In this document: piece by piece, positions 1 through 64,000 of the stretch
How the letters are laid out: the number at the start of each line of letters is the position of its first letter
Numbering within the stretch: position 1 is the first letter of the stretch
Assembly: GCA_036405895.1 (NCBI GenBank)
Contig: DASWWS010000001.1
Coordinates: 6,523 to 70,522, forward strand
Origin: Minisyncoccota bacterium
GTDB taxonomy: Bacteria > Patescibacteriota > Minisyncoccia > Phycocordibacterales > UBA9973
Direction: 5' to 3'
Length of the DNA stretch: 64,000 nt
The notes under the pieces: generated by a model
Database searches by the model: none
What the model was told of the DNA's origin: nothing
Seen by the model: only the letters and a program-made list of their open reading frames with translations
Made by a program: the position numbers and the translations under genes

Positions 1-2
1 CA

Positions 3-749
3 AATAAAAACGGATCAAATTACGCAAGCAACCTCAATGCGTACCAGTCTGCCGTGGAGACACGAGACGCAATGATTGCTACTCGCGAAGCGGAGCTCAA
101 CCTCAAGCGGGCAACAGCACGCCAGGCGGATGTTGATGCGGCCCTTGCGGATATTGTGACCGCGCAGGCATCTTTGGAGTCGGCCAACGCGGCCCTTGAG
201 CGCACTATTCTTCGCGCCCCAGCGGATGGAACTATCACGCAAATCGATATCAAGGTAGGTGAAGTACCAGAAGCATTTTCAACGGCAATCATTTTGCAGG
301 ACGTTTCAAACTTGTATCTTGAAGCGAATGTAAACGAAAGCTATGTCGGGCAGCTCGCCGTGGGGCAGTACGTAAACGTTACCTTTGATGCGCTTCCAGG
401 AGTGCAGTACCGCGGAACAGTTTCTTCTGTAGACCCCGCTGCAACCGTGACCGACAGTATCGTCAACTACAAAGTAAAGGCACTATTGTTAGGGGCAGAA
501 GAAATTCGCCCAGGCATGACAGCCGACATGGTAATCACTACAGGGTCCGCTACAGCAGTACTCACGTTGCCGGGGCGCGTGATAAATAAGAATGACACAG
601 GTGCTGCATTTGTTGATGTTGTTACCGACCCTCGCCGAAGCAAAACTGAGGAACGCGCAGTAACTATCGGCCTTACCGGAGACGGAGATGTGGTGGAAGT
701 AACAAGCGGTGTTACAGAAGGGGAGACTGTACTGTGGAACGCTGAATAA
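3..749 (+). CDS. HlyD-family periplasmic adaptor subunit of a MacAB-type efflux pump (C-terminal part; 5' end lies outside the window)
   Basis: ORF is open to the window edge. The beta-barrel/lipoyl-like adaptor region (VNESYVGQLAVGQYVNVTFDALPG) is present, and the permease and ATPase genes follow immediately. Confidence 0.6.
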   Translation, partial: NKNGSNYASNLNAYQSAVETRDAMIATREAELNLKRATARQADVDAALADIVTAQASLESANAALERTILRAPADGTITQIDIKVGEVPEAFSTAIILQDVSNLYLEANVNESYVGQLAVGQYVNVTFDALPGVQYRGTVSSVDPAATVTDSIVNYKVKALLLGAEEIRPGMTADMVITTGSATAVLTLPGRVINKNDTGAAFVDVVTDPRRSKTEERAVTIGLTGDGDVVEVTSGVTEGETVLWNAE

Positions 750-770
750 GTATCATACGAGTTAGAAATA

Positions 771-2051
771 ATGGAGAAAAATAAGGGCGCATGGACAATA
801 CTTTCAACCGACATCCGTGTTGGCATGTTTCTGGCACGCCGGGAACTGAAGCGCGCGAGCAAGTGGACCACTGGCCTTATTATTTTTGTCATGCTCCTGA
901 CATTTCTCAACCTTGTTGTGGTGGGAGGGATATTGGTGGGCCTCATTGAGGGCTCCGTTGAAGCGGACCGCCGGTATTCTTCAGGAGATATTCTTATCTC
1001 GCCCTTTCTCAACAAGTCATATATTGAGCACACACCTGAAGTGGTAGCTGCTGCAAAAACAATTCCCGGCTTTCATGCGCTTGCAGTGCGCTATACCGGA
1101 AGCGCGCGCGTAGAGAGCAACTACCGAAGCACGGTGAAGCCGGGCGAAATGCGTGATGGGGCAGGAGCATCGCTTTTGGGGATAGACCCTATGGTTGAAC
1201 ACAATTTCTCCGGCATTGAAAAGTTTGTCGTTGAAGGCTCGTTCATCACCGCACAAGACACAGACAGTGTTGTCGTTGGAAAAAACCTGCTTTATAAATA
1301 TGTCCCTATCGAAGCGCCTGGCTTCCAAACGCTCAAAGATGTAACGATTGGATCAAAGATTAAGGTTACAGTCGGCGGAGACACAGCAAAGGAATACTAT
1401 GTAAAAGGAGTGATTTCAAGTAAGGTCGATACGTTCGACAGCTCTGTTATTATGGTTGATTCCGAAGCGCGCGCACTTGTCGGCCGCCGCGACTTTAATG
1501 CAAATCAGATAGCCATACAGCTTGATCCTGGTGCGGACTCAAATATTGCAAAGGCAATGCTGCTTGATGCGGGAATAGGCGAGTATGCGCGCGTTCAAAC
1601 TCATGAAGAAGCAATGCCAAAATTCCTTAAGGATATTCAGGCAACATTTGCCATTTTAGGGAATGCCATCAGCTCAATCGGACTTGTTGTTGCGGCGATT
1701 ACTATCTTCATTGTTATCTTTGTTAACGCCATCACTCGCCGAAGATTCATTGGTATTCTCAAAGGTATCGGCATCTCACCGCGCGCTATTGCTGTTTCAT
1801 ACATCATTCAGTCCATTTTTTATGCACTCTTAGGTTCTGCAATCGGTATTGCTGTGGTGTTTGGGCTCCTCAAGCCGTTCTTTGTTGCAAATCCAATCGA
1901 CTTTCCATTCTCAGACGGTATCTTGGTGGCAACAATCCCTGGGACACTTTTGCGCACAATGATTCTTTTAGTAGCAACCATCATTGCAGGATACATTCCG
2001 GCACGCATTGTCATTAAGCAAAATACCCTCAGTGCCATCTTAGGGCGATAA
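771..2051 (+). CDS. ABC transporter permease, FtsX/MacB-like (N-terminal TM, large periplasmic domain, C-terminal FtsX 4-TM bundle)
   Basis: 426 aa. Topology and C-terminal hydrophobic block (GIGISPRAIAVSYIIQSIFYALLGSAIGIAVVFGLL) are typical of MacB/LolE-like permeases. Operon context with adaptor and ATPase. Confidence 0.7.
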   Translation: MEKNKGAWTILSTDIRVGMFLARRELKRASKWTTGLIIFVMLLTFLNLVVVGGILVGLIEGSVEADRRYSSGDILISPFLNKSYIEHTPEVVAAAKTIPGFHALAVRYTGSARVESNYRSTVKPGEMRDGAGASLLGIDPMVEHNFSGIEKFVVEGSFITAQDTDSVVVGKNLLYKYVPIEAPGFQTLKDVTIGSKIKVTVGGDTAKEYYVKGVISSKVDTFDSSVIMVDSEARALVGRRDFNANQIAIQLDPGADSNIAKAMLLDAGIGEYARVQTHEEAMPKFLKDIQATFAILGNAISSIGLVVAAITIFIVIFVNAITRRRFIGILKGIGISPRAIAVSYIIQSIFYALLGSAIGIAVVFGLLKPFFVANPIDFPFSDGILVATIPGTLLRTMILLVATIIAGYIPARIVIKQNTLSAILGR

Positions 2052-2055
2052 TTTT

Positions 2056-2733
2056 ATGATTGAAGTTAAGAATTTATACAAAACATTTATTAGCGGAGAA
2101 GTGGAGACGCATGCAGTGGAGGATGTGTCGTTTATCGTGCCCAGCGGACAATTTGTTTCTATTAGCGGAAAGAGTGGGTCTGGGAAAAGCACACTTTTGT
2201 ACCAGTTGGGGCTCTTGGATATTCCTACGAGCGGGGAAATATATATCGACGGCATTGAGTCAGTCGGCCTCGACGAGCGCGACCGTACCCGACAGCGCCT
2301 CAATGCATTGGGCTATATTTTCCAGGACTATGCAATTCTTCCGTCTTTGAGCGCCATTGAAAACGTGATGGTGCCACTGTTGATGCAGGGGGACTCAGAG
2401 GAAGTAGCACGGAAAAAATCTGCATTTGCGCTTACCCGCGTAGGCCTCGCCGACCGCATGAATAATTTGCCAAGCGAGCTCTCCGGCGGGCAGCAACAGC
2501 GCGTTTCTATTGCACGCGCGATTGGGCACAACCCAAAAGTACTGTTTGCCGACGAACCTACCGCCAACCTCGACACCGAAACCTCGCGCGCAGTGCTTGA
2601 AACATTTTTGGAACTGAACCGCGAAGGGCAGACCATTATTATGGTAACGCACGAGCCTGAGTATGCAGCCCTTACTGACCGTATTATTGTTCTTGCCGAC
2701 GGCAAGCTGGTGGGAGACCATCTCAATAAATAG
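2056..2733 (+). CDS. ABC transporter ATP-binding protein (MacB/LolD-type)
   Basis: Walker A GKSGSGKST, ABC signature LSGGQQQRVSIARA and Walker B LFADEPT are all present. Confidence 0.85.
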   Translation: MIEVKNLYKTFISGEVETHAVEDVSFIVPSGQFVSISGKSGSGKSTLLYQLGLLDIPTSGEIYIDGIESVGLDERDRTRQRLNALGYIFQDYAILPSLSAIENVMVPLLMQGDSEEVARKKSAFALTRVGLADRMNNLPSELSGGQQQRVSIARAIGHNPKVLFADEPTANLDTETSRAVLETFLELNREGQTIIMVTHEPEYAALTDRIIVLADGKLVGDHLNK

Positions 2734-2747
2734 GCTATACTATAGCT

Positions 2748-3269
2748 ATGTTGAAAAAAAATACCCAGACGGGTTTCACCCTTATAGAACTTCTTGTTGT
2801 TATAGCGGTGATTGGTATTTTGGCTTCCGTTATTCTTGCGTCGTTAAATAGTGCACGCAAAAAAGCGGCAGATGCAAAAATAAAAAGTGAACTAAAGCAA
2901 ATCTCAACAGCACTGGAGTTCTATTACGACAGCTACGGCTCCTATGTTGTTGCGGGCGGCGGATACGGGGGAGGCAACTATTCTTCCGGAGGCGGATTTG
3001 TCACCCTTGAAGACTCAGGGGGGAATTATACAAAGTCGATTACTAACCGTCTCGCTGAACTTGGTTTTCTTGGTACTGGCTTTAAGAACGAAGCAAATTA
3101 TATGGTGTATGTGTGCTTTGATGCCTATGGCATGCAGCGCTATGCGCTCTCCGCAACACTCAATAATCCTAGCGCTGCCGACATAGCCAATATTCAAACA
3201 ACCTGCAATGGGACAGGGTCCAATGGGACCTACTCTCATTATGGAAAAAACTATGCGATCAGCAATTAA
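2748..3269 (+). CDS. Type IV pilin-like protein (prepilin N-terminal methylation motif)
   Basis: N-terminus [20 protein letters not shown] is a class III signal with the conserved Glu at +5. The Gly-rich mature region follows. Confidence 0.7.
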   Translation: MLKKNTQTGFTLIELLVVIAVIGILASVILASLNSARKKAADAKIKSELKQISTALEFYYDSYGSYVVAGGGYGGGNYSSGGGFVTLEDSGGNYTKSITNRLAELGFLGTGFKNEANYMVYVCFDAYGMQRYALSATLNNPSAADIANIQTTCNGTGSNGTYSHYGKNYAISN

Positions 3270-3774
3270 ACAAAAAGGCTTCACTCTCATTGAATTATTG
3301 GTTGTTATCGCAGTGATAGGCATTTTGGCATCAGTTGTGCTAGCATCGCTTAATAGTGCACGAGGAAAAGCACGCGATGCTCGGCGGTTTTCGGATCTCA
3401 ATCAAATCTCTCTTGCACTGGAATTGTATTACGATGACTATGGAACATATCCTCAACTGCTCGCCTATATTTTCCCCAACCGTGCAGACCCGCAAGATGT
3501 GAACTGGACGGGCGCCTTTACAACAGCAATGCGGCCCTATATTAATCCGGTTCCGCAAGACCCGGCCGGCAGGCCCTATATGTACTCTTCGACCAATAGT
3601 GGACAAAAGTACGGCCTCATGACCGAAGTTGAAAGTACCGCAAACTATGCAAAATCCATTAACGATGGAGGAAGCTTTAATAATGGACAATACTATTACG
3701 AAGTAGGGTCCGCACCTACAGGATGCGGGCGCCTGGGTACAGAGTGGTGGGGAGCCACAACCATTAACTGTTAA
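3253..3774 (+). CDS. Type IV pilin-like protein
   Basis: [28 protein letters not shown] at the N-terminus. Start is chosen at the ATG overlapping the previous stop. Confidence 0.7.
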   Translation: MRSAIKQKGFTLIELLVVIAVIGILASVVLASLNSARGKARDARRFSDLNQISLALELYYDDYGTYPQLLAYIFPNRADPQDVNWTGAFTTAMRPYINPVPQDPAGRPYMYSSTNSGQKYGLMTEVESTANYAKSINDGGSFNNGQYYYEVGSAPTGCGRLGTEWWGATTINC

Positions 3775-3856
3775 GTAATACAGAGCACCTTTTCTCGTCT
3801 CACTACCATGAGTGCATATCCACTATTAAGGATATGGCCCGTGATATACTATTTTT

Positions 3857-4627
3857 ATGAGTGATTTAATTAACGAAAACAAACAAACCATTATCCGCGC
3901 AAGCATTATTATTGCAGTACTTCTCGGACTGTTTCTTCTTGTTGCAACTGCAGCAAAGCTGAAAGAGTACCGCTATATCGGTTCTGGAACACCGGCGGGG
4001 AACACTATCACCGTAACCGGTGAGGGGAACGTTGAACGCGCACCCGACACTGCACGCATGAGCTTTACTGTTCGTAGTGAGGCTGTGGAGGTGAATACAG
4101 CACAAGATGCAGTTGCGGAAAAAATTACAAAAATCAAGGCTGACCTTGAAATGGCTGGCATTGATGAAGACGATATCAGCACTGCAACGTACAATTCATA
4201 CCCGCAGTACACGTATCCAGCCAACCAGAAGCCGACACTTCGCGGATATGAAGTTGCGCAAGCGGTAACAGTGAAGGTCAAAGATCTCACACTTGTTGAA
4301 AATGTTATCAGTATCCTTGGAAACAATGGGGTGACCGATATGCAAGGCCCAAACTTCGGCTTTGATGACGACAAGGAGGTGGCACGCGAAGCTCGCGAAA
4401 ATGCTATTAAGGATGCAAAAGAGCAAGCAAAGAAACTTGCTGACGATTTGGGTGTAGACTTGGTCCGCATCGTTTCATTCAATGAACAGTCAGGAAGCAC
4501 TATGCCAATGCCGTATGGCCGGGAAATGATGATGGCGCAGGATGCAAAGGCAACCGGTGCTGCAAACATTCCGGTGGGAACCGCGGACATCAGTTCAACA
4601 GTGACTATTGTCTACGAAATCCGATAA
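3857..4627 (+). CDS. SIMPL/DUF541 family periplasmic protein (YggE-like)
   Basis: N-terminal TM helix, then the ITVTGEGNVERAPDTARMSFTVRSEA...YPQY pattern typical of SIMPL-domain proteins. Confidence 0.6.
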   Translation: MSDLINENKQTIIRASIIIAVLLGLFLLVATAAKLKEYRYIGSGTPAGNTITVTGEGNVERAPDTARMSFTVRSEAVEVNTAQDAVAEKITKIKADLEMAGIDEDDISTATYNSYPQYTYPANQKPTLRGYEVAQAVTVKVKDLTLVENVISILGNNGVTDMQGPNFGFDDDKEVAREARENAIKDAKEQAKKLADDLGVDLVRIVSFNEQSGSTMPMPYGREMMMAQDAKATGAANIPVGTADISSTVTIVYEIR

Positions 4628-4642
4628 TACTCTTGTAAAAAC

Positions 4643-4669
4643 GCCTAACGAGGACGGTCCTCGTTAGGC
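4643..4669. repeat. REP-like palindrome copy 1 (GCCTAACGAGGAC-G-GTCCTCGTTAGGC) acting as a bidirectional rho-independent terminator
   Basis: Perfect 13-bp inverted arms flanked by an A-run and a T-run. The same core recurs at 12267, 13018 and 30295. Confidence 0.75.
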
Positions 4670-4773
4670 GTTTTTTATAGGAAGTAAGGGGCTTGTAGGT
4701 TTTGAGGCAGTGTGGTATTGTATGTGCATACAGCCCCACGGGGCGGTTTTTAGTAAGACAGACAAACATTATT

Positions 4774-4950
4774 ATGGCAAAACTAGGATTTTTAAGACAA
4801 ACACGAAATGAAATGCGCCACGTTGTGTGGCCAAGCCGTGCGCGTACTGTTGCTTACACTCTCATTATCATTGGCCTTTCGCTTGCGCTTGGGTACTTCC
4901 TTTCCGGAGTAGACAGTGTATTTCGTGCAGGACTTCGCGCGCTTATTTAA
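4774..4950 (+). CDS. secE: Preprotein translocase subunit SecE
   Basis: 59 aa with a single C-terminal TM helix, immediately upstream of nusG (conserved secE-nusG synteny). Start set at the internal ATG (MAKLGF...). Confidence 0.65.
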   Translation: MAKLGFLRQTRNEMRHVVWPSRARTVAYTLIIIGLSLALGYFLSGVDSVFRAGLRALI

Positions 4951-4962
4951 TTAAAAAACCAT

Positions 4963-5511
4963 ATGGCTAAACAAGAACACACAGGAGAGAGGCACTGGTA
5001 CGCTATCCACACTTACTCAGGCTACGAAAACGCAGTATTGCGAAACCTTCGCCAGCGTATTGAAAGCCTCGGAATGGAGGACAAAATATTCAACGTTGTT
5101 GTTCCTATTGAAAAGAAAATCAAGATTAAGGGCGGCAAGCGCGTAGAGGTGGAAGAAAAGGTGTACCCAGGGTACGTTCTTGTAGACATGGTCGTGACCG
5201 ATGACTCATGGTTCGTGGTGCGCAACACTCCTCGTGTGACAGGCTTCGTTGGTGCAGGGGTTACTCCTGTTCCTCTTACTCAGAAAGAAATCGATTACCT
5301 GCTCGGGCAGATGAATAACGATGATGTGACTAAGCACACAATCGACCTTGAAGTAGGGGAGACAATCACTATTTCAGACGGTCCGTTTAAGGACTCTGAA
5401 GGCCGCGTGTCAGAAGTGGACTCAGAGCGCGGAAAGGTCAAGGTGATGGTATCCCTCTTCGGCCGAGAAACACCGGTAGAGCTCGACTTCCTCCAGGTAA
5501 AGAAGCTGTAA
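4963..5511 (+). CDS. nusG: Transcription termination/antitermination factor NusG
   Basis: NGN domain (WYAIHTYSGYEN) and a C-terminal KOW motif (GETITISDGPFKDSEGRV). Confidence 0.9.
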   Translation: MAKQEHTGERHWYAIHTYSGYENAVLRNLRQRIESLGMEDKIFNVVVPIEKKIKIKGGKRVEVEEKVYPGYVLVDMVVTDDSWFVVRNTPRVTGFVGAGVTPVPLTQKEIDYLLGQMNNDDVTKHTIDLEVGETITISDGPFKDSEGRVSEVDSERGKVKVMVSLFGRETPVELDFLQVKKL

Positions 5512-5518
5512 AATAAAA

Positions 5519-5545
5519 AGACCGACCCTTCAGGGCGGTCTTTTG
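5519..5545 (+). terminator. Rho-independent terminator after nusG
   Basis: GACCGACCC-ttca-GGGCGGTC hairpin followed by TTTT. Confidence 0.6.
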
Positions 5546-5558
5546 CTATACTGACTCT

Positions 5559-6098
5559 ATGAAAAACCGAGGATTTACCCTCATTGAATTATTGGTTGTC
5601 ATTGCGGTGATTGGAATTTTATCGAGCGTTGTTCTTGCATCATTAAACAGTGCGAGGGTAAAGGGGCGCGATACGAAGCGCAAGAGCGATTTGCATGAAA
5701 TGCGCAACGCGCTCGAGCTGTATTACAGCACCAACGGCACGTACCCTGTTTCAACAAACAGCAATTGGCACTTGAGCTGTGAGGCCGCATGGAATACCTC
5801 AAGCAATCCGCTCTATACTGCATTGGTGCCGACCTATATCAGCAGACTTCCCGTAGATCCGGTGAACGCTCCGTGCGCCAACGGTCCGTGGTCGGGGCCG
5901 GGATCGGCGGCAAGCCCGGTACAGCAATACAATTATGCGTATGCAAGCAACGGCTCCGTGTATGACTTTCTGGGAGCACTGGAAAATCAGTCCGACCCAT
6001 TGCGCTGCCAGACTCGGGATTGGAAATATCATCAAGGGGGAGAGCTTTCATTGTGTCGCTCCCACACATACTCTTACAGTTTAATTGCAGACCATTAG
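5559..6098 (+). CDS. Type IV pilin-like protein
   Basis: [25 protein letters not shown]-terminus. Confidence 0.7.
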
Positions 6099-6099
6099 T

Positions 6100-6624
6100 A
6101 TGAAAAAACAAAGAGGTAAACAAGGCTTCACGTTAATAGAACTTCTCGTCGTGATTGCAATCATTGGCATTCTTGCGTCAGTTGTTCTTGCGTCCCTTAA
6201 CAGTGCGCGAGTGAAAGCGCGAGATGCTCGCAGGAAAGCTGATATGCAGCAGATGACGTTGGCAATACATTCGTATTACGCTGATTTCGGCAATTATCCG
6301 CCAAGCAGCGGCGCAACGATGCCTAATAATAACTGGGCAAACAGCAGTGACGCGAGTTGGGCAACGCTTGGTATACACATGCAGCCCTACATGCCCACCC
6401 TTCCCAAAGACCCGTCGCAAACGACAAACCCGAATATTTGGGCCGCATCAACAAGTGGGGGATACGCCTATTCTTATGTCTTGTGTCCGGACAGTTATAT
6501 GCTCGTCTACCATCTTGAAACTGCGAGCGGCCCTGATGCAGGGGCTATGTGCGGGGGTACGCTATACCAATACGGCGGAACCGGGCCGAATACTTCAGTA
6601 AAAACAACGGGACAGAAAAGATAG
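6100..6624 (+). CDS. Type IV pilin-like protein
   Basis: [29 protein letters not shown]-terminus. Start set just after the previous stop. Confidence 0.7.
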
Positions 6625-6720
6625 GACAAACATTTACAAGTACACCCTTTGGTGCTATAGTTTTCCCGTTACGCTACTGCTTCTACATTAGCTAATTGAG
6701 GAGAAATCCTATACATATTT

Positions 6721-7146
6721 ATGGCAAAAAACATTACAAAACGAATCAAACTCCAGGCGATGGGTGCCATGGCAACTCCAGCTCCACCGCTTGGTCCAGC
6801 ACTCGGTCAGGCCGGCGTGAACATCTCTGACTTCGTTCAGAAGTTCAACGCAGCAACAGCAGAACAGCGCGGCGAAAAGCTCGGTGTGAAAGTGGTTGTG
6901 TACGATGACCGTTCATACGACTTCTTTGTTACTACTCCTCCGGTTACCTCACTTCTTTTGAAGGCTGCAGGAGTCGAGAAGGGTTCACCAAAGGCTCGCA
7001 CCTCTAAAGTTGGGAAGATCACTCAGGCACAGCTTCGCGAAATCGCAGAGCGCAAGATGCCCGACCTCAATGCAAACACAGTTGAAGCAGCAATGAAAAT
7101 CGTTGCAGGCTCAGCACGCAGTGCAGGAATCGAAATTCTGGACTAA
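6721..7146 (+). CDS. rplK: 50S ribosomal protein L11
   Basis: Classic L11 N-terminus (KLQAMGAMATPAPPLGPALGQAGVNI) and 141 aa length. Confidence 0.9.
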   Translation: MAKNITKRIKLQAMGAMATPAPPLGPALGQAGVNISDFVQKFNAATAEQRGEKLGVKVVVYDDRSYDFFVTTPPVTSLLLKAAGVEKGSPKARTSKVGKITQAQLREIAERKMPDLNANTVEAAMKIVAGSARSAGIEILD

Positions 7147-7154
7147 CCTCAAAT

Positions 7155-7190
7155 AAAAAAGCCCTTCGCAGAAGCGTGGGGCTTTTTTAT
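7155..7190 (+). terminator. Terminator-like GC hairpin plus T-run after rplK
   Basis: A-run, GCCC..GGGGC stem, then TTTTTT. No rplA follows. Confidence 0.5.
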
Positions 7191-7249
7191 TTGCAAATTG
7201 ACATTTAATCGAAACGGTATAGTATCCCAATCAAACTAAACTCTTTAAT

Positions 7250-8338
7250 ATGAAAGAAAAACCAATTCACGGCGTATTGCCTGATTATCAGATTCAAGAT
7301 TTGATGGATAGCGGAGTACTCCTTGGTGCAACGTCTTCTCGAATCCAGCCCGCTTCAATTGATCTTATGCCCGACCTGAATACTTTGATGAATCTTAAGC
7401 ACTACACGCTTCCTCGAAAAGGGGAGAGTATTGAAAAGCTTGTCAAAGAATTGCGCCGCAATGGTATTGCACGGTCAGCATCCAGCCTTATACTGCCTTC
7501 GCAAACGCATCACCTGGTTCGTTTGAAAGAAAGTCTTGCCGGTTCGGACTGCTTTGTCCGTGCAAATCCTAAATCAAGTATTGGCCGCATATTCACCCAT
7601 ACGAGGTTGATATGTGATGGCACTAGTGTGGTGGATGAGATTCCGAAAGAGTACAAGGGAGAATTGTGGATGTTGCTTACGCCAAAATTTCCTTCCATTA
7701 AGCTTCATGAGTATGAACCTATCAATCAGATACGGTTCTTTTCAGGAGATGCTCGTCTTTCTGAGCATGATTTACGACGGGAGCTCGTGTATAAGCCAAA
7801 ACTTGTTAGAGAACCACAGATGCTCTCGAACAAACAGTTTCCTATTACCGTGACAGGAAATACTATCGGGCAAATTCCGATTAGTGTGGACTTGAAGGGG
7901 AAGTGTTATAGGACTCGTTCAACTAATCGGCCCCTGGGATTAGAGGAAAGAAATATTTCTTTCCAGGAGTATTACGAAGAGATTGACCCTGAGGAGATGA
8001 AGAATGGGCTGGTTGTTGAAACCGCGCGCGGATATCTTATCGGTACGATCGAGCTTTTTGAAGTTCCGCAGAACATGGCAATAGAAGTTATTGTCTCGGA
8101 CAAGTTCGGCGCAATTCAAATTCACTTTGCGGGCTTTGTTGACCCGGGATTTGGGTTGCATATTGGAAACTCCGTTACGCTTGAAATCGTCGCAAACGAA
8201 ATCGGCGTATGTCTGCGGCATGGACAATATGTCGGCACAGTAAGCTGTGAATGGATGGCTTCAGTTCCTAAAAAAATATACCAAGGAAACTATAAGCATC
8301 AAGAAGCGGGTGCAAAACTTCCTAAGTATCTCGTGTAA
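7250..8338 (+). CDS. dCTP deaminase/dUTPase-fold protein (long ~360-aa DCD-family form)
   Basis: C-terminal FVDPGFGLHIGNSVTLEIVAN resembles the Dcd/Dut motif (DPGW.G...LE..N). The N-terminus (DYQIQDLMDSGVL) resembles the Dcd start. Confidence 0.45.
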   Translation: MKEKPIHGVLPDYQIQDLMDSGVLLGATSSRIQPASIDLMPDLNTLMNLKHYTLPRKGESIEKLVKELRRNGIARSASSLILPSQTHHLVRLKESLAGSDCFVRANPKSSIGRIFTHTRLICDGTSVVDEIPKEYKGELWMLLTPKFPSIKLHEYEPINQIRFFSGDARLSEHDLRRELVYKPKLVREPQMLSNKQFPITVTGNTIGQIPISVDLKGKCYRTRSTNRPLGLEERNISFQEYYEEIDPEEMKNGLVVETARGYLIGTIELFEVPQNMAIEVIVSDKFGAIQIHFAGFVDPGFGLHIGNSVTLEIVANEIGVCLRHGQYVGTVSCEWMASVPKKIYQGNYKHQEAGAKLPKYLV

Positions 8339-8346
8339 TTAAATAA

Positions 8347-8369
8347 GGCCTTCCGCATAGCGGAAGGCC
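8347..8369. terminator. Bidirectional terminator between convergent dcd-like and thyX genes
   Basis: Perfect 10-bp stem GGCCTTCCGC-ata-GCGGAAGGCC with flanking A and T runs. Confidence 0.7.
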
Positions 8370-8387
8370 TTTTGTTGTGTTGAATAA

Positions 8388-9833
8388 TTATACGGACTTT
8401 TCAACGATATCCTGACTGCCTCTTTTGTAGCTCCATTTGTCCTCACTCCAATCAATGTGTAGTGCTGCATGGGGGATTTTTTTCTGAAGCCATTTTCCAA
8501 TTTTTTGAGCAATCACTCGAAGTGTCGCATGCACTGTTTCGCTACTGCGAAGTTCGGCAACATAAAAGCATTGGTCGATAGTCCAAGTAAAGTCTGCGTA
8601 TACTTGGAATCCCATGGGAATATAGTATTGCTTATCGATTGCTGAACAGGGAAGAGAGTTAATCTCCAGAACTAATTCTTTAATCAGTGTTTCTGCTTCA
8701 ATTCGGCTTTCTTCCGGCAAGCGTTCCAAATACCACGGGTGGAATCCAAGAGTGGTGGTCAACAAGGGCATTTTGCAGACCCCTTTTCTATGGCGTTGAA
8801 CATCGCGAAACGAGCCAAAATCAATTGGAAAACTGATATGTATCGTGCCAGCTTCTCCTGCTTCATGGGGAACTTCTGTTTTTGGCGGCCTGTTTTTTAA
8901 CAGGTCGGCATAGTACCGAATTCTGTCTTCTTTAAACATTGAATCGTCTATTGAAAAATCAGACAAGGGGGACTGAAAATAGGAAGTTTGAGATGCCCGC
9001 AGTTTAAGATACTCTTCCGTTGCGACGTAGTCCTTTTTGTTGAAACTTGCAGGGTAGGTTGCCTTAAGTCCTCCTATAGCAGTAGCGGCAATTCTCGCCA
9101 CCTCTTCGCTCGGATGATACTTAAGAATATCAAGATGGTCGCGAAGCTGTCGCACATTGCTGTGCCAGCTGACAAGAGTTGTCATACCCGCAGGAATAAA
9201 TGCCCGCATAATATCAAATGCTCTGGCACTCACCGCCTTTTCATACTGCTGTGGACTTTCTTCATCCTTTTTTGGGTTCAGCTTACGCACGTATTCCTTT
9301 ACGAGAGGCATATGCTTTTCATAAAAGGCCATCCATTGTTCTTGAATGCGCTTTCCTTTTTCTCCGGCAGAAAAATTATTTGCTGTAGAAGAAGTAAACG
9401 GGATAAACGTATGAGCCACTGATTCACCATTGATAAGACTTTCTCTTGGAATATAGACAAAATAGGTATTATCTAATCCGCCCAATGGGTTGATTATTTT
9501 TCTTCCGGTGAAATCCAGATACCGAGTACTTGCTTCTTGTCCGTTATAGAGTGACCAATTTTGCACTGCCTTTGCTGCAAGCATCGACACATTTTCAAAG
9601 TAAAGAGTGGTGCTTCCGCAATCTCCTATACTGTTGTGTCCATACCCGGAATACCACGTGCTCATAAAGCTTTCAGCACCTTTTTCTCGAATCTTTTTTA
9701 GGTGGGAAAGGATGCTTTGGGGTACGCGAGAGTACAATGCTTGAGACATTGCACCTTCTTCGGGGGGGAGCCCGTCGAGGATAATGACGTCAGCACTTCT
9801 ACGCTGTTCGTCAAAAAGTTCTTTTTCTTGCAT
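8388..9833 (-). CDS. thyX: FAD-dependent thymidylate synthase ThyX, long form with ~250-aa N-terminal extension
   Basis: C-terminal half carries the ThyX RHR motif (RDVQRHRKGV). FTWTIDQCFYVAELRSSETVHATLRVIAQKI aligns with T. maritima ThyX [30 protein letters not shown]. Confidence 0.6.
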   Translation of the reverse strand: MQEKELFDEQRRSADVIILDGLPPEEGAMSQALYSRVPQSILSHLKKIREKGAESFMSTWYSGYGHNSIGDCGSTTLYFENVSMLAAKAVQNWSLYNGQEASTRYLDFTGRKIINPLGGLDNTYFVYIPRESLINGESVAHTFIPFTSSTANNFSAGEKGKRIQEQWMAFYEKHMPLVKEYVRKLNPKKDEESPQQYEKAVSARAFDIMRAFIPAGMTTLVSWHSNVRQLRDHLDILKYHPSEEVARIAATAIGGLKATYPASFNKKDYVATEEYLKLRASQTSYFQSPLSDFSIDDSMFKEDRIRYYADLLKNRPPKTEVPHEAGEAGTIHISFPIDFGSFRDVQRHRKGVCKMPLLTTTLGFHPWYLERLPEESRIEAETLIKELVLEINSLPCSAIDKQYYIPMGFQVYADFTWTIDQCFYVAELRSSETVHATLRVIAQKIGKWLQKKIPHAALHIDWSEDKWSYKRGSQDIVEKSV

Positions 9834-9942
9834 ATTTGTTTGTTTTTAAAGAGTTTGAGATTTGTTGTTTGTCTTCACATTACGGCAAAATGCTCAAAAG
9901 TCAATCAATAAAAATCCGCCCTTCTTGGGCGGATCACTGTTG

Positions 9943-10524
9943 TCATTTCATAGGGTTATAGCCTTCTGCAACGCGAATCTTGCAAAATACTGCATAGTTT
10001 GCGATGTCGCTCGCTATCTCATCATAGTCGCCGAGCTTATCTTTTTCTTCCCGACTCTCATCGTCAGATATTTGCACAAAGCGAAGTGTTTTTATGAGCA
10101 TCATGTCAACCATGCTGCTGACTCTCATTTGGCGCCATACTTCACCATAGTCATGATTTTTTTTGGCGTACAGGCTCTCTAGTTCCGTAAGGGCTTCTTT
10201 ATACAGCGCGACGGGATCTTTTTTATAGAGAGTATCAAGATCGAGGCCGTTTTTTAGGCATCGAACTTTAATCTTTAAAAAGATGCTGTAATTAAAAATA
10301 CCAGAAAATTCAGCCTCTATTGAGTCTTCCACCAATTGAGTCTTTTTTTCTTGAATAGTGCGAATGCGCGAGACTTTTATAAAGATTTGTTCAAGGATAC
10401 TGTAGAGACGCAGTACCGTAAGAGTAGGCCCGTATTTTTTATGTTTCTCTTCAAATTCAGGAAGAGAAGATCTGACCATGTCAGCATACGTAAGTGTAGG
10501 CATAAGTTCTTCGTTCATTTTCAA
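9943..10524 (-). CDS. Hypothetical protein co-transcribed upstream of thyX (conserved KNHDYGEVWRQM motif)
   Basis: 193-aa ORF on the same strand 110 nt upstream of thyX. No family recognised with confidence. Confidence 0.4.
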   Translation of the reverse strand: MKMNEELMPTLTYADMVRSSLPEFEEKHKKYGPTLTVLRLYSILEQIFIKVSRIRTIQEKKTQLVEDSIEAEFSGIFNYSIFLKIKVRCLKNGLDLDTLYKKDPVALYKEALTELESLYAKKNHDYGEVWRQMRVSSMVDMMLIKTLRFVQISDDESREEKDKLGDYDEIASDIANYAVFCKIRVAEGYNPMK

Positions 10525-10604
10525 GGGGTTTTACGCAATTATACAAATATCCTCCCTCTAAGCAAGACAGATGCAAAAGCGCGCTTTTCTGGTATAGTTT
10601 TGTC

Positions 10605-12266
10605 ATGGAAGAAACTATTAGAACCCTTGTTGCAGATGCGCTCAAAGATTCCTTTGGGCTTGAGGGTATAGCAATTGTGGTTGAGGAGCCAAAGGACCTC
10701 GCGCACGGCGACTATGCTACAAGCGTCGCTCTGTCTGTATCAAAAACGCTTGAGAAAAATCCAAGGGAAATTGCCAACACTCTTGCGGCTCTTCTTAATG
10801 AGAAAAAGGGAAATGACATAGCAGAAGTTACGGTTGCAGGACCGGGCTTTATTAACTTCACCCTCGCACCTGTTTATTTCGCCAAAACCCTTGAAACCAT
10901 TCTCGAGAAACAGAATGAATGGGGGAGCAATGAATTGCACAAAGGCAAAAAGATTTTGGTGGAGCACTCAAGCCCCAACCTCTTTAAGCCCTTTCACATC
11001 GGCCACGTGATGAACAACACAATAGGGCAGTCGCTTGTGGAGCTTGCTCGCGCATCCGGTGCGGCGGTGACTACCACTTCATTTCCGTCCGATATTTCGC
11101 TCGGAGTGGCGAAAGCCATTTTCATTCTTCTTGAAAAGGGAAATGCAGAGATTTCTATTGACATGCTCGGACAGGCGTATGTTGAGGGCACAAAGCGCTA
11201 CGATGAAGACGAGACAACTCATATGCGCATCAAGGAAATAGCAGATCATTTGTACGCACAAACACCATCAGATGAATACGAATTTTTTCAGGCCTGCAAG
11301 GCACTCAATATCGCATACTTCGAAAGCATTCTTTCTCGCTTAGGATCTGATTTTGACTCGTACATCTATGAAAGCGAAGCAGGGGTAGAAGGAAAGAAAA
11401 TCGTACTTAAGAATACTCCAGGTGTATTTACCGAGAGCGAGGGTGCAGTCGTGTATGTACCGGCTGAAGATCGCAAAGACATTAATACTGCAGTATTCAT
11501 CAACTCTCAAGGCAACCCGACATATGAAGCAAAAGATATTGGGCTTCTTTCAATGAAGTTTAATCGCTATGCGCCTGACCTGTCGCTTTTTGTTACCGAC
11601 AACCAGCAGGTTCCGCACTTTGCAGTGGTGCTTGATGCAGCAAAGCATATCAATGATGAGTGGGCATCCAAGAGCATCCATATCCACCACGGGCGCATGT
11701 CATTCAAGGGTGAAAAAATGTCGTCGCGTCTTGGCGGGGTACCCGTTGCTCAGGAGATGATGGACGCTGTTGGCGAGGAAGCTGCTGTGCGGGCAAAGGA
11801 TAAAGATATCGTACAAGCAGACGCGATAGCGATAGCGGCAATCAAGTTTTCAATCCTTCGTGCAGCGGCAGGAAAGGATATCAACTTCGACCCGGAAACT
11901 TCGCTTTCGTTTGAAGGCGACTCAGGGCCATACCTGCAGTATTCAACCGTGCGCGCACAATCTATTCTTGCAAAAGGAGGAGTCGGTACTCCAGTACTTC
12001 CCGAGAATTGGACTACAACTACTCTTGAAAAACAGCTCATCCATTTTCCGGAAGTAGTGGCGCACGCAATAGAGGAGTGGTCCCCGCACTTTTTAGTGAC
12101 CTATCTGCTCGAGCTCTCTCAGAGCTTCAACAGCTGGTACGGCAACACCAAAGTGATTGATGACACTGCCGAGTCTCCTTACAAACTTGCCCTTACCGCC
12201 GCTTTTGCGCAAACAATGAAAAACGGCCTGAAACTCCTCGCCCTCCCATTGCCCTCAAAAATGTAA
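10605..12266 (+). CDS. argS: Arginyl-tRNA synthetase
   Basis: Class I HIGH motif (PFHIGHVMN), KMSK-like KMSSR, ArgRS-type N-terminal domain and C-terminal ...KM end. 553 aa. Confidence 0.8.
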   Translation: MEETIRTLVADALKDSFGLEGIAIVVEEPKDLAHGDYATSVALSVSKTLEKNPREIANTLAALLNEKKGNDIAEVTVAGPGFINFTLAPVYFAKTLETILEKQNEWGSNELHKGKKILVEHSSPNLFKPFHIGHVMNNTIGQSLVELARASGAAVTTTSFPSDISLGVAKAIFILLEKGNAEISIDMLGQAYVEGTKRYDEDETTHMRIKEIADHLYAQTPSDEYEFFQACKALNIAYFESILSRLGSDFDSYIYESEAGVEGKKIVLKNTPGVFTESEGAVVYVPAEDRKDINTAVFINSQGNPTYEAKDIGLLSMKFNRYAPDLSLFVTDNQQVPHFAVVLDAAKHINDEWASKSIHIHHGRMSFKGEKMSSRLGGVPVAQEMMDAVGEEAAVRAKDKDIVQADAIAIAAIKFSILRAAAGKDINFDPETSLSFEGDSGPYLQYSTVRAQSILAKGGVGTPVLPENWTTTTLEKQLIHFPEVVAHAIEEWSPHFLVTYLLELSQSFNSWYGNTKVIDDTAESPYKLALTAAFAQTMKNGLKLLALPLPSKM

Positions 12267-12291
12267 CCTAACGAGGACGGTCCTCGTTAGG
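12267..12291. repeat. REP-like palindrome copy 2 (5' flank of RAYT gene)
   Basis: CCTAACGAGGAC-G-GTCCTCGTTAGG, same core as 4643. Confidence 0.75.
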
Positions 12292-12338
12292 TAGATTTCT
12301 TGAAAAGTATTTCATCTTCGAAATGGTATACAGGAATA

Positions 12339-13022
12339 ATGAAACGAAAAGAACCGTTTGTTATCGGAGAGTATTACCATATTTATAATAGAGGAATTGA
12401 TAAGCGTATTATCTTTTTGGATACACAAGACTATCGGAGATTTGTACAGCTGTTGTATGTAGCAAACAGTACCAATAGCTTTGAGTTGGGAAATTTTTTC
12501 ATTAACAATAAAAAAACTTTTGAAGACCTTTTTCATATAGAAAGAGGAGAGCCGTTGGTGGCAATAGGGGCGTGGGCTTTGATGCCTAACCATTTTCATT
12601 TAGTGGTGCGGGAGTGTACTGAAGGCGGCATTACTACCTTTATGAAAAAACTCGGAACGGCGTACTCGATGTATTTCAATATAAAGTACAAAAGAACAGG
12701 AAGCTTGTTTGGAGGACTGTTTAAGTCAAAACATATTGAAACAGATATTTATCTTCAGCACCTGTTCGGCTATGTGCATCTTAACGCGCTTGATCTTATG
12801 GATAGCTACTGGGAGTCTTCAATAACGGAGAGCTTGCCTTCCATGTGGATGAGTTTTCTTACCAAGTACAGCTATTCAAGCTTTCATGAATACAACACCA
12901 CTGAGGCACGATTAGAATCAAACATTTTAGATAAGGAGAAATTCCCCGAGTATTTTGCAGACACGCATTCTTTTGAAAACTTTGTTACCAACTACCTTAT
13001 GTATCGGGAGGAGCTCACCTAA
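12339..13022 (+). CDS. IS200/IS605-family Y1 (HUH) transposase of the REP-associated RAYT type
   Basis: HUH motif NHFHLVV. The catalytic-Tyr region QHLFGYVHLNALDL aligns with E. coli RayT HHVDYIHINPLKHG. N-terminal YHIYNRG. Flanked by inverted REP copies. Confidence 0.7.
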   Translation: MKRKEPFVIGEYYHIYNRGIDKRIIFLDTQDYRRFVQLLYVANSTNSFELGNFFINNKKTFEDLFHIERGEPLVAIGAWALMPNHFHLVVRECTEGGITTFMKKLGTAYSMYFNIKYKRTGSLFGGLFKSKHIETDIYLQHLFGYVHLNALDLMDSYWESSITESLPSMWMSFLTKYSYSSFHEYNTTEARLESNILDKEKFPEYFADTHSFENFVTNYLMYREELT

Positions 13023-13042
13023 CGAGGACCGTCCTCGTTAGG
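13018..13042. repeat. REP-like palindrome copy 3 (3' flank of RAYT gene, opposite orientation, centre C)
   Basis: CCTAACGAGGAC-C-GTCCTCGTTAGG overlapping the RAYT stop codon. Confidence 0.75.
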
Positions 13043-13092
13043 CTGGCCCGGGTGGATTGATTAAATAGGGGGGAGAGGGTACTATTGGGGAC

Positions 13093-13569
13093 ATGATACA
13101 CGAAACAGAAGAGCGAAGCCTTATTATCATCAAGCCCGACGCAATCCAGCGCAGCTTGGTGGGGCAAATTATTACCCGTTTTGAAAATAAAGGATTGAAA
13201 ATTATCGGCTTAAAAATGATGCACCTTTCGGATGTTGTAGTGGAAGACCACTACAGCCACATCAAAGACAAGCCCTTTTTCCCGCGCATTAAGAAGTTTA
13301 TGACCTCGTCTCCGGTAATTGTGATGGCAGTTGCGGGAATCAAGGCAATCGACAGCATCCGCATCATTGTCGGCCCTACAAAAAGCTATGAAGCAGCAGC
13401 AGGAACGCTTCGCGGGGACTTGGCGCTTTCAATGCAGTCCAATGTTGTGCACGCATCTGACACCATAGAGAACGCTCAAGCCGAGATTAAGCGCTTTTTT
13501 GAGGATAATGAGATCGTTGACTACGATAAAATTGACACCACCTACATCTTTTCTGACGAATTGATGTAA
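13093..13569 (+). CDS. ndk: Nucleoside diphosphate kinase
   Basis: ERSLIIIKPDAIQR and NVVHASD (active-site His) are present. Length is typical. Confidence 0.9.
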   Translation: MIHETEERSLIIIKPDAIQRSLVGQIITRFENKGLKIIGLKMMHLSDVVVEDHYSHIKDKPFFPRIKKFMTSSPVIVMAVAGIKAIDSIRIIVGPTKSYEAAAGTLRGDLALSMQSNVVHASDTIENAQAEIKRFFEDNEIVDYDKIDTTYIFSDELM

Positions 13570-13779
13570 GACCTCAATTTTTCTTCCTGTCTATCTTGTT
13601 CGAAGGTACTGTTTCGGTATAATGAAAGTACGGCTATTGATTTATAGTGCCTAGAACAATTGGTATATGGGGAGTCGTGTGGTGAGTTTTGCGTCAGAAT
13701 TTTTATCGCGGCGTTTCTCGCATCCAGACACCCCACTTGGCTTTCTGCTAAGGCACTATCCATCAATAGCCGTAATGAA

Positions 13780-13815
13780 GAACCCATGTGCGCTCTGCAC
13801 ATGGGTTCTTTGTTT
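13780..13815 (+). terminator. Strong hairpin plus T-run (terminator or attenuator) in the ORF-free region after ndk
   Basis: GAACCCATGTGC-gctct-GCACATGGGTTC (12-bp stem) followed by TTTGTTTTC. Confidence 0.55.
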
Positions 13816-13819
13816 TCTG

Positions 13820-14269
13820 ATGTATACTTTGAGCATGATACAAACCGGTTTACAAAAGCGTTTGGCTGTTGTTTCACTCTTTTTTATCCTCCTGATGCTC
13901 GGCCTGCACCTGGCCGCAAATGCTTTTTATTGGTACGTCTCGATACAATGGTACGACATGATGATGCACGCTCTTGGAGGGGTGTTTTTGGCCGTTTTTA
14001 CAGCAGCATTTTTCTATAAACATATCCTGGAAATGAACCGGTACGAGACCTTTGTCACACTGTTGCTTGCGGTGATGATAGTGGGGGGCGCCTGGGAGTA
14101 TTTTGAATACGCAGTGCAGTATGTGTTCAAGGGGTCTATGATGCTCGCCGAATTTCCAGACTCTGTTTCTGATATGGTATGCGACATGGCAGGGGGAATG
14201 CTCGGGACGTATTTTGTGTTACGCCAGAAGAAACGGTACAATGGTACCGATGGAAACGATTTTAAATAA
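13820..14269 (+). CDS. Hypothetical polytopic membrane protein
   Basis: Several hydrophobic helices. Start placed after the upstream hairpin (the ORF is open from 13667, so the start is uncertain). Confidence 0.35.
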   Translation: MYTLSMIQTGLQKRLAVVSLFFILLMLGLHLAANAFYWYVSIQWYDMMMHALGGVFLAVFTAAFFYKHILEMNRYETFVTLLLAVMIVGGAWEYFEYAVQYVFKGSMMLAEFPDSVSDMVCDMAGGMLGTYFVLRQKKRYNGTDGNDFK

Positions 14270-15638
14270 AACACTCAAAGTAACATTCGCCGGAGGCACA
14301 GGGTCAGTGACAGGGGCGAATTTTTTGCTCGAAGGCACTGACAGTGAGGGCTCAAAGAAATTCCTTGTCGATTGCGGGCTCACCCAAGGTTCAAAAATTG
14401 CAGACGACAAAAACTGGGAAGCGTTTATCTACGACCCTAAGAGCATTGATATCCTCTTTATTACGCATGCGCACATCGACCACATCGGCCGCATTCCAAA
14501 ACTTATCTTCGACGGCTTTGATGGCGAGATTGTTTCAACCATTCCAACAAAAGAAATCACGGAGTTAATGCTCGAAGACACGGTGAATATTCTTTCTCGC
14601 AGCGATGACGAGCGGCTGCAAAAAATCTACACGCCGGCAATGCTTGAAAAAGTAATGCGCAAGTGGAAGACGCTTGATTACCATCAAGATATGAAAGTAG
14701 GGGACTTTGTCTTTCGCTATCGCGATGCGGGGCACATCCTCGGCTCCGGCATGCTTGAGGTCATCTACAACAACAAGAAAATCATTTTCACTGGAGACTT
14801 GGGCAATTCGCCGTCGCCACTATTGCGCGATACTGAAGTTTTGAAAAACGTGGACTACCTTATTATGGAAAGCGTCTATGGCGACCGCAACCACATCGAC
14901 CGCCTTGAGCGCCGAACGCGATTGGAAGAAGCCCTTGAAGACAACTACAAGCGAAAGGGTACGCTTATTATCCCAACGTTTTCTCTCGAACGTGCACAAG
15001 AGCTGTTGTTTGAAATCAACGAACTGGTTGAAAACCACCGCATTCCGCAGATGCCGATATTCTTTGATTCTCCGCTTGCGATTAAGCTCACAAAAGTTTA
15101 TGGAAAGTACGCAAAGTATTTTAATGCATTTGCGCAAAAACAAATTGGAGAAGGGGATGACATTTTTAATTTCCCGGGCTTGAAAAGCACACTCCTTACC
15201 GAAGAATCAAAACAGATTCTTTATGAACACAACCCTAAAATAGTAATCGCAGGCTCCGGCATGAGCAATGGCGGGCGCATCCTGCACCACGAAGCGCATT
15301 ATTTGCCCGACCCAAAGAACACGCTTTTGCTGACAGGATATCAGTCTGTCGGAACATTGGGGCGCATTATTCAAGACGGTGCAAAGCAAGTGCAGATCAA
15401 CCATCAAATGGTGGCTGTGCGCGCAAACATTGTATTTATCAACGGCTACTCCGGGCACAAAGACTCCGATCACCTTATCGAATTTGTGGAGGCTATTGCC
15501 GACACGGTAAAGAAAGTATATGTCGTGATGGGCGAACCGAAGTCATCGCTCTTTCTCACGCAGCGCCTGCGCGACTACCTTGGCGTAAAAGCATACGCGC
15601 CGGAAGAAGGTGATGTGGTAGAATTGGACTGTAATTAA
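14241..15638 (+). CDS. Metallo-beta-lactamase-fold hydrolase of the beta-CASP family (RNase J/CPSF-like)
   Basis: HxHxDH motif (ITHAHIDHIG). beta-CASP-like C-terminal region with conserved His (YSGHKDSDH). Confidence 0.7.
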   Translation: MVPMETILNKTLKVTFAGGTGSVTGANFLLEGTDSEGSKKFLVDCGLTQGSKIADDKNWEAFIYDPKSIDILFITHAHIDHIGRIPKLIFDGFDGEIVSTIPTKEITELMLEDTVNILSRSDDERLQKIYTPAMLEKVMRKWKTLDYHQDMKVGDFVFRYRDAGHILGSGMLEVIYNNKKIIFTGDLGNSPSPLLRDTEVLKNVDYLIMESVYGDRNHIDRLERRTRLEEALEDNYKRKGTLIIPTFSLERAQELLFEINELVENHRIPQMPIFFDSPLAIKLTKVYGKYAKYFNAFAQKQIGEGDDIFNFPGLKSTLLTEESKQILYEHNPKIVIAGSGMSNGGRILHHEAHYLPDPKNTLLLTGYQSVGTLGRIIQDGAKQVQINHQMVAVRANIVFINGYSGHKDSDHLIEFVEAIADTVKKVYVVMGEPKSSLFLTQRLRDYLGVKAYAPEEGDVVELDCN

Positions 15639-15655
15639 TTCTTTCAATTATTTTA

Positions 15656-16309
15656 ATGCACGAAGAAATCGCAACACCACAATATTATTACAACGGACCG
15701 CTTGAAACATCAGACAAGCACGGCCATTTGCGCATGAAAATTGGCATCAGCGGAGCGGCTGAAACAGGACACTGCGGACTCAATGCGCTTGAACAAGCAA
15801 AAGAATTGGGCCGCCAGGTCATCAAGCAAGGGGGCATTGTGGTCACTGGTGCAACCACCGGCTTTCCATTGTGGGCTGCAATGGGCGCAAAAGAAGAGCG
15901 CGGTGTATCTATCGGGCTCTCACCGGCAGGAAGCCAGAAAGAACACTTGGAAACCTACCGGCTTCCTGTCGACTATATGGACCTCATTATCTACACAGGC
16001 TTTGGCTTCCCGGGGCGCGACTTGTTGTTTACTCGCAGTTGCGACGCAGTTGTTATTGGGTGCGGGCGCATCGGCACCATACACGAATTCACCATTGCCT
16101 ATGAAGATGGAAAGCCTGTTGGTATTTTGGAAGGGCCATGGACGATGGACGAGCAGATTCGCGACTTGATGGAAAAAAGCAATCGTCCATCGGATAGGGT
16201 CATTTACGACAGTGACCCAAAGCGCTTAATCGAGCGACTCGTGCAAATGGTGGATACCGACCGAAGAGGGCTTGAACGACACCCGGTAGAGACCAAGAGC
16301 ATTCAATAA
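15656..16309 (+). CDS. TIGR00725/LOG-like Rossmann-fold (SLOG) protein
   Basis: KIGISGAAETG...GGIVVTGATTG...DAVVIGCGRIGTIHEF pattern. The true start may be the internal MKIGISG. Confidence 0.45.
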   Translation: MHEEIATPQYYYNGPLETSDKHGHLRMKIGISGAAETGHCGLNALEQAKELGRQVIKQGGIVVTGATTGFPLWAAMGAKEERGVSIGLSPAGSQKEHLETYRLPVDYMDLIIYTGFGFPGRDLLFTRSCDAVVIGCGRIGTIHEFTIAYEDGKPVGILEGPWTMDEQIRDLMEKSNRPSDRVIYDSDPKRLIERLVQMVDTDRRGLERHPVETKSIQ

Positions 16310-16324
16310 TGGATTTTTGCCCAG

Positions 16325-16530
16325 ATTCCAGTATACTGGGCATATAAGCGCTGACGGGGCTATCACCCCTGAGCTTCGGGAAGAACCTCGCAAGAGTAGT
16401 AGACCCCGGCGGGTATGCCCGTTACAGCAGTAACAAGCCCCGCAGAGCGGGGGAAACAAGGTGGTACCACGAGCAGAAACTCGTCCTTGAATTGTGACTT
16501 TATTGTCATTATTCGTGGACGAGTTTTTAT
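16325..16530 (+). promoter_or_regulatory. T-box-like riboswitch leader upstream of ileS
   Basis: GGTGGTACCACGAG at 16461-16474 resembles the T-box consensus GGUGGNACCGCG. An F-box-like CCGTTA sits at about 16428. A possible AUCA specifier lies in the GGGGctATCAcccc hairpin. An AACTCGTCC/GGACGAGTT stem with a T-run at 16477-16528 could be the terminator. Confidence 0.55.
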
Positions 16531-16541
16531 TTTTATATTTT

Positions 16542-19500
16542 ATGGAACAACAAGCAGAACAAACAAAGAGCGAGCGCGCACTTTCTGAAGAGAGGGTATT
16601 GGCATTTTGGCGTGAGAACAACATTTTTGAAAAGACCCTCTCCAAGGATTCTCCAAAAGGCGAGTTTGTTTTCTTCGAAGGTCCGCCAACTGCAAATGCA
16701 AAGCCCGCACTTCACCATCTCGAAGCGCGCGCATTCAAAGACGTAATCCCGCGCTACAAAACAATGCAGGGCTACCATGTGCCGCGCCGCGCTGGATGGG
16801 ACACGCATGGGCTTCCAGTAGAGCTTCAGATAGAAAAGAAGCTTGGTTTCACTTCAAAGAAAGATATTGAAAACTTTGGCATTGCAGAGTTCAACAAAGA
16901 GTGCAAAGACAGCGTATTTACCTATATCAAAGACTGGGAAGAGTTTACCGACCGCATCGGGTACTGGGTTGATAAAAAGAGTGCGTACTACACCTTCAAC
17001 AATTCATACATTGAGTCGCTATGGAATATTGTCGGCACTGTGGAACAAAAAGGACTGTTGTACAAGGACTACAAAATCATTCCGTGGTGCGCGCGCTGCG
17101 GTACTTCTTTGGCGTCGCACGAACTCGCGCAGGGGTATTTGGACGTGAAGGACTTAAGTGTGTACGCAAAGTTTAAAGTAAGGGGTGAAGAGAATACGTT
17201 TATTCTTGCATGGACTACTACACCATGGACGCTTCCGGGCAATGTCGCGCTTGCGGTAGGGAATGATATTGAGTACGTGTTTGCGCAGTACAACAATGAA
17301 ATAGTGATTCTTGCAAAAGAACGCCTCAGTCTTTTGGAAGGGGAATACGTAATAGTAAAAGAAGTAAAAGGTACTGACCTTGTGGGGCTTGAATACGAAG
17401 CACTGTATCCATACCTTTCAGAATTGATAGATGGTCCTGAAAAAGAAAAAATGCAGAATGCTTACAAAGTGTATGCGGCTGATTTTGTGACCACAACCGA
17501 TGGTACCGGCATCGTGCACACGGCAGTCATGTACGGAGCAGACGACTTTGAATTGGGCACAAAAGTAGGCTTGCCAAAATTCCATACTGTTGGCGTGGAT
17601 GGAAAATTTATTAAAGGAACAGGCTCGTTTGAAGGGCGCTTTGTAAAAGACGAAGATGTTGCCATTGATGTTATTAAGGACCTCGCCCATAGAGGGTTGT
17701 TGTTCAAAAAAGAAAAGTACGAACACTCCTACCCGCACTGCTGGCGCTGCAAGACCGCGCTTATCTACTACGCACGGGACTCATGGTATATCGGCATGGA
17801 ATCTCTGCGTGAAGAGCTTGTCGCACAAAACGAAAACATCAACTGGGAACCGTCGCATATTAAAGAGGGGCGCTTTGGCGAATGGCTTCGCAATATCAAA
17901 GACTGGGCAATTTCTCGCGAACGATACTGGGGTACGCCGCTTCCGGTATGGGTAGCCGAGGATAACCAGAGAATCGTTGTCGACTCTGTTGAAACACTCA
18001 AGACTTTGTCTAAAAAGTCAGACAACAAGTATTTGGTAATGCGCCATGGACAGACTGAACACAATGTTAAGGGGCTTTGGAATTATGGAAATCAAGATGG
18101 CGACCCGCTTACGCAGATAGGGGTACAGCAAGTAGCTGATGCCGTAAAAGGATTAAATGGTGCAAAAATCGATATGATTATTGCGTCACCCTTTTTGCGC
18201 ACGCTTGAAACAGCGCAAGAAGTGGCGCGTGCCCTCGGTATGCCCACTGATTCAATCGTCACCGATCCTCGCCTTGCGGAGTGGAAAGTGGGAGGCGACT
18301 ATGACGGAAAGCCGCTCAATGATTTTTTCACTGTCCGCAATAAAAGCGAGGATAGGTACAACTTCAGAGCAGAGGGAGGGGAGTCGTATATAGAAGTCGT
18401 TGAGCGCGCGGGAGATTTTATCTACTCTCTTGAAAAGGAGTATGCAAATAAAACTATTCTCATCATCTCTCATGGCGCTGTGACACGCGCAATCGAATTG
18501 CACGCACGAGGCATCTCATTTGATAAGCTTTTTGAGACCACGCGCGACTATGTGAACTTTGCCAATGCAGAAATCCGCCACATCGACTTTGTTCCGCTTC
18601 CGCACAACGAGCGCTATGAGCTTGATTTGCACCGGCCGTATATCGACGACGTCGTCTTGGTACGTGACGGAAAAGAATACCGCCGCATCAAAGAGGTGAT
18701 GGATGTATGGTTTGATTCGGGTGCGATGCCTTTTGCTTCATCCGCCAAAATTTCTGAAGGAAATTTAGGCGGACAAGCATCACTCGGAGATAGATTTAAA
18801 AATATCGATTTTCCAGCAGACTTTATTTCAGAAGCGATTGATCAGACCCGTGGGTGGTTTTACACGCTTCATGCGATAGGTGTATTGATGGGGCGGGGGA
18901 ATGCGTATAAAAACGTCATTTGCTTGGGACACCTCTTGGACGCAAGCGGAAAGAAGATGTCGAAATCAATCGGCAACATTGTCGACCCGTGGGAGCAGAT
19001 GGCAAAGTACGGCGTGGACACGCTCAGGCTTTGGATGTACTCCGTCAACCAGCCAGGGGACTCAAAAAACTATGATGAGAAAACAGTAGTCGAGCTTCAG
19101 CGCCAAGTGTTTGGGCTCTTGTATAACGTGCTTTCATTTTATGAACTCTACCGCGACAGCGCAATTGAAAGTGAGGAGAGCGTGAGCAGTAATGTGCTTG
19201 ATGCATGGATACTGGCGCGCCTTAATCAGTTCATCACGCTTACAACAGAAAGTCTGGATGCGTACAAAACATTCGAACCGGTTCGCGCGCTTCGCGACTT
19301 TATGGACGACCTTAGTACGTGGTACCTTCGCCGAAGTCGCGACCGCATCAAAGACGGTGAGAAAGAGGCAAAAAGAACGCTCTATGTTGTATTGAAAACA
19401 CTGACAAAAGTAATCGCACCATTCGCACCATTTGCAGCAGAAGACATTTGGCAGAAGTTAAAGAAAGAATCAGATGAGGAGAGTATTCATCTTTCACAGT

Positions 19501-19964
19501 GGCCTACGGCCGGCACTATCGATACAGAAGTATTGGGGCAGATGGAAACAACTCGCGCATTGTGTGCAACAGGAAATGCGCTTCGCAAAAAAGCGATGAT
19601 ACCTGTACGCCAGCCGCTTTTGGCATTGCGTGTAAAAAACCTTTCGCTCGAACAGGTCTATCTGCAAATCATTATGGATGAGCTCAATGTGAAAGGAATC
19701 GTTGAAGACCCAGAACTTGCAGGGGAGTCCGAGCTTGATGTGACGATGACCGAAGAGTTGAAACTCGAAGGCGCATATCGCGAGCTTGTTCGCACCGTAC
19801 AAGACCTTCGCAAGGAAAAAAATCTTTTGCCCAACGATGTAATCACTCTTGCTCTCCCGATTCAATACAAAGAAATTGTTGAAGCGTTTGGAGAGGAGCT
19901 GAAAAAAACGGTAGGAGCAAAAGAACTGAGTATCTCGAACGATGAAATGATAAGCTTGCAGTAG
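16542..19964 (+). CDS. ileS: Isoleucyl-tRNA synthetase (ileS2/eukaryote-like type without C-terminal Zn finger) carrying an internal histidine-phosphatase domain insertion
   Basis: Class I core, CP1 editing region, DLHRPYIDDV and KMSKSIGN motifs. About 190 extra residues at 18030-18600 (see findings). 1141 aa. Confidence 0.9.
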   Translation: MEQQAEQTKSERALSEERVLAFWRENNIFEKTLSKDSPKGEFVFFEGPPTANAKPALHHLEARAFKDVIPRYKTMQGYHVPRRAGWDTHGLPVELQIEKKLGFTSKKDIENFGIAEFNKECKDSVFTYIKDWEEFTDRIGYWVDKKSAYYTFNNSYIESLWNIVGTVEQKGLLYKDYKIIPWCARCGTSLASHELAQGYLDVKDLSVYAKFKVRGEENTFILAWTTTPWTLPGNVALAVGNDIEYVFAQYNNEIVILAKERLSLLEGEYVIVKEVKGTDLVGLEYEALYPYLSELIDGPEKEKMQNAYKVYAADFVTTTDGTGIVHTAVMYGADDFELGTKVGLPKFHTVGVDGKFIKGTGSFEGRFVKDEDVAIDVIKDLAHRGLLFKKEKYEHSYPHCWRCKTALIYYARDSWYIGMESLREELVAQNENINWEPSHIKEGRFGEWLRNIKDWAISRERYWGTPLPVWVAEDNQRIVVDSVETLKTLSKKSDNKYLVMRHGQTEHNVKGLWNYGNQDGDPLTQIGVQQVADAVKGLNGAKIDMIIASPFLRTLETAQEVARALGMPTDSIVTDPRLAEWKVGGDYDGKPLNDFFTVRNKSEDRYNFRAEGGESYIEVVERAGDFIYSLEKEYANKTILIISHGAVTRAIELHARGISFDKLFETTRDYVNFANAEIRHIDFVPLPHNERYELDLHRPYIDDVVLVRDGKEYRRIKEVMDVWFDSGAMPFASSAKISEGNLGGQASLGDRFKNIDFPADFISEAIDQTRGWFYTLHAIGVLMGRGNAYKNVICLGHLLDASGKKMSKSIGNIVDPWEQMAKYGVDTLRLWMYSVNQPGDSKNYDEKTVVELQRQVFGLLYNVLSFYELYRDSAIESEESVSSNVLDAWILARLNQFITLTTESLDAYKTFEPVRALRDFMDDLSTWYLRRSRDRIKDGEKEAKRTLYVVLKTLTKVIAPFAPFAAEDIWQKLKKESDEESIHLSQWPTAGTIDTEVLGQMETTRALCATGNALRKKAMIPVRQPLLALRVKNLSLEQVYLQIIMDELNVKGIVEDPELAGESELDVTMTEELKLEGAYRELVRTVQDLRKEKNLLPNDVITLALPIQYKEIVEAFGEELKKTVGAKELSISNDEMISLQ

Positions 19965-19965
19965 C

Positions 19966-20541
19966 ATGCACACCATTCACCACACCGAAGCGATTGTACT
20001 TAAGAGCACTGTTCACGGCGAAGCGAACAAGCGCCTATGGCTCTTTACGCGCGAATTCGGCTTGGTGGTTGCGGCGATGCAGGGGGTTCGAAAGCCCGGT
20101 GCCAAGCTTGCCTCGCACTCGAGCGACTACTCAATCATCCGCGCAGACCTGGTAAAGGGGCGCGAGGTATGGCGGCTGATTAGTGCCAAGGTTGTACAAA
20201 GCCCTCTTGAAGGCCGCATGCGCGAATCACTAGCGCGCGCCTATGTGCGCACGCTCTCAGCGCTCGCTCGGTTTTTGGTTGACGAGGGAGTACACGAGGA
20301 ATTGTACGAGCATGTAGTGGTGTGCGCGGCGATGCTTGAAGAAGGTGGGTACGATGCAAAGGTGTTTGATGCACTGTCGTTGTGGCGAGTGCTTGCGCAT
20401 TTGGGATACATTGCCGTAGACGAGCGCGATGAGGCATTGTTTACGCTCCCGCTTCGCGAAGCCTATGCTGCTACAACAGCGCCCCAGCATGCTCGACTGA
20501 TGGAAAGTGTGAAAAGCGCAATCGAGCAAAGCCATTTGTAG
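19966..20541 (+). CDS. recO: DNA repair protein RecO-like (short form)
   Basis: N-terminal OB-fold pattern (EAIVLKSTVHGEANKRLWLFTREFG). Translationally coupled to ileS. Confidence 0.45.
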   Translation: MHTIHHTEAIVLKSTVHGEANKRLWLFTREFGLVVAAMQGVRKPGAKLASHSSDYSIIRADLVKGREVWRLISAKVVQSPLEGRMRESLARAYVRTLSALARFLVDEGVHEELYEHVVVCAAMLEEGGYDAKVFDALSLWRVLAHLGYIAVDERDEALFTLPLREAYAATTAPQHARLMESVKSAIEQSHL

Positions 20542-20559
20542 TGTTATACTGTAGGCACT

Positions 20560-22446
20560 ATGTCCGACCAAATTGATCATATTGCCGAATTGCAAAAGCG
20601 CCTCTATGCGCGTGATCCTGAAAGCGTTCCAAAACGAAAGTTCGGTATCTTGCGCCCATTGAAGCATAATGTTGCGTCTACCTGGGGAGACACCGAGCTT
20701 GAGCACGACAAGCCTATCAAGCGCACCAGCGTTTCTGGCTACAAGCGATTTTTTATATTCTCATTTTTCTTTTTTCTTGTAGCATTTGCAGCGCTCGCGT
20801 TTTCTGTGTATCGCGGGGCGTTGACCCTTTCTGCAAAAAACGTTGACCTCAACGTGCTGGGCAGTTCTTTTGTCGCAGGCGGAGAAGAGCTCCCCATACA
20901 GGTAGAAATTGTAAACAAAAACTCAAGCGATCTGGTGAACGCAACGCTTACCCTTGATTATCCAAAAGGTGCGACAGATGTGGGAGGAAGCGATGTTGTT
21001 CGCATTCAAAAAGTATTGGGAACAATCGGAAGCGGAAAAACAAAGAGCGAAGAATTTTCTGTTGTCTTGTATGGCGAACAGGGGACAGACCGCACTATCA
21101 CCGCAAAGCTCTCCTACACGCTTGCAGGATCAAGCTCTACGTTTCAAAAGGAAAAAGTGTTTTCTGTAAAAATAAGTTCAAGCCCGCTCGCACTCACGCT
21201 TGATGCGCCGGTAGCGCTTGCCTCCAACCAGCCGTTTACCCTCACGCTCCGCAACCTCTTCACTGGAGACAATCTTCTTTCAAATGTATTGGCGCGCGTC
21301 GAATATCCAAACGGTTACGTGTACCAGTCTTCGACCCCGGCTCCTATTTCTGGAAACAATGTATGGGCATTGGGGGATTTGCAAAAAGGCGCTGAGCAAA
21401 CGATTCAAATCAAAGGGAAACTGATTGGGGAAGAGGGAGATGAAAAAGCGTTTCGCGTGTATGTCGGTACGCCCGAGAGCATTTCCGACAGTCGCATTGC
21501 CGTTGTTTATAATTCCGCGCTTCATACGCTTACGCTCTCAGAGCCGTTTATTGCAAGTGAGCTTTTCGTTAACGGCGAGGGAACCGATATTGTTGCCGTG
21601 CCGATCGGCGGCTCGGTCAATGGTACTGTTTCTTGGACCAATACTTCCGGCGAGCGCATCGCGGACCCGACGTTTACGCTCGCCCTCAATGGCGAGAGCA
21701 TTGATGCAAGCTCTATCCGTGCTGATAGCGGATATTTTGACCCGCTGACTCGAACCCTTACATGGAACGCACAGTCCAATGCCGTATTGAGCGTGCTTGA
21801 GCCGGGGCAGACAGGGCAGCTTTCATTTAGCTTCAACACGCTTTCATCTCGAGCGGTCAATGACGCAACGCTTGCGCTTTCAATCAAGGGAACCTTCCCG
21901 GATCGCGGCTATAGTGAACAGAGCATTGCAAATATCGATGAGGCCACCGTGCGCTACGCGTCGCACTTGCAATTTGCCGCTCAATCATTTTATTCAGTCG
22001 GCCTTATTAAAAATACCGGACCATTTCCTCCAAAGGCAAACGAAGAAACAACGTATACTATTACGTGGACTGCGCGCCCAAGCGAAAATGCACTCTCTTC
22101 ATACCGTGCATCGGCGGTGCTTCCGATCAATGTTGTATGGAGTGGTGTGGTGAGCCCGCAGGCGGAGCCGATAGTCTACAATCCGGAAACCCGCACCGTT
22201 TCCTGGGATGTGGGAGTGGTTCCTCGAGCAACAAGCACTCCGCAGTCGCGCGCCGTATCATTCCAGGTAAAGGTTCGCCCGACGAGTGCCCAGGTAGGCC
22301 TTGAGCTGCCGCTCTTGGAGCCGACGGTAGTTACTGCAACCGATACTGTGGCAAACGTGCCGTTGACTCGAACCTTGCCGGACCTTTCTACTCGCCTCGA
22401 CAGCGACCCGGCCTATAGCCCAGGGAAGGAGAAAGTGCTACCATAA
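20560..22446 (+). CDS. Hypothetical membrane-anchored extracellular protein with repeated beta-rich (Ig/DUF11-like) domains
   Basis: Single N-terminal TM helix (FFIFSFFFFLVAFAALAF), then about 550 aa of Thr/Ser/Val-rich repeats. Confidence 0.45.
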   Translation: MSDQIDHIAELQKRLYARDPESVPKRKFGILRPLKHNVASTWGDTELEHDKPIKRTSVSGYKRFFIFSFFFFLVAFAALAFSVYRGALTLSAKNVDLNVLGSSFVAGGEELPIQVEIVNKNSSDLVNATLTLDYPKGATDVGGSDVVRIQKVLGTIGSGKTKSEEFSVVLYGEQGTDRTITAKLSYTLAGSSSTFQKEKVFSVKISSSPLALTLDAPVALASNQPFTLTLRNLFTGDNLLSNVLARVEYPNGYVYQSSTPAPISGNNVWALGDLQKGAEQTIQIKGKLIGEEGDEKAFRVYVGTPESISDSRIAVVYNSALHTLTLSEPFIASELFVNGEGTDIVAVPIGGSVNGTVSWTNTSGERIADPTFTLALNGESIDASSIRADSGYFDPLTRTLTWNAQSNAVLSVLEPGQTGQLSFSFNTLSSRAVNDATLALSIKGTFPDRGYSEQSIANIDEATVRYASHLQFAAQSFYSVGLIKNTGPFPPKANEETTYTITWTARPSENALSSYRASAVLPINVVWSGVVSPQAEPIVYNPETRTVSWDVGVVPRATSTPQSRAVSFQVKVRPTSAQVGLELPLLEPTVVTATDTVANVPLTRTLPDLSTRLDSDPAYSPGKEKVLP

Positions 22447-22452
22447 GCAATC

Positions 22453-23775
22453 ATGAACGAAACCACGATGGAACAACTTATCAGCCTCTGCAAGCGACGC
22501 GGCTTTATATTCCAAGGCTCTGAAATCTACGGCGGCCTCGCGGGTACGTGGGACTATGGTCCTTTGGGAATAGAGCTCAAGCGCAATATTCAAACCCTGT
22601 GGTGGAATATGTTTATCCAGGGGCGCGAAGACATGTACGGTGTGGACGCCGCTATTTTAATGAATCAAAACGTATGGAAGGCATCAGGGCATGTAGGCGG
22701 TTTTTCTGATCCGCTTGTCGAATGTACAAAGTGCAAGCGAAGATTCCGTGCAGACCATCTGGAAGACACAACTGCGTGTCCGGAATGTGCTGGCGCTCTC
22801 GGGGAAGCGCGCCAATTCAATATGATGTTCAAAACTTCTGTCGGTGCGATTGAAAGCGAAGACAGCACTTCCTATTTACGACCTGAAACTGCACAGGGAA
22901 TGTTCGTAAACTTTAAAAATGTTGTCGACAGCATGCGGCCCAAGCTTCCGTTTGGTCTCGGGCAGATAGGGAAGGCGTTTCGAAATGAAATTGCGCCGCG
23001 CGACTTTATTTTCCGCTCACGAGAATTCGAGCAGATGGAAATCGAGTATTTTGTAGAAGAAAAAGACTGGGAGAAAAAGTTTTCAGAATGGATAGAAGCG
23101 ATGTATGCGTGGATGGCTGCTGTGGGTATTCCAAAAGAAAGCGTGCACGAGCTTGAAGTTGAGCCGGGTGACCTCGCGCACTATTCAAAGCGCACGATGG
23201 ACTTTGAATTTGATTTCCCGTTTGGACGCAAAGAGCTCTACGGTCTTGCATACCGCACCAACTTTGACCTCAACAATCATGCAGAAGCAAGCAAGACGCC
23301 ATTGTATGTGGTGGAAGATGAGTCTGGAGAAAAAATAGTACCGCACTGCATCGAGCCGACATTCGGCGTGGATCGTACTGTTCTTGCAGTGCTTGCAAGT
23401 GCATATACAGAGGTTGGAGAGGGAGACGACAAACATGTTGTGTTGAAGCTAAAGCCGTCTCTCGCACCATATAAAGCATGTGTTTCTCCACTTCTCAAAA
23501 ATAAGCCGGAGCTTGTAGAGAAAGCACGCGAAGTGTTTGTGAAATTGAAAAAAGAATTTGGTGCAATTGCATGGGACGACAACGGCAACATCGGCAAGCG
23601 CTATCGCCGAGCGGATGAAATCGGTACACCGTACTGCATTGTCATCGACTTTGATACGCTCGGAGAAAACGCAGACCTCCTTGATACAGTGACAGTCCGT
23701 GACCGCGACAGCGGAGAACAGACGCGAAAAAACATTTCCGATCTCGCTGACTTCTTGAAAGAAAAGCTCGCGTAA
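22453..23775 (+). CDS. glyQS: Glycyl-tRNA synthetase (alpha2 homodimeric type)
   Basis: RRGFIFQGSEIYGGLAGTWDYGPLG and class II motifs. 440 aa. Confidence 0.85.
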   Translation: MNETTMEQLISLCKRRGFIFQGSEIYGGLAGTWDYGPLGIELKRNIQTLWWNMFIQGREDMYGVDAAILMNQNVWKASGHVGGFSDPLVECTKCKRRFRADHLEDTTACPECAGALGEARQFNMMFKTSVGAIESEDSTSYLRPETAQGMFVNFKNVVDSMRPKLPFGLGQIGKAFRNEIAPRDFIFRSREFEQMEIEYFVEEKDWEKKFSEWIEAMYAWMAAVGIPKESVHELEVEPGDLAHYSKRTMDFEFDFPFGRKELYGLAYRTNFDLNNHAEASKTPLYVVEDESGEKIVPHCIEPTFGVDRTVLAVLASAYTEVGEGDDKHVVLKLKPSLAPYKACVSPLLKNKPELVEKAREVFVKLKKEFGAIAWDDNGNIGKRYRRADEIGTPYCIVIDFDTLGENADLLDTVTVRDRDSGEQTRKNISDLADFLKEKLA

Positions 23776-23781
23776 TAAAAA

Positions 23782-23806
23782 ATCCCCCGCTGTAGAGTGG
23801 GGGATT
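23782..23806 (+). terminator. Rho-independent terminator after glyQS
   Basis: ATCCCCC-gctgtagagt-GGGGGAT followed by TTTT. Confidence 0.6.
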
Positions 23807-24029
23807 TTACTTTGTTATTTCTCGGTTACTGTAGGGTGCTTAGGGGTTAAAAAGATGATTAGATCTGCAAAATGCTTTCCAATTTGTCCCATTACCATTA
23901 CAAAAAACGGAAGTCCTACAAAAAGTATTAATAATATCGCTCTCATAATCCTTTTCTTTTTACCATAGCACTTTGGGCTTTTATTTGGCAAGAGTTGTGT
24001 ATTTGCTCGAGAAAGAGTTTAATGGGGGC

Positions 24030-25301
24030 ATGAAGATTGTGAATAAAACGCTCTCAAGCGGCCTGCGGGTCGTTTTGGTCCCGCAAAAAGATGCAGTGAC
24101 CGCGACTATGCTCACCTTGGTAGGGGTCGGCTCCAACAAAGAAACCAAGCGCCAAAACGGCCTCTCGCACTTTCTTGAGCACGTATGCTTTAAGGGGACA
24201 CTCAAGCGCCCAAGCGCAAAGCAAATCAACGAAGAGTTTGAGCAAATTGGTGCAATCACCAACGCGTTCACTTCGGACGAATACACCGGCTACTATGCCA
24301 AGGGCCACCCGCGGCATATTGAGAAGCTTGTTGAGATGGTAGGGGATGTTGTTATCAATGCCACTATTCCGGATGTTGAGGTCGCAAAGGAAAAAGGAGT
24401 AATCATTGAAGAACTCAATATGTACGAGGACATGCCGCAGGCAAAGGTCATGGAGACCCTCTCCGCTCTTCTCTATGGCGACACCCCTGCAGGGCGCTCA
24501 ATCGGGGGGACTAAAGAAACGGTTCGGTCGTTTACTCGCGCTGATATAGTACGGTATAAGAGTACTCACTACACTACAGAAAATACCGTAGTGGCAGTAG
24601 TGGGAGCATTTGATGAAAAAACGGTGATGAGCGCAATCAAAAAAACCTTTGCTGCATTTCCAAAAGGAGAGAAGGGTGCGTACCCAAAAGTTTCTGCAAG
24701 CACTCGCACCGAAACTGTTTCTGCAATCGCAAAACCTATCGACCAAACCCACATTGCAATTGGTTTTCCCACGGTGCCACTTGGGCACAAGGACGGACCG
24801 GCATTGTCGCTTCTTGCAACAATCCTCGGCGGGGGAATGAGCTCACAGCTCTTTCATATGCTCCGCGAAGAGCTTGGCGTTGCGTACTATGTGCGCGCAG
24901 AGCAAGACCCGCACAGCACTCATGGCGAGTTTACTATTACTGCAGGCATAGATACAAAGCGGGTTGCTGAAGTCCTTATTGCGATTATTCGTGTGCTGAA
25001 AGAGCGAAAAACTGCACTCGTTCCTGCTACCGAACTTTCAAAAGCACGGGAATACAATATCGGCATGCTTGGCATGGGGCTTGAAGCAACCGATATGGTG
25101 GCAGGGTTCTATGCGAGTCAGCTTTTGCTGACAGGTAAAATCCGCACTCCGGAGATGGTGGCAAAAGAATACATGAAAGTGACCCCTGAAGATATTGCGC
25201 GAGTTGCGAAAGGTATTTTCACCGCAAAGCGAGCCCGCCTTTCAATTGTGGGGCCGACTATTGCCACCGATGAGTTTGAGGCTCTTTTGAAGGACTTGTA
25301 A
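24030..25301 (+). CDS. M16-family zinc peptidase (insulinase-like)
   Basis: Inverted zinc motif HFLEHVCFKGT (HxxEH). Paired M16 N/C domain lengths. Start set at MKIVNKT, but the ORF is open from 23973. Confidence 0.75.
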   Translation: MKIVNKTLSSGLRVVLVPQKDAVTATMLTLVGVGSNKETKRQNGLSHFLEHVCFKGTLKRPSAKQINEEFEQIGAITNAFTSDEYTGYYAKGHPRHIEKLVEMVGDVVINATIPDVEVAKEKGVIIEELNMYEDMPQAKVMETLSALLYGDTPAGRSIGGTKETVRSFTRADIVRYKSTHYTTENTVVAVVGAFDEKTVMSAIKKTFAAFPKGEKGAYPKVSASTRTETVSAIAKPIDQTHIAIGFPTVPLGHKDGPALSLLATILGGGMSSQLFHMLREELGVAYYVRAEQDPHSTHGEFTITAGIDTKRVAEVLIAIIRVLKERKTALVPATELSKAREYNIGMLGMGLEATDMVAGFYASQLLLTGKIRTPEMVAKEYMKVTPEDIARVAKGIFTAKRARLSIVGPTIATDEFEALLKDL

Positions 25302-25303
25302 GC

Positions 25304-26404
25304 TTGTGGGTGCCTGCGCGCAATGGTACCATTGAACTAATGCCTGAGCCTCGGACGATCCGTATCACCACTGACACCATGCTTCGCGCCATTTTGATGG
25401 TAATAGGGGTGTGGGTACTCTATATGCTCCGCGAGACGCTTTTGCTGGTGCTCGTTTCTATTGTTATTGCTTCATTTGTCGAAGCGGGGGTGCGCATGCT
25501 CGCTCGCTACAAAATGCACCGCACCCTTTCAGTGCCGCTTATTTTTGCCTTTGTTATTCTGTTTATCTCCGCTATTTTCTATACATTTGTTCCGATCGTC
25601 TTCCGCGAACTCTCCGGCATGATTGGCATGCTCATTGGTTATATCCCGGACGCTTCAAGCATCAACAGTCAGTCCATTGAAGGAGCAACGCAATTTGTTA
25701 ATACCCTTACCGAGAAGTCTTCGACATCAGAATTCCTCGTCAGCGTCAAAAATGCAAGCGCAATGCTTTCGCAAGGAGCAACAAGTGTCATCGGCTCAAC
25801 CTTTGGCGGCATCCTCAATATCATTTTGGTGATTGTCATGTCGTTCTATCTTTCTATTCAGGAAAAAGGTATCGACAACTTCCTTCGCATCCTCACTCCA
25901 GCAAAACACGAAGCATACGTGATTGGGCTTTGGACCCGTACTCAGCGCAAAATCGGCATTTGGTTCAAAGGACAGCTCTTGCTCGGTCTTGTTATCGGTG
26001 CGATTACCATTGTTGTTCTTGCGCTTCTGGGTGTGCAGTACGCATTCATCATCGGTCTTGTCAGCGGTATTGCTGAGCTGGTGCCGTTTGGTATTATCTT
26101 TGCTGCAATTCCTGCAATCCTCTTTGCTGTCATCGACGGAGGAGTGGTGCTGGGAGTGAAGGTGATGATTTTCTTTATTGTCGTTCAGCAAATCGAAAAC
26201 TACGTCCTTGCGCCGGTGATTGCGCGCCGCATGGTGGGCATTCCGCCGCTTGTGGTCCTCTTGGCATTTATTATGGGTATTACGCTTGCAGGATTTTGGG
26301 GTGCGATCATCGCCATTCCGGTTGCAGTGTTTGTCCTTGAATACTTAAGCGACATCGAAAAGCAAAAACTCGCTCCTATTGTCATCAACCCTGAAACCCA
26401 GTAG
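25304..26404 (+). CDS. AI-2E family transporter (PerM/YdiK-like, UPF0118)
   Basis: About 8 TM helices with a long loop and conserved C-terminal helices (ELVPFGIIFAAIPAILFA...VQQIENYVLAP). Confidence 0.65.
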   Translation: MWVPARNGTIELMPEPRTIRITTDTMLRAILMVIGVWVLYMLRETLLLVLVSIVIASFVEAGVRMLARYKMHRTLSVPLIFAFVILFISAIFYTFVPIVFRELSGMIGMLIGYIPDASSINSQSIEGATQFVNTLTEKSSTSEFLVSVKNASAMLSQGATSVIGSTFGGILNIILVIVMSFYLSIQEKGIDNFLRILTPAKHEAYVIGLWTRTQRKIGIWFKGQLLLGLVIGAITIVVLALLGVQYAFIIGLVSGIAELVPFGIIFAAIPAILFAVIDGGVVLGVKVMIFFIVVQQIENYVLAPVIARRMVGIPPLVVLLAFIMGITLAGFWGAIIAIPVAVFVLEYLSDIEKQKLAPIVINPETQ

Positions 26405-26414
26405 TGTATAGCGT

Positions 26415-27875
26415 ATGAAAACTCCGTTCTATATCACCACTACGCTTCCATACGTGAATGCGCCGCTTCATATGGGGCACGCCCTTGAATTTGTTCGTGC
26501 CGATACAGTAGCCCGCTATAAAATGCTGCAGGGCTTTGACGTCTTTTTCAATACCGGTACCGATGAGCACGGGCAAAAGATTTATACCAAAGCAGTAGAA
26601 AAAGGGGAGACCCCTCAGCAGTTCGTTGATGCGGGGTTTGAGAATTTTAAAACCCAGGTTGCGTCTTTTGGGGTAACCGACGAAGCGCATTATATCCGCA
26701 CCACAGACGAACACCATGTTGCCGCAGCACAGGAGTTTTGGAAGCGCGTGTACGACAATGGCTATATTTATAAAAAGACCTATGAGGCAAAATACTGCGT
26801 TGGCTGCGAGTCTGAAAAAACAGACTCTGAGCTCGTGAATGGGGAATGCCCAGAGCATCCAGGAACAACGCTTCAAGTCATCAATGAAGAAAATTATTTC
26901 TTCAAGTATTCTGCATTCCAAGAAAAACTCATAGCATTCTATGAAGCCAATCCAACATTTATTATCCCCGAATTTCGCTTCAATGAGATAAAGGCATTCG
27001 TAGAAGGGGGACTGCAGGACTTTTCCATTTCGCGCGTAAAAGAAAAAATGGCATGGGGCGTGCCGGTGCCCGGCGACGATAGCCAGGTGATGTATGTGTG
27101 GTTTGATGCGCTCGTAAACTACATCTCAACACTCGGCTGGCCGCACAATGATGAGTCATTTGAGAAATACTGGATGAACGGAACGCCGGTGCAGTACTGC
27201 GGAAAGGATAATACCCGATTCCAAGGAGCGATGTGGCAGGCAATGCTCATGGCGGCCGATGTGCCCAACTCGCACCATATAGTGGTCAACGGATTCATCA
27301 CCGCCGACGGCGGCGTGCGCATGTCTAAGACATTGGGCAACGTTATCGACCCGCTTGGCATTTCAAACGAGTACGGCGTAGATGTCCTTCGCTTTTTCCT
27401 CCTTCGCGAAATCACGAGCTTTGAAGACAGCCCTTTTACCGAAGAGCGCTTTCGAGAGAGCTACCAAGCCAACCTTGCAAATGGCCTTGGTAATCTTGTA
27501 TCGCGCATTATGAAAATGGTGGTGAATTATGAAGTGGAGTACACACTTCCAACCAATGTCGACTTGCTTGAATTTGATGATGCAGTGCCCGAAGGTTTTA
27601 AAGAAAAGATTGAAAGCTTTGACCTCAAGAGTGCAATGGATGATATTTGGCGCGAGGTAACAGGGCTCGATTGGCTCATTCAAAACAAAGAGCCGTTCAA
27701 GCTTGCAAAGACTGATATGGCTGGCGCGCAAGAAATTGTCGCTGAGCTTGCAACACGCCTCTACATCATCGGCTTTTTGCTCCAGCCGTTTATGCCAACA
27801 ACTGCACAAACTATTATGGACTTGGTGAAAGAAAAAAAGATGCCCGAGGCACCATTATTCAACAGACTAGATTAA
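26415..27875 (+). CDS. metG: Methionyl-tRNA synthetase (short form without the C-terminal tRNA-binding domain)
   Basis: FYITTTLPYVNAPLHMGHALE (HIGH region) and KMSKTLGN (KMSKS). Confidence 0.85.
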   Translation: MKTPFYITTTLPYVNAPLHMGHALEFVRADTVARYKMLQGFDVFFNTGTDEHGQKIYTKAVEKGETPQQFVDAGFENFKTQVASFGVTDEAHYIRTTDEHHVAAAQEFWKRVYDNGYIYKKTYEAKYCVGCESEKTDSELVNGECPEHPGTTLQVINEENYFFKYSAFQEKLIAFYEANPTFIIPEFRFNEIKAFVEGGLQDFSISRVKEKMAWGVPVPGDDSQVMYVWFDALVNYISTLGWPHNDESFEKYWMNGTPVQYCGKDNTRFQGAMWQAMLMAADVPNSHHIVVNGFITADGGVRMSKTLGNVIDPLGISNEYGVDVLRFFLLREITSFEDSPFTEERFRESYQANLANGLGNLVSRIMKMVVNYEVEYTLPTNVDLLEFDDAVPEGFKEKIESFDLKSAMDDIWREVTGLDWLIQNKEPFKLAKTDMAGAQEIVAELATRLYIIGFLLQPFMPTTAQTIMDLVKEKKMPEAPLFNRLD

Positions 27876-27887
27876 AAATTACGCTTT

Positions 27888-27983
27888 CGTCAAAAGTACT
27901 TTCTGGGGTCGCATTTTTCTGCTGAAAAATTGCTGTTACTCGGCTCAGTCAGCCTGCGCGACACCCCACAAAGTACTTTTGAC
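27888..27983. repeat. Long imperfect inverted repeat (~24-bp arms, ~45-nt spacer) between metG and tatD
   Basis: CGTCAAAAGTACTTTCTGGGGTCGC ... GCGACACCCCACAAAGTACTTTTGAC, with an internal TTTTTC/GAAAAA mini-hairpin. Confidence 0.5.
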
Positions 27984-28000
27984 TCTCGCTCGAAATTCAT

Positions 28001-28792
28001 ATGCATACAATAGACACACACTCACACTTTAATCTTTCACAATTTGATGCCGACCAAGCTGAGGCAATTGTGCGCATGCGCGAAGCGGGGGTGGGGACTA
28101 TTTGCATTGGCATTGATGCGCCAACGAGCGAGAAAGCAGTTGCACTTGCTGCAAGTAATCCGGACATCTGGGGTTGTGTCGGGCAGCATCCGACAGAGTG
28201 GGCGCAAAGTTTTAATGCTTCTCAAATGCACGACCTGGCGTCTGCTCCTCGAGTAGTTGCAATAGGCGAGTGCGGGCTCGATTATTTTCGCGAGAACGAA
28301 AGAACGCCCGAGGCAAAAGAAAAACAACGAGAACTCTTTCAAGCACAAATTGAGCTTGCTGCACGGTTTGACCTTCCGCTGATGCTTCATATCCGCCCTG
28401 AAGCGGGGACTATGAATGCGTACAGTGATGCCCTTGATATGCTTGAAATGCACAAAGAACACTGGCCTTTGATGCGGGGTACCGCGCACTTTTTTGCTGG
28501 AACCAAAGAAATCGCCGACCGCTTTTTAACTCTTGGCTTCCATATCTCCTTTTCAGGGGTTATTACTTTTGTTCCAGAATATGAAGAGCTCGTGGCGCAT
28601 GTTCCGCTTGAGCGAATCCTCTCAGAAACAGATGCCCCCTTTGCGGCTCCAAGCCCCTACAGAGGTCGCCGTAATGAACCGAGCCTTGTTGTCGAAGTGG
28701 TGAAAAAAATCGCTGAAATCAAGAATCTCGACCTTACAGAGGTACAAACGCGATTGCTTACCAACGCCAAAACCCTCTTTTCTCTCAGATAA
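28001..28792 (+). CDS. tatD: TatD-family metal-dependent hydrolase/DNase
   Basis: N-terminal DTHSH motif and GECGLDYF. Confidence 0.8.
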   Translation: MHTIDTHSHFNLSQFDADQAEAIVRMREAGVGTICIGIDAPTSEKAVALAASNPDIWGCVGQHPTEWAQSFNASQMHDLASAPRVVAIGECGLDYFRENERTPEAKEKQRELFQAQIELAARFDLPLMLHIRPEAGTMNAYSDALDMLEMHKEHWPLMRGTAHFFAGTKEIADRFLTLGFHISFSGVITFVPEYEELVAHVPLERILSETDAPFAAPSPYRGRRNEPSLVVEVVKKIAEIKNLDLTEVQTRLLTNAKTLFSLR

Positions 28793-28928
28793 CCGTTACG
28801 TAGTCATTATTTTACAAAACCAGCCTTTTGGGGTAGTATGTGCCGGTAGCCCCCGTTTCTCCTCTGGCTTGTATGCCTAGGAGACTTGGTCCGAAGCGGG
28901 CTCATTTTGTTAGAAAATACGCAATTAT

Positions 28929-29471
28929 ATGGAAGAAATGTCAGAAGACACTCGTACATACGAACTCTCGTACCTTGTTACCCCAACTACTCCGGAAGCT
29001 GATCTTGAAACAGTTGTTTCAGGACTCAAGGCGGAAATAGAGAAGGCAGGAGGTGCTGTAATCGCAGAAGGAAATCCGGACTTTATTGATCTCGCATACG
29101 TTATCGAGAAAAATGTCGCTTCAAAGAAAATGAAGTGGAGTCAGGGATATTTCGGCTGGATTAAATTTACAGCTGAGCCCGAAGCAATGGCGGTGTTGAA
29201 AAAAGCATTTGACGCTAATCTCGCGATTATGCGCTACATGCTTATCAAGACACACGCTGAGAACGTGGTGACTTTCAAGAAGCCAAAGCTCGAAGCTCGC
29301 CGTGCAGAAGACGTGACTGGTGAAGACCCAACAGCTGATCTCCTTGCAGATGTGGCTGAGGAAGAAACCGAAGACACTCTCGAAGTACACGAAACCCTTC
29401 CAGACTTGGAAGCTGAAGTAGCAGAAACTGTAGCATCAGAATCTGCTCCGGAAGAAAAGGAAGAAGCATAA
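28929..29471 (+). CDS. rpsF: 30S ribosomal protein S6 with acidic C-terminal tail
   Basis: S6 fold pattern (YELSYLVTP...KWSQGYFGWIKFTAEP) and Glu-rich tail. Sits in the rpsF-ssb-rpsR arrangement. Confidence 0.7.
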   Translation: MEEMSEDTRTYELSYLVTPTTPEADLETVVSGLKAEIEKAGGAVIAEGNPDFIDLAYVIEKNVASKKMKWSQGYFGWIKFTAEPEAMAVLKKAFDANLAIMRYMLIKTHAENVVTFKKPKLEARRAEDVTGEDPTADLLADVAEEETEDTLEVHETLPDLEAEVAETVASESAPEEKEEA

Positions 29472-29523
29472 GGCTTTTTAGCACTCTTGCACTGCACTAT
29501 TACAACCTATACACTTAGAACAT

Positions 29524-30021
29524 ATGTATCTCAATAAAGTTTTTCTCATCGGCAACCTCATACGCGACCCTGAACTCAAAGCACTCCCAACCGGGAACAA
29601 GGTAGCGAGCATTTCGCTTGCGACAAACCGCGTTTGGAAAGACCAAAGCGGCACTCGCCAAGAAAACACTGAATATCACAATGTTGTGGCATTCGGTCGC
29701 TCTGCTGAAAACCTTGCTCAATACGCTCGAAAGGGGAGCTCTTTGTACGTCGAAGGGCGCATTCAGACTCGTTCATGGGACGATGCAGCTACGGGGTCAA
29801 AGAAGTACCGCACTGAAATCGTTCTTGAAACATTCCAGTTCGGTCCTAAGGTGCAGGGAGGCACAGCCGGTGCAAATACAGGATACACTCCTGCATCAGT
29901 CGGCCAGCCAACCTCATCAGGATACTCCGACGCTGAGGCACCTCAAAAAGGCGCACAGCCGGATCTTGATACCGTTGAATATCCGGACGAAGAGATCAAC
30001 CTCGAGGACATTCCTTTCTAA
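29524..30021 (+). CDS. ssb: Single-stranded DNA-binding protein
   Basis: OB fold (KVFLIGNLIRDPELKALPTGNKVASISLATN) and C-terminal acidic DIPF tip (EEINLEDIPF). Confidence 0.9.
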   Translation: MYLNKVFLIGNLIRDPELKALPTGNKVASISLATNRVWKDQSGTRQENTEYHNVVAFGRSAENLAQYARKGSSLYVEGRIQTRSWDDAATGSKKYRTEIVLETFQFGPKVQGGTAGANTGYTPASVGQPTSSGYSDAEAPQKGAQPDLDTVEYPDEEINLEDIPF

Positions 30022-30046
30022 GTCACTGGCTTAACATTGAATTATT

Positions 30047-30247
30047 ATGAAAAACGATTACTTTAACGCAAACAACATTCGATTTATCGACTACAAAGAT
30101 ATCGAAAGCTTGAAGCGATTCTTGAACCCAAACGGACGCATCTTGCCTCGCAAGCGCACCGGGCTTTCTGCAAAAAACCAGCGTTCACTTGCTGAAGCAG
30201 TAAAGCGTTCACGATTCATGGCACTCTTGCCATTCGTTGCAAACTAG
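30047..30247 (+). CDS. rpsR: 30S ribosomal protein S18
   Basis: [50 protein letters not shown] matches the S18 pattern. Confidence 0.9.
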
Positions 30248-30270
30248 CGATACGGATAAATGAGATAAGA

Positions 30271-30293
30271 AAAACCCGCAGATGCGGGTTTTT
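30271..30293. terminator. Terminator hairpin between convergent rpsR and efp
   Basis: AAAAACCCGCA-gat-GCGGGTTTTT. Confidence 0.7.
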
Positions 30294-30294
30294 C

Positions 30295-30360
30295 TTATCT
30301 AACGAGGACCGTCCTCGTTAGATAATTTTCTCTCAGAAGGACGGTCCTTCTGAGAGAAAA
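30295..30360. repeat. Tandem pair of REP-like palindromes sharing the AGGAC(C/G)GTCCT core
   Basis: TTATCTAACGAGGACCGTCCTCGTTAGATAA (copy 4 of the REP) is followed by TTTTCTCTCAGAAGGACGGTCCTTCTGAGAGAAAA, which has the same core but different arms. Confidence 0.7.
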
Positions 30361-30384
30361 AAAGGTGGGGGTGGGAGAGAAGGG

Positions 30385-30978
30385 TTAGAAGCCGCCGTTT
30401 GCGCGTTCGGTGTATTCGCCCGTTTCGGTGTTGATGCGGATGAGTTCGCCCACTTCGATAAACAGCGGTACGGTGATCTGCGCGCCAGTTTCCACTGTTG
30501 CGAGCTTGTTTCCGCCCGTTACACTTGCACCTTTGATTGCAGGAGGAGCTTCGGTCACTTCGAGCTCTACTTTGATAGGCACCTTGATGCCAATCACTTG
30601 CTCTTCGTCGTCATCGTTGGTGAAGATAATAAGCTCAACCTCGCTATTTGCTTTGATGAACTTGATCTTGTCTCCAGCGATCTCTTCTTTGATAGAAAAG
30701 CGCTTGCTCTTGTCTTTAAGGTCGGAGAGAAAGACCTCGCCCTTTGCTTTGTAGAGATATACAGCCGGGCGAGTCATGATGTCCGCTTCTTCAGCCTTTT
30801 CAGAGGAGCCGAATGAAATTTCTGCAACACGGCCGGTGATGAGGTTCTTGAGTTTGGTTGCATTTACCGGCTTTCGCTGCTGTTTGCGAAACACATGAGA
30901 GTGGATCACTTCATAGGGCTGTCCTTCCCAGACAATGATCTTTCGTTCGCGGATTTCGTTGTATTCAAGTAGTGACAT
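30385..30978 (-). CDS. efp: Translation elongation factor P
   Basis: Three-domain EF-P pattern, with N-terminal KOW-like and OB domains (GEVFLSDLKDKSKRF...). 197 aa. Confidence 0.75.
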   Translation of the reverse strand: MSLLEYNEIRERKIIVWEGQPYEVIHSHVFRKQQRKPVNATKLKNLITGRVAEISFGSSEKAEEADIMTRPAVYLYKAKGEVFLSDLKDKSKRFSIKEEIAGDKIKFIKANSEVELIIFTNDDDEEQVIGIKVPIKVELEVTEAPPAIKGASVTGGNKLATVETGAQITVPLFIEVGELIRINTETGEYTERANGGF

Positions 30979-31073
30979 GGTGATATATGATAATTATTGA
31001 GAGATTGTAGCCCAGGGGAGGGCAAAAGTCCATAAATAAAAGAGGCGTACGGATATATCCGTACGCCTCGCGT

Positions 31074-31577
31074 TTAACAGTTGTTTTCAGCACAGAGCGC
31101 CACACAGACCTCTTTTGCAAAACCGCTGAGCTCGTTGATAAGAGCTATTTTTTGTTCTGTACTCCACTCATTGTACTCGAGCAAAGTGGTGGTGTACCGC
31201 TCAGCTCTTTCTTTAAAGGGCTCGTACATTTCCGGCAGATCATATTCCAGCATTTTCACCATTGAAATAAGGTTATTGCTGGCAGATATGCGCAGACGGT
31301 TGGCATCCAACGCATCCTGTACTTCAGGCGATAGGTCGCTCCAGTATTCTCTCCGTTCAGAATGGTCTTTGAACGTGTCGGTGATAATGGGGCGGGCAGC
31401 ATATCGGCCAATTGCTTCTGCATAGCAGATGCGATCCTCTTTCGAGAACAGTTTTTCGGGCAATGATTCCCAAACCAATGCCTCAAGGGTTTTTCCGTTG
31501 TGCATATAGCTCTCAGGAAGAGGGTATTCAATACTGGCAATAATGCCATGCTTCTTGAGCTCTTTAATATTCTTCAT
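31074..31577 (-). CDS. Hypothetical protein (recA-efp block)
   Basis: 167-aa ORF with good coding periodicity and no recognisable family. It sits where recX often lies but lacks RecX repeats. Confidence 0.35.
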   Translation of the reverse strand: MKNIKELKKHGIIASIEYPLPESYMHNGKTLEALVWESLPEKLFSKEDRICYAEAIGRYAARPIITDTFKDHSERREYWSDLSPEVQDALDANRLRISASNNLISMVKMLEYDLPEMYEPFKERAERYTTTLLEYNEWSTEQKIALINELSGFAKEVCVALCAENNC

Positions 31578-31672
31578 TTCTTATGTAGTTGTTAAGTTCC
31601 TCTATATTATAACACTTAAAACAAAAAAAGCAAGTACCAGTAGATACTTGCTTTTTAAGGGTGAAAAGGGGA

Positions 31673-32746
31673 TTAGTCCTCGGAACTTGAAGTCATCACC
31701 ACTTCTTTCATGCGCTTGCGCACGTCTTTTTGGATTGCATCTCGAACTTTCGGGTTCTCGCGCATAAAGATTCGGCTGGCATCGTATCCGCGGCCAAGCT
31801 TCACTTCGAGCTCGTCCTCGCTTTTTCCGGCATCTGACTTCTTCGGAGCGGGGACATAGGAGTATGAGGTACCGCTTTTCTTGATTACTTCGAGCTTCTC
31901 TCCAAGAGCGAGGAGTTCGCCTTCAAGAGAGATTCCTTCGCCATAGATAATGTCGAATTCAGTTTGCTTGAAAGGCGACGCCACCTTGTTCTTCACCACC
32001 TTCACGCGCGTGCGAGAGCCTACCACTTCTTCGCCTTTTTTGATCTGCGCAATGCGGCGAATGTCGAGACGGATAGAAGTGTAGAACTTGAGCGCCTTAC
32101 CGCCTGGGGTTGTTTCAGGGTTGCCGAACATGACCCCAATCTGCATACGGATCTGGTTGATGAAAATCACCACAGTTTTGCTGCGAGCAACGATAGCAGT
32201 AAGCTTGCGAAGCGCCTGAGACATCAAACGCGCTTGCTTACCCATATGGCTTGCGCCCATGTCGCCTTCGATTTCGTCTTTTGGAGTGAGGGCTGCAACA
32301 GAGTCGACAACGATAACGTCGATCTTGCCGCTGCGCACCAATGACTCGCAGATTTCAAGACCCTGTTCGCCAGTGTCAGGCTGAGAGATAAGGAGCTGAG
32401 TAATATCAACGCCGATTTTTCCTGCGTAGTCTGGGTCCATTGCGTGTTCTGCATCGATGTATGCGCAAATACCGCCGAGCTTTTGCGCTTCGGCAACGAT
32501 ATGAAGTGCGAGTGTTGTCTTACCAGAGGATTCAGGCCCGAATATTTCCATGATGCGCCCGCGCGGTACGCCGCCAATGCCAAGGGCAATGTCGAGGCCA
32601 ATTGAGCCGGTAGGGATGACAGAAATGTCTACCTTCGGAGAGTCTCCGAGCTTCATGATTGCCCCTTCGCCAAATTTGGTCTGGATTGATTTGATAGTGT
32701 CTTCAATAGAAGAGCCGTGTTCTTTCGGTGCTGCTTTTTTAGCCAT
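31673..32746 (-). CDS. recA: Recombinase RecA
   Basis: [36 protein letters not shown] (Walker A), L2 loop region. 357 aa. Confidence 0.95.
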
Positions 32747-32760
32747 AAAGGGATAAGGAG

Positions 32761-33153
32761 TTACTGATAATGTGCGCCGTCTGTTTGAGCGACAGAAGAG
32801 GGAACCTCAACTACCCAGTGGTAGGTGCGGGTTTCCGTATTGCCAAAACGGTCTTTGAGCGCAACTTCAACTATATTATACCCTGGGGATAGGATGATTG
32901 CATCAGTAAAATTGCCGGCACGGTCTATTGCAACAGTTCTACCGTTTATCAAGAGCTCGCGTGCGTGGCGGGCAACACCGGAAAGGGGAAGGAAGGCGCT
33001 GTCGAGGGTCGCCCCGTCTTTTGCAGCCACTACTTGCAGCGGTGTGCCGAGCACCAAGTCGCGCATATTGTAAGCGGCGAGCCCAAACACAACCATAATC
33101 GCAGCTGCGATAAGGACTTTTGGTATGGTAAATGTGTTGATGCGCTTTGTCAT
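32761..33153 (-). CDS. Hypothetical secreted/membrane-anchored protein between ftsK and recA
   Basis: N-terminal signal anchor ([16 protein letters not shown]) plus a beta-rich domain. 130 aa. Confidence 0.35.
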
Positions 33154-33176
33154 GTATGTATCTCTATTATAGCCTC

Positions 33177-35336
33177 TTATAGCCCCATTTCTTCGGCTAC
33201 CTCATCGACTACTGAGTTTGTCATCTTGCCTTGCAGTACTTCGCGAGGTTTTGCTCCATCAGCCGGGCCAATAACGCCGCGCTCTTCAAGCATGTCCATC
33301 AAGCGTGCTGCGCGAGCATAGCCCACTTTCAGCTTGCGCTGAATGTAGGAAGTAGAGCCTTTGCCCGCCTCCACTACGCACATGCGGGCTTCTTCATAGA
33401 GGGCATCGTCATCTGTGCCTTCCAAGTCGTCGCTAAACATTGCCTTTTCCCCTGTCATAGTGCCTGAGAGCTCGATAGTGTCGCGAACATCGTCTTTAAA
33501 TGAGTTCTTGAGGTATGCCACCACGTTTTTTACCTCGTCTTCGGTGATAAAGGCACTTTGCAATCGCTCTGCCTGGCTGGTACCGACAAGCGCGAGCATG
33601 TCTCCCATACCAAGGAGCTTTTCAGCACCTCCTGTATCCAAAATAGTGCGAGAGTCGATTTGTGTCGGCACGCGTAGTGCAATACGGCTCGGCACATTGG
33701 CCTTGATAAGACCGGTAATGACGTTTACTTCAGGGCGCTGAGTGGAGAGGATGAGGTGGATACCCACAGCTCGGGACATCTGAGCGAGGCGCACGATAGC
33801 CGCTTCAAGCTCGCGAGGGTAGGCCTGCATAATGTCGGCCAACTCGTCGATAACGATCACAATGTATGGCATGCGGTCCGGCCCGCCTTCATCATTGCCT
33901 GATGCCCCTTTTGCAAACGCTTTCTCGTGCTTCTTGTGGTATGAGTCGATATCGCGCACACTTTCTCCTTCGAGGATGTCGTACCGGCGATTCATTTCTG
34001 TTGCAGCCCACTTCAGTGCAAGGATAGCCTTTTTGCTGTCAGTAATAACAGGGGTGAGAAGGTGAGGGATAGAGTTATAGAGCGTGAGCTCAACGCGCTT
34101 TGGGTCGACAAAAATAAAGCGCAGATCGTCTGGGCCATGGCGGTACAAGAGAGAAGTGATGATCGCGTGAATAGTCACTGATTTACCGGAGCCTGTAGTA
34201 CCAGCAATCAAAAGGTGCGGCATTTTTGCAATGCTGTAGAGCACAGGCTTGCCGGCAATGTTTCGGCCAATGGCTGCAGTAAGCGGCTTTGCTGCACCGA
34301 ATGCGGCGTCGCCAATCAAGCTCGCAAGCCCAACCATTGCTTTGACCTTGTTTGGGATTTCAATACCCACCAATGCCTTGCCTGGAATAGGAGCTTCGAT
34401 ACGAATAGGGTGAGCAGCTAGTGCAAGAGCCAAGTCGCTCTGAAGGCCGACAATGCGGGAGAGCTTCACGCCTTGAGCAGGTTTGAGTGCATAGCGGGTG
34501 ACAGTCGGGCCAATAGTGACCTCGTCCATCTCCACTTCAATGCCAAAGTTTGAAAGCGTGCGGCGGATGACATTTGCATTTGCTTTCACGTCGCCGACAT
34601 TTGCCTTGCCTCGATCACCTTCCAATAGCGAGAGTGGTGGAGGAGTGTACACGCCGTAGATGCCGCTGTGTTTTTTGGTATCGATCAATAGCTCGCGCTC
34701 GCCGGTTGTTGCGTCGTTGATTTTTACATCCGGGTTCACTTCTTTTTTCTGCGCTACCGCTGCTGCCACAACTTGCGGCGCTTCGTATGACTCATCGTCT
34801 TCGTCATCTGTCTCATCGCTTACCATGCTTGGTTCGCGCTTTTTAAAGACACTTGCAATGCGTGCGAAGAGCGACTGGATAAACGGAAGCACGTTTGGCG
34901 ACTGGTCAAAAAAGAGCGTGAACGAGCCGACGACTAAGAAGAGGAGAATAAGTGCACTAAAGAATGTTTCGAATGCGCCAATCAATGGTACTGCAATCAC
35001 GCGTCCAATTGCGCCGCCGAATGCACCATCATAGAGTGCAAGAAGTGTCAGGAGTGCAAGAAATCCGATAGATGCACTGATTCCTTCGCGAAGCGTAATT
35101 TCCATCTGGCGTTTTTGCATCATCAACAGTCCTCCAGTAAAGAGTGCGACAGGGAGCATGAGCTGGCCTGCACCCAAGAGCCAATAGGTCCCTTGTGCAA
35201 GAAGCATTCCACCCTTGCCTGCAGCGCCCACGATTCCGCCAAGCGCAAGGAGAGAGAGGAGTATTAGGAGGAGGCCAATCACAATGTGGTTGGTAGCAGC
35301 ACTTTTCTTTTTGGGACCCGGTTTCTTGTTTGCCAT
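33177..35336 (-). CDS. ftsK: DNA translocase FtsK/SpoIIIE
   Basis: N-terminal TM helices, Walker A LIAGTTGSGKSV, Walker B IVIVIDELADIM, and a C-terminal gamma-like wHTH. Confidence 0.9.
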   Translation of the reverse strand: MANKKPGPKKKSAATNHIVIGLLLILLSLLALGGIVGAAGKGGMLLAQGTYWLLGAGQLMLPVALFTGGLLMMQKRQMEITLREGISASIGFLALLTLLALYDGAFGGAIGRVIAVPLIGAFETFFSALILLFLVVGSFTLFFDQSPNVLPFIQSLFARIASVFKKREPSMVSDETDDEDDESYEAPQVVAAAVAQKKEVNPDVKINDATTGERELLIDTKKHSGIYGVYTPPPLSLLEGDRGKANVGDVKANANVIRRTLSNFGIEVEMDEVTIGPTVTRYALKPAQGVKLSRIVGLQSDLALALAAHPIRIEAPIPGKALVGIEIPNKVKAMVGLASLIGDAAFGAAKPLTAAIGRNIAGKPVLYSIAKMPHLLIAGTTGSGKSVTIHAIITSLLYRHGPDDLRFIFVDPKRVELTLYNSIPHLLTPVITDSKKAILALKWAATEMNRRYDILEGESVRDIDSYHKKHEKAFAKGASGNDEGGPDRMPYIVIVIDELADIMQAYPRELEAAIVRLAQMSRAVGIHLILSTQRPEVNVITGLIKANVPSRIALRVPTQIDSRTILDTGGAEKLLGMGDMLALVGTSQAERLQSAFITEDEVKNVVAYLKNSFKDDVRDTIELSGTMTGEKAMFSDDLEGTDDDALYEEARMCVVEAGKGSTSYIQRKLKVGYARAARLMDMLEERGVIGPADGAKPREVLQGKMTNSVVDEVAEEMGL

Positions 35337-35511
35337 ATGTCTATATACGGTAACAGTATATCAAGCAGAGTCTGAAAAAACTATTTATTTGTAACGGTTT
35401 ATTACGACACACAAAGGGTTTGTGAAGAGTGTTATTGTCCGTTATACTATTTTTGTACAATATTTCTCTATGAGACATATTAGGGACATATAAAAGACAA
35501 GCGATACACCA

Positions 35512-36207
35512 ATGATACAAAAGCATTCAACAATTGCAGGGCATTCCATAAAGGACAATTCAAAGGGGCAAAAAATTGCCGCTGCCCTGTATCTCGTCAC
35601 CGCTCATTTGTCCGATAACGATCCGCTCAAAAATACACTTCGCACACATGCGGTAACATTGCTCGGCACTTCTTCAACTGAAGCAAGTGCAGGTCTTGCT
35701 CGCACTATCTCCGACCTTCTCAGCGTTGCTGCTCTTGCCCGGCTTATCTCTGAGAAAAATGCATCAATCATCACGCTTGAGCTTCGTCACTTTTTGGCAG
35801 TTGCCGAGACCGCTCACGATACAGTGACAGCGACACTTGAAATGCATTTCGGACAAGTATCTCCGACATCATCAATACCCTATGGGACACATCGGTTGAA
35901 TACATTTAAAAAGACACAAGCAACCTTCGCTTCTCTCGGACAAAGTCCTTCAGAGCGTACTTCCGAAAGCACTAATACAATTCGCGAGGGGAGTGCTTCT
36001 GCTGCTAAGCCTGCAGCAAAGACCGAGCGCCAGGCGCACATCTTGTCCTTTATCAATGAGCGCAAAAGTGCCGGCATTAAGGACATTGCCATGCTCTTTC
36101 CCGAGACCAGTGAAAAGACAATACAGCGAGAGCTTGGCACATTGGTGGCAAGCGGCCGCATCACCAAGCGCGGTGCAAAACGATGGAGCGTGTACATGGC
36201 GATCTAA
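35512..36207 (+). CDS. Hypothetical protein with C-terminal winged-helix DNA-binding domain
   Basis: C-terminus ILSFINERKSAGIKDIAMLFPETSEKTIQRELGTLVASGRITKRG is HTH-like. Divergent from ftsK. Confidence 0.4.
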   Translation: MIQKHSTIAGHSIKDNSKGQKIAAALYLVTAHLSDNDPLKNTLRTHAVTLLGTSSTEASAGLARTISDLLSVAALARLISEKNASIITLELRHFLAVAETAHDTVTATLEMHFGQVSPTSSIPYGTHRLNTFKKTQATFASLGQSPSERTSESTNTIREGSASAAKPAAKTERQAHILSFINERKSAGIKDIAMLFPETSEKTIQRELGTLVASGRITKRGAKRWSVYMAI

Positions 36208-36833
36208 ATTCGCTGCTCAATTTCCTGATTTTTTAACAACACATATAAAAAATATGTAAATAGTGTAATAGTGAGTAGAAGTATTCGTCTTAAGCGTAGG
36301 TGGTTTTCCACGAATTTGTTTTTGCGACAACGACAGCGCTACGATATACTATTGTGGTCGTACTATCACTCGCGCTTATGGCGATTTTGTGGTAGTATGT
36401 AACTGTCTCTGTCTCTCTTGATGCAGTCAAATGTATCGAGCGGCAGAAGACAAATTCGTGATGAGAATCACGAAGGGGGCATTTCATTGAAAACAAAATA
36501 ATTATCTCGTTGAGCAATCAACAAAATAGTATTAGTTTTCGACGGCTGCTCTTTTTTGTTTTCTGTCGACATCCTGACGCTTCACACTATATATAGTATG
36601 TGGCTACGGGTTGGAGACGGAGACACGATATCGGCCTTGTCGACACGGCAGATAGGGAGTGCAGTAATTCACTCTCCTCTGCAAATTACACGTCCGTTGT
36701 ATTGGTATGAAAAAGATACCGATGCACTGAGACAACGTTGTATGTTTGTTTGTGGTGTTTGTCGACATCACACTTACTATTGGTAGCAATACCCTTAGAC
36801 AAATTACAAACGATTAATAATAGTAAATAATCT

Positions 36834-38771
36834 ATGACTAAAAATTTTAAATTTCTCGTAGGTGCAGCTCTCGCATTTGTCTTCGCTTTCAGCGCAGTTA
36901 ATGCAGAAGCGGCTTACACGCACACAGGTCTCCTCAAGATGGGGATGACTAGTTCACAAGTTGAGAGCCTCCAAGAGACTCTTAACGCTGGTGGATTCCT
37001 CGTGTCTACTACAGGCGCAGGTTCTCCAGGAATGGAATCTATGTACTTCGGTGCAAAGACCAAAGCTGCTGTTATGGCATTCCAGTCTGCAAAAGGACTA
37101 GGTGCTGACGGTATCGTTGGTGTTAACACTGGTACAGCTCTTGCAGCAATGACTGGCGGTTCTGTAACGTACCCAGCTGGATGTTCTTCATCTACTGGCT
37201 ACAGCACAACAACTGGCCAGCCATGTACAGCAACTGCTAACACTTCACTTCCAGCTGGTTGTTCTTCAACTGCAGGATACTCTTCTACAACAGGAGCGAA
37301 GTGTTCAGACGGAACAACTTCATCTAACACAGGTGCTCTCTCAGGAGGTGCAGCTGACATTAACGTAAGCGCAACTTCAACTGACGTTGAAGATGAAGCT
37401 CGCGAAGGTGAAGAAGATGTTGCAGTTCTCGGCTTCGAAATCGAAGCTGATGGCGGTGATGTTGCTGTTACTTCTGTTCGCGTAACTTTCCAGGCTGAAG
37501 ACACTGACGATTCAGACCGTTTCGATCGTTATGTTGACGAAGTATCAATCTGGCTCGGCGACAAGAAAGTAGGCTCAGCTGATGCTGAAGACTTCTCTCG
37601 CGATACTTCTGCAACACCTGACACTTACACAGAAACTATCACTCTCTCTAACGCAGTAGTGCGTGAAGATGACGAAGAAAAGTTCTACGTAGCTGTTTCA
37701 GTTGTTGAAACTATCGACACTGATGAACTAGATGCTCGTTTCAACGTGGATCTAGAAGTAATCCGCTTTACTGATTCAACAGGTGCAATCTTGACATCTG
37801 AAATCGATACAGGTGACGTTGACAGCATCTTCGGTTTCGAAGACATCACTGCTGATGACGAACTTTCACTTGAAAGCTCTTCTGATAACCCAGAAGATTC
37901 AACTGTAAAGGTTGAAGAAGACGAATCTTCAGAAGAAATCCTCGCTCTTGTGGCAACACTTGAGAACGACGAAGACTCTTCTGACGCTACTTTCTATGAA
38001 ATTCCTGTTTCTATCCGTGTTCAGCAGTCTAGTACTGTTACTACGAATATAGAGGAAATCATTGAAAGCGTTATGGTAGAAATCGGTGGCGAAGAATATG
38101 AAGCTGACCTTACTGGCAGCTCAACAATCGACAGCGATGACTCTCGTACATACAGCGTTGACGTTGACGGAGACTTCGAACTCGCAGCTGGCGACGAAGC
38201 TGACGTTAAGGTATGGATCACATTCAACGATCAGGAAGATAACTACATCAGCGCTGCTACTACTGTTACAGCGTCTATCAACCCTGCATCTATTGATGTT
38301 GAAGGAGAAGATGACGATATGACTGTAGAAGGAAGCACTAAGACTGGTGCAGCTCTTTCACTTAGCATCTCTGCTGCTATCGTAGACGGCTTCGAATGGG
38401 AAGTTAACAGCACAGGTTCAATCATCGACTTCTTCTTTACAGTAGAAGCTGAGGATGAAGACTTTGATGTTCTTGCTAGCTCAATCAGTGATGTACTTGT
38501 TGCATCTAGTACTGCAACTGTTACTGATACAGCTGGTACACCTGAAACTGCTGCAGACGGTGTTCTCTCACGATTCAGTGGCGATTCTGTTGATGCTATT
38601 GGCTCAACCGGATTCACTGTTAACAGTGGAGACACTACAACATTCCGTGTTCGCTACGCTATCGCGGGCACTAACGGAACTACTGCTGAAATAAACATTA
38701 CTTCAGCAGCTGGACAGGAAGTTCCTGATGATGAAGAACGTTCACCTACAGCTACTCGCAACGTTCAATAA
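36834..38771 (+). CDS. Secreted surface protein: signal peptide, peptidoglycan-binding domain, duplicated Cys motif and a long acidic (Asp/Glu-rich) region
   Basis: Signal peptide MTKNFKFLVGAALAFVFAFSAVNA. PG_binding_1-like MGMTSSQVESLQETLNAGGF...GADGIVGVNTGTAL. PAGCSS(S/T)xGYSxTTG..C twice. The C-terminal 450 aa are more than 30% D+E. Confidence 0.6.
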   Translation: MTKNFKFLVGAALAFVFAFSAVNAEAAYTHTGLLKMGMTSSQVESLQETLNAGGFLVSTTGAGSPGMESMYFGAKTKAAVMAFQSAKGLGADGIVGVNTGTALAAMTGGSVTYPAGCSSSTGYSTTTGQPCTATANTSLPAGCSSTAGYSSTTGAKCSDGTTSSNTGALSGGAADINVSATSTDVEDEAREGEEDVAVLGFEIEADGGDVAVTSVRVTFQAEDTDDSDRFDRYVDEVSIWLGDKKVGSADAEDFSRDTSATPDTYTETITLSNAVVREDDEEKFYVAVSVVETIDTDELDARFNVDLEVIRFTDSTGAILTSEIDTGDVDSIFGFEDITADDELSLESSSDNPEDSTVKVEEDESSEEILALVATLENDEDSSDATFYEIPVSIRVQQSSTVTTNIEEIIESVMVEIGGEEYEADLTGSSTIDSDDSRTYSVDVDGDFELAAGDEADVKVWITFNDQEDNYISAATTVTASINPASIDVEGEDDDMTVEGSTKTGAALSLSISAAIVDGFEWEVNSTGSIIDFFFTVEAEDEDFDVLASSISDVLVASSTATVTDTAGTPETAADGVLSRFSGDSVDAIGSTGFTVNSGDTTTFRVRYAIAGTNGTTAEINITSAAGQEVPDDEERSPTATRNVQ

Positions 38772-38823
38772 TTCTAATTATTGATTGTTAAAAGTTCTTA
38801 GGTAACTGACTTTAAGTCAAAAC

Positions 38824-38852
38824 AAAAAACCACCCCTTGGGGTGGTTTTTTG
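38824..38852 (+). terminator. Rho-independent terminator after surface protein gene
   Basis: AAAAAACCACCCC-ttgg-GGTGGTTTTTTG. Confidence 0.7.
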
Positions 38853-38880
38853 TTTACCTGATTTTTGCTATAGTGGGGCA

Positions 38881-40881
38881 ATGAAAAAGGCCAAAACGGC
38901 AGCTATATTGTGGCAATGGAAAGCTCTCGAGTATTTGGTGTATTTGACCACCGCTCTCGTACCTCTCGTTGTCGCCAAAGGGCAACTGTTTGGTTTTACT
39001 AGTACTAAGTCGTTTATCTTTATGGCGCTTGTCGCTGTTATGGTAACGCTGTATGCATGGGGAAAATATGAGGAAATAAAAAAAGAAGGGAGTGTTCTTC
39101 GAATAACGTGGCTTCACGGGTTGCTAGCATTGTTTGCTATAGCGCTTGGTATCAGTGCTATCTTTGGTGTGGACCCCCACACATCATGGTTTGGCACCTT
39201 TCGCGAAGGAACAGGGCTTGTCTACATCTATGCATTTATTGTATGGAGCATGCTTATTGGAGTACTTGTGCGACGAAATGACTCGTTTCTTATACAGTTT
39301 CTTGGTGTTACATTTGCAACAGGAGTACTCGCAGCTCTTCTCGTAGCGTTTAAGAGCTCAACAATAGGGAACAGTTCGTTTGAGGGGGCGTACCTTCTTT
39401 TTATTTCCTGCATCGGTCTTGGATTGTTTATTTACTCTCGTGCATTATGGAAACGAGTAGTTATTGGAGCAGGAATGCTTACGGTCTTATTATCTCCTGT
39501 GCTGTTTAATGCAGGAATATGGAAGGGTGAAGTTTCTATACTGACTGCTCTCAAAAACCCAACCCTCTTTGCCGGAGAAGCAAATGGTGCAGTATTGGGA
39601 ACTGCTGTTGCATTTTTTATTGCGTTCGGACTCTTTCTTGTTCGCTCAGCCAAAAGCTACAAGCGCATCGCTGGGGCCGTGCTATGTATTGCAGTGGTGG
39701 GGAGTGCGGCAATTGCGGGGTGGCAAATGATGACCCCTGGAACATCTGTGAACAGTGCATTTATTAAGCAGGCGTCTCCTACGCGCTTTGTGTATTGGGA
39801 CATAGCAGCAGCCGGCTTTCTCGCATCTCCAATAACCGGCTATGGATGGGGGAATTATGATCGTGTGTTTCAAGAGTATTTTGACCCGGTAATTTTTTCT
39901 CCCGGATATGCGGTTGAGCCGGGTGTTCAAGACCCGCACAATGCAATTTGGAGCTATGCGGCCACTACCGGCGCTCTCGGTGTCATAGCTTATACCTTGT
40001 TGATTGGAGGCATATTTATAGCGCTCTATGCCGCATCGCGTTCCGGTGACCGAATGCATCGAGTATTCAGTATTGTTCTTGCTGCAAGTATGGTGGGGTA
40101 CTTCCTGCAGAATATGTTTGTTTTTGATACGCCTGTAAGCTATCTACTACTCTTTTCAATTATTGGCATTGCTGTTGGTATGACCCCTGTGTGGCGGAGT
40201 GCGGGGCTATATCGTCGGTATAGCGCACTACACGGCGCACTAGCAGTGCTTATTGTAACAGGAAGTATTGCCTGCATAGCGCTCTTTAGCATGCTTCCGG
40301 CGAAAGAAAGTGCTGCATGGTTTGACCGCCTGACACAGAGTACTGGTTCTGTCGAAACATCTCCTCAAAGCATTTCGCTGATGGGGAATGCAAATGACAC
40401 TTCCTCTATTGCGGGCAAATTTTATGCTTCTACAAAAGACACTATCGATACCGAAAAGGAAAAGACATTTTATACAAAAAAATATCAATTGCTTGCGAGT
40501 GATATTGTATATGATCTTGAGCGAGAAAAGAATAATTATAAACCATACCTTGTAAAAGGAATTATTGAAAATGGCCTCGTGTCCCTTGGAGGAAAGGCTG
40601 ACCCCGCTCTTATTGCATCAGCGAAAGAGAGTCTGGAGCGCGCCCAAACGCTTAACCCTCGGACACCTGAGGTATATTTCAACCTTGCACAAACGGCAAT
40701 GTATGAGCGCAATTTTGATAGCGCATACACGTCTATCAGAGCTGGTATTGCCCTCAATCCGGCTTATCAACAAGGATATGAACTTTCGGGCGCAGTGATT
40801 AGAACAGGTGCAATACTGAAAATCCTGCCAAATAGGGAATTTGAAGAATATGCTCAAATGATGCGAGAAATACAAAAATAA
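38881..40881 (+). CDS. O-antigen ligase/polymerase-like polytopic membrane protein with C-terminal TPR repeats
   Basis: At least 10 TM helices, a Wzy_C-like loop (GYGWGNY) and a TPR-like C-terminus (YFNLAQTAMYERNFDSAYTSIRAGIALNPAYQQGY). Confidence 0.5.
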   Translation: MKKAKTAAILWQWKALEYLVYLTTALVPLVVAKGQLFGFTSTKSFIFMALVAVMVTLYAWGKYEEIKKEGSVLRITWLHGLLALFAIALGISAIFGVDPHTSWFGTFREGTGLVYIYAFIVWSMLIGVLVRRNDSFLIQFLGVTFATGVLAALLVAFKSSTIGNSSFEGAYLLFISCIGLGLFIYSRALWKRVVIGAGMLTVLLSPVLFNAGIWKGEVSILTALKNPTLFAGEANGAVLGTAVAFFIAFGLFLVRSAKSYKRIAGAVLCIAVVGSAAIAGWQMMTPGTSVNSAFIKQASPTRFVYWDIAAAGFLASPITGYGWGNYDRVFQEYFDPVIFSPGYAVEPGVQDPHNAIWSYAATTGALGVIAYTLLIGGIFIALYAASRSGDRMHRVFSIVLAASMVGYFLQNMFVFDTPVSYLLLFSIIGIAVGMTPVWRSAGLYRRYSALHGALAVLIVTGSIACIALFSMLPAKESAAWFDRLTQSTGSVETSPQSISLMGNANDTSSIAGKFYASTKDTIDTEKEKTFYTKKYQLLASDIVYDLEREKNNYKPYLVKGIIENGLVSLGGKADPALIASAKESLERAQTLNPRTPEVYFNLAQTAMYERNFDSAYTSIRAGIALNPAYQQGYELSGAVIRTGAILKILPNREFEEYAQMMREIQK

Positions 40882-40883
40882 TT

Positions 40884-41762
40884 ATGGTTATTACTCGGTT
40901 ACAAGGCGGAATGGGAAATCAAATGTTTCAGTATGCTGCTGGACGCGCTTTGGCAATTAAAAATAATACGAGCCTAGGCTTGGATTTAGAGTACCTACTC
41001 GACAGGACACCTCGCAAAGGGTTTACGTTTCGCAACTACGACCTTGATTTATTTTCTATAGAGGCAGAAATCGTTCAACAGGCAAATATACCATTTCTCT
41101 ATCGAGGCTTTGGCTCTGGAAAAGTGGCACTGTTGCTCAATAAGCTTCGCGATAAAATCCTTCCTGCACCAGGAAAAGAAAAAGGATTTTCTTTTGACCC
41201 AAGCGTGCTCAATCTGGGCTCAGACATGTATCTCTATGGGTACTGGCAGAGCTATAAGTATTTTGAATCCATTACTGAAACTATCAGGAAAGATTTCACA
41301 CCGCGATTATCTCTTCCACAAAATGTTCAGGAATTAAAAAAAGAAATTGAGTCGAAGAACTCTGTGTGTATTCATGTTCGCAGGGGAGACTATGTAGGAA
41401 ACAGTGTTCATGAAGTTGTAGGGAGGTCATATTACGATACTGCACTTACTATGCTCAAAGAAAGAACTCCGATCGAGCATGTGTATGTGTTTTCTGATGA
41501 TATCCAGTGGTGCAAAGACGCACTTTCGTTTGCCTACCCGACCACATTTGTGGGGCCAGAGTTTGCGGGAGAGCGAGCTATTGGGCACTTCGAGCTCATG
41601 CGGGCATGCACGCACTTCATCATCCCCAACAGCTCATTTTCCTGGTGGGCGGCGTGGTTAGGAACCTCTCTAAGCAAGGCCGTCATTGCTCCCAAACAGT
41701 GGTTTAAGGATGCTACAATAGACACTACAGATTTGGTGCCTCCTCAATGGATCAGGATTTAA
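40884..41762 (+). CDS. Glycosyltransferase family 11 (alpha-1,2-fucosyltransferase-like)
   Basis: GT11 motif I (GGMGNQMFQYAAGRALA) and motif III (IIPNSSFSWWAAWLG). Confidence 0.8.
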   Translation: MVITRLQGGMGNQMFQYAAGRALAIKNNTSLGLDLEYLLDRTPRKGFTFRNYDLDLFSIEAEIVQQANIPFLYRGFGSGKVALLLNKLRDKILPAPGKEKGFSFDPSVLNLGSDMYLYGYWQSYKYFESITETIRKDFTPRLSLPQNVQELKKEIESKNSVCIHVRRGDYVGNSVHEVVGRSYYDTALTMLKERTPIEHVYVFSDDIQWCKDALSFAYPTTFVGPEFAGERAIGHFELMRACTHFIIPNSSFSWWAAWLGTSLSKAVIAPKQWFKDATIDTTDLVPPQWIRI

Positions 41763-41777
41763 TTTAATAAATATAAT

Positions 41778-42878
41778 ATGAAAATAGCATTAATCGGAGC
41801 CGGGGTAGACAGTATTCCTTCAAAAAAATTTGGAGCAATTGAAATGATATTGTGGAATTACAAGCGCGACCTGGAGCGCTTAGGACATGAGGTGGTGATT
41901 TTCAATACCCAAAACCTCAAAGAGGTTTCTACCGCAATAAACAACGGAGCGTTTGATTTTGTAGAGCTTAACTACAGTGAATATGTGAGCTTTTTCTCAA
42001 AACACCTGGAAGTTCCTTTTTGTACTGTGTGTCACTCGGGGTATATAACAAATAGAAAGAAATGGTCCATTGGGTACACTGCTGTTTTTTATGACACAAT
42101 GAAGTCTCCAGGCATAATCGCACTCTCCGAAGATATACGGCAATTATATATCCGCAATGGACACAGCGGGTTTTTGCGCGTGGTGCGCAACGGTATTGAT
42201 ACTGAACATTTTACTCTTCAGGAAAAAGGCAATGACCGAGCGATATGTTTAGGAAGAATCGAGCCGCGAAAAAGACAAGCGTGGCTCGCGAATACAGTTA
42301 GAGATACTGTTGATCTTGATTTTGTGGGACCGATACAAGACCCTACTTTTAAAGCTCTGGCGCGCACACAGCACAAGGGGTATTGGATGAAAGACGAGGT
42401 ATATAAAAATTTATCACAATACAGTTGTCTTGTGTTGCTCTCTGACGGGGAAGCGGCGCCCCTTGTTGTCCCCGAAGCCCTTGCTGCTGGACTTTCTATT
42501 GTCGTTTCAAAGTCTGCTGCTGCAAATCTTGATGAGCAGTTACCTTTCATTACTGTCTTGCCCGATGATACTTCAGACCCCGAAGTAATAGCGCAGAGCA
42601 TCAACGATCAAATAAAAAACAATACGTTGTACCGCGCTGAAATAGTGGCGTATGCGAAACACTATTTTGACAACAAGGCAGTGGTTTCTGATTTTATGAA
42701 AGTAGTAGAAGAATTTAGAAGTGTTCCTCGCCCCATGAATAATGCCAGAGTACCCTTTAAAGAAATGCCACTATATCTTTTGTCAAAATGTGCACTATTT
42801 GTAAAAAGCACTTTGCGCAGTATGCGGTTGTTGATAGGGAAGACTAGTGCCCCAGCAGTGCAAGAAAACGCCTCTTGA
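41778..42878 (+). CDS. Glycosyltransferase family 4-like (GT-B fold)
   Basis: The C-terminal PLVVPEALAAGLSIVVS region matches the GT4 donor-binding pattern. Confidence 0.5.
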   Translation: MKIALIGAGVDSIPSKKFGAIEMILWNYKRDLERLGHEVVIFNTQNLKEVSTAINNGAFDFVELNYSEYVSFFSKHLEVPFCTVCHSGYITNRKKWSIGYTAVFYDTMKSPGIIALSEDIRQLYIRNGHSGFLRVVRNGIDTEHFTLQEKGNDRAICLGRIEPRKRQAWLANTVRDTVDLDFVGPIQDPTFKALARTQHKGYWMKDEVYKNLSQYSCLVLLSDGEAAPLVVPEALAAGLSIVVSKSAAANLDEQLPFITVLPDDTSDPEVIAQSINDQIKNNTLYRAEIVAYAKHYFDNKAVVSDFMKVVEEFRSVPRPMNNARVPFKEMPLYLLSKCALFVKSTLRSMRLLIGKTSAPAVQENAS

Positions 42879-43917
42879 TTGTTGGCAGTTTTTTTATAAA
42901 AAAGGCTCCATAGACTGTAATAAGAAATCGGTGTTTTTTCCACGGCTTATTGAGGGCATTATCCGCATTGAACAGATGCGCGTTTTTTTCTTCGAACGCA
43001 TCTTTTTCGCTCCAGCACTGAGATGAGGAAAACATCCGACCTTCTTTGTCTATGTAAGTGAAATCATCTGTAATAATGTCCGAAGGGGACCAGAGACCGT
43101 CTGCGATGTTGAACCGCGCCCAATATTTTGGAGCAACAACTGTTTTTTTATCGACATTCAAATATGCCGCCCACCAGGAAAAGCTTGAGTTAGGGATAAT
43201 CAAATAATGAGCATGCAATAACAGAGAAAAATCAATGCCGACGGGTCCACCGTGATGGTGCCCTGCCTTATGCGTATCCTTTTTTTCTAACAGTGCTGAG
43301 CCGATAACTGATACACCAGGCAAAAGTTTTTCTGCTGCTTCTTTCTGGTCTGTTACGCATTGAAAAACAATATCGGGATTTATTGAGCGCATGTGCTCCA
43401 TCGCGTTTTTATAATACTGTATCGGAAGAAATGCTTTGGATTGCATAAAGTCTCCACAGCGCAGATGGATGACACACACATTTTCATCGGTGCGATATTG
43501 TTGGTACTCTTCTTTAATAGGAAGCCATTTCAAAATATCCTCTCTGTGCCCTTGGAGATATTTTACGGACTGGCAATTGCCGTCGAATTTAGTGTAAGAA
43601 GGGATGCTGAGAAGGTTTGGGTCAGTGCGCGAGATGTCATCTGTCATATCCAAAAGTGTATTTCCCAAGAGCTCTCTTTTTTCCGCATAGTAGTGCTTGA
43701 TGCCTTTGGGTAAGGTAAATAAATAGCCTTTTTTTGAAGTATGCCCCCCAAAGATAGGGGCCCCAAAATCAATATCCATAAAACTCTGCCCCTTGAATCG
43801 TTCTTTTTTTAGAATAGAAAAATCGCACCCATTTCTTTGTGCAATGATACGAGTTACTGCATATGCCCAGATTTGATTGCCAAGACCTTGTTCGTTGTAT
43901 AGTTCGTTACAAATCAT
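42844..43917 (-). CDS. Second GT11-like fucosyltransferase
   Basis: GLGNQIWAYAVTRIIA (motif I) and HYLIIPNSSFSWWAAYLN (motif III). Confidence 0.65.
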   Translation of the reverse strand: MICNELYNEQGLGNQIWAYAVTRIIAQRNGCDFSILKKERFKGQSFMDIDFGAPIFGGHTSKKGYLFTLPKGIKHYYAEKRELLGNTLLDMTDDISRTDPNLLSIPSYTKFDGNCQSVKYLQGHREDILKWLPIKEEYQQYRTDENVCVIHLRCGDFMQSKAFLPIQYYKNAMEHMRSINPDIVFQCVTDQKEAAEKLLPGVSVIGSALLEKKDTHKAGHHHGGPVGIDFSLLLHAHYLIIPNSSFSWWAAYLNVDKKTVVAPKYWARFNIADGLWSPSDIITDDFTYIDKEGRMFSSSQCWSEKDAFEEKNAHLFNADNALNKPWKKHRFLITVYGAFFIKKLPTIKRRFLALLGH

Positions 43918-44063
43918 CTTTTACTTTTTAACCATACCACAAAAAGGTAAAAATGTTATTTCGCAATACTCTTAATTTGTTGGGAAATAGTTATTTTTAC
44001 TAAAATAGTCTGTGTGGTATAATTCAAAACACTACAATTAAGCCCCTAGTCTAGACCAGAAAA

Positions 44064-44978
44064 ATGTGGAAAAAAATAAAACTCGCTCTTAGGGGGTCTA
44101 AAGCTATTAGCCGGTCTTTACTTTGGCAATTATTGACCATTTGGCAAAGCCGGCTCGAACCGCTTTCAACGATCTATAAAGATGAAAAGATTTCAGCAAT
44201 TAAGCACTACTTGCGTAACGACTGGGAGTACATAAAATTTAAGAGAGAAATCAATGCCTATAAAACCAAAGAGGGATATGATTTTGACGGCATTAAGCTT
44301 CCTCCTTGTGTTATAACGCCCGATTATTTTTTGAATGTATTCAAGCCCCACATAGAGCGTCTTGTGTACAAGCAGGAGAATATTGCTGAGTTTTATCGAA
44401 AACAAAAAACCCTCTACCCAACACTCATTTATTGCAAGGATGTTTGTTTGAGTGGTGAACCAAAGTATGTAGGAGCTCATATTGTAACTCATGGCTTTAC
44501 CTATTTTTTTAATGAAATTACGATAGAGAGGGGTGATGTGGTATTGGACCTTGGCGCAGCCCCAGGGGATTTTGCAGCACTGTGCGCATATAAGGGTGCA
44601 TCTAAAATCTACACATTTGAACCGGAGGAAAGTGCCAAGTCTGATTTGGAAATACTGAGTCGAATGAGCAACAACGCCATTGAAGTGGTAAGGTGGTATG
44701 CAGGGTTGCAGACAAATATTTATACGAACACCGTTTCACTTGATGACTTTGTGAAAGAAAAAGGATTGCTAGTCATCAATTTTATTAAAGCTGATATAGA
44801 GGGAAATGAGGCAGATATGTTACGCGGAGCAACGGAGATACTTCGCACCTTAAAACCAAAATTGATTATTTGTACGTATCACCGTGAAAATGATCCAGAC
44901 GAGATAGAGACTATTATTCTTTCAGCAAATGAAACTTACACGATTTATAAAGAACCAGGAGTACTATATGCCTTTTAA
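44064..44978 (+). CDS. FkbM-family SAM-dependent methyltransferase
   Basis: VLDLGAAPGDFAALCA (SAM-binding) and FIKADIEGNEADMLRGA (FkbM signature). Confidence 0.65.
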   Translation: MWKKIKLALRGSKAISRSLLWQLLTIWQSRLEPLSTIYKDEKISAIKHYLRNDWEYIKFKREINAYKTKEGYDFDGIKLPPCVITPDYFLNVFKPHIERLVYKQENIAEFYRKQKTLYPTLIYCKDVCLSGEPKYVGAHIVTHGFTYFFNEITIERGDVVLDLGAAPGDFAALCAYKGASKIYTFEPEESAKSDLEILSRMSNNAIEVVRWYAGLQTNIYTNTVSLDDFVKEKGLLVINFIKADIEGNEADMLRGATEILRTLKPKLIICTYHRENDPDEIETIILSANETYTIYKEPGVLYAF

Positions 44979-46278
44979 TTTTTTCAAAACAATTTCAACA
45001 CTCTCTTTTAAGGCAATAAATAAAACAGTGCTTCTGGCGACTATTATTGCACTTGCTACCAATGTTCAAAAGGGGAGCTTTACTCGTACGGGCATGCCTA
45101 GTCCGTTTCAAGCACTGCTTGTCGTATCAATTATCTTAACTATTATTTATGTATTAAAGAGCCATAGGGTAAAAGATTTTTTCGATTCTCTCCCTAGGAA
45201 AATATGGTTTGCTATTGGAGGATTTTACGCGGCGACTCTCATAGGATGGGGGATTGCTATCGTTGTTATGGACATGCCGACTACGCTTCATACTATTTTG
45301 GACTTCGGCACGTTTACTATGGGAGTAACCCTTCTTTTACTTGTTGCTTTTTACGCAAAAGGGGACTATATATACGCCAAGTGGTGCTTATATGCATCGT
45401 TTATTCCCAATATCTATCTGGTACATTACTTCCTCACACACGGATTGGTTGGATACTGGGGTGTTACCAATGACTTTTCACTTGATAAAATATTAGACCC
45501 CAATATTCTCTCTAAGGTACTTCTTGTCCCTGCAATTTTCTTCATCAGTCTCGCTCTTTTTGCGCTGAAAGATAAAAAATGGTGGCACGTCGGAACATAT
45601 ATGGCGCTTGGTTCAGCGTTTGCCATGTCAATATTTTGGACTGTTTCCCGAGGAGGCATAGTGAGTCTCGCAGTCGGCGCATTCGCCACATGGATAGTAT
45701 TTTCAATTCGAAATTTTACTTGGAAAAAAACAATTCTTAGTGGCTTACTCGTTTTAATTATTTTATCAGTAGGATATGTAATAAATCCAAAAGGAACACT
45801 TCAGGCGATAGCTCTTAAGGCGACTAATACATTCACACTTCCGCCAACAAGCGAAGGGAGAATATCGAATGTTACGGTTGAAGAAATACGAATGCTTCCT
45901 CAGACCGAGTCCCGGCTCTTGATATGGTACTTTTATCCACGATACATACTTAAGCATCCGTTTGGGGTAGGGCCGAATGCTTCTCAGGATTTTAATTTTC
46001 AAGATAAAAACGGAACTCATATTTATGTTGGGCCGGATAGCACCTATCTTGTAGTAGCGCTGTGGGCGGGATTCTTGGGTCTTGGAATTTATCTATACAT
46101 TATGTGGAATGCTTTTGCCGCATTATGGAAGAAATGGAAAAAATCCTATGATGGCATAACGCTTGCGTTGATGGGAATTTTATTTACACTGCTGACAGTT
46201 CTCTTTTTTGATGGCAACATGTCATTGTATTGGTTATATATTGTCCTTGCATTAGCGTTTGTAAAAAATGATAAATAA
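44968..46278 (+). CDS. Polytopic membrane protein, O-antigen polymerase (Wzy)-like
   Basis: 10-12 TM helices with a large loop, inside the glycan locus. No strong motif. Confidence 0.45.
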   Translation: MPFNFFKTISTLSFKAINKTVLLATIIALATNVQKGSFTRTGMPSPFQALLVVSIILTIIYVLKSHRVKDFFDSLPRKIWFAIGGFYAATLIGWGIAIVVMDMPTTLHTILDFGTFTMGVTLLLLVAFYAKGDYIYAKWCLYASFIPNIYLVHYFLTHGLVGYWGVTNDFSLDKILDPNILSKVLLVPAIFFISLALFALKDKKWWHVGTYMALGSAFAMSIFWTVSRGGIVSLAVGAFATWIVFSIRNFTWKKTILSGLLVLIILSVGYVINPKGTLQAIALKATNTFTLPPTSEGRISNVTVEEIRMLPQTESRLLIWYFYPRYILKHPFGVGPNASQDFNFQDKNGTHIYVGPDSTYLVVALWAGFLGLGIYLYIMWNAFAALWKKWKKSYDGITLALMGILFTLLTVLFFDGNMSLYWLYIVLALAFVKNDK

Positions 46279-47236
46279 TCCACAACAATTAGTATCGGTT
46301 ATTATATCTGCCTATAATGTTGAAAAATATATTTCTCAGGCAATTGAGTCTGTTATTGCCCAGACATATTCTCATATTGAAATTCTTATAGTAAATGACG
46401 GTTCGACCGATAGCACTTTGCACATCATAGAAGGATACGCCCTGAAGGATAAGCGCGTTGTTGTTGTTACCCAGGAAAATCAGGGAGTTTCGGCTGCCCG
46501 AAATACAGGTTTTAAGATCGCACAGGGTGACTATTTTTGTATTTTTGATGCGGACGACATAATGCTCCCTACTAAAATTGAAGCCCAGCTCCGTTTTTCA
46601 AACAGTAACCCCTCCGCTGACTTCATTTACTCAAAAGCCTATTATTTCATTGACGGTACGAATGATATTTATCGGCATGACCTGACAACGGCAAACGGGT
46701 CGAGTGTGCATAAAAAATTATTGCAATACGGTAACTTTATATACACAGGCACTGTATTTTTTAAGCGCTCTGTTTTTGATATACATTCCGGATTTGACGA
46801 GCATTTTCGGTCCGCAGAAGAGTTTGACTATTGGCTTACTCTTTCAAAAAAAGGAGTTTCCTTTCTTTCTCATAATGAATATTTGACCCTATGCAGAAGT
46901 CGGGGGAGCGGTTTGACTTCGGACAGTATCACTATGTACACCACTCTTATCGCTGTTCTCGAAAAGCATTTTGCAGAATCGAGTTTCCTGTCAAAAATAA
47001 CAAGCCGACAGTATATAAAGGCAAAATTCCTGCTGTATGTTTCCCGCATAAAAAAATCGAAGACAGCTCCTGGCGAAGTTCGTACACATACCAGTGGTTC
47101 TGCAAGTATTGGTTACTATGTAAATGCTCTCTTTGGTCTAGCAAAGAAAATAAAATACTCAATGACGTTTAAGAAAATACACGATAAAAAATTGGAAGAT
47201 TTTTTAATAAGAATGGAATCCATCAAATCTCTATGA
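46268..47236 (+). CDS. Glycosyltransferase family 2
   Basis: VSVIISAYNVEKYISQAIESVIAQTY...ILIVNDGSTDST and a DAD(D) motif. Confidence 0.8.
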   Translation: MINNPQQLVSVIISAYNVEKYISQAIESVIAQTYSHIEILIVNDGSTDSTLHIIEGYALKDKRVVVVTQENQGVSAARNTGFKIAQGDYFCIFDADDIMLPTKIEAQLRFSNSNPSADFIYSKAYYFIDGTNDIYRHDLTTANGSSVHKKLLQYGNFIYTGTVFFKRSVFDIHSGFDEHFRSAEEFDYWLTLSKKGVSFLSHNEYLTLCRSRGSGLTSDSITMYTTLIAVLEKHFAESSFLSKITSRQYIKAKFLLYVSRIKKSKTAPGEVRTHTSGSASIGYYVNALFGLAKKIKYSMTFKKIHDKKLEDFLIRMESIKSL

Positions 47237-48063
47237 ATCCGATCATCAGCATTATTTTACCCACCTATAATGGTTCGCAGAGTATTACGCGCGCCATAAC
47301 GAGCATTCTGAATCAAGAATATCAGAATTGGGAGTTGCTTGTTGTAAGTGATGGATCGACGGATGAAACAAAAAGTATTGTTGCTAAGTTTTCAGAGACT
47401 GATCAGCGCATTGTGTTGATTGAGAATACAGACAATAAGGGGATACAGAAAAGCCTCAATGAAGGATTGCTTCAAGCTCGCGGAGAATATATCGCGCGCA
47501 TTGACGACGATGATGAATGGGTAGATTGTATGAAGCTCTCCGCGCAAATCAGTTTTTTTGAAAACCACACTGACCACCTGTTGCTCGGAACCAACGCTAT
47601 GGTTGTTGACAAGGACGGCACAGTGCTATCTGTCAACAAGATGCCCTCTACGGATACTGCAATTCGCTCCAGCATGCTTTCAAAAAACTGCTTTCTCCAC
47701 TCAACCATTCTTGTAAAAAAAAGCGCTATTGAAAAGGTTGGTGGATATAGCGAGGAAAAACAGTACCTGCATGCTGAAGATTATGAGCTATGGCTAAGAA
47801 TTGGAGCAATAGGAAAGATGGCGAATCTTTCAATGCTATCAACAAATCTAACAGCGCATAACAATAGTCTCACCTCTCGAAACCGGGTCTTGCAGGCACG
47901 CAATGTTTTGAGAAGTTCGTATGTTTACAGAAAAAAATACCCCCGTTTTTTTGCGGGGTATATCGTTGGTATTGTTCGACTGATGTTCTTTTGTCTCTTA
48001 AATATATTGCCACTTCCTTCATCGCTATGGTATGCAATTCAGCGCACTTATCGCTCAGCGTAG
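47233..48063 (+). CDS. Glycosyltransferase family 2
   Basis: ISIILPTYNGSQSITRAITSILNQEY...LLVVSDGSTDET and DDDDE. Confidence 0.8.
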   Translation: MNPIISIILPTYNGSQSITRAITSILNQEYQNWELLVVSDGSTDETKSIVAKFSETDQRIVLIENTDNKGIQKSLNEGLLQARGEYIARIDDDDEWVDCMKLSAQISFFENHTDHLLLGTNAMVVDKDGTVLSVNKMPSTDTAIRSSMLSKNCFLHSTILVKKSAIEKVGGYSEEKQYLHAEDYELWLRIGAIGKMANLSMLSTNLTAHNNSLTSRNRVLQARNVLRSSYVYRKKYPRFFAGYIVGIVRLMFFCLLNILPLPSSLWYAIQRTYRSA

Positions 48064-48105
48064 CGGTTGTTAAATAGTAGTAAGTTCTATATACTGCAAT
48101 CCATT

Positions 48106-48888
48106 ATGGCTATTCCTAGACAGATAAAAAAGCTGATCCCGCGTCCAATAAAAGCATTTTTGAAGCGAGCGCGAACTTCTTTTTGGGGACTCTTTTTGTT
48201 AAAAGATTATTTGCGCTTTAAGAAAGAGTCACAAGAAGCTGCGCGTGGATTCAGTCTTTCATACAAAGACCTTTGGGTGTGTTTGACCGACAAAACCCCG
48301 GAAACTGATTTTGAACGACACTATGTCTATCACCTTGCCTGGGCTGCACGATGTGTAAAAGAGATTGCACCAGAACTTCATGTGGATATCGGCTCGCGCC
48401 TCTTTTTCCCAACCATTCTTTCAGCATTTGTGCCAACAGATTTTTATGATTATCGTCCGGCAGACATCGTTCTTTCTGGTATGGGGTCATATAAGGGTGA
48501 CCTTACAAACTTGCCATTTAAGGATAATGAGCTCGCTTCGGTGTCATGTCTTCACACTCTTGAACATATAGGACTTGGAAGATATGGAGACCCGATTGAT
48601 GCAAACGGAGACCTTGTCGCAATGAAAGAGCTTGCCCGTGTTGTCGCACCAGGAGGAAATCTTTTGATTGCGCTTCCAATGGGGGAAAAGATGAGAATAC
48701 AGTTTAATGCGCACCGAATATATGACTACGATACACTCGTTTCCTACTTCCCAGGCTTTACTGTACAAAATTTTGCATATATCCCCGAAGAAGGTAAGCG
48801 AGAGCCGTTAATTCCTAACGCTACCCCGGCTGACATTAAAGACGATGTCATGGGGTGTGGCTGTTTCTGGTTTGTAAAAAATGCCTAG
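48106..48888 (+). CDS. Class I SAM-dependent methyltransferase-like protein (Methyltransf_11/DUF268-like)
   Basis: LHTLEHIGLGRYGDPIDANGDLVAMKELARVVAPGGNLLIALP. Confidence 0.45.
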   Translation: MAIPRQIKKLIPRPIKAFLKRARTSFWGLFLLKDYLRFKKESQEAARGFSLSYKDLWVCLTDKTPETDFERHYVYHLAWAARCVKEIAPELHVDIGSRLFFPTILSAFVPTDFYDYRPADIVLSGMGSYKGDLTNLPFKDNELASVSCLHTLEHIGLGRYGDPIDANGDLVAMKELARVVAPGGNLLIALPMGEKMRIQFNAHRIYDYDTLVSYFPGFTVQNFAYIPEEGKREPLIPNATPADIKDDVMGCGCFWFVKNA

Positions 48889-48903
48889 CGTCTCAATATC
48901 TCT

Positions 48904-49776
48904 ATGACTACATTAAAAATAACGCACAATGCTGGAATACTCTCTTGCTATTCAAAGAGACTTGAAGGCATTGTGTGGTTTTTTAATGCATATAAATATC
49001 TCCCAGATAGAGTGGATAGTAGTGAGCAATTTTCTTTGTATAAGTCGAACCCTTCTGAAGATATAACTTCATTGTATATAAAAGAAATTCCTAAAGAACA
49101 CAGAAATATCCGCCCCGTTGTTTTCTATAATGATATGCAGTTTTTGGATTATCGAGGAATTGATTTTGCCCGATTGGATCCTTTTATTGCGCTATATTTT
49201 ACTCCGAGCGACCATGTTGCTTCAATTGTTTCGTTATACGAAAAAAAATATGCTATTGAGTATAAAAACACATGCGCAGTATTTTATCGGGGAAATGACA
49301 AATCCACCGAGACCACTATTGCAAGTTATGAAAGTTTTATTTCTCAGGCAAGAAAAATCAAAGAGCAGTTTTCTGATGTGCTATTTCTGGTACAGACAGA
49401 TGAAACTGAGTTTCTGGAATTGTTTGAAAAAGAATTTCCAGGAGCTGTTCATTTTGAAGAAGTTCCCCATATACGCAAGCAGCAATCCACTGTCCACGAC
49501 GAACTTCCCTTAGAAGAGAGAGCTGAATTTGGAGCCCGTTTTCTAGCGGCGACATTAGTACTGTCAAAATGTGAACACCTCATTACTCATTCAGGGAATT
49601 GTGGATTGTGGGCTGTGCTTTACAGAGGGAACTCTAATGGGGTGTATCAATGGCTCAATGGCTCATGGGGACGTTCTTGGATAGAGCGATTATATCTTTG
49701 GATAAAGATCCAGTACAAAAAAACACTACGGAAAATAATAAAAGGAAATATAGGATGGAAAGTCGTAGCAGAATAG
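48904..49776 (+). CDS. Hypothetical protein in glycan locus
   Basis: 290-aa ORF with no recognised motif. Context only. Confidence 0.35.
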   Translation: MTTLKITHNAGILSCYSKRLEGIVWFFNAYKYLPDRVDSSEQFSLYKSNPSEDITSLYIKEIPKEHRNIRPVVFYNDMQFLDYRGIDFARLDPFIALYFTPSDHVASIVSLYEKKYAIEYKNTCAVFYRGNDKSTETTIASYESFISQARKIKEQFSDVLFLVQTDETEFLELFEKEFPGAVHFEEVPHIRKQQSTVHDELPLEERAEFGARFLAATLVLSKCEHLITHSGNCGLWAVLYRGNSNGVYQWLNGSWGRSWIERLYLWIKIQYKKTLRKIIKGNIGWKVVAE

Positions 49777-49791
49777 GGGTATCCCAGGATG

Positions 49792-51240
49792 CTATTTTTT
49801 AAGCAATAAGAGGATCTCAGTAAGAGAGCGCTCTTTTAGAATAAGAAGGCAGGAGACATAGAGTACTGTAGCGATTATGACGGTAATAATTACCGGCATC
49901 CCAACCCATTGCAGAGCCACTATGCCTAGGGCCATAATCAAGCTTGAAAGCAGAAGAATGCCAATTTTAGGAATGACACTGAATGGTATGATTTTTTTGA
50001 GCTTTTGCCAGTTGATTGTCATAATTAACAACTGAGTAATCGTTAACGACAGTGCGGCACCGATTGCGCCATATCGCGGTATCAGTAAAAAATTGAGAAT
50101 AATATTTACGAGCACTCCCCACGCTGTTGCAGCAATGAATGCTCGTTGTAAATTTTTTGAAAAAATTACATTGATGAGAATAGTATTTGGAAATGATGCC
50201 AATAGCGAAATCATGAGTATTCCAAGGGTTAGGCCCCCTACGCCGTACTCAGATCCGAATAAAAACGACATGAGTTCCGTACTCAGCAAAAAGCCTCCTA
50301 TGGCTAAAGGAATTGCAGCCGCACATAATAGTACTAGCACTCTTTCAAAAATGTTTACCATTTTGCTGTTGTCTGCCTCATTTTTTGATAAAAGAGGGAA
50401 CAGTGAGGTAGCGATGAAGGCGGGGAGAATCGCAATGAATTGAACAATTCTTTGGGCTGCAGAGTAAAGACCCACATCAGTTGCAGACTTCAATTGTCCA
50501 AGCATGATGCTGTCTATATTGAATATAAAACTGAACATGCTGATAATCGTTATTGGCCAGGAAAAAGCATATATTATTTTTAGCGCTTCTTTAGAAAAGA
50601 CCCATTGAATCTTTTTGAATTCTCCCCGTATTGTCCAAAGCATAAACACGGTAGCGATTATGCTCCCAACTGCATAGGCGATAGCAAGGGATAGAGGGGT
50701 CGCTGTGGTGGCAATTAGAATGATACCGAGTATGGCTATGAGGGAATTCATCCCTATTTTTGAAAATGCCTCTAACTCCATTTTCCCTGATGCTCGGTTG
50801 ACGGAGAGCGCAAATTCTCTGACGCAGTCAGAAAAGAAGAGAAGGGAAAGCGTGGTGAGAAGAGGGACTCCAAGTTTTATTTTTCCGAGGTAGGGTCCGA
50901 CAATAAGAGAAATAGTGAACAAAATAATGAGAAGCCCCATTTTTATAATGAATGAGGTTGCAAGATATTTATACTTACTTGCATTATCTTTTGACATCTC
51001 TCGGGTAATAAAAGTATTTACTCCAAAGTCGCCTAAGATGTAGAAAAAAGATACGAAGGCTAGTCCATAGGAAAATATACCCCAGTTCTCAATACCAAGT
51101 TCTCGTGTGGCAAATACAACAACTGCTAATTTAAAAAGGCGCCCAATTATTTCGCTTGTAATGAGCCAAAATGTATTTTTTGCAACAGTTTGTTTGTCGC
51201 TTGTATTCTTGAAGAGGAAATTTTTAATACGCTGTATCAT
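49792..51240 (-). CDS. wzx: Oligosaccharide flippase Wzx (MOP superfamily polysaccharide biosynthesis protein)
   Basis: 14-TM pattern and N-terminus TFWLITSEIIGRLFKLAVVVFATRELGIENWGIFSYGLAFVSF. Confidence 0.8.
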   Translation of the reverse strand: MIQRIKNFLFKNTSDKQTVAKNTFWLITSEIIGRLFKLAVVVFATRELGIENWGIFSYGLAFVSFFYILGDFGVNTFITREMSKDNASKYKYLATSFIIKMGLLIILFTISLIVGPYLGKIKLGVPLLTTLSLLFFSDCVREFALSVNRASGKMELEAFSKIGMNSLIAILGIILIATTATPLSLAIAYAVGSIIATVFMLWTIRGEFKKIQWVFSKEALKIIYAFSWPITIISMFSFIFNIDSIMLGQLKSATDVGLYSAAQRIVQFIAILPAFIATSLFPLLSKNEADNSKMVNIFERVLVLLCAAAIPLAIGGFLLSTELMSFLFGSEYGVGGLTLGILMISLLASFPNTILINVIFSKNLQRAFIAATAWGVLVNIILNFLLIPRYGAIGAALSLTITQLLIMTINWQKLKKIIPFSVIPKIGILLLSSLIMALGIVALQWVGMPVIITVIIATVLYVSCLLILKERSLTEILLLLKK

Positions 51241-51241
51241 G

Positions 51242-52519
51242 CTAGTGCGTAAAAATTATCTGGAGTGTTTTTAGTACGATACCGATGTCCAGTAGCGGGT
51301 GTTTGTTCTTTATATAGTACAGGTCGTACTCGAACTTTTCGCTTGAGTCGTCCACGGTGCGGGCGTAGCGGTATTTGATTTGTGCCCAACCGGTAAAGCC
51401 CGGGCGGATGCTGTGGCGAAGGAAGTAATAGGGAACAGTTGTTTCGAGGCTTGAAACAAATTCAGGGCGCTCGGGGCGCGGGCCGACAAGAGCGATGTCG
51501 CCCCTGATGATGTTCCACATCTGCGGCACTTCATCGATATGAGTTTTGCGTAGAATGCGGCCCAGGCGAGTGATGCGGGTGTCTTTGTGTGTAGCCCACT
51601 GCGCACCGTTCTTTTCGGCATCCTTGGACATAGAGCGGAGCTTGTAGACAGTGAAGAGCTTGCCGTCTTTGCCGACGCGGGTATGGTTGAAAAAGATTGG
51701 TGTACCGTCTTCTATAAGTCTTGCAATAACCGCCACGATCATGAAAGGCAACATGACAATAAGCACCACTACTGCAAATGCTATTTCAAATACTCGATAG
51801 ACGAAATGAAGGCCGGCATTGGTGCTTTGCGACATATAGTGAACTGCCTTTTCTTCTGTCATCAACTCAAGCGGGATTTTGCCGAATAGTGTTTCGTATG
51901 CGTCGGAAAGAGACATCACCTCGGCACCGAGTGCGCGAGAAAATGCCAGAAGATTTTGTGGGTCGATGTGCTCGGTGATGAGAATGTCGATACGCTCGCT
52001 TGGTGCAGATTCAGGGATGCTCTCCCAGTGGTACAAAACGGTGCCAAGCTGGCGATGCCGCGCAAGCTCAGCAATAAGGTCGGTAATCACCGGGCTTGTA
52101 CCAATGATTGCAATGTTTCGAGTGAAGCGCACGGTAAAGAGGTGGTAGAACAATCGGCGCCACGCAAAGAGGAGAAGAAATGCAAACACGCCCACAAGCG
52201 CCAAATTTGTTTTGGGACTGATGCTCTGTTGAGGAGAGAGATAGAAAAAGGCAAGACCGAGGAGTACGTTTATAACCATTGCACTAACCAATAGCCCGAT
52301 GTTGCGCGGGTTGGGGTTTACGCGGCGGATGTTATAGAGGTCGAAAATAAAGAATACGATGAGCCATACTATAAAGAGCATAGCGAACAGTTCGCGCTGA
52401 AGAAGAATGGTCGCCATTTCGCTCGTACGATCAAAGCGAATAGATACCATTAGTACAAGAGAGAGGGCAAGCGCGGAGATATCTCCGGACAACAGGACGA
52501 GGCGACGGTGCTGTAACAT
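51242..52519 (-). CDS. Undecaprenyl-phosphate sugar phosphotransferase (WbaP/PssY-type initiating transferase)
   Basis: C-terminal bacterial sugar-transferase domain DIALVGPRPERPEF...RPGFTGWAQI with N-terminal TM helices. Confidence 0.85.
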   Translation of the reverse strand: MLQHRRLVLLSGDISALALSLVLMVSIRFDRTSEMATILLQRELFAMLFIVWLIVFFIFDLYNIRRVNPNPRNIGLLVSAMVINVLLGLAFFYLSPQQSISPKTNLALVGVFAFLLLFAWRRLFYHLFTVRFTRNIAIIGTSPVITDLIAELARHRQLGTVLYHWESIPESAPSERIDILITEHIDPQNLLAFSRALGAEVMSLSDAYETLFGKIPLELMTEEKAVHYMSQSTNAGLHFVYRVFEIAFAVVVLIVMLPFMIVAVIARLIEDGTPIFFNHTRVGKDGKLFTVYKLRSMSKDAEKNGAQWATHKDTRITRLGRILRKTHIDEVPQMWNIIRGDIALVGPRPERPEFVSSLETTVPYYFLRHSIRPGFTGWAQIKYRYARTVDDSSEKFEYDLYYIKNKHPLLDIGIVLKTLQIIFTH

Positions 52520-52591
52520 GGCAATATTATATAACTTTTTCTTATTTTGTAAATCATGCCAAATGCCTACAATTTGCTATCATGTCGATAT

Positions 52592-53077
52592 ATGACACAG
52601 AATAACAACAGCCAAACCTTTATGCAGAACAACAAAAACCTCCTCATCGCAGCAGGAGCAATCATTATTGTTATTATCCTTGCTATCATGCTTCCTCGCA
52701 TGACCAGCGCTCCAGTTGAAGCTCCTGTAGAAGAAGAGACCACAATCGTTGAAACTGAAAATGAAACAACTGCATCTCCTCGCAGTACTTCATACCCGGC
52801 AGGCGAAGCAGCATACCTCGCTGCAATCGAAGCAAATGAAGGAAAGACTATCACTTTCTCAGGATCATGCGTTGCTGACCCAAAGACAACAACTGTGAAA
52901 GCAGGAGAACACGCGCTTTTGGTAAATGCGACTGACGAACCGCACACATTCACTGTAGGCACTGATTCTTACACCGTAGGAGAGCGCCACTACAAAACAC
53001 TTCGCATCAAGACTCCTGGAACCTACTCTATCTCTTGCGACGACCAGAAGGACCTTGCGAGCGTTACCGTAGAGTAA
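52592..53077 (+). CDS. Small membrane-anchored secreted protein (paralogue A)
   Basis: TM anchor, then a beta-rich domain ending GTYSISCDDQKDLASVTVE. Confidence 0.4.
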   Translation: MTQNNNSQTFMQNNKNLLIAAGAIIIVIILAIMLPRMTSAPVEAPVEEETTIVETENETTASPRSTSYPAGEAAYLAAIEANEGKTITFSGSCVADPKTTTVKAGEHALLVNATDEPHTFTVGTDSYTVGERHYKTLRIKTPGTYSISCDDQKDLASVTVE

Positions 53078-53092
53078 CCCTCCCACCCCCTC

Positions 53093-53575
53093 ATGCATAA
53101 GCGAAGCGCACTTATTATCATAGCTCTTGTTGCAGCACTGATTGTGGTTGCGCTCGCTTTTGTTACTCGCCGTGTCGGCGTACAAAGCCCGATTGTCTTT
53201 CTCGACGAACCTCAGACTGTGATGATTGATGAGCAGGGAAGCTTGTTTAACCTTAAGGCGATTGTTGCGCCTATTGCACCCGTAGCAAATGAAAAAGCAG
53301 AGCGTTCTCGTGCAGAGATTCTCGCAGAGTACGAAGGCAAGACAATGAGCTTTGACGATGTGTGCCAGGCATACCCAACAGCGCTCTCTATACCTCAAAA
53401 GACGGTAATTGTATTTAACAACCGCGCAACCGTTGAGCGCGATATTACAATCGATAACCGAACCTACAGCATTGCAGCAAATGACTATGCGCTCGCGGCC
53501 GTGAATACTGTAGGGAAATACCGAATAGACTGCGACAAGAAGTCTTCAGGAGGAACTATTACTGTTACGGAGTAA
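53093..53575 (+). CDS. Small membrane-anchored secreted protein (paralogue B)
   Basis: Same architecture, ending GKYRIDCDKKSSGGTITVTE. Tandem duplicate of the previous gene. Confidence 0.4.
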   Translation: MHKRSALIIIALVAALIVVALAFVTRRVGVQSPIVFLDEPQTVMIDEQGSLFNLKAIVAPIAPVANEKAERSRAEILAEYEGKTMSFDDVCQAYPTALSIPQKTVIVFNNRATVERDITIDNRTYSIAANDYALAAVNTVGKYRIDCDKKSSGGTITVTE

Positions 53576-53707
53576 TACCGGCAAAATTGACTTTTAGAGG
53601 CATTTTAGTATAGTACTGTGCAGTGTAGGTCGAAGACAGCAGGCACTATAAGCCCTGCCGAGGTCGAATTCTCACTTTATCTACACGTACATTAAATAAT
53701 TCATATT

Positions 53708-54196
53708 ATGGCAATTTCAAAAGAGAAAAAGCAGTCTATTGTTTCTTCCTTTTCTGATATTCTTGGCTCTTCCGAGGGTGTCGTATTCGTACAGTTCGAC
53801 AAGCTCACTGTCGCTACAAGCAACGCGGTTCGCCGCGCGCTTCGCGCTGCTGACGTCGGCTACAAGGTAGGGAAAAAGACCCTCCTGAAGCGAGTACTTC
53901 AAGAACGCGGCTACACCGGCGAGCTCCCAGAGCTCCAGGGTGAAATCGCTATCGCGTATTCAACTGATGCACTTGCACCAGCACGCGAAATCTACGAATT
54001 TCAGAAATCCACAAAAGGCGCGGTCACTATCGTGGGCGGAGTCTTTGGAGGAGAATACAAGGACAAAGAGGCGATGCTCTCAATTGCAACTATCCCGTCA
54101 CGCGAAGTACTCCTTTCGCAGATCGCATTCTTGCTCAAGAGTCCGATGCAGCGTTTGGCTATTGGCGTCAACGAGGTGGCAAAGCAAAAGAGCTAA
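53708..54196 (+). CDS. rplJ: 50S ribosomal protein L10
   Basis: MAISKEKKQSIVSSFSDIL...VGYKVGKKTLLKRVL. 162 aa, immediately upstream of rplL. Confidence 0.85.
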   Translation: MAISKEKKQSIVSSFSDILGSSEGVVFVQFDKLTVATSNAVRRALRAADVGYKVGKKTLLKRVLQERGYTGELPELQGEIAIAYSTDALAPAREIYEFQKSTKGAVTIVGGVFGGEYKDKEAMLSIATIPSREVLLSQIAFLLKSPMQRLAIGVNEVAKQKS

Positions 54197-54233
54197 TCTT
54201 CAGTACTCATTACTTATCTAACGTAAAAATATT

Positions 54234-54596
54234 ATGGCAAAATTTGATTCATTTCTTACTGAGCTCGAAGGAGCATCAGTACTAGAACTCAACGACCTCG
54301 TGAAAGCGATCGAAGAGAAATTCGGTGTATCTGCAGCAGCAGTATCAGCAGCACCAGCAGCAGCTGCGGGCGCAGTTGAAGAAAAAGACACCTTTACTGT
54401 TGTACTCGCTTCTGCGGGCGAACAGAAAATCGCTGTTATGAAAGTTGTTAAGGAAGCTCTTGGCCTCGGACTCAAAGAAGCGAAGGACCTCGTTGACGGC
54501 GCACCTTCAACCATCAAAGATGGCGTGAAGAAAGACGAAGCAGACGCTCTCAAGAAATCTATTGAGGAAGCAGGTGGAGCGGTAGAATTGAAGTAA
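54234..54596 (+). CDS. rplL: 50S ribosomal protein L7/L12
   Basis: Ala-rich hinge [15 protein letters not shown] and C-terminal domain [22 protein letters not shown]. Confidence 0.9.
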
Positions 54597-54759
54597 TATA
54601 TTATTTCAATTTACCGGTCCAGCTGTGTCGAAAATTTTCCACACAGAAAATTTTCGACCAGGTGGTTCCATTGAAAATACTCACCCCTTACTTTTACAAA
54701 AACTCCCCAACAGGGGAGTTTTTGCTTTGTTGACTATTTTTATGGTTGGTGTACTCTAG

Positions 54760-55085
54760 TACCAAACCTTGTGTATGAAATGTAGCTTAATACTTTCATG
54801 CATGGTTGTACTTTTACTCTGTATCACAAGCAAGGAGGGGCGAACAATCGATTCATTAATGGGAGGCGCGTATCATCAAGAGATGCTAGCAACTATGCCC
54901 CACACGCCAAGCATGGCAACCGAACCGTTGTATCATTCAACACCCTTGCTACCCGACAATGCATTGTCGACGAGTCTTCCGGAGTCAGAGTATGTACCGT
55001 GCCTAAGAGGGGTTTTGATGTCAAAACCACCTTAGCTGTACAACCTAAACGCCCGCACCTCTATGGAGGTGCGGCTTTTTTTATT
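54760..55085 (+). ncRNA. Candidate structured non-coding RNA (ORF-poor ~320 nt ending in a strong terminator)
   Basis: No convincing ORF. GC hairpin GCCCGCACCTC-tat-GGAGGTGCGGC plus T7 at 55051-55083. Family not identified. Confidence 0.3.
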
Positions 55086-55170
55086 TACACCCCAAAACGA
55101 ACTTGTACGCAAGCGGGCGGGGGAGATATACTTTAGGCACACTTTTAAAGAGAGGTGGAGTTTTACGAAA

Positions 55171-55800
55171 ATGGATATTCTAGGAAAGTTATTGGGCGGT
55201 ATTCCGCGCGTGAAAATCATGCGCTTGTTTTTGCTGAATGCAGACGAGCCGTTTGGCATCGATGACATCGTTGAGCGGTCACGGTTGCAGCGAGCAATTG
55301 CACGCAAGGTGGTGACGGGCCTTTTGGCGATGTGCTTTATCCAAAAGAAATCCTTTATTCAGGAATTTGAAGACAGCAAGGGGCGCATTACTAAAAAGCG
55401 CATCCAGGGCTGGATTCTTGCCACCGACTTTCCGTACATTGCAGAGCTCAAGCAGCTCTTGGTGGAAGGGGAGTTCTTCAAGCACTCCGAGCTCGCAAAG
55501 CGCTTTAAGCCAGCCGGCCGCGTGCAGCTCCTTGTTGTCTCAGGCATCTTTATACAAGACTCCGAAACAAAGCTCGACCTTTTGATTGTCGGCGATAATC
55601 TGCGCAAGAATTTTTTACAGAAAACTATTTCAGTGCTTGAAAGCGAGCTTGGTAAAGAGCTCCGATACGCCGTGTTTGATACTGCAGACTTTAAATACCG
55701 TATGGCAATGTACGACAAATTGCTCCGCGACGTCTTTGACTACCCTCACGAGAAGCTCGTAATAGGGAAGGAGTTCTCCACACTCACCTTACCAAACTAG
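55171..55800 (+). CDS. Hypothetical protein with N-terminal winged-helix-like domain
   Basis: IPRVKIMRLFLLNADEPFGIDDIVERSRLQRAIARKVVTGLL. 210 aa. Confidence 0.35.
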   Translation: MDILGKLLGGIPRVKIMRLFLLNADEPFGIDDIVERSRLQRAIARKVVTGLLAMCFIQKKSFIQEFEDSKGRITKKRIQGWILATDFPYIAELKQLLVEGEFFKHSELAKRFKPAGRVQLLVVSGIFIQDSETKLDLLIVGDNLRKNFLQKTISVLESELGKELRYAVFDTADFKYRMAMYDKLLRDVFDYPHEKLVIGKEFSTLTLPN

Positions 55801-55894
55801 CGGTTTTAGGAGTATACTGAAGGTACTGTAGGGAAGCCCCTCAGTACTTACCAGTAACTTTTATACTCGCGCACTTCGGTGCAGAAAAAACACT

Positions 55895-56599
55895 ATGCTT
55901 ATTCAAACATGGAGCCAAGTCTTCCTCTTGTCATTACAGGGGCTCTGGTACGGCTTTATCGCAACATTCCCACGCATCCTCCTTGCGATCGTGATCTTTA
56001 TCATTGGTTGGATCGTTGCTTCAACTCTTGGCGCGCTTGTGACCAGTGCAATCGACGCACTCAAGCTCGACAAGCTCTTTAAGAATGCAGGTACTGAACA
56101 GGTGCTCGCACGTGCTGGATGGAGACTCCACATCGGAGGTATCATCGGATGGCTCGTGAAGTGGCTGATCATCCTTGGATTCTTTACTGCATCTATCAAC
56201 CTGCTCGGACTTGACCAGGTATCAATCTTCCTTCAGCAGATTGTTGCTTACATCCCACAGGTGATTATTGCAGTGCTTATCCTTGTTGCGGGTACTTTGC
56301 TTGCTGACTTCACTCGCAAGCTCATCGTTGGCGGTGCTGCAATGGCAAACGTTCGCTCTGCTCGCATGATCGGAACAGTTGCATACTATGCAATCTGGAT
56401 CCTTACGCTTGTTACTGCACTCGACAAGCTTGGTATCTTCGGATACTTCGGACAAATCCTCTTCACTGGAATCGTATTGATGGTGGCGATCGCTATGGGT
56501 CTTGCCTTCGGTCTTGGTGGAAAGGAAGCTGCAGGACGTTTTGTTGGCCGCATGGCAGATGATTTTTCTGCAAATCACGGCAACCACCCTCGTTCCTAA
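55895..56599 (+). CDS. Membrane protein with repeated 'conserved TM helix' units (MscS-N-terminal-like)
   Basis: Four or five long hydrophobic helices with repeated G..I.IIG.IV pattern. Confidence 0.4.
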   Translation: MLIQTWSQVFLLSLQGLWYGFIATFPRILLAIVIFIIGWIVASTLGALVTSAIDALKLDKLFKNAGTEQVLARAGWRLHIGGIIGWLVKWLIILGFFTASINLLGLDQVSIFLQQIVAYIPQVIIAVLILVAGTLLADFTRKLIVGGAAMANVRSARMIGTVAYYAIWILTLVTALDKLGIFGYFGQILFTGIVLMVAIAMGLAFGLGGKEAAGRFVGRMADDFSANHGNHPRS

Positions 56600-56696
56600 G
56601 CGCTGAAAAAGGCCCTAAAAAGCTCTATAACAGTCCTTCAAAAAGCGGCCCTTCCGGGTCGCTTTTTGTACTCTTTTTATGCTTACGGCATAAGGG

Positions 56697-56725
56697 TTGA
56701 CATCCAAACCACACTCGTCTATACT
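56697..56725 (+). promoter_or_regulatory. Sigma70-like promoter for the 23S-5S transcript
   Basis: TTGACA, 17-nt spacer, TATACT. Lies about 340 nt upstream of the mature 23S 5' end. Confidence 0.45.
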
Positions 56726-57568
56726 AGCCGGACCAAATGAGTATTGCAGAAACAACAGCAACATATTTCTCGGCATAGCCCTGACAATTTGTCGCCTGGG
56801 CCGCCGAGAAATCGGCGGCTTTTCTGTGAGAATCAAATGGATACGGTTATTTGATAAAAACAATCCTGTCCTTCCGTGGCATTTCTCTGAGTAAGAGAAG
56901 AGCGCAACTTCCCAACTGATAAGGTAGGAAGCGGTGCTGCTGCAGGTAGGAAGAGACAGAGCCGTCCAATAGAAAACATCACTTCGAGCGGTCGAAGGAT
57001 GGCGGACGTTAAAATAACCTCTCAATTGTTATGAATTGAGAGGAACATGATTTCTAGATTTCCTAATAGGAAATAAGAGCATATGGTGGATGCCTAGGTT
57101 CTACATGGCGATGAAAGACGCGAGTGGCGGCGATACGCTTCGGTGAGGTGCCTCTAACCTTTGACCCGGAGATTTCTGAATGGGGAAACCCAATAGAGCA
57201 AACCTCTATTACTGACGACCGTAAGAGTTGTCGGAGCGCACCCCGGGAAGTGAAACATCTCAGTACCGGGAGGAAAAGAAAACAATGCAGCGTAGCTGCG
57301 ATATTCCCCAAGTAGCGGCGAGCGAAAAGGGAGGAGCCCAAACCGGTTTCTTCGGAAACCGGGGTTGTAGGATAGAAACGTCGTTTTACGAGAAGAGTTA
57401 CAAAGTGTTTGTATAGAAGAAGTTGTTGGAAACCAACGTCATAGCGGGTGATAGCCCCGTATTCGAAATACAGATACCTCTTTTGTTTCTACTCCTGAGT
57501 ACTTCAAGACACGAATAGCTTGGAGGAATCTGCCGGAACTAACCGGTAAGGCTAAATACATTGTAGAA

Positions 57569-57613
<45 letters not shown>

Positions 57614-58187
57614 GAGAGGGGAGTGAAATAGTACTGAAACCATATGCTTACAAGGAGTCGGAGCGGGTATTTATATCCGTCACGGCGTGCCTATTGAAGA
57701 ATGAGCCAACGAGTTCATAAGTGCGGCTCGGCTAAGGAATAAAGTTCCGGAGCCAGAGGGAAACCAAGTGTTAATAGCGCGTAATTGGTCGTACTTATGA
57801 GACCCGAAGCCAGGTGAGCTACCCATGAGCAGGATGAAGTGCGCAGAGATGCGCATGGAGGTCCGAACCGGTAAGTCGTACAACGCTTTCGGATGACTTG
57901 TGGGTTGGAGTGAAAAGCTAATCGAACCTGGTAATAGCTGGTTCTCTCCGAAATAGCTTTAGGGTTAGCGTATCGTGTTCCCCTTGGGGGTAGAGCACTG
58001 GAAGGTTTCGACAGGGAGCAATCTCGCGACGCCTATCAAACTCCGAATACCAAGGATTAAAAACGATGCAGTTAGACTACGGGGGCTAAGCTCCGTCAGT
58101 CAAAAGGGAAACAGCCCAGATCTCTAAATAAGGTCCCTAAATTCATGCTAAGTGCGTCTTAAGGAGGTAAGATTTCTCAGACAATGA

Positions 58188-58219
<32 letters not shown>

Positions 58220-58299
58220 GAAAGCGTAACAGCTCACTCATCAAGAGATCTCGCGCCGCAGATAATCGGGGCTAAGCATGGTACCGAATTTGAGGGCTC

Positions 58300-58524
58300 G
58301 CGAACTTCATAAAGGAAGAAAGTTTCTTCTTTATGATGTTTCGAGGAGTGCTAAAAACCGTCAATCAAAGTAAAAGAGTTGGAACCTTAAAAAAGTTGTC
58401 GACTCCTGTTTAAATTCATCTCACTTAAGAAGAATGTTTAAATAACTCTGAACGATGGATGCACTCTTCGAAATCCAATAGAGGAAGATACACAAAAAAT
58501 ATCTTCCTTCTTTTATGAAGTTCG
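58300..58524 (+). other. Helix-45-type intervening sequence (extended AT-rich stem-loop) in 23S
   Basis: Inserted after GTACCGAATTTGAGGGCTCG. Terminal complementary arms CGAACTTCATAAAGGAAGAA...TTCTTCCTTCTTTTATGAAGTTCG. No group I P7 signature. Confidence 0.5.
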
Positions 58525-59269
58525 GGAGCGGTAGGAGAGTATTCCACTCTTGCTGTGAAGCCAAAGGCGTGAGCCATGGTGGAGCGTGTGGAAGTAAGAA
58601 TGTTGGCACAAGTAACCGCAAGCAAGGTGAGATCCCTTGCCGCCGAAAAACTAAGGTTTCCTGGGCAATGACGATCATCCCAGGGTTAGTCGGGTCCTAA
58701 GGTAATGGCGAAAGCCGCAGCCGATGGACAGTGGGTTAATATTCCCACACTTCTGTAATATTCGATGGAGTGACGAAGGATAGTAGCGTGAGCCGGTTAT
58801 TGGATTCCGGTGGGCATATCGAAGGTGGGGCGCAGGTAAATCCGTGCCCCTAGCTTAAATGCTGAACTAACAGGTACGACCCGATAGCTGGTACGCCAGC
58901 GGTAAGTCACGTGAGCATGCTTCCGAGAAAAGCTTCTAAGATTAGTATTATAGAACCCGTACCGTAAACCGACACAGGTAGTTAGGTCGAGTAGACCAAG
59001 GCGAACGAGTGAGAGATCCCCAAGGAACTCGGCAAACAAGCAGCCGTAACTTCGGAATAAGGCTTCCCCCCATAATGGTGGATTTAATGTATTTATATGT
59101 TGAATTCACCATTATGGGGGGCGCAGCGAAAGATTTCCTGGCAACTGTTTATCAAAAACACAGCTCCCTGCGAACTCGTAAGAGTATGTATAGGGGGTGA
59201 CACCTGACCAATGCCAGAAGGTTAATTACGGGTGGTGCGATTATATCAAGCTGACCTGTACAAGCCCTG

Positions 59270-59304
<35 letters not shown>

Positions 59305-59305
59305 T

Positions 59306-59514
59306 CTGGGTTTTTCTTTTCGGAGAAGAACCTAGAACGGACTAGGACCGCGTATAGAAAACGATAAACAATTAAATACAATAATCATTTACATTTCAAG
59401 CTACCTACCATGTCGTAATACATGGATAGTCCATTGTGATTAACGAGAGACCAACGTCACAGACCCGAACTTCGCAAGGAGAGGGTTAAGAGAGAGTCCA
59501 ACTGAGAGGAATAG
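59306..59514 (+). other. Putative small group I intron in 23S at the site equivalent to E. coli ~1931
   Basis: Interrupts GGTCCTAAGGT | ... | (T)TGAGCGAAATTCCTTGTCGGG. Has P7-like GGACTA / ATAGTCC pairing, ends in G, and contains no ORF. Confidence 0.5.
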
Positions 59515-59824
59515 TTGAGCGAAATTCCTTGTCGGGTAAGTTCCGACGCGCACGAATGGTGTAATGACTGGGAAGCTGTCTCGGGGATTTGCTCGGTGAA
59601 AATACAATACCGGTGAAGATGCCGGTTACCTGCAGTTAGACGAAAAGACCCCGGAAGCTTTACTATAGTTTGGTATTGGGTATGTTTGTGTAATACGTAG
59701 CATAGGAAGGAGACTTTGAAGCGCCGATTTCGGTCCGCGTGGAGTCGTCAGTGAAATACTTCTTTTTACATGGGCATACTCTAACAACAGCGGAAAAAAC
59801 GCCGTTGGACAGTGCCTGATTGGT

Positions 59825-59865
<41 letters not shown>

Positions 59866-60118
59866 GTTCAAAGGTCAGCTAGGCGCGAATGGAAACCGTG
59901 CCGATAGTGCAATGGCATAAGCTGGCTTGACTGTAAGGGGGCCATCCCGAGCAGGTGCGAAAGCAGAACATAGTGAACCGACAATTCGCATTAGATGCGG
60001 TTGAAGATTAACGGATAGAAGCTACTCCGGGGATAACAGGCTAGTTCCGCCTAAGAGTTCATATCGACGGCGGAGTTCGGCACCTCGATGTCGGCTCACC
60101 TTATCCCGGGGCTGGAGA

Positions 60119-60151
<33 letters not shown>

Positions 60152-60180
60152 AAGGTACGCGAGCTGGGTTCAGACCGTCC

Positions 60181-60593
60181 TGTAATGAAATAGATTTATC
60201 TAGATCATTGCAGGACCCGTCTGAATCCCGAGGAAATTTTTGTTCATTTTTTACAATAAAATGAACAGCAGAATAATTCTGTTTTAGTCTTTTCGTTTAA
60301 AATGTATACAAGTGATCCTGCAATTTCACTTGTATATAAAAGATATAGTTTGTTCGTGCTAAGGCTTAGAACAAACAAAGTGAGAACCATCTTATTACGG
60401 CGGTCTTCAGTGGCGACATTGAATGACATGCTCAACTAATATCGGTAAAACCCACAATAGAAATTATTGGGGGCAATACCGAGGGAAGGGTAGTAATACC
60501 CACCCGTAGAGACTACACGTTGAGGTGCTCGCAATTTACTTTGCTGAGTACAAGATATAGTCCGTTCCATACAGTAATGTGTGAAAAGAAGCG
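60181..60593 (+). other. Putative group I intron in 23S at the site equivalent to E. coli ~2593-2595 (peptidyl-transferase region)
   Basis: Interrupts GGGTTCAGACCGTCC | ... | TAAGACAGGTTGGTC. Contains GTAGAGACTAC and the hallmark ACAAGATATAGTCCG (compare Tetrahymena AAGAUAUAGUCGGACC). Ends in G. No homing endonuclease ORF. Confidence 0.6.
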
Positions 60594-60733
60594 TAAGACA
60601 GGTTGGTCTCCTATCTACTGCAGGCGTTGATATTTGAGGAAATTCGCTCCTAGTACGAGAGGACCGGAGTGAACGAACCTCTGGTGTACGGGCTCTAGCG
60701 CCAGCTGGACCGCCCGGTAGCTATGTTCGGAAT

Positions 60734-60766
<33 letters not shown>

Positions 60767-60925
60767 AGTTCCAAGATTAGATATCGTTTGAGGGCCGTGA
60801 GAGATGATCACGTTGATAGGCACTAAGTGGAAGCGTAGTAATATGTTGAGCTGAGGTGTACTAATTGCCCGATTCCTATTAGGAAATCTGGAAATCATAC
60901 AGAAATAATTTGTTCGAGTCCACTG

Positions 60926-61038
60926 TCTTGGTGGTTTGTCGCAGGGGTCACACCTCTTCCCATTCCGACCAGAGAAGTTAAGACCTGTAGAACCGATGAT
61001 ACTCAGTTTTCTGGGGAAAGTAGGTAGCTGCCAGGACT
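60926..61038 (+). rRNA. rrf: 5S ribosomal RNA
   Basis: CCGACCAGAGAAGTTAAGACCTGTAGAACCGATGATACTCAG matches the 5S loop B/C consensus. About 113 nt. A terminator follows at 61061-61090. Confidence 0.85.
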
Positions 61039-61060
61039 GTGGACTTGAATAAGTTTCATA

Positions 61061-61090
61061 AAAAAGCACCCGAAAGGGTGCTTTTTTGCT
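61061..61090 (+). terminator. Rho-independent terminator after 5S rRNA
   Basis: AAAAAAGCACCC-gaaa-GGGTGCTTTTTTG. Confidence 0.75.
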
Positions 61091-61177
61091 TTTCATTATT
61101 GGAAATAATCCTTACGCAGTAAGGATTTGTTGACGATTCGGAATTTAAAGAGTAGTGTATAAAAAAAACTTGCACAC

Positions 61178-61969
61178 ATGAAAGAGTCCAACAATCGTTC
61201 TGTCCTCCTCAGAGTAGGGCAAGAAATCTTGATGACGAAAGATTTGTCAATAAGAATACTGCAGTATCAAAAAATTCTTATTCGCCAGCCGTTTTCTGAC
61301 TGCGAAAATTTCAGGTATTATTTTCAGGAATTGATTGAAGATATTGTGTTGCATCCACGCAACTACGACCTTGTCTCAATGCTTGGGAAATATGTCAATG
61401 CACTCACTGCTCGACTGTACCGTCTTTTGACAGCGAAAACGCCAAAAATCGCAATGATTGGCGGAGTATATCGTTTTTTGGCAAGTGTGGGATATACGCA
61501 TGCCGTGTATGTCACCCTTTGTTCTGTTGAAAAACGAAATCCGGGAACCGTTGCCGATACGCTGCTTTCTTCTACGTATTCTTCCTATATCAGCAAGAAT
61601 CTGCAGACAACAGCAGACCTCTTCTATGGTTTTTATGAGAAGACTCTTGTTGATATTGAGAGCGCGCCGCCCGCGTGTCTGGAGCATGTTCTCGAAGAAG
61701 TATTGCAGTTTCAGGAGATTGCCAACTGTTTTGTTTTGATGCCGGAGTTACAGATATACTGCGAGAACATTCAAGAAATTCTTGTTAAGCAAATACATTT
61801 TCTTTCTTTTGAAAACTTGAAATTGGAAGAGCTGTATGCGCTGAAAGAGGTAATGGATGTGGGGTTAGATAAAAACCTTTTTGGAAAAGAAAAAGAAACG
61901 GTATATCACTGCAGACAAATGGTCATTTCATTTATCGGTCTCGATGAACAAAAGAGAGACGAACTGTAA
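61178..61969 (+). CDS. Hypothetical cytoplasmic protein
   Basis: 263-aa ORF with good coding signal and no recognised motif. A terminator follows at 61979-62005. Confidence 0.35.
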   Translation: MKESNNRSVLLRVGQEILMTKDLSIRILQYQKILIRQPFSDCENFRYYFQELIEDIVLHPRNYDLVSMLGKYVNALTARLYRLLTAKTPKIAMIGGVYRFLASVGYTHAVYVTLCSVEKRNPGTVADTLLSSTYSSYISKNLQTTADLFYGFYEKTLVDIESAPPACLEHVLEEVLQFQEIANCFVLMPELQIYCENIQEILVKQIHFLSFENLKLEELYALKEVMDVGLDKNLFGKEKETVYHCRQMVISFIGLDEQKRDEL

Positions 61970-62023
61970 TCTTAAAAAAGCCCGCGCTTTATAGTGCGGG
62001 CTTTTTACTATAGAATAGGGGGA

Positions 62024-62803
62024 ATGAATTGGGCAGAACGTCGTAAACTTACCTATATCGCGCTGGTGTTTTTAGTGCTCGGGCTTATTGCCTATGGGAT
62101 CTTCCGACAAATCACTTCGGTTACGCCAACATGTTATGATCTCCGCCGAAACGGCGACGAGAAGGGAGTAGACTGCGGAGGCACGTGCTTGCAGTACTGT
62201 CCTAACGAACTTGCGAATCCGAAAGTTCGCTGGGTACGAACATTCCAGATGACAAGCACTGTTGCACAGTCTATTGCGTATATTGAGCACAACAACGCTA
62301 CTGCGGGTGCACAGCTCGTAGGGTATACCTTCAAGCTCTATGACGAAAAAAATACGCTTATTATCGAACGAAAGGGAACAACATTCCTCGGCCCCATGGG
62401 GCGCACTGCAATAGTGGAGACATTGATACCAACCGGAAACGTGACAGTTGCCCGCACCACACTTACGTTTACCGACCCTATTGTATGGGAGAAGATTCCG
62501 AGCAGCTATTCCCAGGTCGTGGTAAAGACCGATCGCACATTGATCGAGCCGGCAGAAACAGGAACACGCTTGATTGCAACGCTTGAAAATACTGCGCGCT
62601 ATAATTTTTCCAATGTAGATGTTGTCGCTATTCTCTACGACAGGGAAGACAACGCTATTACTGCTTCAAAAGTTCTGGTGCCACAATTACCGGCACTGGC
62701 AACGCAAACAGTAAACTTCACCTGGCCGTTCGCTCTCCCTCGGGAGGCATTCCGCACTGAAATTGTCGTCCGGTTTAATCCGTTTACTGCACAGACGCTA
62801 TGA
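62024..62803 (+). CDS. Hypothetical membrane-anchored extracellular protein
   Basis: N-terminal TM helix (LTYIALVFLVLGLIAYGIF) plus a beta-rich domain. Translationally coupled to rodA. Confidence 0.35.
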   Translation: MNWAERRKLTYIALVFLVLGLIAYGIFRQITSVTPTCYDLRRNGDEKGVDCGGTCLQYCPNELANPKVRWVRTFQMTSTVAQSIAYIEHNNATAGAQLVGYTFKLYDEKNTLIIERKGTTFLGPMGRTAIVETLIPTGNVTVARTTLTFTDPIVWEKIPSSYSQVVVKTDRTLIEPAETGTRLIATLENTARYNFSNVDVVAILYDREDNAITASKVLVPQLPALATQTVNFTWPFALPREAFRTEIVVRFNPFTAQTL

Positions 62804-63924
62804 TGGGGAAACTGACACGAGGCTTTGACTGGGTGCTGGTTGGGGCCATTGTGCCCATAGCCCTTGGCGGACTTGCCACTATGACCTCCTTTGAGGGTAA
62901 TAGCGGGCTTTTTGTGCGACAGCTCATATGGCTCTTGGTGGGAATCGGCATCATGTTTGTGATTGCAAAAATTGATGTGCGGTTTTTGCGCGACTCGCGC
63001 TACATCACGCTGTTTTACGGCATTGCACTTTCTTTGCTGGTGCTCGTCCTTTTGATAGGAAAGACAGTGAAAGGTTCAACGAGCTGGTTTGATTTTGGAG
63101 GAGTGTCCTTTCAGCCGACAGACTTGGTGAAGCTTTTGGTGATTGCAATCTTGGCAAAATATTTCTCACGCCGCCATGTTGAAATTGCGCGCATCAAGCA
63201 CCTGCTTATCTCCGCGCTCTACGCAGCCCTTCCTATCGCGCTGATTATGCTCCAGCCGGACTTTGGATCGGCAATGGTGATTGCGGGGCTGTGGCTTGGC
63301 ATGGCGCTTGTAGCGGGCATTTCAAAGCGGCACATTCTTATTGTGCTCGGAGCGACCGCAGTTGCGTTTGCGATAGCGTGGATATTTTTGTTCAAGCCGT
63401 ATCAAAAGGCCCGCATTGAAACATTCATCAATCCCACCGCAGATATTCGGGGAAGCGGGTACAATGCGTACCAATCTGTCATTGCAGTAGGTTCCGGCGG
63501 AGTGCTTGGAAAAGGATTGGGCTACGGCACGCAAAGCCGCCTGAACTATTTGCCGGAATACGAAACAGACTTTATCTTTGCGGCCTTTGCGGAAGAATGG
63601 GGTTTTATTGGAGGGCTTATTATTGTCGCTGCGTTTTGCGTATTGTTGTGGCGGCTGGTCTTGCACGCCATGCGTGGAGCATCGAACTTTGAAACACTCT
63701 TTTGCGTGGGCTTTGCATTGATGATATTTGGGCACGTCATCGTCAACATCGGCATGAATATCGGCATTATGCCGGTGACGGGAATTCCGCTGCCGTTTAT
63801 GAGCTATGGAGGATCGCACCTCTTGGGGGAGTTCATTGGCCTTGGTATAGTGATGAGTATGGCGCGGTTTGAGCGGGGAATGCACCCCGATGATATCCAT
63901 AACGAATTTCTCGGATATGCATAG
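62800..63924 (+). CDS. rodA: SEDS-family peptidoglycan glycosyltransferase RodA/FtsW
   Basis: 10-TM SEDS pattern. NYLPEYETDFIFAAFAEEWGFIGG and C-terminal GIPLPFMSYGGS are conserved. Confidence 0.8.
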   Translation: MMGKLTRGFDWVLVGAIVPIALGGLATMTSFEGNSGLFVRQLIWLLVGIGIMFVIAKIDVRFLRDSRYITLFYGIALSLLVLVLLIGKTVKGSTSWFDFGGVSFQPTDLVKLLVIAILAKYFSRRHVEIARIKHLLISALYAALPIALIMLQPDFGSAMVIAGLWLGMALVAGISKRHILIVLGATAVAFAIAWIFLFKPYQKARIETFINPTADIRGSGYNAYQSVIAVGSGGVLGKGLGYGTQSRLNYLPEYETDFIFAAFAEEWGFIGGLIIVAAFCVLLWRLVLHAMRGASNFETLFCVGFALMIFGHVIVNIGMNIGIMPVTGIPLPFMSYGGSHLLGEFIGLGIVMSMARFERGMHPDDIHNEFLGYA

Positions 63925-64000
63925 CAATTTCAATACATTTCTTTTTAGTTTGATCAATGATGGAGCGGGGTACTACACGGTGCTTGATTTTATTTTTGTG

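Follow-up and report, generated by a model that had tools for sequence, protein, structure and literature searches.

A candidate REPtron-like unit in Patescibacteria: a RAYT-kind Y1 gene, single-copy in 64 kb and bracketed by perfect palindromes

RAYT/REP systems are the textbook example of a domesticated bacterial transposase, with a benefit to the host that is not known, and classical REP families reach far higher copy numbers than the repeat counted in this work. Patescibacteria possess genomes of about 1 Mb that contain very little repeated or mobile DNA. For the largest RAYT-like lineage, subclass 2.1 or group 1, we know of no DNA partner. The TnpA-Y1 subclass 2.1 of Quentin et al. 2018 is said to be the same as group 1 of Bertels and to include the TIRYT/TIRtron type of Di Nocera et al. 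2013, and Y-x-x-x-N-P is reportedly, following Quentin 2018, the class-2 tyrosine motif.

Subclass 2.1 has been reported without REP-like hairpins (PMC6006769), and in TIRtrons the distance between the gene and the inverted repeats is fixed, some of these repeats are self-complementary, and solo copies are moderately abundant (PMC3733652). IS200 transposases comprise about 150 aa, exhibit a Y-x-x-x-Q motif, occur in multiple near-identical copies and are often plasmid-borne, and the left end of IS200/IS605 elements differs from the right end, both being on one strand (PMC6006769). Rickettsia palindromic elements (RPEs) are longer, CGTC-tagged and lack a dedicated transposase (PMC3733652). Precedents have also been described for REPs within coding regions, for REPs nested in longer palindromes and for RAYT-like genes with fixed-distance TIRs (PMC3733652), for in-frame REP insertions in tnpA-REP genes (PMC6006769), and for perfect-palindrome REPs that are processed in vitro by their TnpA-REP (PMC8266576). 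Our literature search recovered no papers on REP/RAYT systems in CPR bacteria.

Here we analyze a 64-kb stretch of DNA (hereafter the window) from a Patescibacteria (CPR) MAG, for which an original prediction had proposed a single-gene RAYT flanked by inverted copies of its own REP palindrome. We find it probable that the locus represents a REPtron-like unit, in which a single-copy RAYT-kind gene is combined with cognate perfect palindromes, as part of a large clade of domesticated Y1 nucleases that is specific to Patescibacteria. Within the known RAYT/REP kind, the clade apparently constitutes a large branch that has not been described before.

The Y1 gene and its protein

The Y1 gene is present once in the 64-kb window, with argS and ndk as neighbors on either side (Table 1). 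It encodes a protein of 227 aa, rather than the 228 aa first proposed, that exactly matches NCBI HEY0979800.1, 'MAG TPA: transposase [Candidatus Paceibacterota bacterium]'. At present, genes of this type carry no annotation beyond 'transposase' or 'hypothetical protein', and the palindromes have none. An in-frame TTG at 12300 would yield 240 aa if used as start; ATG 12339 is however preferred, since the homologues begin there (MKRKEPFV aligned with MLRKDPFV). Shortly upstream of this ATG, an extended -10-like element is found, and an ATG-anchored profile of 70 homologous loci displays T at -15 (41/70), G at -14 (37/70), T at -12 (50/70), A at -11 (57/70) and T at -7 (53/70). In the window itself, a simple sigma-70 scan did not detect any full promoter. 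Judging from the position of the -10 element, the Y1 mRNA is probably leaderless or near-leaderless.

Table 1. Features of the Y1 locus and of the palindrome copies in the window.
Feature	Position	Strand	Remarks
Y1/HUH tyrosine nuclease gene, RAYT kind (putative)	12339..13022	+	ATG 12339 to TAA 13020-13022; Pfam, model, homologue alignment
Extended -10 promoter-like TGgTATACA	12324..12332	+	ends 6 nt 5' of the ATG; ATG-anchored profile of 70 homologous loci
Upstream palindrome CCTAACGAGGAC-G-GTCCTCGTTAGG	12267..12291	.	25 bp, perfect; center G 12279; pairing extends to 12266-12292
Downstream palindrome CCTAACGAGGAC-C-GTCCTCGTTAGG	13018..13042	.	center C 13030; includes the Y1 stop codon TAA 13020-13022
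Solo copy, center G	4637..4675 (core 4644-4668)	.	39-nt perfect palindrome AAAAACG[core]CGTTTTT
Solo copy, center C	30295..30325 (core 30299-30321)	.	own palindromic extension TTAT/ATAA
Variant palindrome TTTTCTCTCAGAAGGAC-G-GTCCTTCTGAGAGAAAA	30326..30360	.	adjoins copy 30295-30325

Both stretches that had been put forward as the Y1/HUH signature are present, NHFHLVV at residues 84-90 (nt 12588-12608, of which nt 12588-12599 encode NHFH and residues 85-87 form the HUH) and GYVHLNALD at residues 144-152, with the putative catalytic Tyr145 at nt 12771-12773. In 80 homologues, N84, H85, F86, H87, Y145 and N149, and so the HUH motif and the tyrosine, are invariant. The class-2 motif Y-x-x-x-N-P takes the form YIHLNP in the family consensus and YVHLNA in the window protein, with P replaced by A. 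The W-Q guide-recognition motif is absent, with L-F-G-G at its place (F-G for W-Q). Tyr145 is followed by a C-terminal helical tail of about 80 aa, with Y-S-S at 179-181.

The search with PF01797 (Y1_Tnp) that had been suggested scored residues 74-147 at 24.0 bits, the gathering cut-off being 23, a marginal match for the window protein, in which no other Pfam domain was detected; among the matches listed, PF01797 is precomputed for most of 120 homologues. Using NCBIfam NF047646 (REP_Tyr_transpos), the window protein reached 25.1 bits, far below the equivalog cut-off of 80, and 80/80 aligned homologues match this family (best E = 6.2e-11). In total, more than 2000 homologues were recovered, and all named ones stem from Patescibacteria.

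An AlphaFold model of the window protein (pLDDT 87.3, pTM 0.87) is predicted to contain the beta-alpha-beta-beta-alpha-beta-alpha core fold of Y1/HUH proteins. When the model was used for a structure search, 4ER8, the E. coli RAYT with its REP hairpin, was the only PDB match below E = 1e-3, with an identity of only 11% in the structural alignment, followed by IS608 TnpA and ISDra2 TnpA (probability about 1.0); a sequence-profile search of the PDB gave nothing at E <= 1. Alignment to E. coli RayT with hhalign superposes NHFH on HMH, LFGGLFKS on IWQPRFWE and YVHLNA on YIYINP, at an E of 1.9e-3 as compared to 2.6e-13 for a subclass-2.1-type protein, a Sporomusa Y1_Tnp + Bac_DnaA_C protein (probability 98%). 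The window protein is a Y1/HUH-fold protein of the RAYT kind but not of the proteobacterial RAYT type, and we infer that it possesses nuclease or transposase activity. The proposed RAYT/REP architecture is retained as a bracketed single-copy gene of the RAYT kind, while its proteobacterial type is not (25 vs 80 bits, no W-Q, no GT[AG]G).

Palindromes in the window and in related loci

Both 25-bp palindromes anticipated at the gene flanks, with G at the center upstream and C at the center downstream, over the stop codon, are there. The upstream copy is immediately preceded by the argS stop codon, folds as ssDNA at -12.6 kcal/mol (z = -6.3) and is terminator-like on both strands. Two solo copies (4645-4667 and 30299-30321) and a variant (30326-30360) had been overlooked in the original prediction. 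The first of these, located 3' of a SIMPL-domain gene and 5' of secE, is shaped like a bidirectional intrinsic terminator, with an ssDNA fold of -20.7 kcal/mol (z = -8.7). At the matching place, the sister genome L099 harbors a copy with identical core and compensated outer stem, and genomes without Y1 at argS-ndk have an ordinary terminator hairpin. The second solo copy is positioned between convergent genes, right behind a conventional terminator hairpin (30263-30300), and the adjoining variant has the center AGGACGGTCCT in common with the core, with three changes per arm, all compensated.

The window contains 4 exact matches to the 23-nt core vs 0.00 expected from 100 dinucleotide-preserving shuffles, and copies of it with 1-5 mismatches were not found in the window. 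The folding energies of the window elements as ssDNA range from -11.7 to -20.7 kcal/mol, and their z scores from -5 to -8.7. A GT[AG]G tag at the hairpin foot is not conserved: the flanks of the four copies differ, and GGTAG is present only after the upstream copy. Dispersal of the repeat, which had also been proposed, is real in the sense that further copies exist and the repeat is over-represented, but it is modest, with two solo copies and one variant beyond the gene flanks in the 64-kb window. The 457 kb surrounding the genes of near relatives contain 18 solo copies, many of them less than 600 bp from the gene.

The layout at the gene recurs among relatives. At least 12 nt are common to both gene flanks in 63/79 related Patescibacteria loci, usually as a locus-specific palindrome, and in the related loci the density of perfect palindromes is 5.46 per kb up to 120 nt from the gene vs 0.31 per kb elsewhere. 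Upstream, a palindrome is found within 120 nt of the gene in 61/68 loci, ending 24-31 nt before the ATG in 31 of these 61; at roughly half of the loci the upstream copy keeps a constant spacing and coincides with the -35 box, whereas in the window it is located 20 nt further upstream than these -35-overlapping copies. A downstream palindrome is present at 54 homologous loci, and at 30 of these it begins before the stop codon is complete. The half-site moreover tracks protein similarity, its identity increasing from 0.48 to 0.8 as protein identity rises (Mantel r = 0.39, with 0/2000 permutations as high). Bracketing of the gene by its own repeat, as originally put forward, is therefore far better supported by the comparison than by one locus. 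The claimed opposite orientation of the two copies, on the other hand, applies to the window (inverted, G vs C) but not to the family, where the flanks of the 63 loci have the same orientation in 29 cases, are inverted in 29 and ambiguous in 5. As there is no orientation preference, and the center base is the sole asymmetry, no strand cue is evident for a strand-specific enzyme.

Other arrangements are found as well. In more distant family members the gene is flanked by inverted doublets, tandem clusters of six palindrome copies occur in the family, and in-frame copies are present inside the Y1 gene itself, in tsaD and in a secreted repeat protein. A sister MAG contains two perfect palindrome copies, with no close Y1 gene on record. 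Around the three non-CPR relatives checked, of subclass-2.1 architecture, no flanking palindromes were detected.

Proposed mechanism and alternative readings

Considering the precedent of E. coli TnpA-REP and IS200/IS605, the Y1 protein may bind the palindrome hairpin in ssDNA, as exposed at a replication fork, in a transcription bubble or as a cruciform, and may cut beside it via a 5'-phosphotyrosine link and rejoin the DNA. Such cutting and rejoining could copy, move or re-homogenize the 21-25-nt palindrome, and copying or moving by the Y1 protein would account for copies that stand alone, form inverted doublets or lie in frame within genes. The gene-flanking palindromes would in addition be part of the expression of the Y1 gene. 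In most relatives, the upstream copy would supply the -35 box (TTGCxA) of a leaderless-mRNA promoter, and hence the protein, once bound there, could repress its own expression, while read-through could be prevented by the hairpin; the downstream copy, carrying the stop codon, would work as a terminator hairpin. Solo copies with A- and T-run flanks may have been co-opted as bidirectional terminators of host operons.

Several observations count against the REPtron-like reading. The dispersed copies are few, the GT[AG]G tag is missing, F-G replaces W-Q and the NCBIfam cut-off is not reached. The window protein has N-A after the tyrosine and no PDB profile match, the non-CPR relatives are palindrome-free, the near-symmetric element with its randomly oriented flanks offers no evident strand cue, and the sister MAG has palindromes yet no close Y1 gene on record.

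A more far-reaching reading, which we regard as possible but rather doubtful, is that the family is an undescribed, ancient and vertically inherited RAYT-like class across Paceibacteria/Minisyncoccia, kept in genomes that are among the most streamlined known in bacteria, with the host job, as opposed to a selfish one, of making short terminator/insulator palindromes, maintaining them as perfect and at times re-seeding them, also at the promoter and stop codon of the Y1 gene. Such a job would explain that the palindromes are base-perfect despite saturated synonymous sites, that the outer-stem extension is compensated and that the copy number is low. The lineage nearest to subclass 2.1 has a clear cognate hairpin, and should the host-job reading be true, it would provide the first link of the 'REP-less' subclass 2.1 / group 1 to a cognate hairpin, and with it a clue to the role of that lineage. 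With a perfect hairpin of 25 nt and a protein of 227 aa, the element is small enough for the question to be accessible to a direct in vitro test.

Could the repeats instead be ordinary regulatory DNA, a promoter operator and gene-end terminators, constituting the small regulon of a Y1-like protein that acts as a non-cutting, sequence-specific regulator? Such a role would fit the low copy number, the fixed distance of the upstream copy, over the -35 box at roughly half of the loci, and the solo copies of the window, which are located at gene 3' ends with A-/T-runs, one of them kept in place with compensated stem changes. We nevertheless judge it to be quite unlikely. Neither operators nor terminators are expected to occur in frame within the Y1 gene, tsaD and a secreted repeat protein, or as inverted doublets and tandem clusters of six. 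Furthermore, with the metal-binding His and the Tyr invariant in 80 diverged sequences, and a dN/dS of 0.05, we argue that catalysis is maintained, beyond binding.

Equally, the 776-bp unit 12267-13042 could be an autonomous IS200-like insertion sequence that moves whole, with the palindromes as end hairpins and the solo copies as footprints or miniature derivatives, a scenario to which we assign a low probability. The unit is compact and hairpin-bounded with its own promoter inside, and the gene site varies by genome, being argS-ndk here, between pilM and pilN in L011 and L013, and between a pilin gene and pilD in L015. In sister genomes, the argS-ndk slot is occupied by an unrelated PaaX/Cas2-like gene, the variable segment ending no more than about 12 nt from the palindromes. 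However, an element of this kind is difficult to reconcile with the single copy in 64 kb, and with the lack of near-identical copies in other species: the 90% identity cluster consists of the two orthologues only, the next homologue is 61% identical, and plasmid/phage matches are at most 29-31% identical. The motif is Y-x-x-x-N-P (class 2) and not Y-x-x-x-Q, the protein has 227 aa rather than about 150 aa (PMC6006769), and the ends are identical with no fixed relative orientation.

The history of the gene also speaks against such mobility. The site is kept in L011/L013 and in the sister genome L099, which has an orthologue of 89.9% aa identity at the same argS-ndk site. Between the two orthologues dS is 1.11 and dN/dS 0.052, matching the neighboring housekeeping genes argS (dS 1.40, dN/dS 0.087) and ndk (dS 0.77, dN/dS 0.061), and the identities of Y1 (75/65/59%) vs PilM (71/66/71%) similarly reveal a divergence in parallel with the neighbors. 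Both gene-flanking palindromes are unchanged in L099, center base included, though synonymous sites are saturated. Judged from these sequence comparisons, the Y1 gene has the behavior of a host gene that is passed on vertically and subject to purifying selection.

Chance or an assembly artefact, with unrelated hairpins around a degenerate transposase-like ORF, would suit a Pfam score just 1 bit over the cut-off, but this reading, to which we attach next to no probability, is refuted by the four core matches vs none in shuffles, by 7 assemblies of the species that independently contain the same sequence and by the recurrence of the layout in dozens of independent metagenomes.

Returning to the REPtron-like unit, it likely serves a function for the host, or has at the least reached a very tight truce with it, considering the strong purifying selection on the gene, the perfect palindromes across species, the location of palindromes in the gene's own promoter and stop codon, and the apparent reuse of solo copies as operator-free terminators of host operons.

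Comparison with described systems

The unit resembles REPtrons (RAYT / TnpA-REP, such as E. coli RayT) in the Y1/HUH fold, in the HUH and Y-x-x-x-N-P motifs, in a host-like gene, single-copy within the 64 kb analyzed, that is bracketed by hairpin repeats co-varying with the protein, and in the extra extragenic copies, inverted doublets and in-frame copies in genes. In contrast to REPtrons, the CPR family lacks the 5' GT[AG]G tag and has F-G instead of W-Q, the repeats are short perfect palindromes with the center base as sole asymmetry, the flanks have no preferred orientation, the copy number is low, the protein carries an 80-aa helical tail, and the flanking copies are fused with the promoter and the stop codon of the gene.

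By profile, subclass 2.1, with its motifs NH[YF]H or NHVH and Y[IV]HLNP or YIELNP, is the group nearest to the CPR family. Shared traits include NH[YF]H, Y[IV]HLNP, a proximal tail with S-S and the length (about 226 aa here vs about 238 aa), and the identical flanking palindromes are formally terminal inverted repeats, as in TIRtrons. The CPR flanks are however perfect hairpin palindromes without the GGGGWSAS motif of the TIR type, and the CPR proteins are devoid of the distal helix-turn-helix domain (Bac_DnaA_C / HTH_23 / HTH_28), of which the Sporomusa relative has Bac_DnaA_C. They also exhibit F-G vs W[EQ]/F-Q, and about 26 inserted residues separate helix A from strand 2.

Compared with IS200, the size of the unit (about 0.7-0.8 kb), the single Y1 gene between two hairpins and a 5' hairpin able to block read-through transcription are alike, and the transposases of IS608 and ISDra2, of the IS200/IS605 group, are the next-best structural matches. 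The CPR protein differs from IS200 transposases by Y-x-x-x-N-[PA] and its 227 aa, and the unit by one copy in the window and by the same palindrome at both ends. Analogously to RPEs, the palindrome occurs in frame inside coding regions and leaves the genes unbroken, but here, unlike for RPEs, a cognate Y1 gene adjoins the palindromes.

The Y1 protein and its palindromes in the window

Congruent with the original prediction of a RAYT gene set between two palindromes, the sequence holds an ORF of 227 aa between the two copies (table below). The exact protein is deposited as NCBI HEY0979800.1, from a Patescibacteria (CPR) MAG named 'Candidatus Paceibacterota bacterium'. With the Pfam Y1_Tnp model, the check proposed along with the prediction, it scores 24 bits, just above the cut-off of 23, and with NCBIfam REP_Tyr_transpos 25 bits, far under the cut-off of 80; the latter model is matched by 80 of the 80 aligned homologues (best E = 6e-11). 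A sequence-profile search of the PDB with a 19-sequence alignment returned no match at E <= 1. We then exploited an AlphaFold model built from an 80-sequence alignment (pLDDT 87.3, pTM 0.87), which superseded an earlier one from 19 sequences (pLDDT 59). Its best PDB match, and the only one below 1e-3, is 4ER8, the E. coli RAYT with a REP hairpin, followed by the IS608 and ISDra2 transposases. Alignment to E. coli RayT with hhalign places NHFH on the HUH motif, LFGGLFKS on W-Q and YVHLNA on Y-x-x-x-N-P, and six residues (N84, H85, F86, H87, Y145, N149) do not vary among 80 homologues.

Features of the window around the Y1 gene and its palindromes, with other elements recorded there
Feature	Position	Strand	Description
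Pilin-like (N_methyl) genes	about 2750-6620		6-9 kb upstream of the Y1 gene
Further copies of the 23-nt core	4645-4667; 30299-30321		not in the original prediction
REP-based hairpins	4637-4675; 30295-30360		stand out from the background of ordinary hairpins
argS	10605-12266		
Palindrome, upstream copy	12267-12291		CCTAACGAGGAC-G-GTCCTCGTTAGG; 25 bp, perfect; begins directly 3' of the argS stop codon
Extended -10 element, putative	12324-12332		TGgTATACA
Y1 ORF	12339-13022	+	ATG at 12339, TAA at 13020-13022; between argS and ndk
Palindrome, downstream copy	13018-13042		CCTAACGAGGAC-C-GTCCTCGTTAGG; Y1 stop codon inside
ndk	13093-13569		
Fifth palindrome (variant)	30326-30360		centre AGGACGGTCCT in common; 3 changes per arm, all compensated
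Ordinary bidirectional terminator-like hairpins	30263-30300; 38820-38855; 54697-54724; 61060-61087		A-run, G+C stem, T-run; background
Palindrome unrelated to REP	31042-31069		28 nt, GAGGCGTACGGATA/TATCCGTACGCCTC, loop-less
23S rRNA	57063-60884	+	match spans 3822 nt against the 2925-nt Rfam model; insertion(s) of about 900 nt, with no ORF of at least 120 aa inside
5S rRNA	60927-61036		after the 23S rRNA

Four matches to the 23-nt core of the palindrome lie in the window, where shuffles give an expectation of 0.00, and no decayed copies with 1-5 mismatches were found there. As single-stranded DNA the palindromes form hairpins of -11.7 to -20.7 kcal/mol (z-scores of -5 to -8.7), with the centre base as their sole asymmetry, and the hairpin upstream of the Y1 gene has a terminator-like score on both strands. 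An Rfam scan of the palindromes returned no family. Many copies are lengthened by unique extensions, themselves perfectly palindromic, whose arms can reach 21 nt (relatives' loci L024, L027 and L032; window 4637-4675). Solo copies, defined by a distance above 200 nt to the Y1 gene, are rare: two plus one variant in the window, and 18 per 457 kb in relatives. A restriction site was dismissed as the identity of the palindrome since the core varies between genomes. The centre CCGTCC resembles the CGTC tag in Di Nocera's repeats, a likeness that was dropped because that tag is terminal and the relatives here have GAACCGTTC. Other long, perfect palindromes, with no relation to the REP, are found in the sister genomes (L099 12270-12299, L101 12242-12273, L097 11279-11316), where the stretch directly upstream of ndk carries a family of the form ACTCAAA...TTTGAGT with 15-nt arms and a palindrome of 38 nt with 19-nt arms.

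Locus-specific palindromes and a putative promoter across the family

More than 2000 homologues of the Y1 protein were recovered, the best 120 at 52-61% identity, and all that are named come from Patescibacteria. Comparing three loci retrieved by exact match to a homologous protein and 80 from metagenomes, we observed that the gene is bracketed likewise in almost all, each by its own sequence, for example CTAGCAAGAAC-C-GTTCTTGCTAG and TAAGCAAGGAC-C-GTCCTTGCTTA, or CATAGGCGAGGCCTATG in more distant members. The two flanks have a 12-mer or longer in common in 63 of 79 loci, and perfect palindromes reach a density of 5.46 per kb up to 120 nt away from the gene versus 0.31 per kb elsewhere. Upstream, a palindrome lies within 120 nt in 61 of 68 loci, half of these (31/61) ending 24-31 nt 5' of the ATG; downstream, one is present in 54 of 80, and 30 of the 54 start ahead of the stop codon's last base. 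The more similar the proteins, the more similar their half-sites, whose identity climbs from about 0.48 to about 0.8 (Mantel r = 0.39, a value reached by 0 of 2000 permutations), a correlation of which shared ancestry is part of the cause. More distant members display REPIN-like inverted doublets, with units 0-3 nt apart, and L015, the Y1 locus of a relative, has six copies in tandem upstream of the gene. The opposite orientation of the flanking copies, as originally described, holds for the window; across the family orientation is random (29 same, 29 inverted), and the inverted arrangement is therefore not a rule. Aggregated, these comparative palindrome data are the decisive evidence.

An ATG-anchored profile of 70 loci uncovered TGnTATAAT (positions -15 to -7) and TTGCxA (positions -35 to -30), the latter, a putative -35 hexamer, being the right arm of the palindrome. 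As the -10 box stops 6 nt 5' of the ATG and a Shine-Dalgarno sequence is generally absent, leaderless mRNA is predicted for genes of this family. The palindrome of the window is set 20 nt farther upstream than in the family (gap of 46-47 nt), leaving the extended -10 as the one promoter element, and a simple sigma-70 scan upstream of the gene detected no full promoter. The Y1 promoter of the window is putative, resting on the family profile.

Host-like divergence and signs of mobility

The compact palindrome-gene-palindrome unit is also what an IS200-like insertion sequence would present, and that its positions vary between genomes is congruent with such an element. On the other hand, the two ends are identical and randomly oriented, and the Y-x-x-x-N-P motif and the protein size also speak against it, as do the single copy in the 64-kb window and a host-like divergence. 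In the loci L011, L013 and L015 of relatives the Y1 protein shows 75/65/59% identity, compared with 71/66/71% for PilM and 74/73/77% for PilB, a divergence like that of its neighbors. Relatives of the protein on plasmids or phages were not found above 31% identity.

Close relatives were retrieved through ArgS. L099, a sister genome with an ArgS at 82% by BLASTP, holds a Y1 orthologue at the identical argS-ndk site, the sole other member of its 90% cluster. Between the window and L099, amino acid identity, dS and dN/dS are 89.9%, 1.11 and 0.052 for Y1, 82.6%, 1.40 and 0.087 for argS, and 93.0%, 0.77 and 0.061 for ndk. Despite this synonymous saturation, the downstream palindrome and the solo copy following the SIMPL-domain gene (4637-4675) are unchanged, centre base included, and the outer stem of the latter shows compensated changes (ACG/CGT versus CCA/TGG). 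Identical palindrome copies are also present in seven assemblies of the window's species. The upstream copy of L099 (11466-11545) is a half-site, in which CACCCCCGCTCA comes after the left arm CCTAACGAGGAC. In the sister genome L097, which lacks the cassette, argS is likewise followed by the string CCACCCCC. L097 and L101, without a Y1 gene at argS-ndk, have an ordinary terminator hairpin at the SIMPL site; insertion of solo copies into pre-existing terminator loops was rejected for this site, as that terminator is unrelated in sequence.

The location of the Y1 gene differs from genome to genome. In L097 (10783-11271) and L101 (11730-12236) the argS-ndk slot is instead occupied by a gene of 162-168 aa for a protein with a PaaX central Cas2-like domain (PF20803, 47 bits). 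Since the window and the three sister genomes display all four combinations of middle-gene type and downstream-spacer type, the slot looks like a modular exchange point. Y1 homologues often reside within type IV pilus clusters, at varying positions: between pilM and pilN in L011 and L013, between pilin and pilD in L015, and beside pilD (L023) or pilC (L032). Either the common descent of close relatives or a genuine tie to a machine acting on single-stranded DNA could lie behind this association.

Copies are also found inside genes. The locus-specific palindrome lies in frame within the Y1 gene itself in five loci of more distant family members (L043 6174, L048 6165, L077 6162, L086 4277, L084 1889). 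In the first four it is at residues ~55-62, within a segment of ~26 aa absent from non-CPR relatives; in L084 it follows the HUH motif. A collection-wide genome scan recovered three copies of the window palindrome in other CPR MAGs (L002 4846-4870, L003 2054-2078, L001 7779-7799). A Minisyncoccia sister MAG (GCA_049317285.1) has one in frame in tsaD and one intergenic near rplB, and a Curtissbacteria MAG one inside a 326-aa secreted repeat protein; the coding copies translate as ..TRTVLV... No close Y1 gene is on record for the sister MAG with these perfect palindromes, and no tsaD orthologue without the palindrome was present among the fetched loci.

Interpretation and comparison with known systems

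The observations are best explained by a REPtron-like system belonging to a CPR-specific clade, in which a domesticated Y1 nuclease is paired with cognate short perfect palindromes. By analogy with PMC8266576, the protein would bind the palindrome hairpin in single-stranded DNA and may cut and rejoin DNA via its tyrosine. That the Y1-like protein solely regulates, the palindromes being regulatory DNA, agrees with the promoter and terminator geometry, but is opposed by the invariant catalytic residues and by copies in coding regions and doublets.

Several traits of such a system have precedents (PMC3733652; PMC6006769): REPs have been described in frame in genes and nested within longer palindromes, and RAYT-like genes with inverted repeats set at a constant distance. 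In the literature searched, REP/RAYT systems are not described for CPR bacteria, the one hit being a passing mention of a K07491 gene in an archaeon; databases currently label the family 'transposase', 'hypothetical protein' or, from COG, 'RayT'. In the classification by Quentin et al. 2018 (PMC6006769), the group that the family resembles in motif set, length and Y-S-S tail is subclass 2.1 (Bertels group 1). Comparison of the family profile agrees with this: it matches E. coli RayT with just E = 1.9e-3, but a plasmid protein of Sporomusa with 2.1 architecture (Y1_Tnp + Bac_DnaA_C) with a probability of 98% (E = 2.6e-13). The CPR family differs from subclass 2.1 by the absence of the distal helix-turn-helix domain; it further has F-G where others have W-Q or F-Q, and an insertion of ~26 aa following helix A, ahead of strand 2.

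Follow-up and report, generated by a model that had tools for sequence, protein, structure and literature searches.

Few enzymes are as strongly conserved as the aminoacyl-tRNA synthetases (aaRS), and additional domains in them tend to point to further biology, such as editing, signalling or resistance. The locus described here, from an ultra-small bacterium of the Patescibacteria/CPR, encodes a complete phosphatase inside an isoleucyl-tRNA synthetase (IleRS). The first-pass annotation of the stretch of DNA analysed (64,000 nucleotides, referred to as the window) had placed a histidine phosphatase domain of the PGAM family, in frame within the IleRS gene, at positions 18030-18600. The features of the gene are as follows, in positions of the window:

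16542..19964, + strand: whole gene, type-2 IleRS with nested histidine phosphatase (1140 aa plus stop)
16542..18011, + strand: N-terminal part of IleRS, aa 1-490, with the first HUP/Rossmann half, CP1 and editing domain, and start of CP2 (Pfam, PmIleRS2 alignment)
16707..16718, + strand: ALHH, non-canonical class I signature replacing HxGH (HIGH) (translation)
17928-17951, + strand: WGTPLPVW (translation)
18012..18617, + strand: inserted module, aa 491-692, His_Phos_1 domain with two linkers (alignments)
18033..18557, + strand: Pfam His_Phos_1 (PF00300) match, aa 498-672 (E=1.9e-32, 112.9 bits)
18042..18050, + strand: RHG, i.e., R501, predicted nucleophile H502 and G503 (catalytic role inferred from the family)
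18198..18200, + strand: R553, second arginine of the phosphate pocket, in SPFLRT (invariant in 81/81)
18279..18281, + strand: E580, predicted general acid, in LAEW (invariant in 81/81)
18378-18386, + strand: GES (translation)
18471..18473, + strand: H644, second catalytic histidine, in ISHG, with HG at 18471-18476 (invariant in 81/81)
18594..18608, + strand: PLPHN return linker, in IleRS-embedded copies only (conservation)
18618..19961, + strand: C-terminal part of IleRS, aa 693-1140, with the remainder of CP2, second HUP half, anticodon-binding and type-2 C-terminal domains (Pfam, PmIleRS2 alignment)
18624-18647, + strand: DLHRPYID (translation)
18954-18968, + strand: KMSKS, aa 805-809 (intact)

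The open reading frame (16494..19964, + strand) is unbroken, and the ATG at 16542 is the likely start, giving 1140 aa; an identical protein is present in the database (P0001, Candidatus Paceibacterota, ‘class I tRNA ligase family protein’). The product scored 857 bits with the ileS equivalog model TIGR00392 (cut-off 621.4) in two stretches with the insert between them. The top sequence match in the PDB was the P. megaterium IleRS2 (PmIleRS2, 749 bits), and the AF2 model of the full-length protein (pLDDT 84.3, pTM 0.76) had the IleRS2 structure 8c8w (TMt 0.78) and 1ile (TMt 0.88) as top fold matches. The N-terminal part, in which Pfam tRNA-synt_1 was matched at aa 19-493, aligns with PmIleRS2 residues 13-475, and the C-terminal part with residues 485-847; Anticodon_1 was identified at aa 887-1026 and DUF5915 at aa 1065-1134, and both DVWFDSG and KMSKS lie within the second HUP half. 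The editing motifs WTTTPWTLPGN and DGTGIVHTA..YGADD (threonine-rich, GTG.VH) are kept across the clade, and the isolated IleRS editing-domain chain 1wk8 matched aa 198-399.

The enzyme was assigned to type 2 by its DUF5915 C-terminal domain, its ALHH motif and its best sequence and fold matches, IleRS1 scoring far lower. ALHH is kept at at least 98% in 120 homologues. According to PMC10485003, G/AXHH is the mupirocin hyper-resistance variant, is active in IleRS2 and is restricted to it, and the D. radiodurans IleRS2 motif is exactly ALHH. The IleRS studied here are thus predicted to be mupirocin-hyper-resistant. The models for MupA (NF000257) and MupB (NF000258) gave 724 and 729 bits, compared to a cut-off of 1900, and no second IleRS was found within the 64-kb window. 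Judged from its sequence, the window protein is a related IleRS2 enzyme, yet neither MupA nor MupB, and appears to be the organism's ordinary type-2 IleRS.

To define the module boundaries, the protein was aligned to PmIleRS2 and to insertion-less Patescibacteria IleRS. Residue 490 of the query corresponds to PmIleRS2 residue 475 and residue 693 to residue 485, so that about 9 residues where the CP2 zinc knuckle once had its tip, between WGTPLPVW and DLHRPYID, have given way to some 200. The insertion point is located outside the HUP core (PmIleRS2 residues 40-168 and 513-632), i.e., in CP2. The His_Phos_1 match covers profile positions 2-175 of 194 at a score above the gathering score of 21.7. 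It divides the tRNA-synt_1 match in two, and the GC content shows no break across the insert. These results confirmed that the window gene encodes an in-frame, complete branch-1 histidine phosphatase nested in IleRS, as the first-pass annotation had claimed; every motif named there was present at its place, and the coordinates given were essentially right, the full insert with its linkers occupying 18012-18617.

The AF2 model of the insert alone was a confident, compact domain with a PhoE/CobC/GpgP-like fold (pLDDT 93.3, pTM 0.91). Foldseek retrieved Rv2419c GpgP, PspA, TIGAR, CobC and PhoE at TM 0.70-0.75 and a probability of 1.00, and the nearest solved structures were all compact small-molecule phosphatases, including a riboflavin-pathway phosphatase. 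Thus, the insert has the alpha/beta phosphoglycerate-mutase-like fold of branch 1 and, in addition, its catalytic set of RHG, second arginine, second histidine and acidic proton donor. The domain is acidic (mean pI 5.35, net charge about -7.5), with no extra basic surface. None of the NCBIfam subfamily models reached its cut-off with the insert: CobC TIGR03162, the best curated subfamily, gave 87.3 bits (cut-off 162.9), RNase H/acid phosphatase NF005567 69.7 (326), archaeal dPGM NF038349 63.5 (225), PspA NF045917 51.1 (350) and SixA TIGR00249, as a weak and partial match, 24.5 (74.5). The models thus place the insert in none of these subfamilies and give no indication of its substrate.

The arrangement is common to hundreds of related species. 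A PF00300 domain was present in all 120 best database homologues, at identities down to 60%, and the insert is 192-199 aa long in 120 orthologues. The region was matched in 455 species-representative genomes, with names including Nomura-, Zambryskii-, Taylor- and Campbellbacteria, Paceibacterota and Minisyncoccia; in all 80 loci inspected, the domain is part of a long ORF (765-1361 aa, 46-89% identity). Counted by alignment column, none of the 81 sequences departs from R501, H502, G503, R553, E580 or H644, and RHG is likewise constant in 98/98. In the return linker, P687 is invariant, H688 occurs in 76 and N689 in 75 of the 81 sequences; PLPHN was found even in IleRS hosts just 40-63% identical to that of the window (P0173, P0208, P0129) and is absent from free-standing phosphatases. 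The dN/dS, calculated on the closest relative L001 only (dS about 1.4), as synonymous sites were saturated in the others, was 0.058 for the insert, 0.054 for the N-terminal and 0.092 for the C-terminal part of IleRS; the insert is under purifying selection equal to that of the IleRS core. The insert is a fixed feature of a large IleRS clade in the Paceibacteria/Parcubacteria, so that one objection foreseen in the first-pass annotation, namely that the insertion could be standard in an IleRS clade, applies in part. Automatic annotations already show the combination, under names such as ‘class I tRNA ligase family protein’ or ‘valyl-tRNA synthetase/broad specificity phosphatase PhoE’. However, no description of a phosphatase in any aaRS was found in the limited set of full texts searched.

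Related domains also occur in other hosts. In ValRS of Magasanikbacteria-like Patescibacteria, His_Phos_1 is located in a different loop, after DTWFSSG...LGWP, and ValRS relatives that are 80-88% identical over the best local alignment, which spans about 39% of the query, include some with and some without the domain, the synteny being unchanged between close relatives of the two kinds. One ValRS fragment carries four phosphatase copies, and some IleRS have two copies or copies at other sites. In a TsaC::His_Phos_1 fusion, which passes the TIGR00057 cut-off, the phosphatase is C-terminal. All classified multi-domain hosts among the 150 best cluster representatives were IleRS, ValRS or TsaC, with no unrelated host, in a search seeded with the IleRS-embedded domain and thereby favouring its closest relatives. 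One CPR IleRS (P0264) carries His_Phos_1, GNAT and Y1 transposase domains in frame. The class Ia synthetase loops marked by these insertions hence tolerate the insertion of whole domains. A Y1_Tnp-like ORF also lies in the window.

The closest non-embedded relatives are 189-aa Patescibacteria phosphatases (P0224 family, 33% identity), annotated as ‘broad specificity phosphatase PhoE’ or ‘histidine phosphatase family protein’. In 6/6 contexts examined, all found with one query family, this gene is part of an argS-phosphatase-(0-3 small genes)-ileS-recO cluster, and in two loci (L081 and L083) it directly adjoins the start of ileS or overlaps it. The IleRS downstream of the free phosphatase has no insertion and belongs to three sequence types. 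The window has the same synteny, ArgRS...IleRS::phosphatase-RecO-DUF11-GlyRS, and no second phosphatase was found in it. The shared argS...ileS-recO synteny suggests that the window protein arose by fusion of genes that had been neighbours. In a neighbour-joining tree of the domains (BLOSUM distances, without support values), free and IleRS-embedded copies are interleaved.

On balance, and with moderate confidence, we favor the explanation that the protein is a bifunctional IleRS with a tethered, autonomous small-molecule phosphatase derived from a neighboring gene, which probably acts on a nucleotide-related substrate outside aminoacylation. The branch-1 phosphatase of about 195 residues, spliced into the CP2 zinc-knuckle loop, would fold as a globular lobe apart from the synthetase body and have an active site of its own. 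Following the standard two-step mechanism of the superfamily, H502 would attack a terminal phosphate held by R501, R553 and H644, E580 would protonate the leaving group, and the phospho-histidine would then be hydrolysed. The module would descend from the free phosphatase gene of about 189 aa that lies between argS and ileS in other Patescibacteria, by a Rosetta-stone-type fusion of neighboring genes that proceeded by insertion rather than by end-to-end joining, and the same phosphatase family would have been fused repeatedly, in one to four copies, to the adenylate-forming enzymes IleRS, ValRS and TsaC. Given this variation in site and copy number, the phosphatase probably does not need to be held in one particular position relative to the synthetic site, and it probably has no part in aminoacylation itself. 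The co-expressed, tethered phosphomonoesterase would rather act on a small phosphoester such as AMP or another nucleoside phosphate. Pyrophosphate is a less likely substrate; a pyrophosphatase role was considered and not favored, as we know of no branch-1 member with such a physiological role. The nucleotide-related substrate is suggested purely through guilt by association, and the evidence from neighborhoods and fusions fits a link to adenylate-forming translation enzymes. The fixed insert and its conserved PLPHN could, however, reflect a defined packing on the synthetase and a more intimate coupling than proposed here.

In another reading, the phosphatase would be a true third active site beside synthesis and editing, acting on something that the enzyme itself handles. 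This could be a phosphate or pyrophosphate that blocks the 3' end of the tRNA, or a nucleotide that arises as a by-product of adenylate-forming enzymes or acts as their effector. We regard this as rather doubtful, but it would imply a previously unknown, phosphatase-dependent layer of control or repair of tRNA charging in Patescibacteria that is common to IleRS, ValRS, ArgRS-linked and TsaC systems.

An equally doubtful alternative is that a housekeeping metabolic phosphatase of the PhoE, phosphoserine or sugar-phosphate type, unconnected to translation, was captured in permissive loops of essential proteins, which would guarantee its expression and retention in a streamlined genome. Generic metabolic phosphatases are the nearest structures and profiles of the insert, the insertion in ValRS is present in some close relatives and absent from others in unchanged synteny, and CPR IleRS loops also take unrelated domains, as seen for GNAT and Y1 transposase in P0264 and in the NCBIfam family ‘ileS_w_GNAT’. 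The argS-ileS cluster could likewise be a mere cluster of translation genes with an unrelated housekeeping phosphatase inside. However, random capture does not predict a bias in hosts and clusters, and this counts against it: among the 150 best cluster representatives the classified hosts were only IleRS, ValRS and TsaC, albeit with a search seed favoring close relatives, and the free gene stays in the argS-ileS cluster despite the three types of downstream IleRS.

Somewhat less likely still is tRNA as the substrate, i.e., removal of a blocking 2'/3'-phosphate, a CCA-end pyrophosphate or another tRNA phosphate in a repair reaction coupled to charging. Toxins of the toxSAS type add a 3'-pyrophosphate to tRNA. 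The location of the domain in the connective-peptide region of a tRNA-binding enzyme is in line with this idea, as are the partners IleRS, ValRS, ArgRS and TsaC, which all belong to tRNA biology, and the conserved PLPHN, suggesting a fixed orientation; NF005567, which the insert matches below the cut-off at some 70 bits, provides a precedent for a nucleic-acid enzyme with a CobC-like phosphatase. On the other hand, the domain is acidic (net charge -7.5, pI 5.35) and lacks extra basic surface, the insertion sites vary by host with copies ranging from one to four, the free 189-aa protein occurs in many genomes, and the structural neighbors are all small-molecule phosphatases. In addition, TsaC makes TC-AMP and, to our knowledge, does not bind tRNA.

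It is very improbable that the domain is a protein phosphatase reversing an inhibitory phosphorylation of the synthetase or a partner. HipA-like toxin kinases target aaRS in other bacteria, some branch-1 members (SixA, PGAM5 and Sts) act on proteins, SixA is among the weak NCBIfam matches, and an essential enzyme could well protect itself with a phosphatase of its own. However, the SixA match is partial and far below its cut-off, no kinase was present in the conserved neighborhoods examined, PADLOC returned no defence-system match for the insert or the upstream ORFs, and varied sites and tandem arrays are unexpected for a self-directed phosphatase. Finally, there is hardly any reason to assume an assembly chimera, an intein-like or otherwise selfish mobile insertion or a decayed, non-catalytic spacer: the presence/absence polymorphism in ValRS, the tandem copies, the in-frame Y1 transposase domain of one related IleRS and the Y1_Tnp-like ORF of the window hint at mobility, but the same in-frame architecture recurs in independent assemblies from hundreds of species with unbroken GC, Pfam identified no Hint or intein domain, the junctions (...LS/KKSDN... 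and ...PHNERY/ELDL..., with Glu following HN) are non-nucleophilic, and the catalytic residues are all invariant under purifying selection that equals that of the host. The ORF is continuous and its frame conserved in all homologues, and the first-pass annotation was right to argue against two separate genes or an intein.

Taken together, the catalytic body of IleRS harbors a second enzyme that, by its sequence, is apparently catalytically intact and has been maintained by strong purifying selection in hundreds of uncultivated species. This leads to the strong functional prediction that, in a major branch of bacteria that is still poorly understood, translation enzymes of the adenylate-forming kind are linked to a phosphatase activity, for which ValRS offers natural pairs with and without the domain, such as P0277 and P0283, for comparison. 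The insertion-tolerant loops of class Ia synthetases may also be useful to protein engineering.

Among known systems, the host is closest to PmIleRS2 (8C8U/8C8V/8C8W; Nat Commun 2023, PMC10485003), with which it shares the order of HUP, CP1 with editing domain, CP2, anticodon-binding and type-2 C-terminal domains. Where the IleRS2 described there retain the CxxC...CxxC knuckle, with about 9 residues in this place, the window IleRS has lost the cysteines and carries a 200-residue phosphatase. One recent IleRS paper surveys 96,219 IleRS sequences; a phosphatase is mentioned neither in PMC10485003 nor in a 2026 IleRS survey preprint. A curated precedent for an extra enzymatic domain in IleRS is NF040702, IleRS with an N-acetyltransferase domain (‘ileS_w_GNAT’). 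There, however, the extra domain is GNAT and not a phosphatase, and the window protein is not a member (317 bits, cut-off 1999), with no acetyltransferase domain identified in it by Pfam. PhoE (1H2E), the phosphoserine phosphatase PspA (4IJ5), GpgP Rv2419c (4PZ9), CobC (6E4B/6NRU) and TIGAR have the fold and catalytic residues of the insert, but share only 19-25% identity with it and are stand-alone or N- or C-terminal domains, none being nested in a synthetase. The bifunctional RNase H/acid phosphatase (NF005567, Rv2228c type) likewise combines a nucleic-acid enzyme with a CobC-like histidine phosphatase, but as an end-to-end fusion with a different partner enzyme. The free P0224 phosphatases resemble the insert in their compact fold class, in the motifs GN.Y..RHG, SP..RT, GE[SN] and SHG and in residing in the same cluster, whereas they are encoded by separate genes, lack PLPHN and leave the neighboring IleRS uninterrupted. 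ValRS::His_Phos_1 and TsaC::His_Phos_1 share with the window protein the same phosphatase subfamily and an adenylate-forming translation enzyme as partner, although the ValRS copies differ in occupying another loop, in being polymorphic among close relatives and in numbering up to four.

The IleRS::phosphatase protein is encoded by a single uninterrupted plus-strand ORF (16494-19964 in the ORF list), and the ATG at 16542 is the start in all homologues. The product of 1140 aa is identical to a Candidatus Paceibacterota MAG protein with the bare label 'class I tRNA ligase family protein'. The features are given below; PmIleRS2 is the type-2 isoleucyl-tRNA synthetase (IleRS2) of P. megaterium.

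16542-19964, plus strand: IleRS::phosphatase gene (ORF, 1140 aa)
16707-16718, plus strand: ALHH in the HIGH position, aa 56-59, in at least 98% of 120 homologues
18012-18617, plus strand: insert, aa 491-692, delimited by alignment to PmIleRS2

The first-pass annotation had described a PGAM-family domain inserted in frame, and had proposed a His_Phos_1 search, a mapping onto a solved IleRS, structure prediction and a survey of related CPR genomes. Translation located each of its quoted motifs at the position given, and the frame contained no stop. In Pfam, the class I synthetase catalytic domain is split in two around a complete His_Phos_1 domain (PF00300; aa 498-672), which scores 112.9 bits (gathering score 21.7; E=1.9e-32). 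The NCBIfam ileS equivalog cut-off was exceeded (857 bits vs 621), and none of the NCBIfam phosphatase subfamily models scored over its cut-off, the top one being CobC (87 vs 163). GC content was constant through the insert.

The host is a housekeeping IleRS2. KMSKS is intact, conservation extends to the motifs of the editing domain and to the anticodon-binding domains, and the synthetase looks functional as predicted from its sequence. ALHH is a non-canonical G/AXHH variant of IleRS2 that confers mupirocin hyper-resistance (PMC10485003). The motif is identical in the IleRS2 of D. radiodurans, a fully active enzyme with a mupirocin Ki of 6.6 mM.

The closest solved relative of the window IleRS was PmIleRS2, on which the insertion point could be mapped: query positions 490 and 693 align with residues 475 and 485, so that about 200 residues (aa 491-692) stand in place of about nine. 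The site lies outside the PmIleRS2 HUP (Rossmann) catalytic core, which comprises residues 40-168 and 513-632 (PMC10485003), and thus within the connective region CP2, some 30 residues upstream of DVWFDSG, where the HUP core resumes. As Patescibacteria IleRS without the insertion carry a CxxC...CxC zinc knuckle exactly there, the alignments place the phosphatase at the tip of this knuckle, a nesting of three levels (HUP, CP2, phosphatase). The knuckle cysteines are gone in the window protein and kept in P0129, a relative with the insertion; loss of the zinc site may be later than the insertion. The positions of these cysteines in insertion-less IleRS and PmIleRS2 read VAEDNQ and RDGKEY in the window protein (aa 471-476 and 707-712; ~17952-17969 and ~18660-18677). 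A further loop (aa 735-751, 18744-18794), which follows DVWFDSG...PFA, is missing from the alignment in most homologues and modelled at pLDDT <50; since the related IleRS P0264 has a whole GNAT domain in the equivalent loop, insertions may be tolerated at this second site as well.

The insert proved widespread. All 120 best homologues, with identities down to 60%, contained PF00300 within the same protein, and the survey of genomes (one per species) identified relatives of the region in 455. The best 80 of these, named Nomurabacteria, Zambryskiibacteria, Taylorbacteria, Paceibacterota, Minisyncoccia and Parcubacteria, matched 286-290 of 290 query residues at 46-89% identity, and R501, H502, G503, R553, E580 and H644 were invariant in all 81 sequences including the window's. 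Across the 120 orthologues the insert measured 192-199 aa. Identity to the window was 55% in the insert, while the synthetase parts reached 74% (N-terminal) and 61% (C-terminal). Against the closest relative (dS ~1.4), dN/dS was 0.058 in the insert; the N-terminal and C-terminal parts gave 0.054 and 0.092, respectively. Breadth, invariant residues, fixed length and dN/dS together exclude that the segment is misassembled, is decaying or serves only as a structural spacer, and the sequence comparisons indicate that the insert is genuine, ancient and under selection. An intein was likewise rejected, as the first-pass annotation had anticipated, since Pfam gave no match to an intein family and neither junction carries a nucleophilic residue.

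AlphaFold modelled the full-length protein at a mean pLDDT of 84.3 (pTM 0.76), the insert being among the best-modelled regions (10-residue blocks mostly at pLDDT 88-96). Without the insert, the model superposed on IleRS2 structures (8c8w, TMt 0.78; 1ile, TMt 0.88), and the insert by itself was predicted to fold confidently (pLDDT 93.3, pTM 0.91). The models show a folded nested phosphatase, and its catalytic set is intact. By the standard phospho-histidine mechanism, H502 would be the nucleophile, R501, R553 and H644 would form the phosphate pocket and E580 would act as acid. The nearest solved structures (TM 0.70-0.75, 19-25% identity) were Rv2419c glucosyl-3-phosphoglycerate phosphatase, PspA phosphoserine phosphatase, TIGAR, CobC, PhoE and a riboflavin-pathway phosphatase, all compact small-molecule phosphatases.

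A search with the insert only against 1.84 billion cluster representatives returned 946 clusters at E<1e-10. Among the best 150, the majority were embedded in IleRS with flanks just 35-70% identical to the window's, and all classified multi-domain hosts were IleRS, ValRS or TsaC (L-threonylcarbamoyladenylate synthase), the latter represented by one fusion protein over the TIGR00057 cut-off. The site about 38-40 residues past WG[TA]P[LI]P is filled in two deep IleRS lineages, of the PPTAN...G/AxHH...DVWFDS and PPFATG...HYGH...DCWFES types; both share the return linker PLPHN (18594-18608 in the window), which on sequence grounds speaks for an insertion of common origin. Individual IleRS relatives carried a tandem pair at this site (P0194), an extra copy downstream of KMSKS (P0231) or copies downstream of DCWFES (P0163, P0238, P0249), and P0264 combined His_Phos_1 with an in-frame Y1 transposase-like domain and the GNAT domain. 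Magasanikbacteria-like ValRS carry the domain in another loop, flanked by DTWFSSGLWTFSTLGWP and FHPTSVMETGYDILFFW. These enzymes are polymorphic for it (P0274-P0392; loci L090, L091): the 1050-1090-aa forms that carry it and the 866-aa forms that lack it were 80-88% identical over the best local alignment only (~39% of the query), in identical synteny of two iPGM genes, ValRS, a small ORF, TyrRS and ArgRS. One ValRS fragment held four copies. Single ValRS or IleRS contained 2-4 copies that appear catalytically intact by sequence, and free-standing tandem doubles of 360-450 aa also occurred; arrays, tandem doubles and the TsaC (TC-AMP synthase) fusion were drawn from P0132, P0194, P0231, P0227 and P0172/P0197/P0204.

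The closest free-standing relatives form a ~189-aa Patescibacteria family (318 matches at E<1e-10), annotated as 'histidine phosphatase family protein' or 'broad specificity phosphatase PhoE'. In all six genomic loci analysed, the free gene starts 0-54 nt past the argS stop and an insertion-less ileS follows downstream, either directly (1-nt gap in L081, 7-nt overlap in L083, 70-nt gap in L089) or after 1-3 small genes (HD_3 hydrolase, CYTH protein, RHH/ParE-like toxin-antitoxin pair, unknown). In one lineage (L085/L086, 6652-7187) an RHH antitoxin, a ParE/YafQ-like toxin and an HD_3 hydrolase lie between the two. After ileS come recO, a DUF11/CLIPPER protein and, where the locus is long enough (L081, L083), a class II aaRS. 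The window has the same order (ArgRS, four other genes, IleRS::phosphatase, RecO, DUF11 protein, GlyRS) and no second phosphatase of this family; genes in and next to this cluster are:

10605-12263: ArgRS
12300-13019, plus strand: Y1_Tnp-like ORF (IS200-like/REP-associated tyrosine transposase), weak match
14214-15635, plus strand: beta-CASP metallo-beta-lactamase RNase, TTG start inside the preceding ORF (13667-14269)
15656-16306, plus strand: SLOG cluster-4/TIGR00725-like gene (LOG-like, predicted nucleotide-binding), adjoining ileS upstream
19966-20538: RecO
20560-22443: DUF11 protein
22453-23772: GlyRS
26415-27872: MetRS

The relationship between gene neighbour and fusion is conserved. The downstream IleRS belonged to three sequence types, 36-53% identical to the window's; the association has therefore persisted even where the synthetase itself was replaced or diverged. 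A crude tree built by neighbour joining mixed the free family and the TsaC-fused copy among copies embedded in IleRS, and set those embedded in ValRS apart in groups of their own.

Several further observations concern this cluster. The Y1_Tnp-like ORF directly after ArgRS occupies the slot of the free phosphatase gene in relatives; in P0264 the Y1_Tnp domain lies in frame within the IleRS editing region. The top curated similarity of the RNase was to Cas14 (type VII CRISPR; 384 bits, under the cut-off of 800), and it scored 291 bits against archaeal aCPSF1 (cut-off 580). In relatives, the slot between the synthetase genes in which the window has the SLOG gene is taken by other hydrolases of nucleotides or phosphates (HD_3, CYTH). 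The ArgRS, IleRS, GlyRS and MetRS genes lie within 17 kb on one strand, with RecO, the DUF11 surface-type protein, an M16 peptidase and an AI-2E transporter between them.

As the domain is free in many genomes and occurs in different host loops in 1-4 copies, it probably needs no exact placement with respect to the synthetic site and would more likely be a tethered, co-expressed enzyme. In the window's clade, where the insert is fixed and its linker conserved, the coupling may be tighter than assumed. IleRS, ValRS and TsaC all serve translation, form adenylates at the expense of ATP and release AMP and PPi, and the nearest structures all act on small phosphoesters; by association, a small, nucleotide-related substrate is favoured. 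An unrelated housekeeping phosphatase hitch-hiking in permissive loops is an unlikely explanation: the presence or absence of the ValRS insertion among close relatives fits it, the restriction of the classified hosts to IleRS, ValRS and TsaC does not. Action at the tRNA 3' end, which would suit hosts of this kind, seems somewhat less probable still; the acidic character of the domain (mean net charge -7.5, pI 5.35) argues against a general RNA-binding surface. A protein phosphatase is very improbable.

The literature searched gave no account of a histidine phosphatase nested in an aminoacyl-tRNA synthetase or linked to one by gene neighbourhood; none is described in a structural study from 2023 or in a survey from 2026 that covers 96,219 IleRS sequences. 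The sequences are public, and the domain had already been picked up by automatic annotation. Its conservation, recurrence in ValRS and TsaC and gene-pair origin would be unexpected for specialists and are immediately testable. Extra domains in aminoacyl-tRNA synthetases are a known theme, and NCBIfam already holds an IleRS-with-GNAT model; we therefore rate the phosphatase insert as an extension of this theme and not as a new category.

Follow-up and report, generated by a model that had tools for sequence, protein, structure and literature searches.

A probable ORF-less group I intron with a distal guide sequence after U2593 of a Minisyncoccia 23S rRNA

The window, by which we mean the entire 64,000-nucleotide stretch of DNA analyzed, comes from a Minisyncoccia (Patescibacteria/CPR) bacterium. 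Its plus strand carries a 23S rRNA gene (57063–60884; RF02541, 2370.6 bits), with a 5S rRNA gene 3′ of it (60927–61036); no 16S rRNA gene or tRNA was found across the whole 64 kb. The 23S gene measures 3822 nt against the 2925 positions of the model, an excess of approximately 900 nt, and mapping against E. coli 23S rRNA revealed three large inserts within it. These consist of a typical helix-45 intervening sequence (IVS), with ~215 extra nucleotides inside a region of ~270 nt (about 58296–58567); an insert of 213 nt positioned exactly 3′ of U1931 (59305–59517; the L1931 insert); and an ORF-less insert of 413 nt on the plus strand 3′ of U2593 (60179–60591; the L2593 insert). Over 6 kb that include a flanking protein-coding gene, the window is ~91% identical to a Minisyncoccia MAG, referred to below as L106. 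Because the 23S exons of the two are 98.6–100% identical while the flanking protein gene reaches only 87.6%, the host 23S gene shows the conservation expected of a functional gene under selection. For annotation, the gene should be treated as intact, with three inserts that must be removed in order to read it.

A global MAFFT alignment against E. coli 23S rRNA misplaces the 3′ end of the gene, and BLAST pieces were used instead to fix the boundaries of the L2593 insert. Window positions 59518–60182 match E. coli 1932–2597, and 60592–60758 match 2594–2760. Since the E. coli sequence GGGUUUAGAACGU begins at 2581, U60178 is the equivalent of U2593; the final 13 nucleotides of the 5′ exon (GGGUUCAGACCGU; 60166–60178, plus strand) correspond to E. 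coli 2581–2593, and the CGUAA that opens the 3′ exon CGUAAGACAGG (60592–60596, plus strand) corresponds to 2594–2598. The insert therefore splits helix 93 of the peptidyl-transferase centre, adjoining A2602. Only with limits of 60179–60591 does the 5′ exon end in U, the intron terminate in G, and helix 93 re-form (ACCGUC-GUAA-GAC(A)GGU) as a stem that is capped by a GNRA loop and bears a bulged equivalent of A2602. Uninterrupted 23S sequences at other loci (GGGTTCAGACCGT-CGTGAGACAGGTTGG and GGGTTCAAACCGT-CGTAAGACAGGTTGG, that is, GGGTTCAGACCGTCGTGAGACAGGTTGG and GGGTTCAAACCGTCGTAAGACAGGTTGG) agree with the predicted ligated product, whose junction reads GACCGU-CGUAAG. The first-pass annotation had located the insert in the peptidyl-transferase region at about 2593–2595, and alignment of the exons to E. 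coli 23S rRNA places it exactly at L2593, which we take to be the classical I-CreI/Cr.LSU site. Its limits of 60181–60593, however, sit 2 nt too far to the right by both BLAST and helix 93. The junction that they imply, GUCC|UAAG, was rejected: it breaks the C2594–G2599 pair of helix 93, and the intron would not follow a U. The claim that the intron ends in omega-G holds for G60591, whereas the G originally assigned to this role is exon G2595, a consequence of the same shift.

A match to the Rfam group I intron model (RF00028), which the same annotation had suggested as a check, was obtained in a permissive scan of the region (60381–60584; 42.4 bits, E 1.4e-9) but not at default settings: this score lies below the gathering score of 50, and a default-threshold scan of the whole window lists 23S and 5S rRNA alone, with the intron absent. 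With the window's own score under the curated threshold, membership in group I rests on homologues and covariation. Seven homologues at the same site score at least 50 with RF00028 (L109, 58.5; L049, 55.9; L106, 52.2; L073, 51.7; L062, 51.7; L112, 50.4; L034, 50.3). For alignment A1, 30 members of the family were compared over the segment that runs from the guide through the 3′ exon, and unguided RNAalifold on this alignment recovered P10, P2, P4, P5, P6, P7, P8, and P9. With P3 added as a pseudoknot, the P2–P9 core plus P10 was paired in 93.4% of alignment cells, as opposed to 33–43% in slid controls whose pairing partners were moved by 1–3 columns. Compensatory change was evident in 34 of the 49 core pairs, and none of 500 covariation shuffles matched the observed values. 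In the row of the alignment contributed by the window, 48 of 49 core pairs form and every family-invariant core position is kept; the fold z-score of the insert is −9.9. The homologues, the covarying core, P7, J8/7, and the omega-G all bear out its original classification as a group I intron.

The individual elements of the core are readily placed. P2 (60405–60412/60417–60424) is a hairpin closed by a GCGA (GNRA) loop with compensatory change in all eight of its pairs, and P3 (CUCAAC/GUUGAG; 60431–60436/60519–60524), which forms a pseudoknot with P7, shows such change in all six. P4 (60442–60447/60477–60482), derived from A1, and P5 (60451–60453/60471–60473 in A1, lengthened to 60451–60459/60465–60473 by folding) are joined by A-rich J4/5 and J5/4 segments. 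P6 (60483–60485/60503–60505) continues into P6a (P6/P6a, 60483–60490/60499–60505) and ends in a GUAA (GNRA) loop. J6/7 and the 5′ strand of P7 (GUAGA-GACUA), followed by the 3′ strand of P3, occupy 60506–60524. P7 itself (60511–60515/60558–60562) is invariant in all 30 sequences, as expected of the guanosine site. P8 (GUGCUC/GAGUAC; 60525–60530/60546–60551) bears an 11-nt extension that is missing from L106 and that folds, in the window, as a paired stem of its own. J8/7 (ACAAGA) then leads into the 3′ strand of P7 (UAGUC, 60558–60562), the two together spanning 60552–60562. Both core motifs quoted in the first-pass annotation are present, with GTAGAGACTAC (60506–60516) representing J6/7 and the P7 5′ strand and ACAAGATATAGTCCG (60551–60565) representing J8/7 and the P7 3′ strand. 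Invariant in 30 of 30 sequences are G-A-GACUA (60508–60515), UAGUC-C (60558–60563), and the J8/7 sequence ACAAGAUA; the first two fit the pattern of the Tetrahymena G-binding site. In group I introns, the guanosine-binding site in P7 has a G-C pair following a bulged A, and J8/7 reads AAGAUAU. The remainder of the intron (60566–60591) comprises a candidate P9.0 strand, UUC (60566–60568), whose partner is probably GAA (60588–60590); the P9 hairpin (60569–60573/60578–60582), with a GUAA (GNRA) loop and compensatory change in five of five pairs; and the tail GAAAAGAA, terminating in the omega-G at 60591.

The internal guide sequence (60395–60405, plus strand) begins 216 nt past the 5′ splice site and is composed of UUACG (60395–60399) and GCGGUC (60400–60405). 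GCGGUC forms P1 with GACCGU of the 5′ exon (60173–60178), inclusive of a U60178·G60400 wobble, and UUACG forms P10 with CGUAA of the 3′ exon (60395–60399/60592–60596; 60396–60399/60592–60595 in A1). This distal guide, (U/C)ACG-GCGG, is present in all family members, and its GCGG portion is invariant. P10 tracks the host exon: TCACG occurs with CGTGAG (n = 29) and TTACG with CGTAAG (n = 7), the covarying pair being A1 pair 2/276, at exon position 2597. P1 amounts to 4 bp (CCGU/GCGG) family-wide and is longer only in some lineages, among them that of the window, where it reaches 6 bp. Within the family these 4 bp never vary and so provide no covariation, and the part of P1 beyond them does not covary with the exon across the family; between families, the guide GCGUUC is found in hosts with GAACGU. 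P1 competes with a more stable 5′ hairpin that places A60215 across from the splice-site U.

This hairpin (60166–60228) contains 26 bp and spans the 5′ splice site. At its base, an intron segment that we term a′ (UCUGAAUCC; 60220–60228) pairs with exon sequence GGGUUCAGA (60166–60174; E. coli 2581–2589), and hairpin c (60179–60194/60199–60214) extends this exon/a′ helix across the splice site. Between the two, the linker ACCCG (60215–60219) faces exon CCGU, with A60215 opposite U60178 and C60216 opposite G60177. Linkers in the family (ACAG, ACCG, ACGG, ACCCG, ACCAA) are always 4–5 nt long with AC first, and usually contain one conserved defect facing C60176 (C2591). Segment a′ covaries with the host exon at position −6 (2586), where G accompanies C in 31 of 31 cases and A accompanies U in 15 of 15, and at position −8 (2588), where C-G holds in 39 of 39 and U-A in five of seven, the other two representing a mis-picked internal site. 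The first four pairs of hairpin c covary as well, reading CCUG/CAGG, CGAG/CUCG, CUAG/CUAG, and CCAG/CUGG in relatives. This covariation, both with the host exon and within the intron, indicates that the exon-pairing 5′ hairpin is under selection.

Because the 5′ hairpin overlaps P1, it would constitute either an alternative, closed state or, in a pseudoknot-like arrangement, an upstream helix of 9 bp stacked under the 4-bp P1. We rejected the long hairpin as the sole functional P1: an A faces the splice-site U and no P10 is offered, whereas the distal UYACG-GCGG guide gives a U·G pair together with a covarying P10. Most likely, the exon/a′ helix acts as a second exon-binding site, one that may serve as a splice-site toggle (closed U-A hairpin versus open U·G P1) or as a coaxial clamp. 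While its group I identity stood, the first-pass description of the intron had overlooked both the guide lying 216 nt inside and the exon-pairing hairpin. In the part of the literature covered by our search, we found no description of a distal guide combined with an exon-binding hairpin.

The 5′ splice site and the guide are separated by a structured, strongly conserved insert of 216 nt in L1 (60179–60394). Past the 5′ hairpin, this L1-loop peripheral RNA (60229–60394) forms local hairpins at 60241–60267, 60268–60282, 60303–60338, and 60348–60376, between which lie the conserved single-stranded blocks UUUUAGUCUUUUCGU, AAAGAUA, and GAACCAUCUUAU; the hairpin stems covary in L112, L073, L049, and L055. 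Aside from these local hairpins, only one invariant UCUUUU/AAAAGA pairing emerged, and a single-sequence fold shows an alternative UCUUUUC/GAAAAGA pairing with the 3′ tail. Compared with L106, the intron is 80.5% identical over its full length and 93–100% identical over 60209–60328, against 87.6% for the flanking gene and 64% for the helix-45 IVS. The junctions are 100% conserved in this comparison, and the base changes in the P5, P6, and P9 stems are compensatory. Since its conservation exceeds that of the flanking gene and of the IVS, the periphery (60229–60394) is best interpreted as constrained RNA and not as decaying coding sequence.

These observations are in keeping with the coding content of the intron. 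The 63-aa minus-strand ORF listed previously does exist (60244–60435), and we discarded a coding role for it, as it is not conserved in L106. No ORF in the intron exceeds 63 aa and none has a Pfam match. Searching for remnants of a homing-endonuclease gene by tblastn with the longest open frames from the 33 longest introns at the same site yielded nothing better than E 0.009 over 20 aa. The earlier statement that the intron has no homing-endonuclease ORF thus held up, for intact genes and for remnants alike.

To place the intron among its relatives, we scanned a genome collection with the pattern GATATAGTC-N(10-40)-CGTRAGACAG and obtained matches in at least 120 species, mostly Patescibacteria/CPR, with some Omnitrophota and others. 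Among the 120 loci listed, 89 have an insert with …ACGT immediately before it and CGTRAGACAG immediately after it, and all but one of these 89 inserts (88) end in G. Their sizes are bimodal, with one group at 233–582 nt, which leaves no room for a gene, and another at about 690–781 nt; the 33 longest contain open frames of 122–218 aa. The closest of these inserts to the window intron are those of L106 (80.5%), L112 (76%), and L073. Endonuclease-carrying relatives such as L024, L083, L014, and L069 have the 5′ exon-binding hairpin, the distal CACGGCGG guide, and the P2–P9 core in common with it, but hold an open frame of ~150–160 aa in P6, where the window intron has a hairpin of 23 nt. The 151-aa frame of L024, the one scanned from this group, matches LAGLIDADG_1 (6.6e-8) and served as the positive control for our Pfam searches.

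We consider it highly probable, judging from the sequence and its relatives, that 60179–60591 is an ORF-less group I intron lying after U2593 in helix 93 of a Minisyncoccia 23S rRNA, and splicing is predicted accordingly to the group I scheme. Two transesterifications would remove the intron from the pre-rRNA. Free guanosine bound in P7 would attack after U60178, held in P1 by GCGGUC (60400–60405), and G60591 would then take the place of this guanosine in the G site. P10 (60395–60399/60592–60596) would align the 3′ exon, such that exon ligation restores helix 93. Without a homing-endonuclease gene the intron should be unable to move alone; we therefore expect no self-mobility and, most likely, vertical inheritance. 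Its most likely origin is an endonuclease-carrying relative with an ORF in P6.

Of the competing explanations, the one that fares best also begins from a group I intron, but supposes that it has decayed and lost self-splicing, so that it depends on a maturase, whether a host protein or one acting in trans, or else cripples the rRNA gene. Several features fit such decay, including the RF00028 score below threshold, the insertion of 11 nt in P8 relative to L106, the absence of an intron-encoded protein, and the burial of the splice site inside a stable U-A hairpin. We nevertheless judge it improbable, given that no family-invariant core position has been lost, that the window forms 48 of 49 core pairs, that the P8 extension is a paired stem, and that exon identity to L106 (98.6–100%, versus 87.6% in the flanking gene) implies selection on the gene.

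An IVS, which RNase III would cut at the long 5′ hairpin to leave a fragmented 23S rRNA with no re-ligation, is a considerably poorer fit and in our view very unlikely. The insert does place 26 bp of hairpin at its 5′ junction, the same gene contains a helix-45 IVS, and CPR 23S genes are known to carry IVSs (PMC11270868); the site, however, is helix 93 and not helix 25 or 45, and an RNase III substrate has no need of a complete, covarying group I core with guides for both exons. Retention as an expansion segment of the mature ribosome, the alternative named in the first-pass annotation and one with nothing specific in its favour, can be set aside almost entirely, as the insert splits the stem of helix 93 beside A2602 in the peptidyl-transferase centre and carries a ribozyme core, omega-G, and P1/P10, and inserts at this site range from 233 to 781 nt, some with endonuclease genes.

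The L1931 insert upstream (59305–59517) is preceded by U and has G as its last nucleotide, and it carries AGAGACCA … AAGAGAGAGUCC, the signature of J6/7-P7 and J8/7-P7. RF00028 has no match in it at E ≤ 10. A scan of metagenomes, together with six loci from genomes, supplied 101 L1931 inserts with such a core, which fall into size classes of 185–256 nt (56 inserts, 55 of them unique), 283–469 nt (13), and about 600–711 nt (32). In both longer classes the members sampled possess a full P4–P6, and those sampled from the ~600–711-nt class also contain an open frame of LAGLIDADG size. For 53 of the mini-inserts (alignment A3), we derived a structure that is 93.4% paired, versus 34–41% in slid controls, with compensatory change in 27 of 46 pairs.

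In 5′-to-3′ order, the layout of the L1931 mini-inserts comprises an exon-binding helix, formed by exon CGGUCCUA with intron UAGGACCG and covarying with the host exon; a splice-site hairpin c; a novel long-range helix, x/x′ (GGACU/AGUCC, GGAUU/AAUCC, UGACU/AGUCA); the guide GCU-ACCU, which provides P10 and a 4-bp P1 with an A facing the splice-site U; and P2 with a GNRA loop, P3, P7, P8, and a P9-like hairpin ending at the omega-G. Only ~5 nt lie between the 5′ strands of P3 and P7, and RNAalifold detected no conserved helix in the AT-rich 40–60 nt upstream of the guide; on these grounds, the mini-inserts have no P4-P5-P6 domain. By this structural comparison, the L1931 insert of the window is one of a large family of putative mini-introns, group-I-like but without P4–P6. 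Our literature search, partial in its coverage, returned no description of mini-introns that lack P4–P6 or of mini-introns at L1931, and the L1931 insert looks more novel than the L2593 intron.

The L1931 and L2593 inserts have a 5′ module in common, made up of hairpin c, a linker that starts with A, and a strand that binds the exon. One possibility, which we put forward tentatively, is that CPR L2593 introns recognize the 5′ exon in two parts, through a short P1 made with the distal guide and through a co-evolving L1-loop helix that pairs with nine upstream exon bases, and that, taken with the 5′ module at L1931, where P4–P6 is lost altogether, this would amount to an undescribed minimal design of group I-type ribozyme. 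The novelty of the L2593 intron as such is low; the 5′ architecture and the L1931 mini-intron add moderate interest. The former is a naturally occurring case in which to study how a group I ribozyme whose P1 is limited to 4 bp can keep hold of its substrate and position it within a folding rRNA, and the latter, being without P4–P6, would matter more if catalytically active. With the L2593 insert read as a group I intron, there is also a practical implication: it is skipped at the default Rfam threshold, and surveys that depend on that threshold, by missing such copies, undercount group I introns in CPR bacteria.

Introns at L2593 are familiar from other systems, and we take the Chlamydomonas chloroplast Cr.LSU/I-CreI intron to be of this type. 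In cyanobacteria, Haugen et al. (2007) described LAGLIDADG-encoding L2593 introns from Synechococcus C9, S. lividus C1, and Thermosynechococcus (PMC1995217). These cyanobacterial and chloroplast introns occupy the identical site after U2593, with the 3′ exon CGUGAGACAG, and likewise employ an omega-G and P1/P10 guides. The cyanobacterial examples are ~745 nt long and have a homing-endonuclease gene and P7.1/P7.2 (PMC1995217), which the window intron does not. Their short P1 forms at the splice site (AAAUCAUU-GCGUUC, as seen in L037), whereas the guide of the window intron lies 216 nt downstream. P7.1/P7.2 are absent from the window intron, in which the 3′ strand of P3 (to 60524) directly abuts P8 (from 60525); with no room for these elements, it is not of the cyanobacterial/chloroplast L2593 type.

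The competition between P1 and the 5′ hairpin has a parallel in the Tetrahymena pre-rRNA, for which Woodson and co-workers reportedly described alternative P(-1)/P1 pairing with a competitor made of exon sequence alone. In both systems, exon bases of P1 can sit in a competing hairpin. Unlike that of Tetrahymena, the competitor in the window is intron-encoded, conserved in the family, and follows changes in the host exon.

The nearest known counterparts are the group I introns of CPR 23S genes. Inserts occur in 82% of these genes according to Tsurumaki et al. (2024), 45% of the inserts match the group I model, and a set of 348 CPR 23S genes yielded 222 group I introns without an ORF (PMC11270868). 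Hot-spots include 1917, 1931, 1952, 2593, 2604, and 2657, and IVS-like inserts are found at RNase III sites (PMC11270868). The passages of that paper citing Brown et al. (2015) have CPR rRNA inserts removed from transcripts. L2593 itself is thus already on record in cyanobacteria (PMC1995217) and in CPR bacteria (PMC11270868). The window intron resembles the catalogued CPR introns in host group, gene, site 2593, and ORF-less class, and it also matches them in sharing its gene with further inserts, a helix-45 IVS among them (PMC11270868). The catalogue employs Rfam-model classes (PMC11270868), under which the window copy, with its score below gathering, could be filed as "uncharacterised". The window intron is, in this comparison, a fresh member of an already catalogued CPR type, the ORF-less intron at 23S position 2593.

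The 23S rRNA gene that carries the ORF-less group I intron at site L2593 holds a second candidate intron, a 213-nt insert on the forward strand (59305–59517) directly after E. coli U1931. The insert is preceded by U and ends in G, and it contains helices P2, P3, P7 and P8 together with a P9-like hairpin. It lacks the P4-P5-P6 domain and gave no match to RF00028, the Rfam group I intron model. It is a member of a family of mini-inserts, 185–256 nt in length, with at least 55 unique representatives in genomes of CPR bacteria (Patescibacteria) and metagenomes. Covariation across the family backs a common structure (93.4% paired, versus 34–41% in controls), in which an exon-binding helix is accompanied by a new helix, x/x′, adjoining P3. 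We regard the L1931 insert as a candidate minimal group-I-like intron; a partial literature search returned no published description of such mini-inserts.

Two further insertions distinguish this gene from E. coli 23S, both on the forward strand. The smaller comprises 52 nt in domain I (57341–57392), after about E. coli position 270. The larger adds approximately 215 nt to helix 45 (E. coli about 1162–1219), inside a region of approximately 270 nt (about 58296–58567) with a long closing stem, CGAACUUCAUAAAGGAAGAA ... UUCCUUCUUUUAUGAAGUUCG. This extra sequence resembles intervening sequences of the RNase III type, and it shares just 64% identity with its counterpart in L106, the Minisyncoccia locus with the closest relative of the L2593 intron, whereas the exons are about 99% identical. 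The 23S and 5S genes stand isolated within the window (1–64000): the 57 kb upstream of them and the 3 kb on their downstream side contain neither a 16S nor a tRNA gene, which makes the rRNA genes unlinked.

Comparison of the L2593 intron with its L106 relative showed that its AT-rich periphery (60209–60328) is 93–100% identical between the two, exceeding both the flanking protein gene (87.6%) and the P5, P6 and P9 stems of the same intron. Within this periphery lie the invariant blocks UUUUAGUCUUUUCGU, together with a hairpin that has CUGCAA as its loop. Within 60531–60545, P8 bears an 11-nt extension (…GCAAUUUACUUUGCU…) that is absent from L106 and from L112, another close same-site relative, in both of which the helix reads GUGCUC-GCAA-GAGUAC. 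The extension may be part of why the intron scores about 10 bits below L106 against RF00028.

One match of our genome scan for L2593-site inserts lay in a MAG labelled Promethearchaeota (L047). Across the scanned loci (L002–L121), at least three structurally distinct intron families occupy this site in bacteria. Family A, which includes Thermosynechococcus members, is distinguished by AAAUUACAUU-GCGUUC in hosts with GAACGU, and many of its copies are of sufficient length for an endonuclease gene. Family B has CAAAUUG-GCGGC and a short L1, while family C, the type found here, combines an exon-binding hairpin with a distal guide lying far inside the intron.
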